Origin: Promethearchaeota archaeon | GTDB lineage: Archaea; Asgardarchaeota; Hermodarchaeia; Hermodarchaeales; Hermodarchaeaceae | Reading direction: 5' to 3' | Assembly (NCBI GenBank): GCA_048938295.1 | Contig: JBHLMI010000023.1 | Span: 28,790-46,555, forward strand | Length of the DNA: 17,766 nt | Part shown: one piece after another, positions 1-17,766 of the stretch | How the letters are laid out: the number at the start of each line of letters is the position of its first letter | How positions within the stretch are numbered: the stretch's first letter is position 1 | Made by a program: the position numbers and the translations under genes | Notes under the pieces: model-generated | What the model saw: the letters and a program-made list of their open reading frames with translations, nothing else | The model's database searches: none | Told to the model about the DNA's origin: nothing

Positions 1-6
1 AAGTTC

Positions 7-903
7 ATGGAACCTAAAATCGTCATCGATGCTCATACGCGTCACACCACTAGAGTCCTGTTTTCACCGGATAACACCGTTTTACTATCCGCTGGGCAGG
101 ATAACCTAATTCACGCATGGACAGTTCAGGAGTGGACGCAACAACACACGTTTTTTGGCCACACAAACAGTGTCAACGCTATAGCACTCACTCCCGCTAT
201 GGATTTCTTGATCACGGGATCAACTGATAACACCGTGAAGGTATGGAACTATCATTCTGGGGACGTTGAATATACGCTTAGTGGACATAAAAAAACCGTC
301 GCGACAGTAGCCGTGTCTCCGTCTGGTGAATTTATCGCTTCAGGATCTTATGATGGCGAAGTAAAAATCTGGAACCTCAACACAGGTGCAGAACTCTTAA
401 CTTTGCCACAAATTGGTCGCAATGTTGGATCCGTTGATTTTTCCCCAGATGGTAACTACCTAGTAGGTGGAGGTCTTGGAAATGATATTTACCTCTGGGC
501 CTTCCCCTCAGGTGAACTCATCAAGCAAATCCATGGGCACGAAACAGCTGTCAATTCCGTACGATTCTCACCAAACGGTGAATTCCTTGGTTCACTTGGG
601 TATGAACAGACGCTGATAATTCGGAATACAAAGAACTGGGAGCAAGTTCATTCACTGAAATTAGAATCTCGGGGTATGGATCTAACCTTCACAGCGGATA
701 GTAAAAAAGTTGTAGCAGCAATTGATTATGGAGTGCGGATGTGGAACCTTCGGACCGGTGAAATCGATAAGCAGTTCGAATTACCGGTAAAGGGGGTTTA
801 TGCAGTGGATGTATCTCCCACGCGGCGATGGTTAGCTGTTGGTTCAGCCGACGGTAAAGTTCGAATTTGGGAAATTCGTGGAACTCGTCAAAAATCTGAA
901 TAA
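7..903 (+). CDS. WD40-repeat beta-propeller protein (about 7 blades, stand-alone)
   Basis: 298 aa with recurring GH...S.D..V++W units (GHTNSV...TGSTDNTVKVW; GHKKTV...SGSYDGEVKIW; GHETAV...; VGSADGKVRIW). No other domain is evident. Confidence 0.95.
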   Translation: MEPKIVIDAHTRHTTRVLFSPDNTVLLSAGQDNLIHAWTVQEWTQQHTFFGHTNSVNAIALTPAMDFLITGSTDNTVKVWNYHSGDVEYTLSGHKKTVATVAVSPSGEFIASGSYDGEVKIWNLNTGAELLTLPQIGRNVGSVDFSPDGNYLVGGGLGNDIYLWAFPSGELIKQIHGHETAVNSVRFSPNGEFLGSLGYEQTLIIRNTKNWEQVHSLKLESRGMDLTFTADSKKVVAAIDYGVRMWNLRTGEIDKQFELPVKGVYAVDVSPTRRWLAVGSADGKVRIWEIRGTRQKSE

Positions 904-905
904 GC

Positions 906-917
906 TTTTTCGCTTTT
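906..917 (+). terminator. Oligo-T tract, possible archaeal terminator of the WD40 gene
   Basis: TTTTTCGCTTTT begins 2 nt after the TAA stop. Archaeal terminators are typically U-rich tracts. Confidence 0.4.
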
Positions 918-927
918 CAATGATTAA

Positions 928-1137
928 GTGATGGAATCCCTCGCCACCCCGGATTATAAATCCGGAAGGGTCATCGGTACTCACCTGATGCTTCCCATGC
1001 ATCTGCTGCGTTACTATTCCAAAAGGAGCGAGGGCGCCGTTGGTTAAGCGTCGCCCTCAGCCAAAAGGCAAACGCCAAGAGTAATGCCTAATCTGGAATC
1101 AGTAGTAACATCTTGTTAAGGGCGTTGGCTGCTTTTT
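928..1137. ncRNA. Candidate structured non-coding RNA or non-autonomous IS200/IS605-like remnant
   Basis: GC-rich multi-helix segment in a 316-bp gap between convergent genes. Perfect stems: 949-955/959-965, 987-991/999-1003, 1030-1036/1052-1058, 1071-1076/1121-1126. Long-range helix 1010-1020/1095-1109 with a 4-nt bulge. No convincing ORF. Family and strand unresolved. Confidence 0.45.
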
Positions 1138-1140
1138 ATA
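1133..1140 (-). promoter_or_regulatory. TATAAAAA box on the minus strand; the same bases form an oligo-T terminator-like run on the plus strand
   Basis: The minus strand reads TATAAAAA at 1140-1133, about 24-31 nt upstream of G1109, where the long-range helix starts. It cannot be distinguished from a plus-strand T-tract without expression data. Confidence 0.3.
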
Positions 1141-1219
1141 GTGCTTGTGTAACTGAAGGCACAAGATACCTGACCTGGTTTCATTCAGATTTCACTGTGG
1201 CACGAGGTTAAGGTGAAGA

Positions 1220-2395
1220 CTATTCTAAGACTTGGGTTATAGCTGATCGTACATCTGTCCAGCTAAGGGCAACAAGGATAGAGAATCCTACGTAAGAAGC
1301 ACCAAACCACCGCCATATAGCATAATCAATCCAATACAAGGCAAAATCATTCATATGGTTGGTGGCTGCAAAGATAACGGGAATAAGCCAAAGCACAAGT
1401 GCGAGACAAAGAAGTGGAATCGGAGGGCGTACCTGCTTTCGAATTACTCTGAAAAACCACCAACTGATAGTTCCCCAGACAAGGATCATTTGGACCACTA
1501 AAATTATGGTGAAGAAGTGCAGTGGCAGAAAAGCAGGCACAGGATTCGAAGGATAGTAGCCTTGGAAGGTAGCCGGAGCTATGACATTGTAGTAAATAAT
1601 GCCAAACCCAAACCAAAGAAATCCTGCAAGATTGGCGAAGAACTCAGGCAGGCTCGCTGCCAACATCATCGAGGGGTCAGGAATGGGCTGAGCAATGACT
1701 GTATGAGCCAAGTAGAGTCCAACTGCCCCAGCGAATATTAGAATGACGATTCCGACGCTCCTCCACTGATGCCGCAATATGAAGAAGATGAGAATCGCAG
1801 GGAGGGCAAACAGAAATGTTTCCTTGATGAGGAAGGCGATGGCGATGAATCCTCCGGCCAACAATGGTCGATCAGTCCATGTCCAATAAACAGCTAATAT
1901 CATGAAGGGCATTGCAAACAGGGCAATCTGAAAAAGAGGAATGACATTGAAAAAGAACGCATACTGAATGAAAGTCGCTGCTAAGGCTGCCCAACCTGAT
2001 CCAGTGATGGACCGCACAACTAAAAACGTAAGAACTAGGTTAAGCATTGCCACAAGGACACAAAGAACACTGAGCGGAAAAATAAAGCTGGGTCCTGCCC
2101 ATCCCGTTAAGAAGACTACAGGATAAAAGATCAAAGGTGTCCGATAAATCCGCAAATCCCCCAAGTCTCCTGTGACTAACGCGGCATGCCGCCATGCTGT
2201 ATAGAAGTCCTCTCCATGCAGCATATAATAAATGACGGTTTTATGCATTGTATCATCATCTAATGCAAGACGAGGAACAAAGTCAATACCCCACGAATAT
2301 GATAGAAAGATTACCCACACAATACTACAAAATGCCAAGAAAACAACGAAAGCTGCGACACCTTCATAACGGAGAAGTTCTCGTAAGGACGGCAC
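1220..2395 (-). CDS. Polytopic membrane protein, probable GT-C-fold (lipid-linked sugar donor) glycosyltransferase
   Basis: 391 aa, about 10 hydrophobic helices. Acidic DDD in the loop after TM1, an R.Y..P motif, and a later 'IAFLIKETFLFALP' (K-containing helix typical of GT87/PMT-like proteins). GTG start with AGGTGA RBS upstream. Confidence 0.55.
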   Translation of the reverse strand: MPSLRELLRYEGVAAFVVFLAFCSIVWVIFLSYSWGIDFVPRLALDDDTMHKTVIYYMLHGEDFYTAWRHAALVTGDLGDLRIYRTPLIFYPVVFLTGWAGPSFIFPLSVLCVLVAMLNLVLTFLVVRSITGSGWAALAATFIQYAFFFNVIPLFQIALFAMPFMILAVYWTWTDRPLLAGGFIAIAFLIKETFLFALPAILIFFILRHQWRSVGIVILIFAGAVGLYLAHTVIAQPIPDPSMMLAASLPEFFANLAGFLWFGFGIIYYNVIAPATFQGYYPSNPVPAFLPLHFFTIILVVQMILVWGTISWWFFRVIRKQVRPPIPLLCLALVLWLIPVIFAATNHMNDFALYWIDYAIWRWFGASYVGFSILVALSWTDVRSAITQVLE

Positions 2396-2519
2396 GAAAA
2401 AGGGTCACCTAACCCAAACTATCATTCTCCTCTAATTGTTCAGTAGTTATTCAAAAGACTTCACTTTAGCTAGCATTACATGTGCGCACAATGGGAGCAA
2501 CCGGTTACGTGTCAGCACC

Positions 2520-2825
2520 TCATTCAGTGCAACACTTACGCGCTAGCTGGCAGATACTGCACACGCCTTTGGTGATCTGCTCTTCTGAAAGAGAGCCAGT
2601 ACTGATTTTTTTCGCCAGATCATCAACCGTCTCTTGGACATGTCGGTCCAACACAACGGAGGAACCCCTTTCACCTTTCATATAATGAGAGATGGTGGCC
2701 TCTGTGGTCCCTAAAACTTTGGAGACCTGGACTTGGGTCATTCCCCCTTTAACTAGCGCTCGTGCTAACGCCGACTTGATCGCTGGCAGCGCTTTCCATA
2801 CCACATTTTCACAAGGAAAAGCCAT
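2520..2825 (-). CDS. Archaeal XRE-type HTH transcriptional regulator (COG2522-like), Cys-rich
   Basis: N-terminal PCE motif, HTH 'MTQVQVSKVLGTTEATISHYMKGERG', C-terminal CSIC and CC. The ATG at 2825 is 8 nt after GGAGG, so it is preferred over the TTG at 2831. Confidence 0.8.
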   Translation of the reverse strand: MAFPCENVVWKALPAIKSALARALVKGGMTQVQVSKVLGTTEATISHYMKGERGSSVVLDRHVQETVDDLAKKISTGSLSEEQITKGVCSICQLARKCCTE

Positions 2826-2858
2826 ATCCAAGACCTCCGTATCCGCTAAGGATTCATA

Positions 2859-2901
2859 TTAACATTGTTAAGTCTTGCTTATGATATCTAATTTAAGTCT
2901 T
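2859..2901. promoter_or_regulatory. Candidate operator: TTAACA-T-TGTTAA palindrome plus TTAAGTCTT direct repeat
   Basis: Perfect 6-1-6 inverted repeat at 2859-2871. 9-bp direct repeats at 2868-2876 and 2893-2901. Located in the divergent promoter region between the HTH gene and the desulfurase gene. Confidence 0.4.
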
Positions 2902-3049
2902 AGGCACTCACTAATCCCCTTATCCCATTAGTTTTTCACCTATTCTGTATGTGGAAGAAAGGCAACACTACCATGAATGTTTTCAAGGATAAGCTCAATT
3001 AGGTCAGATATTATAGTGATTATTAGGATGTATTTTCTGGAGGACTTGT

Positions 3050-4324
3050 ATGAAACCTGAAGATATGCGCCGGGATCTACCCATCACACAGCAGTACATC
3101 TATTTTGACAATGCTGCCACGACTCCAGTTCCAAACCCAGTCATCGATGCAATGATTGAGTACTTCGAGGAGTATTGTGCGAATGTGGAAAGGGGAGCTT
3201 ACTCCATTGCTGCTAAAGCCTCAGACATGTGTGATGCCGCACGAGAGGAAATCGCAACCAATCTCTTGCATTGTGATGCTGAAGAGTTCATCTTCACCAG
3301 AAATCAAACCGAAGCTGCAAACCATGTTGCTTACGCCTTAGAACATCCATTCCTCAATCGATGGAGCACCGGTTTCAAATTCTCACCCCCCTTGGTGAAG
3401 TGGACCCCAGAAAGCACAATCCTAACTACGCTCATTGAACACCATTCGAATTTCATGCCTTGGATGCGGTTAGCAAAACACGTGAATGCGCAATTCCACA
3501 CTATCACCCCAACAATGGAAGGACGCCTAACACCAGATATGTTTACAGAGGCAGTGGATGAAAATACAAAGCTTGTAGCGTTTCAACATGCCTCCAATGC
3601 TATGGGCACCAAACATGATGTTCATGCCATCATTCGTGCCATAAAGTCCGCTAATCCAAGTTGCCTTGTATTTATTGATGGGGCACAAGGTGCAGGGCAT
3701 TTGCCTGTTAATGTCAAAGCACTAGGATGCGATTTCTACTCCTTCTCAGGTCATAAGGGTCCACTCGGACCACCGGGAACCGGAGGATTGTACGCTCGAG
3801 ATGAATTGCTACGGCGAATGGCACCGGCAGAGGTGGGCGGTGGCGTTATTGCCTCGGTGACTGCAGACGATTACATGCTGCGGAGTGATCACCGTGCTCG
3901 ACGCTGGGATGCGGGTACTCCAAATATCATCGGGTTAATTGCCCTGGGTGCAGCAGTCAAGTATCTGAATCGTTTTGGTATTGAAAGGATTGCAGAACAC
4001 GAACATAAACTGACAGAGCATCTTCTTGAGGGCATCCGAGACATCCCTAATGTAATTGTCTATGGTCCAAAGGAGGATATGACATGGAAAGTGGGGGCTG
4101 TCTGCTTCAACATCAAAGGCTGGGTTTCACATGATGTTAGCCTAGCGCTAGATTCCCAGTGGAAGATCTTGACCCGTGCCGGACACCATTGTTGTCAACC
4201 CCTCATGCGACTTCTCGATATCCTTGATCAGTATGGTGGCAATGTCCGCTCCAGCTTTCACTATTACAACCTGATTGAGGAAGTTGATACCCTGATTGAA
4301 GCTGTCAAAACTTTGGCAGGTTAG
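3050..4324 (+). CDS. sufS: Class II (SufS/CsdA-type) PLP-dependent cysteine desulfurase
   Basis: YFDNAATT, EHHSN, IDGAQ, PLP-lysine motif SGHKGPLGPPGTGGLY, class II catalytic motif RAGHHC. GGAGG RBS 6 nt before the ATG. Confidence 0.9.
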   Translation: MKPEDMRRDLPITQQYIYFDNAATTPVPNPVIDAMIEYFEEYCANVERGAYSIAAKASDMCDAAREEIATNLLHCDAEEFIFTRNQTEAANHVAYALEHPFLNRWSTGFKFSPPLVKWTPESTILTTLIEHHSNFMPWMRLAKHVNAQFHTITPTMEGRLTPDMFTEAVDENTKLVAFQHASNAMGTKHDVHAIIRAIKSANPSCLVFIDGAQGAGHLPVNVKALGCDFYSFSGHKGPLGPPGTGGLYARDELLRRMAPAEVGGGVIASVTADDYMLRSDHRARRWDAGTPNIIGLIALGAAVKYLNRFGIERIAEHEHKLTEHLLEGIRDIPNVIVYGPKEDMTWKVGAVCFNIKGWVSHDVSLALDSQWKILTRAGHHCCQPLMRLLDILDQYGGNVRSSFHYYNLIEEVDTLIEAVKTLAG

Positions 4325-4326
4325 AG

Positions 4327-5079
4327 TCACTTAGGTGCTTGACATTCTCCACAAACAGGACAGTCATTGTGACGTGCGATTTGAAATTGATCAAACCTGA
4401 GCTCATTTAGGTCAATGAAAAGGATGTTCCCCGCCAGACGAGGAGCTAATCCTAGGATGAGGTAAAGCGCTTCATGGACTTGGATATTCGCCACTACTCC
4501 GAGCAACGTTGGGTACACTCCGATTGTTTCACATGTGGGTTGTTGGGCATCATCAACACCACCGTAGATGCATTCTAAACAGGCAGTTTTACCAGGAATA
4601 ATGGTTGTAATGTTCCCTGTGGCCCCTAATGCTCCAGCGAACACGTAAGGAATCCCTTGTCTGCAGCAGGCCTGGTTAAGTAGGTAGCGTGGGGCAAATC
4701 GATCGAGCCCATCTACAACAAGGTCGACGCCTTTAATGAATTCATCAACAGTATTTGCGGTTAGTCGTTGTTCAATTGGTTCGATCCTCACACTTGGATT
4801 AAGTGGTTGCAAGCGACGGGCTGCCAGATGCACCTTAGGGGCACCCACATCTTTATCACTGTAGAGAAACTGACGCTGAAGATTTGTAACATCAACCGTA
4901 TCAGGATCAATCATCCGAAGGAGCTTAACACCCAGTGTAACCAGCTTAGTGGAAGATATACTGCCCAACCCTCCGATACCGATAACGGCAACTTTGGCAT
5001 TCCGGATTTTCTGGAATCCCTTGGGTCCAATATCACGAAGTACGATAAATCGAGAATACCGGTCGGGAATTTTTGGCAT
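4327..5079 (-). CDS. ThiF/MoeB/UbaA-family E1-like adenylyltransferase
   Basis: GIGGLGS nucleotide loop, D.DTVDVTNLQRQ, DGLD...RY..N, Zn ligands CLEC and CPVC, active-site Cys in PTCETIG. GAGGAGG RBS. No rhodanese domain. Confidence 0.92.
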   Translation of the reverse strand: MPKIPDRYSRFIVLRDIGPKGFQKIRNAKVAVIGIGGLGSISSTKLVTLGVKLLRMIDPDTVDVTNLQRQFLYSDKDVGAPKVHLAARRLQPLNPSVRIEPIEQRLTANTVDEFIKGVDLVVDGLDRFAPRYLLNQACCRQGIPYVFAGALGATGNITTIIPGKTACLECIYGGVDDAQQPTCETIGVYPTLLGVVANIQVHEALYLILGLAPRLAGNILFIDLNELRFDQFQIARHNDCPVCGECQAPK

Positions 5080-5099
5080 AAAAGCCTCCTCAAATAGGG

Positions 5100-6611
5100 T
5101 TAGAGGGCTGCCATTTGTTTTGCCTCTTCAAAAAGCTGTCGACCTTTCTTGCTGACCTCAACATTGGCTGAAGGTAATCCACGTCCCGCTGTACGGTGGA
5201 TGGTAACTAGCTCTTCTTCTTGGAGGTCGAGGAAGAATTTGTCAAGCCAAGCAGCTAGGGAAATGCCTAAGGATGGACTGAATCCAAGGTCCTTAGCTGA
5301 AACGTTGTATTTGCCTTCTACTATTTTCGTAGCAAATGTAGTCAGTACGATGTAGTGCTGATCCTTTTTGAGTAAGATATCCTGTATTCTGCTCCGCGCC
5401 TCCAATGCTTGCAACCGGTCTCGAACCTCAGCGAATCGTGCATATTCCTCTTTCATCTTCTCAATTTCTGCCAGAGCTTTTTCGAGTTGTTTCTCTAAAT
5501 CTTCCTTTTCCTTACTGAGTGCATCGCGGTCTTTGGATACTCCCTTTAGGCCTTTTTGCTGTTCTTCGAGGTCAGTAATTTTGGCTTCGTGTGCTTCTTT
5601 CAGGCTAGTCATTTCTTGCAGTCGAATCTCCAGATCTGCGATTTGTTTGTTCGCTTTAGCAGTTTCAGTTCTGGCTACTTTCAATTCATCTTGGACAGTT
5701 ACTAATTTCTCTGTATCTAATTCGGCTTGAGCTTTCACTTTGTCCAGTTTTGTGATAGATTGTTTAAGCTCAACAACCTGTTGATCTGCGGTTTCTAACT
5801 TCGCTTCTGATGCTTGTAGCTTCTGACCCTGCTCCTGGAATTGCTTTTCAAGCGTGTCTTTTGCTTCCTGAGTCTTCTGAAGCTCCGATTTCAGTGAACT
5901 GATTTCTTCTTCAAGCTTCTTCTTTGAAGCGGTTGCTGCTGCCGCAGCTGTAGCCGCAGCGGCTGTGGCTGCAGCTAGCTTCGTATTCAATTCGTCGATC
6001 TGCTTGACAGCGGCTTCACGTTCACTAAGTGCTTCCTTGCTCTCCTCTTGAATCTTGAGTAATTCGGCTTCAGCTTGTTTCAGGGATTCGGATAACTGCT
6101 TGTTGGTTTCTTGGAGCTTATCGATTCGTCGTGCATCACGAGTTGAGCGTGACTGCATTTGCTTCTCTAAATCAGCAATCTTAACCTTAGCATCGGCTAA
6201 TTCTTTCTCCAGTTCTTCTCGAGTCTTCTGTGATGCAGCGATTTCCTCGCTTAGCCGTTTCCGAAGCTCCTCACGCTCCGCTTCAGTCATTGAAGCTAAT
6301 GCACCTAATTCATCAGCTGCACCTGAGAGTCCGGCTTTGGCTTGTGTGATCTCCTGAATCTTGGCCCTGGCCTGTTCGCTGAACCGTTTCGACTCTGAGG
6401 TAACACCGTCTCGCACATCGTTGACGATTGGTCCACTCAGACGTCCAAAACCGATCTGTTCCATTCGTTGTTCCACACGGTCTGCAATCATCATTAGGCT
6501 ACGCTGGAGATCTCTAACCAGCACATCAATCGCATCGACAAGACTTGTGGTCAAAGCTTCAATTTGGCGTTTGAGTACTTCCGAACGTTGGCTTGGAGCT
6601 TCTTGCGTCAT
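5100..6611 (-). CDS. Long coiled-coil protein with an N-terminal helical domain and a probable C-terminal winged-helix domain
   Basis: 503 aa. Residues ~110-410 are E/K/Q/L-rich heptads interrupted by AAATAAAATAAAAATA. The C-terminal ~85 aa end in 'LQEEELVTIH...VEVSKKGRQLFEE', resembling a wHTH wing (L..GLV....lT.KG). No Walker A motif. AGGTGG RBS. Confidence 0.75.
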   Translation of the reverse strand: MTQEAPSQRSEVLKRQIEALTTSLVDAIDVLVRDLQRSLMMIADRVEQRMEQIGFGRLSGPIVNDVRDGVTSESKRFSEQARAKIQEITQAKAGLSGAADELGALASMTEAEREELRKRLSEEIAASQKTREELEKELADAKVKIADLEKQMQSRSTRDARRIDKLQETNKQLSESLKQAEAELLKIQEESKEALSEREAAVKQIDELNTKLAAATAAAATAAAAATASKKKLEEEISSLKSELQKTQEAKDTLEKQFQEQGQKLQASEAKLETADQQVVELKQSITKLDKVKAQAELDTEKLVTVQDELKVARTETAKANKQIADLEIRLQEMTSLKEAHEAKITDLEEQQKGLKGVSKDRDALSKEKEDLEKQLEKALAEIEKMKEEYARFAEVRDRLQALEARSRIQDILLKKDQHYIVLTTFATKIVEGKYNVSAKDLGFSPSLGISLAAWLDKFFLDLQEEELVTIHRTAGRGLPSANVEVSKKGRQLFEEAKQMAAL

Positions 6612-6794
6612 TTAACCACCTTTTTATGAACCCTTCTAGCCCTAGTTGAGCTATTGAACCTAGATAAGGTTTGCTGCGAATTGGTAAAAACTCGCTTTCT
6701 AGCTAAAACCTACGCGGTTTTCCGATTTCGAGAAACCATAGCTTTTAAAGGTAATCTTCGTATCGATTCCTCAATCAATAAAGAAGTGGTTGCT

Positions 6795-7154
6795 ATGGAA
6801 ACTGAAGATGTGTTGCAGGTTCTCCGGCGGGTCCTTGATCCTGAACACCCAGTAAACGTTGTCGAAATGGGTCTTGTCACAGAAGAAGACATTACCATCA
6901 ACGGTGATGAAATCCACATCCAATTTACTCCCACTGTTCCTCAATGCCCCATGGGTGCAGTGATTGGCATTATAATTCGGAAAGCGGTGGAAGATGAATT
7001 TCCTAAGAACAAAGTCTCTGTTCAGGTTAAACCTGGCACCCACATGCGAGAAGACGCCTGCAATTCGATGATCAACAATGATGACCAATATTATTCTGCC
7101 ATCGAGAAGCTCAATGCCTCAGGAGCTCTCGATCGACTAATTCTCAAAGAATAA
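6795..7154 (+). CDS. DUF59/MIP18-family Fe-S assembly protein, CIA2 (FAM96)-like
   Basis: DPEHP, FTPTVPQCPMGAVIGIIIR, KVSVQVKPGTH..E...N. The ATG at 6795 is preferred: the ORF-track extension from 6654 is non-conserved sequence containing a TTTAAA box at ~6754-6759. Confidence 0.85.
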   Translation: METEDVLQVLRRVLDPEHPVNVVEMGLVTEEDITINGDEIHIQFTPTVPQCPMGAVIGIIIRKAVEDEFPKNKVSVQVKPGTHMREDACNSMINNDDQYYSAIEKLNASGALDRLILKE

Positions 7155-7326
7155 GCAACCACAGATGATTCTATAAACACAATGTCAATCCCAAAGTGTC
7201 TGGAAACACTATCAGACAATATCTAGTTGGTTTGGTTTTTTCGCAAACGGAGCTGCTCTACCTTCTCCGGTGATAAAGTTTTAAGAATATATACCGCCAG
7301 ATTTTAACTGCTGGGTAGGCGTGCCG

Positions 7327-8004
7327 ATGTTGCAACCTTCTATTTATAAGAAGGAACCAGAATCTGTAACGGTTCCCAAAAACATGCTTGATGAATTCAT
7401 CAAAGCAGAGGATTTTGTCACCAAGTATTTTGAAACCTCCCGGCATCTCCCGAAAGAAGGTAAATACCTCATTGGCAACCAACGTTATGTCGCTCTTCCT
7501 GCAGAATTTGTAACGACAATGCGAGAACGAATCGCCCTCTCGGGAAGCGGAGAACTAGCTGATCTCATAATCTATGAAGTGGCGAAATATTTTGGGCAAC
7601 TAGATGCCCGAGACTATCAGCAACGCATGAATGTTCAAGATCCAGTTGGAATGCTCTCAGCAGGACCAATCCAGTTTAGCTTTCGTGGCTTCGCGCATGT
7701 TAACATCTTCTCCATCAGCAACCCAACACCCGATGAAAATTATCTGCTCGTCTATGACCACCTTAATTCCTTTGAAGTTGAAGCCGCGGAGAAGAAAAAC
7801 GAGATAACTCATTCACCACGCTGTTTCTTTAATGCAGGTTACTCAGCAGGATGGTGTGAAGAAAGTTTTGGCATACCATTGCAAGCCCGCGAAATAACCT
7901 GCCGTGCCATGGGTGATCCCTCCTGTCGTTTTGTAATGGCACACAAGAACCACATCCTCAAACACGTCACCACAGAAGAAATGGAGAAATACAAAGCACT
8001 CTAG
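7327..8004 (+). CDS. Stand-alone XylR-N + V4R (4VR) ligand-binding domain protein
   Basis: 'GKYLIGNQRYVALP' (XylR-N-like), GP..F..RG, NSFEVE, and the Zn-site pattern C..NAGYSAGW...E.TC..MGDPSCRF. ATG 7327 is preferred (GGTAGG 7 nt upstream); GTG 7321 is the alternative. Confidence 0.85.
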   Translation: MLQPSIYKKEPESVTVPKNMLDEFIKAEDFVTKYFETSRHLPKEGKYLIGNQRYVALPAEFVTTMRERIALSGSGELADLIIYEVAKYFGQLDARDYQQRMNVQDPVGMLSAGPIQFSFRGFAHVNIFSISNPTPDENYLLVYDHLNSFEVEAAEKKNEITHSPRCFFNAGYSAGWCEESFGIPLQAREITCRAMGDPSCRFVMAHKNHILKHVTTEEMEKYKAL

Positions 8005-8070
8005 CCTGTGACCTTCTTGTTCCAAGATTTTGCTGGAAACGCAAGCCTTTTCGACTAATTCACCCTTGCT

Positions 8071-9777
8071 TTGGCTAGGCTGATTGCAGTGGGAACTTCA
8101 CGGATACTCGTCTTATCGTTAGTTTGCACTTTTCTTTTAGCCCCGTTGCTTTCACCCCAAATTACTCTACCAATGTCATTAGGACCTACTTCTGAGGTAC
8201 TTTGGCCTATCGCAAAACCTGCACCATTCGCGTATGATCGAAGTTTCCAAAAGAGCCCAGGAACAGTCACATGGATTTGGGATCAATATTCAGACGCACC
8301 TGGCCCAATGCAAGGTGATGATGTCCTTCATTGGGGACCGACCCTTGGCCCATATCACAATTACACAGAAGTCCTTGCTCATATCGGTGACCGGTTAACC
8401 GACTTCTCTGAGCTCATTGATGTATTTACCATTGGAGTCAGTTATAACGGGCTCTCCATTCCTTGTATCCAAATCACAGCACCCGGAGACACCTCGCAGC
8501 GACAGGGATTCCTCATAGTGGCTCATCATCATGGTCGGGAAGCGATCACAGTGGAAAATGCCCTCTATTTTGTAGATTACTTACTCGCGTATTTTGACGA
8601 TCCTGAAGTACAACGAATACTAGAGCACTTCGTTCTCTATATCATTCCCACACTTAATCCAGATGTGCTCGGGATGCTTCACATCAATCCCTGGCAGCGG
8701 AAAAACCTTCACCCCACCGACGAAGATGGTGATGGGCTAGCCGATGAATGGGAGGTTCAAGATGTTAACGGGGATTTCACCATTGCCTTCTTTGAAAATC
8801 CAGATGAATACTACTACACATACGAAGGAATAGATCTTGACGGTGATGGTGAAACCGGTGAAGACTTACCAGGTGGAATTGACCTTAATCGTAATTACCC
8901 GGTTGCCTTTAGTGCAGGCAGCAGCGATCCACGTTCAGAGGTTTATCATGGCACAACCTCATTCAGTGAACCCGAAACTCAAGCAATGCTGAACTTCACC
9001 GTGCATCATCACCAAAACCTCGCCTTTGGTGTGTCACTCCACAGTGGCACTGATGTATTGTTAACGCCTTGGTGTCATACCAGTGAACCCAGCTATCATG
9101 AACCCTTCTTCGCTAATCTCGGTGCCGCAGTGCAGGCTGCTTCAGGATTTGAATGGTGGAGTGCCACACAACTATATCCTTCCTACGGTACTTGGGATGA
9201 TTGGCTTTATGGTGAATACGACATCCCCGCAGTCACCTTAGAAGTCTATGGTAATGAATCTGCTTGGGGATACAGCATCTGGGATTACTTCAATCCAAGC
9301 GCTGACCAAGTTTTAGCAAATTGCGAAAAGGTACGGGACGCCATCTTCGCTATGGCTGAGGTGCTCTTAGATGAACCTGGTGAACCGCTCATTATAGTTC
9401 CAAGCGTGGTCTCGAGTGGAGTATCGACTTTAGTTTCGGTTTATATTGATCAGAGTCTCAGTGGATTTGATTTGCTTTTCTTGGAATATCGTTTTGATCC
9501 AATGCACAACCACAATTGGGTCGGTGTACCTCTCATCTATCAAGGTGGCAATCGCTACAATGTCTTTGTGCCTGCACCGATCATGGATGGGCTCATGGAA
9601 CTTCATGTTTATGGCAGAGATTTCGCTGGCCATACGATCTATTCTGACTCAATACTCTACACAATCTCCACTGCGTTCTTCTTCGGACAAATCATTGCTG
9701 TCATCGTTGTCGCTATCGTTGTAGTTGTTATTGTGATACTTGTTATGCGTCGTCGACGACGACACCATGGGACTTAG
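8071..9777 (+). CDS. Secreted, C-terminally membrane-anchored M14 zinc carboxypeptidase
   Basis: HHGRE (HxxE), NPD, RKN, DLNRNY, SLHS, catalytic TLEV. N-terminal hydrophobic signal. C-terminal TM helix followed by RRRRRHH. Start codon (TTG) uncertain. Confidence 0.88.
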   Translation: MARLIAVGTSRILVLSLVCTFLLAPLLSPQITLPMSLGPTSEVLWPIAKPAPFAYDRSFQKSPGTVTWIWDQYSDAPGPMQGDDVLHWGPTLGPYHNYTEVLAHIGDRLTDFSELIDVFTIGVSYNGLSIPCIQITAPGDTSQRQGFLIVAHHHGREAITVENALYFVDYLLAYFDDPEVQRILEHFVLYIIPTLNPDVLGMLHINPWQRKNLHPTDEDGDGLADEWEVQDVNGDFTIAFFENPDEYYYTYEGIDLDGDGETGEDLPGGIDLNRNYPVAFSAGSSDPRSEVYHGTTSFSEPETQAMLNFTVHHHQNLAFGVSLHSGTDVLLTPWCHTSEPSYHEPFFANLGAAVQAASGFEWWSATQLYPSYGTWDDWLYGEYDIPAVTLEVYGNESAWGYSIWDYFNPSADQVLANCEKVRDAIFAMAEVLLDEPGEPLIIVPSVVSSGVSTLVSVYIDQSLSGFDLLFLEYRFDPMHNHNWVGVPLIYQGGNRYNVFVPAPIMDGLMELHVYGRDFAGHTIYSDSILYTISTAFFFGQIIAVIVVAIVVVVIVILVMRRRRRHHGT

Positions 9778-9852
9778 AATCATCGGAAAGTAAGGCTTTT
9801 TGGGGATGTAAAGCCAACACGTAATACTCATCAGGCTCATGGAGGTTCAACA

Positions 9853-11316
9853 ATGCCCCAAAAAACCGACCAACTCATTGCGGTAATAGACCTTGGCACA
9901 ACAGGCAACAGATCAGTGCTGTTTGATACTCAAGGTCATGAAATTGCAAAAGCCTATCGGGAATTTCCTACTATAACCGATGAACCTGAACAGGCTGAAC
10001 AAGATGCTCACGACTGGTGGCGGACAACACAGGAAACAATGAGGGCAGTGACTAGCCACAAATCAGTCAATCCTAACGCTATCAGCGCCGTATCTGTGGT
10101 GACTCAGCGTGCCACTCTCCTTCCCCTCGATAAAACAGGAAAGCCATTGGCTCGGGCTATCACCTGGATCGATATGCGCATTTCACCCTCTGCAAAAAAA
10201 TTTGAGGCATTGGTGAAACAACGAATAAGTCTTCGTCGTGCCCTTTGGTTCAAAGACATGCATCCAGAGATTTTCAGCAAAACATCGACATTCGCCACCC
10301 CTGATGCTTTCTTGTATCACCGGCTTACAGGAACTTTGGCATCGGATCTGACAAATCATGATTTTGGGATCCTTAATCCTGAAACGTTCACACTCGATGA
10401 AAAGCTTGGCGAAGAACTAGAGTTACCGATTTCCCTGTGGCCAAAACTTGTCCATTCAGGCACGATTGTGGGCGAGACCACAAAGGAGGCTGAAACTGCT
10501 ACAGGTTTACCAGCGGGCATACCGGTGGTTGTTGGAGGCGGTGACCAACAATGCGCTACCTTAGGATTAGGCGTTCTACACACGAGTGAAGCGAAACTCA
10601 CACTTGGAACGGGAACGTTCATCCTAACACCGGTGGAGAAAATCCTCAAAGATCCACTGGGTGTTCTCTTTACCCATCCACATGTCCTTCCCAATCAACG
10701 CGTATTGGAAGGTGTTATACCAGACACGGGAACGATTCTCCGTTGGTTCCGGGATCAATTTGGTCATGTGGAAGTCGCGGTAGCTGAGCGACTCGGTACA
10801 GATCCTTATGATTACATTGTGGACCAAGCAGCCCAAGCTCCTCCGGGAAGTGATGGACTCACTCTCTTTCCTTTCTTTACTTGGGGGTTGGGGAAAATTC
10901 AAGGACTCAGCTTCCACCATTCTCGGACACATATCGCGCGAGCCATTCTCGAAAGCGTAGCATATGCTGCCCGGTTCTCAATTGATACTATGTTCTCTGT
11001 CGGAGTCATATTAAACGAACTCCGTCTTGATGGTGGTGGGGCAAGATCCGCTCTCTGGCGGCAAATCCTTTGTGATGTAACTAACAAGCCATGTATCTAT
11101 ACTCACGTGGATGAAGGAACAGCTCTCGGTGCGGCAATATTAGCCTCCCTTGGGCTCAAATTGTTTTCAACGGTTGAGAAAGCCGTCAAGGCGATGGTTC
11201 ATCAACGTGAAATCTTATCACCCAACACCAACAATGCTGAAGCTTATAATCAAGGTTACTCCAAGTTCCAGCAAACCCTCATGAGCAATATCCAAGAAAT
11301 CCTTAAACATGTCTAA
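9853..11316 (+). CDS. FGGY-family carbohydrate kinase (xylulokinase/glycerol kinase superfamily)
   Basis: IDLGTTGNRS, GGGDQ, TLGTG, LDGGGARS..W.QI..DV, EGTALGAAILA. GGAGG RBS. Confidence 0.9.
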   Translation: MPQKTDQLIAVIDLGTTGNRSVLFDTQGHEIAKAYREFPTITDEPEQAEQDAHDWWRTTQETMRAVTSHKSVNPNAISAVSVVTQRATLLPLDKTGKPLARAITWIDMRISPSAKKFEALVKQRISLRRALWFKDMHPEIFSKTSTFATPDAFLYHRLTGTLASDLTNHDFGILNPETFTLDEKLGEELELPISLWPKLVHSGTIVGETTKEAETATGLPAGIPVVVGGGDQQCATLGLGVLHTSEAKLTLGTGTFILTPVEKILKDPLGVLFTHPHVLPNQRVLEGVIPDTGTILRWFRDQFGHVEVAVAERLGTDPYDYIVDQAAQAPPGSDGLTLFPFFTWGLGKIQGLSFHHSRTHIARAILESVAYAARFSIDTMFSVGVILNELRLDGGGARSALWRQILCDVTNKPCIYTHVDEGTALGAAILASLGLKLFSTVEKAVKAMVHQREILSPNTNNAEAYNQGYSKFQQTLMSNIQEILKHV

Positions 11317-11333
11317 AAGATGGAAGTGAGAAA

Positions 11334-11864
11334 ATGGATGCTTTGGAAGCAATCACCACAAGACGATCAATCCGAACATTTACAGGGAATGATGTCTCAT
11401 CGGACCAGGTTTCGCTTTTGCTAGAGGCTATGATTGCTAGTCCAAGCGCAGGAAATCAGCAACCATGGCGAATCTATGTTATTCGAGACAAAAAGATCAA
11501 ACGGAAACTAGCTATCGGAGCACATGACCAAGATTTTATTGAAAAAGCTCCAGTGGTCTTCGTTATATGTCGTGTTCCAGAGGTGTCTGGTGCGGTATAC
11601 GGTAATCGCGGACGAAGTTTCTACTCAATTCAAGATACAGCTGCTATGACGCAGAACCTTTTACTCGCTACCCATGCGCTGGGCTTAGGCTCTTGTTGGG
11701 TAGGGGCGTTCAACGATGATGCCATTGTAGCTGCATTGGAATGCTCAAAGGGTGTGCTGCCAGTTGCCATTGTGCCAGTTGGTTATCCCGCTGAATCACC
11801 ATCACGTCGAGCGCGTCGGTCAATTGATTCGGTTGTCCTCTTTCTTCCGCCTGACCAAGGCTAG
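11334..11864 (+). CDS. Nitroreductase-family flavoprotein
   Basis: RRSIRTF, SPSAGNQQPW, QNLLLATHALGLGSCWVGAF, PVGYP. Starts 17 nt after the kinase, so probably co-transcribed. Confidence 0.92.
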   Translation: MDALEAITTRRSIRTFTGNDVSSDQVSLLLEAMIASPSAGNQQPWRIYVIRDKKIKRKLAIGAHDQDFIEKAPVVFVICRVPEVSGAVYGNRGRSFYSIQDTAAMTQNLLLATHALGLGSCWVGAFNDDAIVAALECSKGVLPVAIVPVGYPAESPSRRARRSIDSVVLFLPPDQG

Positions 11865-11865
11865 T

Positions 11866-12543
11866 CTACATTCTCTTTCCAAGTATTAAGAGAACACAGA
11901 GTGGAAACACCCACACCATTGCAAATACAGCTGAGATGATTTCGGGAATGGCGACGCCGGTGAAGGGAAGCAGACTTAGATAGTAGGCGACCCAGATTAG
12001 GGCACTACTCAAGGCTAAAATGAATGCCACAATCCCAATGAGCCGGAGGTGCTTTTCTTGCATCAGACGAACGCCATAAATCATACCGGCAATTAAGAGT
12101 GTCACAAAGAATCCCAGAGACACGATGAAATGTGTATAGCCAAAACCCTCGTGGAAGACACCGATGCCAATTAGGAAGAACTGTGAGATGGTTAGCAGAA
12201 TCGCGGCAATTACTCCGATAATTGATCCTTCAAAGATTTGGTAGCGAATTAGCCACACTGTTAGGATCAATGTGATGAGACCGGTGAGAATGAGGCTGGT
12301 GTTGAAGATTGGTGCGGCAGGATTCAGCCCAGGTACTCCATGCGATCCGCCCAACATTGTGGGATGACCTAAATCACTAAGAGCATTGTCGAACCAATTA
12401 AACCAAGGAGAAACCCAGATTGCAAGGGCAATTCCGATTAATGCGAGTATTGGACCGATTATGCCGCAGAGACCTGAAAAGCGGGATGAGATGAGGAATT
12501 CTACCACGGGATGTATAGTTTTTTGCTCCTCTGTTTCGTTCAA
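11866..12543 (-). CDS. DUF998-like multi-pass membrane protein
   Basis: About 6 hydrophobic helices, 'WFNWFDNALSDLG' motif, F...L..TG, G.GVF...H. TTG start. Confidence 0.7.
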   Translation of the reverse strand: MNETEEQKTIHPVVEFLISSRFSGLCGIIGPILALIGIALAIWVSPWFNWFDNALSDLGHPTMLGGSHGVPGLNPAAPIFNTSLILTGLITLILTVWLIRYQIFEGSIIGVIAAILLTISQFFLIGIGVFHEGFGYTHFIVSLGFFVTLLIAGMIYGVRLMQEKHLRLIGIVAFILALSSALIWVAYYLSLLPFTGVAIPEIISAVFAMVWVFPLCVLLILGKRM

Positions 12544-12769
12544 TTAAGTTACCCTCTTTGCTACGAGTTATTACCCGTTAAGGATTGAGGATAGAGATAA
12601 GACTTGTGCCCGATGTACTTCCGTAAAAAACAGGATTTACATCTACATTGAGGAATAATGCTAACGGTTAAGTTGATTCTTTACCTATGTTGACTTGGAT
12701 TTTTCACATTGCTGAAACGGACTCTAATATCCAGTTGCATTAATAGTAATATTTATTCTAGACAGCTAG

Positions 12770-13255
12770 AGAACAGAAACTGAGGGAATACCAATTATAC
12801 TCACTTTACTCAGTGGAATTATAATCTTCTATGTCCTTTGGCGGAAAAAGAGTGGGAAGCTCTTTTTGTATGCAGTTACTGTTAGTGTGATGCTTCTTCT
12901 CGCACTGTGTGAAACGTGGCTCGTCACCATCTGGCAGCCCATCCCCGTGCGAATTGGCGACTGGCGGTACCTCATCGCCAATTGGTTCGCCTTTCCCTAC
13001 ACCGTATATTTTCGTCAAGATGAACAACTAATGATATTTGTCCAGCTTGGTGTAATCATTGCATTTGGGAATCTTCCATTGTTTCTCCTGGTATCTCCCC
13101 AAGTTGTTAGGTATTCGGCGGACATGGTGTTCTGGTTCGCCCAAATCCGAATGCTCGCCTTCTACATTATCTTCAGCTTTCACCTCATCGTCATCCTCGT
13201 TTTCCTGTTTATCGTCTTCAGTTTTGACCTTTTACACCATTATTTTTCAAAGTAG
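12770..13255 (+). pseudogene. Hydrophobic multi-pass membrane protein frame with no proper 5' start (possibly disrupted)
   Basis: The frame is open from 12770, after a TAG at 12767-12769, and encodes a TM-like helix (GIPIILTLLSGIIIFYVLWRKK) before the first TTG at 12866. There is no ATG/GTG in that stretch. Confidence 0.4.
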
Positions 13256-13381
13256 ATGTAAAGATAGTTACCCGTAGATATCAAATCTCGTAGCTGAACC
13301 GGTGTATTCAGATAGCTATGGCAAAGCTGGGAATGTACCTAAAAATTACCAAAACGATTTCTGGTAAGGATGCACCAGGGT

Positions 13382-13405
13382 GTGCCTATTTTGGTAAATA
13401 GGCAC
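13382..13405. terminator. Perfect 10-bp hairpin over the HD gene stop codon
   Basis: GTGCCTATTT-TGGT-AAATAGGCAC. The HD stop codon (13386-13388) lies in one arm. Confidence 0.4.
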
Positions 13406-14018
13406 GCAATTCTGCTGGTAGTGGTTCGCCAATAGTCTGAAACTCTGATGCCAACGTTTGCATAAAGGTGACAAGAAGTTGGTGTCTAGGTTCTGCAAGT
13501 CGTTTACCTGTCTCGGTGAGGATCCGATCTCGTAGTTTCAACAGCTTATGATCCATGTGCTCAATTGTGCCATGGAGACCCCGTTTCTGCATCAGACTTT
13601 CCGCGATGGTTCGTGCAAGTCCTAAGGCGCCCATCGCATCAAGTTTATCTGCATCACTAAGGATTTCCCCTTCAAGTGTTTCAGGCTTTTTGTTCTCACT
13701 GAACCTATGTGTCCGAATAGCACTAGCAACTAATGGTAATTTCTCCTTGGGAAATGGGGTCGTTGCAAGGAATGCGACTGCCATATTAGCCCCAACTTTA
13801 GCATGTGACTCACCAGTAACCTCTTCTTCTGGACGTCCGATGTCATGTAATAACGCTGCGGCCTCAAGGACCTCTAAATCCGCTCCTTCTCTTTTCCCAA
13901 TGAGCAGACATAATTGGCGCACCCGCAGAGTATGCTCATAAGAATGCGCACCCCGTTTTCCCACTTTGATGGCGCTATGTGCAAACTCTTCAATTGCTCC
14001 AACTAGTTCAGCATCCAT
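13386..14018 (-). CDS. HD-domain metal-dependent phosphohydrolase (COG1418/YedJ-like)
   Basis: H...HT.RV, AALLHDIGR, HA..GA, I..HRFS, DADKLDAMGA.G.AR. The ATG at 14018 follows GGTGA by 6 nt; the ORF track starts at GTG 14024. Confidence 0.9.
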   Translation of the reverse strand: MDAELVGAIEEFAHSAIKVGKRGAHSYEHTLRVRQLCLLIGKREGADLEVLEAAALLHDIGRPEEEVTGESHAKVGANMAVAFLATTPFPKEKLPLVASAIRTHRFSENKKPETLEGEILSDADKLDAMGALGLARTIAESLMQKRGLHGTIEHMDHKLLKLRDRILTETGKRLAEPRHQLLVTFMQTLASEFQTIGEPLPAELRAYLPK

Positions 14019-14190
14019 TTTCACTCACCAAGATAAATCGACAAACTGGATTATTCCCTAATCCGATCGATGTGATAAAAGAGTAGTCCAATCACAGAAT
14101 TGAGAAAGTAAAGGCAATCTGGCGCTCTGCAGGCAAAAGACGTAAAGTATAAGGGCACAGTTTCTGCGGGAATAGTGAAAATACTCATGG

Positions 14191-14682
14191 ATGTCGATTT
14201 GCATGGGCTTACTTGGTTTTCTTCTCCTCGTCATCGGTGGCAGTATTGTACTGTATTCAGGCACATCGATTGCCCTTGATCCTGTTTATGGAGGCCTTCT
14301 TATTACTTTTATCAATTCAATTCTTGGACCTCCAATTGGAGACCAGATAGTATCTGCACTTACCTTTGTAACGAGCATCGGTGGAATTCTCGTCATCATC
14401 GGGGCAATTATATGGTATGCGGCAGGATCCGGTACATTTGCCTTAATTGGTCGAATAATCGTAGCAGTAGCTACCTTTGCTGCTCTCTTCTATTTAGTTA
14501 CTCAAATTCTTGGAATAGTCGGTTCAGGACTATTTAGTCAACCAATTGGAGTAATCATCGCCTATTTCTTAGGTCCAGGATTGGGCATTGTTGGTGTCGC
14601 GATGATTTTGATTGGAGACGTCGTTGGAGCTGGACGAAAGAAGAAGAAGCCGGCTTCCGATTCAGATACTAGTGGCACATAG
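14191..14682 (+). CDS. Gly-rich membrane protein of unknown function, about 4 TM helices, basic C-terminal tail
   Basis: Hydrophobic G/I/L/V segments ending in GRKKKKP. No recognisable motif. The start could be 14191 or 14203. Confidence 0.7.
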   Translation: MSICMGLLGFLLLVIGGSIVLYSGTSIALDPVYGGLLITFINSILGPPIGDQIVSALTFVTSIGGILVIIGAIIWYAAGSGTFALIGRIIVAVATFAALFYLVTQILGIVGSGLFSQPIGVIIAYFLGPGLGIVGVAMILIGDVVGAGRKKKKPASDSDTSGT

Positions 14683-14696
14683 CTTCCAAGTTTCAC

Positions 14697-15935
14697 TCAT
14701 TTCTTACTTTGATGAAGCGTTTCTGGAACAAGTACCAATACAATGCTAAAAGCAATTATACTCATCATTAATGCAAATAGCAGGTTGCCTCGCAGTGTAA
14801 AGAATACAAATTGAACCAGTCCCCCTCCAATGATTGGACCAATCGCTTGACCGAGGGAATTGGCAGTGGCAATCGTGGCCATCGCCCGGCCTCTTTCCCT
14901 TACTCGACTCAAATCCGCTGCAGCTGCATAACTTGCCGTTGAAATAAGAGGATAGATGGGAATGAACCAGAGCAGCATGGCAATCCACGGATTATACACA
15001 AAGAGGTAGACTAACATGAACAATCCATACCCTGCAAACCCGAGTAAAATGATGGGTACTCGCCCAATACGATCACTCCCATGTCCCGCCGCTAACGTGA
15101 CACCTAATCCCAAAAGAGACGCGAACCCATTAGCAATTCCAATCATTAAAGGCGTTCCACCGATTTCTGAAACCAAATACACACCAAAGAAATACGCAAA
15201 CCCGTTGACTCCAAGGCTTCCTATCGCGACAGCCAAAGCTAATACGAGCAGAATCCACCGTCTTGGTTTCCACCAAGGATTTGGTGAAAGCTTGGAATCT
15301 TGTCTATAAACTTGTGAAAGAACAATTCCCTTCTCTTGGGGGATTTCCCGTACTGAAACAAGGATGACCAGTGCTGCTACTATCAATGCGATGCCACCGA
15401 GGAAGAACAATCCTGTCATTCCAATCATCGCAAATAGGAAACCACCAGTAAACGCGCCCACCGACCAACCGACACTACTAATCGCTAAGAGGATTCCAAC
15501 TGCTCCACCCTTGAAGGTTTTTGCTTCGGTGAGATAGGCATTAGCCAGAGGCACTGTAGCAAGGGAAAATAAATAGGCTGCGCAGGTTACGATGAGAAAC
15601 GTCAAGCTATCTTGAATGAAGATGTATAGGAAGAAGCTAACTGCCTGTGCAAGGAATCCAAGGATTATGAAGGGGAGCCGTCGATGCCAGCGATCAGAAA
15701 GTGAACCCCATAAGTAGACACCGGATAATCCAACCAGTATGGGTAGGCCTCCAATTAGACCTATTACCAGAAAAGCGGTTTCGCCAATTCCAGCAAATAG
15801 ATAGAAACTTCCAAATTGCCAGAAAATTGAAGCGGAGAAGTGGAAAAAAGCGAACCCTATCAGTATTCCCCAGATGAAACGCCGTGGCACGATGGGTACC
15901 GATGATCTTTCAAAATCCCCTTCTGGCAGTGCCAT
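14697..15935 (-). CDS. Major facilitator superfamily transporter
   Basis: About 12 TM helices in two halves. Motif A in both halves (WGSLSDRWHRR; GHGSDRIGR). RERGRAM and G..IGPIIGG motifs. Confidence 0.92.
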   Translation of the reverse strand: MALPEGDFERSSVPIVPRRFIWGILIGFAFFHFSASIFWQFGSFYLFAGIGETAFLVIGLIGGLPILVGLSGVYLWGSLSDRWHRRLPFIILGFLAQAVSFFLYIFIQDSLTFLIVTCAAYLFSLATVPLANAYLTEAKTFKGGAVGILLAISSVGWSVGAFTGGFLFAMIGMTGLFFLGGIALIVAALVILVSVREIPQEKGIVLSQVYRQDSKLSPNPWWKPRRWILLVLALAVAIGSLGVNGFAYFFGVYLVSEIGGTPLMIGIANGFASLLGLGVTLAAGHGSDRIGRVPIILLGFAGYGLFMLVYLFVYNPWIAMLLWFIPIYPLISTASYAAAADLSRVRERGRAMATIATANSLGQAIGPIIGGGLVQFVFFTLRGNLLFALMMSIIAFSIVLVLVPETLHQSKK

Positions 15936-16042
15936 AAACAGCCTTGTCTGTCATCTATTCAAAAAGCTAATGTCTGTGGACAAAAACCCGAGGCAATTCC
16001 GAATTCCAATGATTTTTTATCACCTGCTTCCTGCTACATCAT

Positions 16043-16756
16043 GTGAACGCTCCTTCTCAGATTAAAAAAAACAAACATCCTGGAACGCTCTACCTGGCTA
16101 CTCCTCAACATATTCAATTATTTCAACGAGCTCTTCTCCAATGGTATGAAAAAAATGGACGCGATTTACCATGGCGTCATACCCGGGATCCTTATCGCAT
16201 TCTTGTCTCTGAAATCATGCTCCATCAGACCCAGGTTGATCGGGTAATTCCCAAATACCATGAATTTCTCACAGCATATCCCACATTCGAGGCCTTGGCG
16301 GCTGCTCCAGTTGAGGAAGTGCAACAACTCTGGCGTCCGCTTGGTTATAATTTTCGACCTGGTCGGCTCCACCAAATCGCCCAATATATTGTAATGAACT
16401 GTGACGGTCAGCTTCCCTCTACAATTAGAGAGCTCATGGCTCTGCCTGGTATTGGTCGTTACACAGCTGGGGCAATTCTCAGCTTCGCATTCCATAAAGA
16501 TGCTCCCATTCTCGACACCAACGCCCAACGAGTTCTCCAACGGTATTTCGAAGTCACAGGTGATCCGATGCGTGCACCAGCAAAAAACCAACTCTGGTAC
16601 CTTGCTGAGCTTGTTATACCCCCTGGAAAAGCCTATCTTTTCAATCAGGCGATGCTTGATTTTGGTGCCCTCCAATGCACATCTAGAAACCCATCATGTC
16701 AAATTTGTCCTCTCAACAAAAAATGTCCCTATGGGCAATCCCATAGAGTAGCTTGA
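16043..16756 (+). CDS. mutY: HhH-GPD [4Fe-4S] DNA glycosylase, MutY-like, catalytic domain only
   Basis: RDLPWR..RDPY.ILVSEIML.QTQV, HhH LPGIGRYTAGAI, DTN..RV, Fe-S motif C-x6-C-x2-C-x5-C (CTSRNPSCQICPLNKKC). The protein ends right after the cluster motif. Confidence 0.85.
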   Translation: MNAPSQIKKNKHPGTLYLATPQHIQLFQRALLQWYEKNGRDLPWRHTRDPYRILVSEIMLHQTQVDRVIPKYHEFLTAYPTFEALAAAPVEEVQQLWRPLGYNFRPGRLHQIAQYIVMNCDGQLPSTIRELMALPGIGRYTAGAILSFAFHKDAPILDTNAQRVLQRYFEVTGDPMRAPAKNQLWYLAELVIPPGKAYLFNQAMLDFGALQCTSRNPSCQICPLNKKCPYGQSHRVA

Positions 16757-16759
16757 TAA

Positions 16760-17716
16760 TCAGGGCAATCCAGATTCTGGTGCAATATTGGCCTTAACGA
16801 GGTGGCTTTTTCGAGGATAATTAATTGACAAGATGCCTAAAATGACCAGAACTAGACCAATAATAAAAGTAGGGTAGATCGCTTCATTCAGCAATAAGAA
16901 GGAGAACAACGTACCAAACACAGGGACCAGTGAAATGAACACAGCAGATTTACTTGCCCCTAGGTTCTTGAGGCTAAGAAAATAGCAAAGAAATCCAAAA
17001 ACAGTTACAAAGATGCCCATATACAGGATGTTGAGCCAAAAGGTAGGGTCATACATCACCGGTAGAATCCAAAACTGTTCCAATACTGCGCCAATGAAAA
17101 AGAATAATGTGCCAAAGAAAATCCCCATGGCTGTAGTTTCGAGGGAAGAACGATTCTTCATTATAGATTTTCCAAAGATGGAGTACAAGCCCCACGTGAA
17201 CATCGCACAAATCAGAATTAGGTTGCCAATAAGATACTCAAGCTGAAAATCCAAGAATGCCTGAACGCCTACGACGAAGACGATTCCTAAGAAACTGAAC
17301 AGAAACCCGATGTACCGCCATTTCGGTGTCAATCGTTCCTGAAGAATGAGGAACGCAAGTAAACTAACGGTGACCGGGTTTATACCGGCAATGATTGACC
17401 CTTGAGTAGCTGTGGTGAACTGCATGCCGATCAAGAAAAGGCTGCCATAACCAAAGACGCCGATTAAGCCCAGCACACAAAAGAGCGCAATATCACGTTT
17501 AGTATAACTGCGGATGGATTCGTGTTGAGTAACCAACAGTAATGGAAGAAAAATGAGGCTAGCGGTCAGGAACCGGAAGAAGCCAACTGTAAAGGGTGGC
17601 GCTACTGAGACGACAACTTGCGCCGACACCCAGCTTCCACCCCAAAAGACCATCGCGAGAACCAGCAAAATGTAATACTTAAGAGTGGCAAATTCCATCA
17701 ATGATTGGCTCCTCAT
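16760..17716 (-). CDS. EamA/DMT-family transporter (two EamA repeats)
   Basis: About 10 TM helices; FWGGSW, F.RF..A, GN.L...A...WGLYSI, L...GA...AVF..LVPVF. Start is 17716 or 17698. Confidence 0.92.
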   Translation of the reverse strand: MRSQSLMEFATLKYYILLVLAMVFWGGSWVSAQVVVSVAPPFTVGFFRFLTASLIFLPLLLVTQHESIRSYTKRDIALFCVLGLIGVFGYGSLFLIGMQFTTATQGSIIAGINPVTVSLLAFLILQERLTPKWRYIGFLFSFLGIVFVVGVQAFLDFQLEYLIGNLILICAMFTWGLYSIFGKSIMKNRSSLETTAMGIFFGTLFFFIGAVLEQFWILPVMYDPTFWLNILYMGIFVTVFGFLCYFLSLKNLGASKSAVFISLVPVFGTLFSFLLLNEAIYPTFIIGLVLVILGILSINYPRKSHLVKANIAPESGLP

Positions 17717-17723
17717 CAGAGAG

Positions 17724-17744
17724 GCTCTCCTTCACGTGGAGAGC
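17724..17744 (-). promoter_or_regulatory. 7-bp hairpin occluding the putative RBS of the EamA gene
   Basis: The minus strand reads GCTCTCC-ACGTGAA-GGAGAGC; the GGAG lies in the 3' arm, ~10 nt before ATG 17716. Confidence 0.35.
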
Positions 17745-17766
17745 TAAAAATGAATGTGTTCGTCAA

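Follow-up and report, generated by a model that had tools for sequence, protein, structure and literature searches.

A probable new family of structured small RNA beside a membrane-protein gene in the Asgard class Hermodarchaeia

Within the window, by which we mean the whole stretch of 17,766 nucleotides analysed here, an intergenic element at ~926-1165 is very probably a real, conserved and structured RNA, and it most likely represents a new RNA family, a lineage-specific structured small RNA of the class Hermodarchaeia. An earlier interpretation made from the letters of this stretch (hereafter the sequence-only reading) had suggested that the element could be an undescribed archaeal RNA, and this suggestion has stood: the element is conserved, covarying and single-copy, and no known family was matched. 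The explanation that we arrive at from comparative sequence analysis is of a single-copy small-RNA gene on the minus strand, with its own promoter, whose product would act in trans through pyrimidine strands, and we hold it as a whole with moderate confidence.

The DNA derives from contig C23 of an archaeal MAG of 2.5 Mb in 66 contigs. Contigs with homologous sequence are labelled Candidatus Hermodarchaeum yapensis and Candidatus Hermodarchaeota, and the host is an Asgard archaeon of the class Hermodarchaeia. The element occupies a gap of 316 bp (904-1219) between two convergent genes, of which the first encodes a WD40 propeller on the plus strand (7-903, 298 aa) and the second a polytopic membrane protein on the minus strand (1220-2395, 391 aa, with weak matches to GT87 and PMT_2 in Pfam). 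The other tail-to-tail pairs in the window are spaced by 2-14 bp and one by 130 bp, so that the sequence-only reading was right to call this gap anomalously long. The membrane-protein gene (GT87/PMT-like) is the one constant neighbour; it lies upstream of the element on the same strand, and in every lineage for which DNA was at hand the element is found 3' of it, with the same side always turned towards the gene. The gene itself stands behind a small gene encoding a Cys-rich HTH protein (2520-2831, minus strand) and is divergent from a SufS gene. At its far side the element adjoins different genes, the WD40 gene in this genus and a geranylgeranyl reductase or other genes elsewhere.

A BLAST comparison of the gap with relatives aligned a block at ~926-1165 at 69-85% identity across the genus and left both flanks unaligned, with conservation ending sharply at ~1165. 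Within our library for the class, which comprises 19 species genomes in two genera, this search matched 11 of the 14 other genomes of the genus and one sister-genus genome, while a covariance model found matches in 13 of the 18 other Hermodarchaeia genomes (11 of 14 in the genus and two of four in the sister genus). Divergent copies were recovered from several metagenome contigs encoding homologues of the membrane protein, and scans of genome and metagenome contigs with 17-mer patterns, which proved too short and returned mostly chance matches, gave three true homologues. A covariance model of 21 sequences detected no element in the 132 genomes searched from other Asgard families. As far as searched, the element is restricted to the Asgard class Hermodarchaeia, and the search for copies proposed in the sequence-only reading returned homologues across that class and a single copy in the genome itself; weak second matches of model R1, on contig C26 and also in G001, lie inside coding region and are attributed to chance. 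All public sequencing runs listed as containing the region, or just the element, are DNA metagenomes of sediment and soil.

Five Hermodarchaeia genomes gave no match. These are no argument against linkage to the membrane-protein gene, because two do not contain that gene, two are cut by a contig end at the gene or downstream of it, and the fifth (G017) offered 186 nt past the gene, which gave no element match. On one contig, for which we have the genes only, a convergent methyltransferase gene starts 26 nt past the membrane-protein gene, and given this contig the linkage is perhaps not absolute.

The complementary segments listed in the sequence-only reading are all present where it had placed them, and comparison with relatives divides them. 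Four helices, here termed P4 to P7, are kept, as is the hairpin formed by CCGGATT/AATCCGG (949-965), which is retained with a variable sequence; the remaining segments are not conserved as helices among the relatives. The same reading had proposed a search for compensatory changes among homologues, and such changes are present in P5 and P6. P5 (GTTACTA/TAGTAAC, 1010-1016/1103-1109) contains three covarying pairs, in which UA/AU is switched to CG/GC with G-U intermediates on the minus strand. P6 (GAGGGCG/CGCCCTC, 1030-1039/1049-1058) is a stem of 10 bp with a variable loop that occurs in every homologue, and its distal half is compensatory between three lineages, reading CGUCG/CGGCG in one, CCCAG/CUGG in another and GGUG/CACC in the third. 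P4 (GATGC/GCATC, 987-991/999-1003) is conserved in the genus; outside the genus its stem is weakly kept and depends on minus-strand G-U pairs. P7 (AGGCA/TGCCT, 1066-1070/1085-1089) is confined to the main genus. Of the cells in the genus alignment of 13 sequences, 89% are paired, and the covariation score of 0.152 compares with 0.091 for shuffles, none of 500 of which reached the observed value, and with 0.02-0.08 when the partners were slid.

Several of the other pairings do not survive this comparison. The nesting of the 949-965 hairpin in CCCT/AGGG and GATG/CATC is not conserved, and neither is the ATTCC/GGAAT extension. The segments AACGCC/GGCGTT and CAGCC/GGCTG (1058-1076/1121-1131) would form the crossing helix from which a pseudoknot or two alternative folds had been deduced; this helix is not conserved and falls in a freely varying stretch of 23 nt, and the proposed pseudoknot is therefore unsupported. 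The pair CTTGTG/CACAAG (1144-1165) is conserved as sequence and not as a helix, with only GTG/CAC kept. A contact of another kind, between GGAAG in the P4 loop and UUUCC in the junction, is possible as a loop-to-internal-loop interaction. One suggestive double change bearing on it occurs in L277, and the pairing fails in the GC-rich lineage.

The right-hand third of the element (1110-1165) had been included in the multi-helix element of the sequence-only reading, and the comparison suggests that it is more likely promoter DNA, made up of a spacer, a TATA box and an upstream motif, all read on the minus strand. The putative TATA box (1133-1140) has the minus-strand sequence TATAAAAA; read on the plus strand it is TTTTTATA and would instead be a T5 terminator. 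This octamer is almost invariant, being unchanged in 19 of 22 sequences, and in L279 it reads TTTATATA, which is a TATA box and not a T-run. The TATA box is separated from the first conserved base of the RNA (~1109) by 22-25 nt, and mostly by 23, in each of the 22 sequences, so that the 23-nt spacer (1110-1132), into which the GGCGTT and GGCTG arms of the discarded crossing helix fall, is of near-fixed length and free sequence. Among the 22 sequences the spacer ends in T with four exceptions (G006, G005, M168 and L272), and the first base of the RNA is G in most, which would constitute a pyrimidine-purine start site. A similar geometry is seen in the genome's SRP and RNase P RNA genes, whose TATA boxes, by manual count, end ~25 nt before the RNA. 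For an independently transcribed archaeal small RNA one would expect a TATA box at ~-24 to -31, a start on a purine and a terminating T-run, and the sequence signals on the minus strand of all 22 homologues would be compatible with such a gene. Directly abutting the TATA box is the upstream motif (1141-1165), GUGCC-N9-CAC(A/C)AGC-NN, which is nearly invariant across all lineages and which a genome-wide motif search found at this locus only. It is a candidate site for a regulator or for contact with TFB.

By implication, the sequence-only reading had placed the RNA on the plus strand. The minus strand is more likely, although unproven, on the grounds of the TATA spacing, the positions of wobble pairs and the replaceable 3' end described below, and we regard transcription of the minus strand from its own promoter as probable. 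Only with a minus-strand RNA would the conserved motif be situated upstream. Moreover, mismatches that would be A-C on the plus strand are G-U pairs on the minus strand, and they are located inside helices: in the sister genus at positions 5 and 8 of 11 in P5, at positions 6-7 of P6 and in P4, with further sites in P3 and in a small hairpin within the upstream motif, and others in G014, G011 and G009. The G-U pairs of the plus strand are found at helix ends or at position 8 of P6, where the window and G001 have a mismatch whichever strand is read. In the three members of the GC-rich lineage, the predicted 5' end and a 3' segment form 7-9 bp with each other; a hairpin comes after this segment, and in two of the members (L272 and L273) a run of U5-6 lies past that hairpin.

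Folding energies are split between the strands, and raw counts of G-U against A-C are nearly balanced. Most members of the genus have the lower folding energy on the plus strand; in the genus alignment 12 G-U pairs are counted on the minus strand and 18 on the plus; and in the model-fitted alignment the G-U and A-C cells number 52 and 32, or ~23 and 30 once two doubtful pairs are taken out. When folding was compared with shuffled controls, as the sequence-only reading had proposed, the window copy gave z-scores of -3.16 on the plus strand and -1.64 on the minus.

It is from these values that the case for the same RNA on the plus strand begins, a reading that we consider unlikely. Such a transcript would start near 926, end at the T5 run at 1133-1137 and display two purine-rich, Shine-Dalgarno-like strands, GGAAAAGGAG and CCAAGAGG, around P6. 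It would be in keeping with the energies of the window copy and of most genus members, and also with wobble pairs at the base of P6 (G003, L277, L272 and L273) and at its position 8, where U-G on the plus strand in ~ten sequences is replaced by C-G in the GC-rich lineage. The terminal run (TTTTTAT, or CTTTTTA with the base before it) resembles the terminators found past tRNA genes in this genome, and within the genus an A-run with ATAA, in the region of the WD40 stop codon, lies ~27 nt upstream of P1. The tRNA-gene promoters of this genome are A-rich ahead of the TATA box, which the proposed minus-strand promoter is not. However, the lineages without the WD40 neighbour share no promoter-like element at a fixed distance from a plus-strand start, L279 has no T-run, and the conserved ATA past the T-run, the 25-nt motif beyond it and the variable stretch fixed at 23 nt would all be left unexplained. 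A plus-strand RNA would also require two to five internal A-C mismatches in the helices of the sister genus, whose copy folds no better than shuffles on that strand (z-score of +0.09, against -2.26 on the minus).

A second alternative keeps the minus strand and dispenses with the separate gene. The element could be a structured 3' untranslated region of the membrane-protein mRNA, either cis-acting, with a role in stability, localisation or termination, or processed from that mRNA. The constancy of the arrangement speaks for this, the element being always downstream of and co-oriented with the membrane-protein gene as the other neighbour changes, and no minus-strand run of at least four T separates the stop codon from the element, either in the window or in those genus members that were read. 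The CCUGGG loop of P4 has, in the sister genus, a complement of 5 bp beside the TATA-like motif, within the spacer that our model leaves untranscribed; for this pairing to form that stretch would have to be transcribed, and the complement also weighs against the minus-strand gene model. Nevertheless, the fixed distance from TATA box to RNA, the free sequence of the spacer and the conserved upstream motif are features of a promoter, and the interval between stop codon and element is unconserved, ranging from ~27 to 184 nt. We judge this alternative to be rather improbable. The two readings can coexist, as they do in bacterial small RNAs that lie in 3' untranslated regions and have internal promoters.

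Returning to an independently transcribed minus-strand RNA, its predicted anatomy can be followed from the start site downwards in coordinate. The gene would be co-oriented with the GT87-like membrane-protein gene and just downstream of it, with a promoter composed of the upstream motif, the TATA box and the 23-nt spacer, and transcription would start at ~1109 with a G, the complement of C1109, as predicted from the spacing to the TATA box. The 5' strand of P5 falls within the first nucleotides (1101-1109), and P5 would act as a closing helix for the 5' end of the molecule. The junction region (1060-1100) contains hairpin P7 and the pyrimidine motif CCUCUUGGCG, which occurs twice in this genus and whose first copy in the window is a variant. 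Hairpin P6 (1030-1058) then lies between two pyrimidine motifs and is succeeded by the segment at 1010-1029, which holds the second of these (GCUCCUUUUCC in the variant of the window, ~1019-1029) and the 3' strand of P5 (1010-1016). The motif CUCC-U/A-UU-CC is retained in all lineages. In this arrangement P5 would enclose P6 together with the pyrimidine-rich strands on either side of it, CCUCUUGG and CUCCUUUUCC, both invariant and both unpaired in the consensus; CCUCUUGG is unchanged in all lineages, the most divergent included. These two strands, the loop of P4 and the promoter are the parts that are unchanged in every lineage.

Past P5, a linker (GCAGCA, 1004-1009) would lead into hairpin P4 (987-1003) with its invariant loop CCUGGGAAG; this loop of 7 nt is anticodon-loop-like. 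The 3' domain (~926-986) consists of three hairpins, P3 with the loop ACCGAUGA, the variable P2, and P1. Most lineages conserve it, while G009 and G005/M168 have unrelated hairpins in its place, as would be expected of a terminator-proximal region, and these replaceable hairpins probably aid termination. The first T5 run past P1 on the minus strand (890-894), which falls in the last codons of the WD40 gene, is a candidate terminator. Among the lineages that were read, nearly all have a minus-strand run of at least four T within ~0-45 nt of P1, immediately after it in G013, G011, L272, L273 and L277; G015 and L274 have none. An end at ~926 or at the T-run at 890-894 would give a transcript of ~185-220 nt.

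How such an RNA might function is suggested by the pyrimidine strands, which resemble an anti-Shine-Dalgarno sequence. In the model that we put forward, the upstream motif would confer separate regulation on the RNA gene, and the RNA would act in trans, its pyrimidine strands pairing with purine-rich stretches of mRNAs and so masking ribosome binding on the targets. Shine-Dalgarno-type initiation appears to be in use in this genome, since GGAG or GAGG precedes ~16% of crude ORF starts, compared with 1% for the control CCTCC. Pairing of pyrimidines with purines is a complementarity of low specificity. A search for exact matches to the complements of the conserved motifs returned scattered matches with no pattern and no specific target, and a duplex search against the mRNA of the HTH and membrane proteins did no better than shuffled controls. 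This mechanism is offered as our leading guess, less likely than not and far more doubtful than the existence of the RNA, and a role in protein binding or as a scaffold is just as possible.

A more elaborate version of such a role would make the RNA a subunit or scaffold of a Hermodarchaeia-specific ribonucleoprotein, or else a catalytic RNA, coupled to the accompanying cassette and with the upstream motif as an operator; this we regard as improbable. The cassette in question is lineage-specific and pairs a Cys-rich XRE-type HTH regulator with a GT-C-like membrane glycosyltransferase, and the operator in such an arrangement would be the unique motif upstream of the TATA box, serving that XRE-type regulator.

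Comparison with known RNA families was carried out by scanning the window and 13 homologous loci against Rfam on both strands, one of the checks proposed in the sequence-only reading, and no match was obtained at gathering or E-value thresholds. That reading had also judged that the element is not a tRNA, 5S, SRP or RNase P RNA, and our results agree. ARAGORN finds no tRNA in the window, Rfam gives no tRNA match, and a T arm or acceptor stem is absent from every homologue. Archaeal RNase P RNA (RF00373), archaeal SRP RNA (RF01857) and 5S rRNA (RF00001) are likewise rejected, with no match in the window, because these genes sit elsewhere in the genome, on other contigs, at 177, 123 and 77 bits, respectively. 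For a box C/D RNA, the plus strand offers GUGAUGG (928-934) and CUGA (984-987), which are lost in the sister genus and in other lineages, and no C/D family of Rfam was matched. Inspection for an H/ACA RNA found that the ACA past P5 is not conserved on either strand, that the distance from pocket to box would be ~20 nt or more where ~14-16 nt is expected, and that there is no recognisable K-turn. A riboswitch or 5' leader does not fit an element that is 3' of both flanking genes and whose downstream neighbour, elsewhere, differs in identity and strand.

The element might finally be thought to act as DNA and not as RNA, whether as a regulatory region, a replication-origin box, an IS200/IS605 end, an omega-RNA/HEARO remnant or a decayed gene. 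A part of it, 1133-1165, probably does act as DNA, as a promoter. For the element at large we find this explanation highly improbable, in view of the compensatory changes in P5 and P6 and of a single copy held in conserved synteny across two genera and further lineages. HEARO or omega-RNA (RF02033) and IS200/IS605 are disfavoured by the single copy, by the WD40 and membrane-protein neighbours, by the absence of a match to HEARO or any other Rfam family, and by the absence of a TnpB, IscB or transposase neighbour. An origin box is similarly disfavoured by the single copy and, on inspection of a window in which most ORFs are unannotated, by the lack of inverted ORB-like repeats and of an orc1/cdc6 context. 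As for a small protein or a decayed gene, short ORFs on both strands are broken by indels of 1-2 nt among relatives; these are not multiples of three, and therefore no ORF is conserved.

Among known prokaryotes, the Asgard archaea are the closest relatives of eukaryotes. Our literature search found no description of regulatory or structural small RNAs in this group, which does not exclude that one exists. The present element is a well-delimited candidate: it is single-copy and covarying, and its promoter, start and architecture are precisely predicted, so that direct confirmation could come from a metatranscriptome or an enrichment culture. A new RNA family model for genome annotation could be seeded with it, and its linkage to one lineage-specific membrane glycosyltransferase-like gene offers a concrete place from which to look for its function. 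For an element confined to one class, the immediate impact is moderate.

In the manner of its discovery, by conservation and covariation in a non-coding gap, and in its orphan function, the Hermodarchaeia RNA resembles HEARO, GOLLD and the raiA motif. It differs from them in having no Rfam match, in being single-copy and free of mobile elements, and in its confinement to one archaeal class. In its genomic setting it is closer to the bacterial small RNAs that are embedded in 3' untranslated regions and have an internal promoter of their own, for example DapZ and MicL. Like these, it lies directly behind a protein gene on the same strand, has an apparent promoter of its own and would probably share a downstream terminator with that gene; unlike these, it belongs to a different domain of life, its predicted promoter is of the TATA-box type, and no Hfq-type chaperone is known to be involved. 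In its proposed mechanism it can be compared with sRNA154 and sRNA41 of Methanosarcina mazei, for which masking of ribosome-binding sites has been proposed (review PMC5867862). The resemblance is that of a small, structured and lineage-conserved archaeal RNA, independently transcribed (as predicted here), with C/U-rich stretches, predicted to be exposed, that are complementary to Shine-Dalgarno-like sequences. The two M. mazei RNAs have no homology to it in sequence or structure; the Hermodarchaeia RNA would be longer (~185-220 nt), it would carry its pyrimidine strands in an internal loop around a hairpin instead of in apical loops, and its host is an Asgard archaeon and not a methanogen.

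The gene neighbourhood of the RNA element, the conserved structured non-coding RNA candidate, extends beyond the membrane protein that constantly accompanies it. SufS, on the plus strand, is divergent from the gene for a small Cys-rich HTH_3 protein and that for the GT87-like membrane protein (window 2520-4324), and this arrangement is kept in distant Hermodarchaeia contigs (L278, L279), so that the three genes together with the RNA element form a stable neighbourhood. A possible exception is the metagenome contig that carries P0028, in which a convergent methyltransferase gene begins 26 nt after the membrane-protein gene; this gap is too small for the RNA element, which may therefore be absent or relocated in that lineage.

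The RNA element is crossed on the opposite strand by an extended membrane-protein ORF in the GC-rich lineage, where the gene is called at 474-508 aa (L272, 1501-2925; L273, 1501-3000, with the element at 2765-2919; L274, 1501-3027) as opposed to the usual ~390-405 aa. The additional length probably comes from a gene call that runs too far and not from a genuine C-terminal domain.

In the putative promoter of the operon for the HTH and membrane proteins (window 2880-2925, minus strand), a TTAAATTA box is preceded, at a distance of a few bases, by GTGCCT, and the same six bases open the upstream motif of the RNA element. This may be coincidence or may reflect the site of a shared regulator. On the RNA element's own side, the spacer adjoining the TATA box contains CCCAG in the sister genus, 3-8 nt from the box (L028, 1654-1675; L029; L279), which is complementary to the invariant CUGGG in the loop of hairpin P4 and lies inside the spacer that the promoter model predicts to be non-transcribed. 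Genome G015 has CCUCAG at the site where other sister-genus copies have CCCAG.

Among other RNA genes of the genome containing the window, the 3′ region of the 16S rRNA (contig C48, ~1306-1390) reads AAGTCGTAACAAGGTAGCCGTA and then continues into sequence unlike the usual end (GGATCACCTCC), suggestive of an insertion or intron close to the 3′ terminus of the small-subunit rRNA. ARAGORN called just 20 tRNAs in the whole 2.5 Mb genome, many with introns at unusual positions and some with ‘introns’ of an implausible 430-1430 nt. The set is clearly under-called, as is expected for the intron-rich tRNAs of Asgard archaea.

Follow-up and report, generated by a model that had tools for sequence, protein, structure and literature searches.

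The genome of the Asgard archaeon Hermodarchaeum was found to hold five genuine sulfur-handling genes side by side, at positions 2520–7154 of the stretch of DNA analyzed (17 766 nucleotides in all, here termed the window; Table 1). The reading preferred here, with moderate confidence, is that these genes form a loose, Hermodarchaeia-specific sulfur-trafficking neighbourhood around an E1 enzyme of the MoeB/ThiF type and constitute neither a single operon nor an invariant module. Of the new findings, the most useful concerns the putative regulator, whose conserved palindrome also marks Fe-S and cysteine genes of the cell. All five genes had been listed in a preliminary description of this DNA, and Pfam, NCBIfam and the translations located each of them there or close by; the starts of two were corrected. 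The HTH gene, first drawn as 2520–2831, starts at ATG 2825 as set by orthologue alignment, and the DUF59 gene was assigned to ATG 6795 because gene calls in relatives give 119 aa, the TTG at 6654 chosen earlier being too early.

Table 1. Features of the Hermodarchaeum locus, in window coordinates.
Feature	Position	Strand	Remarks
Membrane glycosyltransferase-like gene	1220..2395	-	weak GT87/PMT_2 matches
Cys-rich Xre-type HTH protein	2520..2825	-	HTH_3; 101 aa
Palindrome TTAACATTGTTAA, candidate operator	2859..2871	.	34 nt upstream of HTH start codon
Type II (SufS/CsdA-like) cysteine desulfurase	3050..4324	+	Aminotran_5
Short MoeB/ThiF/UbaA-type E1 adenylyltransferase, 250 aa	4327..5079	-	ThiF
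Coiled-coil protein with C-terminal winged helix, 503 aa	5100..6611	-	generic coiled-coil matches
CIA2/MIP18-type DUF59 protein, 119 aa	6795..7154	+	PF01883

The HTH and SufS genes are divergent and 218 bp apart, the SufS and E1 genes are convergent with their ends 2 bp apart, and the coiled-coil and DUF59 genes are divergent with a gap of ~180 bp. These pairs bear out the earlier view of a mixed-strand neighbourhood rather than one operon. The coiled-coil and E1 genes share a strand and, because the former lies only 20 nt upstream of the latter, their co-transcription is suggested. The dN/dS values of 0.04–0.10 for all five genes denote purifying selection, although dS was saturated. The glycosyltransferase-like gene is context and probably has no role in sulfur handling, since it follows the HTH gene by ~125–140 nt on the same strand in every Hermodarchaeial-family locus that has both.

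The HTH protein scored 26.5 bits against HTH_3 (cut-off 23), and the five cysteines described for it were confirmed in the translation. Its orthologues are of 116 aa and carry a C-terminal CxxC-x6-CxxC-x9-CxxC pattern; in the source genome the gene is 3′-truncated by a TGA at a Cys codon followed by a frameshift, and the last two CxxC pairs are gone. A paralogue on contig C38 of the same genome bears a ThiN domain (PF10120, 8e-37) and has a homologous HTH half. Judged by sequence, the window protein is related to the DNA-binding half of this HTH+ThiN (ThiR-like) protein but stands alone. Archaeal ThiR has a C-terminal ThiN ligand-binding domain, whereas the 101 aa of the window protein comprise the HTH and a Cys tail without ThiN.

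The palindrome TTAACA-N-TGTTAA was present once in the window against 0.07 sites expected, and four exact sites were found in the genome against 0.28 expected. Across 15 congeners, 47 sites were counted, compared with 8 for the reversed control. Its position was conserved before the DsrE-IscS-IscU genes in all six genomes examined and before the HTH gene in nine genomes, as it was before the cysteine synthase (CysK) gene and a 4Fe-4S protein gene. Where a helicase gene stands between HTH and SufS, the palindrome keeps with the HTH gene and not with SufS; no site was found near the E1, coiled-coil or DUF59 genes in the window or in the genome site search. The recurrence at DsrE-IscS-IscU, cysteine synthase and 4Fe-4S genes points to a putative sulfur/Fe-S regulon. 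Because the palindrome lies upstream of these genes and of the HTH gene itself, the HTH protein is likely the regulator of a sulfur/cysteine/Fe-S regulon, through predicted binding to the palindrome. By analogy only, IscR, SufR and CymR are likewise small DNA-binding proteins with a Cys cluster, and the palindrome here stands in the gene's own promoter and before iscSU and cysK. The HTH protein has no homology to IscR (Rrf2) or SufR, however, and its DNA binding and sensing are predictions.

The kinship with ThiR raises the question of whether the locus serves a thiamine (thiazole) sulfur pathway comprising a ThiF-type E1, a desulfurase and a ThiR-like regulator. Besides the ThiN-bearing paralogue, this is favoured by other Asgard lineages in which the SufS or HTH gene adjoins Thi4; in Jordarchaeia the HTH-Cys gene is near both Thi4 and a SufS-IscU-desulfurase cluster. 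The palindrome sites, however, are at Fe-S and cysteine genes and not at thiamine genes, and in the genome the ThiG match was unconvincing, with 27 bits over 54 aa, and Thi4 was not found. A thiamine role is thus regarded as highly improbable.

The desulfurase matched Aminotran_5 with E = 4e-104 (348.9 bits). Its translation shows the PLP lysine in SGHK and the catalytic-loop Cys in GHHCC (RAGHHCCQP), and it has in common with SufS/CsdA the type II class V fold, the lysine and the GHHC loop. The closest solved relatives are of the SufS/CsdB type (PDB SufS relatives 1e-66 to 1e-90), headed by 5b7s, the Thermococcus onnurineus enzyme, at 5.8e-90. In contrast to SufS/CsdA, the enzyme falls under the TIGR01979 cut-off (362.9 against 475.1 bits), its gene stands tail to tail with an E1 gene, and the SufBC(D) scaffold with which SufS works, beside a SufE or SufU acceptor, was not recovered: in the 91.6%-complete genome there was no SufB/D (PF01458) and no SufC above cut-off, and the sole NifU_N-type gene found adjoins NifS/IscS. 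A tblastn search of the genome revealed no second copy of the type II desulfurase.

The E1 matched ThiF (PF00899) with E = 2e-71 (240.5 bits). It shares with the MoeB/ThiF/UbaA (SAMP-activating) E1s of arCOG1676 type the Rossmann ATP site (GxGGxG, within the GxGxxG consensus), the Arg finger, the Mg-binding Asp, the crossover-loop Cys and the four Zn cysteines in two CxxC pairs; the invariant columns are G34–G39, R69, D126, C167, C170, C240 and C243. The MoeB, ThiF and UbaA models were matched full-length at 1e-59 to 1e-64, with scores under the NCBIfam equivalog cut-offs in each case (217/449, 204/275 and 200/450 bits, respectively). What sets it apart from those E1s is the lack of an adjacent carrier gene and its status as a genus-specific duplicate. 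Trees placed it as a short paralogue specific to the genus. Its nearest Asgard relatives are of a long form (~350 aa) with an extra C-terminal domain of ~100 aa that has an invariant Cys and a TBP-like fold; the window E1 (250 aa) stops directly after the second CxxC and has no such domain. Its dN/dS is ~0.10. The short E1 has been lost in one congener (G007) and is fragmented in another (G014); it is a dispensable paralogue.

At the E. coli csd locus, too, a type II desulfurase has a ThiF-family protein as its partner. The pairing seen here, together with matches of CsdA models to the desulfurase at 3e-69, would fit a CsdA-CsdE-CsdL(TcdA)-like system for tRNA modification, such as that giving cyclic t6A. 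Here the TcdA match was limited to E1 residues 15–157 (4.8e-21), in contrast to the full-length MoeB/ThiF/UbaA matches, the E1 has the Zn tetracysteine of carrier-activating enzymes, and the Pfam scan of the window genes gave no acceptor of the SufE/CsdE family. A Csd-like system was judged highly improbable, as was the thiamine pathway.

As had been described, sufBCD, sufE/iscU, apbC and a ubiquitin-like (Ubl) carrier are absent from the window. The search of the rest of the genome that had been proposed found the carriers and a single Mrp/ApbC gene; SufBCD was not among its results. ThiS/MoaD-like carriers number five, GG-ended in four, and ThiF-family (E1) genes four, with no carrier gene adjoining any E1 of the genome. 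A NifS/IscS-IscU pair with DsrE lies on contig C50, and a TtuA/NcsA-like gene and ThiI are present. The 91.6%-complete genome yielded no MoaE and, with ThiG and Thi4 also missing, tRNA thiolation is the sole usual carrier-dependent pathway for which downstream enzymes were found. In the Thermus TtuA-TtuB-TtuC and Haloferax UbaA-SAMP-NcsA relays one E1 serves several Ubl sulfur carriers, cysteine desulfurases supply the sulfur, and the Fe-S-dependent TtuA/NcsA acts downstream (see also PMC2948915). The TtuA-like and ThiI genes make the Hermodarchaeum genome resemble these systems, but here the carriers and TtuA lie away from the E1 locus, and the known relays have no link to a CIA2-type protein or a Cys-rich HTH protein.

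In the preferred reading, the desulfurase would generate a persulfide and the E1 would adenylate MoaD/ThiS/SAMP-type carriers encoded elsewhere, the thiocarboxylates of which would feed thiolation reactions (TtuA/NcsA-like, ThiI). Fe-S clusters would be built by the NifS/IscS-IscU proteins encoded elsewhere, and the HTH protein would regulate the sulfur/cysteine/Fe-S regulon via the candidate operator. As a guess, the CIA2-type protein might deliver clusters to Fe-S-dependent thiolation enzymes or relay sulfur; the sole basis for this is that its gene recurs close to E1 in two Asgard classes.

Gene neighbourhoods were surveyed across 151 Asgard genomes. The complete five-gene order occurred in one family only, in two Hermodarchaeial genera, and beyond that family pairwise links alone recurred. 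Of the conserved module proposed earlier, the pairwise E1-DUF59, E1-HTH and HTH-SufS links stood, some of them in other classes, while full synteny beyond the family did not. Nor was the supposed conserved link of SufS to E1 or DUF59 upheld: it was Hermodarchaeial only, and absent elsewhere among the relatives searched. Collinearity extends over the whole window within the genus and over most of it in the sister genus. Unrelated neighbours (an FGGY kinase, the glycosyltransferase-like gene, a nitroreductase, DUF998 and HD genes) are kept just as well as the five genes, and the five-gene synteny is therefore weakly informative.

One interpretation of these data is that descent alone made these genes neighbours, each serving a pathway of its own, in an order inherited within a young family. 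Apart from the collinearity, this would account for the insertions that split HTH from SufS in 5 of the 13 loci with both genes and the coiled-coil gene from DUF59 in 2 of the 11 such loci of the source genus. It also fits the finding that, outside the family, orthologues of SufS (54% identity) and of E1 stand in unrelated contexts. In Thorarchaeia the E1 lies 1.7–2.1 kb from a CIA2-type DUF59 gene in 8 of the 16 genomes with that type of DUF59, in five genera, and these two genes alone were recovered there from the 16 window genes used as queries. Both belong to a gene block that is collinear throughout the class and whose other members are unrelated, with two opposite-strand genes between them, and in the remaining half of the genomes the block lacks E1; proximity inherited without shared function is therefore possible in this class. 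Against descent alone, the chance of two given genes lying <2 kb apart is ~0.1% in a ~3 Mb genome, and the E1-DUF59 proximity occurs in two classes with different intervening genes. Three further families moreover have the E1 and HTH-Cys genes together, with MoaE, TtuA and ThiI among the neighbours: E1, HTH-Cys and MoaE follow one another in 4/4 genomes of family f14, E1 is followed by HTH-Cys in 6/6 genomes of f18, and in f19 the order is HTH-Cys, TtuA-like and ThiI with E1 convergent. When SufS is counted as a neighbour as well, members of the Cys-rich HTH family adjoin such genes (E1, MoaE, TtuA, ThiI or SufS) in four further families. The palindrome, too, connects the HTH gene with Fe-S and cysteine genes. 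These observations support linkage of some gene pairs beyond chance, an example being the proximity of E1 to CIA2-type DUF59 in another Asgard class, and descent alone is considered unlikely.

The DUF59 protein, encoded by a single gene in the genome, matched FeS_assembly_P (PF01883) with E = 8e-15. Its designation as CIA2-like proved apt: phmmer aligned residues 5–114, near full length, with Drosophila galla-2/CIAO2B at 1.5e-19, and the same PDB search gave 5e-14 for FAM96A and 1.4e-5 for bacterial TM0487. By the E-values of that one search, eukaryotic CIA2 is a closer relative of the protein than are the bacterial and short archaeal DUF59 proteins (SufT/PaaD type). With eukaryotic CIA2/MIP18 proteins (CIAO2B/FAM96B, CIAO2A/FAM96A, galla-2) it has in common DPEHP, the reactive-Cys motif FTPT.P.CPM and the C-terminal extension PGTH..E..N, which also emerged from an alignment of long-type with short-type sequences. 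It differs from them in being a stand-alone protein of 119 aa with an E1 and a coiled-coil protein as neighbours. On these sequence grounds the protein is of CIA2 type, a kinship that is real but already published, Asgard derivation having been reported for both CIA1 and CIA2B (PMC12338589).

This kinship and the presence of DUF59 near E1 in two Asgard classes are what would favour reading the locus as a conserved module that combines the mobilisation of sulfur with Ubl thiocarboxylation and CIA-like cluster delivery and from which the eukaryotic CIA/Urm1 pathways descend, the precursor arrangement originally suggested as a possibility. Nothing specific to Urm1/Uba4 or to CIA1 and the CIA targeting complex was seen, however. 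In the 250-aa E1 Pfam found the ThiF domain and nothing else, thus no rhodanese family such as the Uba4 E1 is fused to, and the Uba4 match (1.8e-22) was weaker than those to ThiF (1.4e-41) and MoeB (2e-37). In the vicinity no gene for an Urm1-like carrier, Nbp35 or a CIA1-like protein was recognised. In the CIA targeting complex the partners are MMS19 and CIA1, a specific WD40 protein; a WD40 gene at window positions 1–903 gave generic matches (WDR5, Nostoc 2ymu), with CIAO1 absent among the top ones. Searches for the CIA2-type DUF59 were negative in f4 (14 genomes), f9 (25 genomes) and several further Asgard families. Given also the confinement of the five-gene order to one family, an ancestral module was judged very unlikely.

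For the coiled-coil protein, Pfam and NCBIfam returned generic coiled-coil matches and no specific family. Only 15 close homologues were present in a set of 5.8 billion proteins; the protein is restricted to the Hermodarchaeial family, in both genera of which its gene precedes E1. Its last 108 aa form a winged helix in the predicted structure (pLDDT 84).

The five genes named in the preliminary description, encoding an HTH regulator, a SufS-type desulfurase (SufS), an E1, a coiled-coil protein (CC) and a DUF59 protein, all proved real when profile matches were obtained and the translations were read. The window sits at a contig end in a genome of 2.52 Mb that is 91.6% complete, the nearest relatives of which are MAGs submitted under the names Candidatus Hermodarchaeota and Hermodarchaeum yapensis. 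The gene identities, their paralogy, the place of each adjacency, and the enrichment and conservation of a palindromic motif were all observed, and the favoured interpretation is a loose neighbourhood of sulfur-trafficking genes centred on an E1. The preliminary reading of a sulfur-relay/Fe-S island is supported in part; nothing specific lies behind its suggestion of a precursor of the eukaryotic CIA/Urm1 pathways.

The desulfurase is a type II enzyme with an SGHK lysine and a GHHCC loop, the best solved relatives being SufS/CsdB enzymes, and its score falls short of the SufS family cut-off. Assignment as an encapsulin-cargo desulfurase was rejected, as that match covers the catalytic domain only and the N-terminal targeting region is missing. 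The E1, of 250 aa and MoeB/ThiF/UbaA type, retains all catalytic and Zn motifs, and the 503-aa CC protein is predicted to form a coiled coil that ends in a winged helix. A set of 5.8 billion proteins yielded no more than about 15 close homologues of CC, and the winged helix of CC could not be equated with the small wHTH genes flanking E1 in two other Asgard families, f19 and f14 (hhalign probability <1%). The DUF59 gene had been given a start at 6654, and this was corrected to 6795. Its product clearly belongs with the eukaryotic CIA2/MIP18 proteins, matching galla-2/CIAO2B at 1.5e-19 over near full length, including the PGTH..E..N tail, with a bacterial DUF59 protein reaching 1.4e-5 only. Word-index protein searches with HTH, CC and DUF59 recovered close relatives alone. 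Complex prediction for the E1 and DUF59 proteins gave a score of 0.01, which is no verdict either way on binding. Scans of the window returned no Rfam or tRNA match, and the WD40 gene with which the window opens was dropped as a CIA1 candidate, its matches being generic WD40 proteins.

Orthologue alignment puts the start of the regulator, an HTH protein of the Xre type, at ATG 2825. Its N-terminal PCE cysteine is conserved, a cluster of Cys residues lies at the C-terminus, and the form seen in most congeners has 116 aa and ends CxxC-x6-CxxC-x9-CxxC. Here, a TGA stands in place of the second Cys codon in the middle CxxC pair and is followed by a frameshift, on account of which a selenocysteine reading of this codon was rejected; the last CxxC (CSHCAH) is still readable in another frame. 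The five cysteines previously ascribed to the regulator are present and are therefore a feature of a truncated copy, full orthologues having more CxxC pairs. A paralogue in the same genome bears a ThiN domain in a ThiR-like architecture.

The palindrome TTAACATTGTTAA precedes the HTH start by 34 nt, as one window site against 0.07 expected, and exact TTAACA-N-TGTTAA sites number four in the genome, where 0.28 would be expected (Table). One-mismatch palindromes lie 14 nt before the gene for a 231-aa 4Fe-4S protein and next to a gene judged ferritin-like by its N-terminal sequence. Across 15 congeners 47 sites were counted, against 8 with a reversed control. Orthologous sites were located at the HTH gene (nine genomes), before DsrE-IscS-IscU (6/6 genomes examined), at CysK (three genomes), at the 4Fe-4S protein (three genomes, plus a one-mismatch site) and at a second DsrE paralogue (two genomes). 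Where a helicase parts the HTH gene from SufS, the palindrome remains with the HTH gene; none was seen near E1, CC or DUF59. From the position of the palindrome in the HTH gene's own promoter we infer that the HTH protein binds it, and it would then control Fe-S/cysteine genes. If the palindrome is the HTH operator, DsrE-IscS-IscU, cysteine synthase, the 4Fe-4S protein and the regulator itself would constitute a testable regulon of one Asgard lineage. The palindrome beside the bacteriorhodopsin-like gene keeps its position in two congeners, and a rhodopsin gene near the motif was unexpected.

Features located in the window, elsewhere in the same genome (contigs C50, C56 and C63) and in fetched loci of relatives (L numbers)
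Feature	Location	Strand	Remarks
Palindrome site 1	window 2859-2871		before HTH gene and SufS
Palindrome site 2	C50:48676		between 133-aa gene and DsrE-NifS/IscS-IscU operon; 294 nt upstream of DsrE-like gene
Palindrome site 3			46 nt before cysteine synthase (TIGR01136, 353.8 bits vs 344.15 cut-off)
Palindrome site 4	C63:1382		spacer of bacteriorhodopsin-like gene (PF01036, 84 bits) and peroxiredoxin gene
Degraded 3' end of HTH gene	window 2440-2525	-	TGA at CxxC Cys and frameshift relative to orthologues
DsrE-NifS/IscS-IscU operon	C50:46349-48382		DsrE-like gene first
Ordinary long-form E1	C56:20710-21759
Extra C-terminal domain of ordinary E1	L036:6903-7211	+	alignment A6
Inserted helicase-like gene	L007:7116-8876, L008:7119-8888, L009:7075-8874, L014:10346-11833		between HTH gene and SufS
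Two genes between E1 and DUF59	L079:5257-6863 (Thorarchaeota); equivalents L089-L096		neither matches Pfam
Stretch in DUF998-HD gap	window 12618-13279		candidate non-coding element or exchanged piece

The partners of such a system were sought elsewhere in the genome, as the preliminary description had proposed, and carriers, Mrp/ApbC and IscU were located there and SufBCD was not: at 91.6% completeness, no SufB/D core was found and no SufC scored above cut-off. Fe-S assembly is covered by the DsrE-NifS/IscS-IscU operon and, because SufBCD was not found, the lineage apparently depends on a DsrE-type sulfur relay protein and a minimal ISC-type system. The inventory further comprises one Mrp/ApbC gene, a single DUF59 gene, four ThiF-family genes, five ThiS/MoaD-like carriers (four with a GG end), a TtuA/NcsA-like gene and ThiI, with MoaE, ThiG and Thi4 not found in the same 91.6% complete genome. 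None of the five carriers is next to an E1; several (on contigs C61 and C8) adjoin genes that we take, from their N-terminal sequences, to be aldehyde:ferredoxin oxidoreductase-like.

The region around the SufS orthologue was compared in 30 relatives. Within the genus the entire window is collinear, from the WD40 gene through the HD gene, and the keeping of the five genes there is therefore uninformative. The sister genus keeps glycosyltransferase-HTH-SufS-E1-CC, and an unrelated FGGY kinase too; DUF59 adjoins CC in one of its genomes, and no DUF59 was found in the remaining three. HTH and SufS are split in four congeners by a helicase-like gene (495-600 aa, LLPTGMGKT motif) that is missing from the present genome and the sister genus, and in one genome by an 830-aa gene; CC and DUF59 are split by a 509-aa membrane gene in two. 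The glycosyltransferase-like gene comes after the HTH gene in every locus holding both. For three of the relatives (G010, G002 and G003) DNA search met assembly gaps or divergence at the region.

In phylogenetic trees the window E1 groups with other short (~250 aa) copies, in a clade that is confined to the genus and has a long stem. The lineage's usual E1 has ~350 aa and an additional C-terminal domain, and in the sister genus it is this long form that adjoins SufS and CC. The extra domain of ~100 aa is predicted to fold like half of a TBP (pLDDT 87; TM 0.53-0.56 to M. jannaschii TBP), language-model look-up of it gave uninformative scores of <0.9, and its one invariant Cys is a possible carrier of persulfide or acyl groups. 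It was lost independently in Hermod and Thor copies near CIA2-type DUF59. The short E1 is absent in one relative (G007) and fragmented in another (G014), and intact copies are under purifying selection, which is as much as dN/dS resolves because dS is saturated. Separately, the E1 on contig G017:C282 (L045), binned with the sister genus, was almost identical to that of L037 (G002:C9) from this genus, with branch lengths of ~0.02, which suggests that this contig may be mis-binned.

Outside the family, no SufS orthologue directly adjoins E1, CC, DUF59 or HTH; the SufS neighbours in other Asgard lineages are IscU plus another desulfurase, SufC/SufB-like genes, or Thi4 plus NadA. CIA2-type DUF59 occurs in eight families among 151 Asgard genomes. 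In Thorarchaeia an orthologous E1 stands 1.7-2.1 kb from DUF59 in 8/16 genomes with CIA2-type DUF59, and these eight span five genera. The block is collinear throughout the class and runs aminotransferase, DUF362, E1, acidic disordered protein, 150-aa protein, DUF59, Zn-ribbon membrane protein, GNAT and a 1300-aa TrmB/helical protein. The first intervening gene encodes 270-450 aa, of which an N-terminal domain of 75 aa is conserved; the protein also has a long region of acidic disorder and a C-terminal PPPPP...RRARRLFFG motif. The second product opens with a degenerate P-loop-like FKITVVGPDD. The E1 and DUF59 were the sole matches at these loci among 16 window genes queried; the other block genes were found in the present genome on other contigs or not at all, and none in the window. 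As in Hermodarchaeia, the block E1 is long or short by genus, and two genomes with a short one (G052 and G080) carry a second, long E1 elsewhere. A further link joins E1 to the Cys-bearing HTH gene (HTH-Cys): E1, HTH-Cys and MoaE follow one another in 4/4 genomes of f14, E1 and HTH-Cys in 6/6 of a third family (f18), and in an f19 genome HTH-Cys precedes a TtuA-like gene and ThiI, with E1 convergent. In Jordarchaeia, HTH-Cys is near Thi4 and a SufS-IscU cluster.

To our knowledge, the regulation of Fe-S assembly and sulfur trafficking in archaea is poorly understood, as is the sulfur source of archaeal Ubl thiocarboxylates. In the present region the desulfurase would feed E1-dependent thiocarboxylation of carriers, and the CIA2-type protein, going by gene proximity only, may serve Fe-S-dependent thiolation enzymes. 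The latter role would be in line with yeast, where Urm1-dependent tRNA thiolation requires Cfd1, Nbp35 and Cia1 (PMC5372729). The recurrence of a CIA2-type protein near a carrier-activating E1 offers a concrete and cheap hypothesis for the role of the archaeal CIA2 forerunner; it lends no support to a proto-CIA/Urm1 module as such. A broader reading, improbable when taken as a whole, would have the HTH protein be an Asgard-wide Fe-S/Zn-cluster sensor-regulator of sulfur trafficking, ruling Fe-S assembly, cysteine synthesis and Ubl-thiocarboxylate pathways via TTAACA-N-TGTTAA-type operators, and the CIA2-type DUF59 partner E1-dependent thiolation, prefiguring the CIA dependence of Urm1 tRNA thiolation. 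The components each belong to known families, and the Asgard link of CIA2B is already published (PMC12338589). A limited literature search, which is no proof of novelty, found no description of E1 recurring near CIA2-type or HTH-Cys genes, of its parallel shortening or of the candidate regulon marked by the palindrome.

Finally, a gap of 840 bp separates the DUF998 gene from the HD gene, and a stretch within it showed 93% nucleotide identity to a different contig of the congener G003, with flanking genes matching at ~70% only. The stretch is single copy in its own genome, has no Rfam or tRNA match, and may represent a non-coding element that has been conserved or a segment that was exchanged recently.

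Follow-up and report, generated by a model that had tools for sequence, protein, structure and literature searches.

A CIA2/MIP18-like DUF59 protein in a Hermodarchaeia-type Asgard archaeon, a likely stand-alone late factor of Fe-S protein maturation

We analyzed a 17,766-nucleotide stretch of archaeal DNA (the window) and identify in it a 119-amino-acid protein, P0001, encoded on the forward strand at positions 6795 to 7154. This protein is, with good confidence, an archaeal CIA2/MIP18-like member of the DUF59 family that most likely serves as a stand-alone late Fe-S maturation factor, probably without CIAO1, MMS19 or tripeptide targeting signals. Among prokaryotic families, the one to which P0001 belongs is the nearest to eukaryotic CIA2 (CIAO2A/B, yeast Cia2, plant AE7). 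A preceding sequence-only reading had suggested an archaeal orthologue, and the host is indeed an Asgard archaeon.

CIA2 is the cluster-handling core that matures the nuclear and cytosolic Fe-S enzymes of eukaryotes, among them polymerases, helicases, primase and ABCE1, and its C-terminal helices form a pocket for client peptides. The origin of the CIA machinery is part of the question of eukaryogenesis. The kinship of CIAO2B with Asgard archaea is already published and is not new here; a large-scale study (PMC12872458, Nature 2026; earlier preprint) reported CIAO1 and CIAO2B as clearly Asgard-associated and MMS19 as not detected. The present work adds confirmation of this link for one lineage at the level of residues and fold, a phylogenetic tree with an explicit test of placement, a bacterial CIA2-like clade, a search for a WD40 partner pattern and one for tripeptide targeting, both with a negative outcome, and the observation that the family of the source genome (f1 in our numbering of Asgard families) couples the CIA2-like protein with ISC and Mrp and has no SUF system.

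The coding sequence of P0001 runs from an ATG start to a TAA stop, included in the coordinates given above, as obtained by translation of the open reading frame. In the homologue alignment the start Met is common to 44 homologues, nearly all of them 119 amino acids long. A start at the TTG at 6654, which would lengthen the frame, was rejected, the translation upstream of the ATG varying among genus relatives. The shared start Met and the lack of conservation upstream therefore identify the short, 119-codon form as the gene. It is preceded by a divergent intergenic region of 183 nt, where the heptamer TTTTAAA on the forward strand (6743 to 6749, 46-52 nt 5' of the ATG) is, as read from the sequence, a possible archaeal TATA box for P0001. 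The source genome (2.52 Mb in 66 contigs, 91.6% complete) encodes only this one DUF59 domain.

Residues 4-78 of P0001 (6804 to 7028, forward strand) constitute the DUF59/FeS_assembly_P core. They match Pfam PF01883 with an E-value of 3e-15 and 56.7 bits, against a cut-off of 23.5, and in the AlphaFold2 (AF2) model they adopt an alpha/beta fold made up of a helix at 3-10, four strands, a helix at 53-68 and a strand at 73-78. The core contains the DPEHP motif at residues 15-19 (6837 to 6851, forward strand), which alignments show to be common to eukaryotic CIA2 and in which D15, P16, E17 and P19 are invariant across the Asgard family. Residues 44-62, FTPTVPQCPMGAVIGIIIR, include Cys51, and the first part of this segment, FTPTVPQCPMGAVIG (residues 44-58), fits the F.PT.P.C....IG motif. 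Cys51, whose codon lies at 6945 to 6947 of the forward strand, corresponds in the alignments to the one Cys that the family conserves (Cys86 in Drosophila CIAO2B) and is the proposed Fe-S ligand, a putative role taken from the CIA2 literature. Over Asgard, eukaryotic and bacterial CIA2-like proteins together with classical DUF59 proteins only three columns are invariant, namely Cys51, D15 and P16.

The core is followed by a CIA2-type C-terminal extension (residues 79-119; 7029 to 7151, forward strand) that comprises KPGTH, E86 and N90 and continues in helices at 86-94, 96-109 and 111-115. The segment KVSVQVKPGTHMREDACNSMINN (residues 73-95) spans the PGTH..E...N motif, with G81 and H83 invariant within KPGTH, and the extension as a whole aligns with PGTHASE..VNKQL..KERVAAALEN of CIAO2B. 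It is modelled at a pLDDT above 90, overlays CIAO2B and is missing from classical DUF59 proteins. P0001 is 60-91% identical to its close 119-amino-acid homologues, in which D15, P16, E17, P19, C51, G81, H83, E86 and N90 are invariant; its identity to CIA2-like proteins from the other Asgard families is 40-50%. All the motifs on which the sequence-only reading had relied (DPEHP, FTPTVPQCPM..VIG..IR and the C-terminal PGTH..E...N) are present in this reading frame. The contrast it had drawn with classical DUF59 proteins is equally borne out, since classical copies from Asgard genomes read CYDPEIPVNIVDLGL...MTLTAPGCP...VWDPPWSP and have no PGTH extension.

Searches with phmmer against PDB chains rank eukaryotic CIA2 first. 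The best match is Drosophila galla-2/CIAO2B (E 1.8e-19, residues 4-113); human FAM96A (CIAO2A) is matched at E 7e-14 over residues 5-117, and bacterial DUF59 proteins (TM0487, TTHB138, Rv1466 and that of B. anthracis) are matched over the core alone, with E-values of 1.7e-5 to 1.7e-3. A pairwise BLASTP comparison with CG7949 of Drosophila busckii yields 34% identity over all 119 residues (E 3e-26). An exhaustive phmmer search of 1.84 billion cluster representatives returned 1375 matches; among the best 150 of these, about 12 are short and of prokaryotic type, the remainder being eukaryotic-looking, with PT.PHCS, KERVAAALEN and N-terminal extensions. A search started from one such eukaryotic-looking representative led to named CIAO2B, AE7 and MIP18 proteins from insects, molluscs, nematodes, green algae, haptophytes, Balamuthia and plasmodiophorids. 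The similarity between P0001 and eukaryotic CIA2 is, by these scores, far above chance. A feature search of the ESM Atlas provided leads only, to a Bathyarchaeota-rich cluster (0.92) and a Thermodesulfobacteriota-rich cluster (0.85), and a fold search of the same resource returned the cluster of P0001 alone.

The predicted fold leads to the same relatives. An AF2 model built from 19 Asgard sequences has a mean pLDDT of 93.7, and its top Foldseek matches in the PDB are the CIAO2B chains of CIA targeting-complex crystals 6TBN, 6TBL, 6TC0 and 9UKY, which overlay P0001 with TM-scores of 0.89-0.92 and an rmsd of 1.6-1.8 Å over about 120 columns. Monomeric FAM96A comes next (TM 0.83), and bacterial DUF59 structures reach only 0.48-0.60. 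From this ranking, with CIAO2B first, it follows that the three C-terminal helices of P0001 represent the same fold as those of CIAO2B. In the model, Cys51 sits in the loop before helix 53-68, adjoining the invariant G81, H83, E86 and N90 of the extension.

For the phylogenetic analysis, a maximum-likelihood tree was inferred with IQ-TREE (LG+C20+F+G4, PMSF) from 87 rows and 126 columns. The rows comprise 34 eukaryotic proteins (10 of them named), 21 Asgard proteins of the PGTH type including the query, 7 other archaeal or metagenomic proteins, 6 of the divergent type found in families f16 and f19, 7 of the bacterial/Heimdall type and 12 classical DUF59 proteins. Partial or odd-length eukaryotic representatives were left out, unnamed eukaryotic ones were thinned at random, and the classical outgroup consists of proteins from Asgard genomes and one metagenomic protein only. 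Classical DUF59 proteins are separated from all other rows by a 100/100 split, the branch between them measuring 2.7 substitutions per site, and the eukaryotic CIA2 proteins form a single clade with 100/100 support. At the base of the CIA2-like superclade stands the bacterial/Heimdall clade (99/89). A Thorarchaeota clade appears as sister to the eukaryotes at 95/89, and the clade of the query falls in the next group out (69/89).

The AU test does not reject a single archaeal clade with the eukaryotes outside it (delta lnL 15.8, p 0.273). Given this p-value and an alignment of only 126 columns, we do not take the placement of eukaryotes beside Thorarchaeota as established. The conclusion that can be defended is that an Asgard-dominated archaeal clade either is the sister group of eukaryotic CIA2 or contains it; the AU test does not single out the nearest lineage. 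The assignment of P0001 to the CIA2/MIP18-like branch and not to the SufT type, as had been put forward from the sequence, agrees with the CIA2-first sequence ranking, the fold overlay at a TM-score of 0.91, C-terminal helices included, and the 100/100 split. At that split P0001 falls outside classical DUF59, and the PGTH segment, taken strictly, is not spread through unrelated DUF59 proteins, PG[TS]H being confined to the CIA2-like clade.

The metagenome-assembled genomes (MAGs) with close homologues of P0001 bear the labels Thor-, Hermod-, Hod- or Promethearchaeota. Matches were obtained in 102 of the 301 genomes with which the Asgard phylum was sampled. Full-length CIA2-like copies were found in 12 of the 18 genomes of the query's own family, in 39 of 76 genomes of f6 (Thorarchaeota by NCBI names), in all five Jordarchaeia (f7) and both Wukongarchaeota (f3), and also in f10, f17 and f18; Ranarchaeia likewise have a CIA2-like copy. 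The gene was not found in three well-sampled families, f9 (0/68), f21 (0/21) and f27 (0/11). Some Asgard genomes, such as those of f2, have only a classical copy ending in VWDPPWSP, and families f16 and f19 have a divergent extended form without PGTH. Some Thorarchaeota matches were flagged for in-frame stops; as these proteins end near query residue 111-112, we take the flagged stops for the genes' own, apparently crossed by a longer alignment. NCBI annotates the Asgard CIA2-like proteins as "DUF59 domain-containing" or "iron-sulfur cluster assembly protein". P0001 is the copy of this Asgard family in a Hermodarchaeia-type lineage.

The extended CIA2-like architecture is rare in prokaryotes, yet it is not exclusive to Asgard archaea and eukaryotes. 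A Nanoarchaeota MAG (DPANN) encodes an extended CIA2-like protein fused behind an N-terminal domain that, judged from its first residues, we take for HAD-like. Among bacteria, a scan covering the divergent bacterial/Heimdall type found extended CIA2-like proteins in two Actinomycetota records, one a MAG and one a Candidatus Hakubella, and in eight MAGs that carry the label Deltaproteobacteria, Syntrophaceae, Thermodesulfobacteriota or Proteobacteria. The description of P0001 as eukaryotic-signature-like consequently holds only with a qualification, the extended form being present also in Thermodesulfobacteriota, Actinomycetota and a Nanoarchaeota MAG.

Turning to function, the source genome encodes an IscS-IscU operon, a Mrp/ApbC/Nbp35-type P-loop protein with a CPHC motif and, within the window, a desulfurase of the SufS family. 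SufB/D were not found in this 91.6%-complete genome and are present in just 1 of the 18 genomes of its family, so P0001 is not a SUF accessory in the source genome. We regard P0001 as most likely a stand-alone late Fe-S transfer factor that would use Cys51. By analogy, the IscS-IscU pair would build the cluster and the P-loop carrier would take it from the scaffold to P0001. Cys51 would then transiently ligate the pre-assembled cluster, probably [4Fe-4S], and the small, soluble P0001 would hand it to apo-proteins, probably without the eukaryotic adaptors CIAO1 or MMS19 or TCR client signals. Under this model, P0001 would show the last CIA step in its pre-eukaryotic form. Both cluster binding by Cys51 and the route from IscU through Mrp to the CIA2-like protein are inferred here, and because one Cys is insufficient to ligate a cluster, the model would need a partner protein or a dimer. 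FAM96A is known as a domain-swapped dimer.

Since an IscS-IscU pair, a Mrp/Nbp35-type carrier and a single CIA2-like protein are all that was detected for Fe-S assembly, P0001 may be the terminal cluster-insertion factor of its SUF-less family, at the end of a minimal proto-CIA route leading from scaffold to P-loop carrier to CIA2. We put this route forward tentatively, as a possibility on the doubtful side; in a bolder sub-case, P0001 may already pair with the sole WD40 protein of its lineage. Genomic neighbourhoods offer no conserved operon partner between families, with high synteny within the family. The neighbours are coiled-coil and V4R genes in the query's genus, unknown genes and GNAT in Thorarchaeota, and genes for LarC, a LarB-like AIR carboxylase and a carbamoyltransferase in Jordarchaeia and f18. 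A search for longer forms yielded no longer fused form, which is weak evidence.

An alternative interpretation places P0001 among the usual SufT-type accessory proteins of the SUF system and gives its C-terminal extension no particular significance. The shared DUF59 core is compatible with this, as are weak matches to two NCBIfam models and the occurrence of SufB alongside the CIA2-like gene in most carriers among Thorarchaeaceae, Jordarchaeia, Wukongarchaeota and f18. The two matches, however, fall far under their cut-offs (45.2 bits against 143.4 for TIGR02945, SUF_assoc; 44.1 against 202.6 for TIGR03406, SufT), P0001 lacks the W/DPPW ending of classical copies, SufB/D are missing from the genome and from nearly all of its family as described above, and classical DUF59 proteins split off with full support. 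We therefore judge this interpretation unlikely for P0001. In Thorarchaeaceae the two genes mostly go together, in that 27 genomes have both the CIA2-like gene and SufB, 12 the CIA2-like gene only, 5 SufB only and 32 neither, counts that come from related genomes and do not amount to a statistical test; such co-occurrence would be in keeping with a SufT-like tie to SUF in that lineage and counts against the stand-alone reading.

A second alternative takes up the proposal, made from the sequence, that P0001 is the core of a CIA targeting complex. Here the CIA2-like protein would bind the genome's only WD40 protein, a seven-bladed one encoded at 7 to 903 of the window, as CIAO2B binds CIAO1, and the pair would recruit clients in a primordial version of the eukaryotic complex. 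The CIA2-like gene follows the WD40 gene at a distance of 5.9 kb, an arrangement kept in six genus relatives, and CIAO1 is itself among the proteins reported as Asgard-associated (PMC12872458). The proximity is nevertheless uninformative, because synteny within the genus extends over the entire 20-kb region. Among solved structures, the WD40 protein is matched best by generic proteins (a Nostoc WD40 protein, designed repeats, WDR5), and CIAO1 is not among its best 60. Pfam has no CIAO1-specific model, so that a divergent CIAO1 equivalent may have escaped detection. Across Asgard families there is no pattern of co-occurrence: at E<=1e-10 no WD40 match was obtained in Jordarchaeia (0/5) or Wukongarchaeota (0/2), where the CIA2-like gene is present, and full-length relatives of the WD40 protein (27-45% identical) occur in f9, f21 and f27, families in which no CIA2-like gene was detected. 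A complex prediction for the two proteins scored 0.01 (mark 0.32); it was run with no controls and is counted neither way.

The remaining parts of a targeting complex were searched for in the same 91.6%-complete genome. MMS19 was not found there, with no match to PF14500 or PF12460, models for which no positive control was available among the control genomes, and PF02906 gave no match to a Fe-hydrogenase domain of the Nar1/CIAO3 type. C-termini of the form [LIM]-[DES]-[WF] occur in 3 of 2162 long open reading frames, against 4.1 expected from the internal frequency, and C-terminal Trp is under-represented (0.69% versus 1.35% overall), in agreement with a report that archaeal homologues of CIA clients have no targeting signal. 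Of the residues reported to shape the peptide pocket or groove of Drosophila CIAO2B, Ala138, Asn141 and Leu144 (10.64898/2026.04.06.716496), the first corresponds to Ala102 of P0001, nearly invariant in the Asgard family, whereas Asn141 and Leu144 are replaced by Lys105 and Ala108. The N-terminal extension of eukaryotic CIA2 is also missing. Taken together, these results speak against a targeting-complex core in this genome, and we hold such a complex to be very unlikely; the partners of CIA2 and the targeting code look like additions that eukaryotes made later.

It is highly improbable that P0001 serves not in Fe-S delivery but in a sulfur-relay module, for example thiolation via a ubiquitin-like carrier, with the SufS-family cysteine desulfurase (3050 to 4324) and the ThiF/MoeB/UbaA E1-like enzyme (4327 to 5079) encoded in the window 1.7-3.7 kb from its gene: three Thorarchaeota loci do have an E1-like gene some 2 kb away from that for the CIA2-like protein, and a gene for a class-V aminotransferase (cysteine-desulfurase family) adjoins the divergent CIA2-like gene of a Heimdallarchaeota MAG, but the genes in the window are on different strands with a coiled-coil gene between them and hence form no operon, in Jordarchaeia and f18 unrelated genes adjoin the CIA2-like gene, and we know of no DUF59 protein in ubiquitin-like sulfur transfer.

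Single residues and the fold of P0001 show that the CIA2 architecture, C-terminal helices included, existed in Asgard archaea. If the proto-CIA route holds, the late step would be ancestral, and CIAO1, MMS19, Nar1 and tripeptide targeting would have been bolted on by eukaryotes. As a small, soluble and well-conserved protein, P0001 provides a means of probing the action of CIA2 alone. Three things limit the value of the finding: the Asgard link was known from PMC12872458, a few bacteria and DPANN archaea have similar proteins, and the tree does not single out the archaeal lineage nearest to eukaryotes.

Among known systems, the comparison closest at hand is with eukaryotic CIA2/MIP18, comprising CIAO2B (FAM96B, Drosophila galla-2, yeast Cia2, plant AE7) and CIAO2A (FAM96A), with structures 6TBN, 6TBL, 6TC0, 9UKY, 2M5H and 3UX2. 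P0001 shares with these proteins the DUF59 core with its C-terminal helical extension, the single conserved Cys, and the motifs DPEHP, F.PT.P.C....IG..IR and PG[TS]H..E..N. It differs in that eukaryotic CIA2 has an N-terminal extension of 35-200 amino acids and P0001 begins two residues before its first helix, in the residue that follows the Cys (CP in P0001, CS in eukaryotes) and in the replacement of KERVAAALEN by D.QY.SAIEKL.

The CIA2-like proteins of other Asgard archaea (Thorarchaeota, Jordarchaeia/Freyarchaeota, Wukongarchaeota, Ranarchaeia) have the same architecture and invariant residues in 111-125 amino acids. Thorarchaeota copies differ from P0001 by an ITDPxM insert, neighbourhoods vary between Asgard lineages, and most CIA2-like-bearing lineages other than the query's own family have SUF. 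Classical DUF59/SufT proteins (TIGR02945, TIGR03406; TM0487, 1UWD; TTHB138, 2CU6; B. anthracis, 3LNO) and PaaD share with P0001 the PF01883 core with DPE and the conserved Cys, and are likewise presumed to assist in the maturation of Fe-S proteins; the classical proteins end in V.W(D/E)PPW.P..M and have no PGTH helical extension. Finally, the bacterial CIA2-like clade, formed by Thermodesulfobacteriota/Syntrophaceae MAGs, Actinomycetota including Candidatus Hakubella and one Heimdallarchaeota copy, resembles P0001 in its length of about 117 amino acids, its C-terminal helical extension and its G-H and N positions, and is set apart by DPD(L/Y)RD in place of DPEHP, (E/P)GH.Q in place of PGTH and an identity of about 33%.

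Within the window, the CIA2-like gene (6795-7154, plus strand) lies downstream of a SufS-family cysteine desulfurase gene (3050-4324, plus strand) and a gene for a MoeB/ThiF/UbaA-type E1-like enzyme (4327-5079, minus strand), which are arranged tail-to-tail with a gap of 2 nt. This pair is followed by a gene encoding a 503-aa coiled-coil protein (5100-6611, minus strand), and immediately 3′ of the CIA2-like gene comes a gene for a V4R/XylR_N-type small-molecule-binding protein (7321-8004, plus strand), which two of the six genus relatives (L061 and L062) lack and the other four keep at this position. In three Thorarchaeota loci (L070, L072 and L074) an E1-like gene is found about 2 kb away from the CIA2-like gene and, in a Heimdallarchaeota MAG (L076), a divergent CIA2-like gene is adjoined by a class-V aminotransferase gene of the cysteine-desulfurase family.

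The start of the window (7-903, plus strand; 28610-29692 on contig C23 of the genome, G000) encodes a 298-aa, seven-bladed protein with very consensus-like repeats, the sole WD40-repeat protein across the entire genome. Three Asgard families in which no CIA2-like gene was found (f9, f21 and f27) harbour relatives of this protein that are full-length and share 27-45% identity with it. Immediately 5′ of the window, a run of Ns is flanked by a second copy of the first ~26 codons of the WD40 gene, an arrangement that looks like a scaffolding artefact.

The window's own family carries the CIA2-like gene with SufB/D nearly absent (1 of 18 genomes). In Thorarchaeota (f6) the two mostly share genomes, with 27 genomes encoding both, 12 the CIA2-like gene only, 5 SufB only and 32 neither. 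SufB/D is present in all genomes of families f16 and f19 that encode a divergent extended DUF59 protein (L033-L039), in which W.PT.PFCP(L/M) is seen and D.SV.TA.(Y/F)WN.QLSN replaces PGTH. This form constitutes a clade with 100/100 support on a long branch within the CIA2-like superclade, and most f19 genomes carry a classical DUF59 besides it.

Outside Asgard archaea, a bacterial DUF59 clade of ~117 aa (L083-L093) bears a CIA2-like C-terminal extension (DPDLRD...KEGHYQQ..VNQIL). Its hosts are Thermodesulfobacteriota/Syntrophaceae MAGs, with more distant members in Actinomycetota (Candidatus Hakubella), and a single Heimdallarchaeota copy clusters with it. A DPANN fusion (P0061/P0198, 320 aa; member RLG16983.1 from a Nanoarchaeota MAG) joins a C-terminal CIA2-like DUF59 to an N-terminal domain that, judged by its first residues, we take for a putative HAD-like domain.

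The CIA2-like gene of Jordarchaeia (f7) and of family f18 is flanked on the same strand by a LarC-type nickel-insertion gene on one side and an aspartate/ornithine carbamoyltransferase gene on the other (L064, 8776-12423; order repeated in L065, L068 and L073), with a LarB-like AIR-carboxylase gene on the far side of the LarC-type gene. The gene might have some connection with nickel-pincer cofactor synthesis there.
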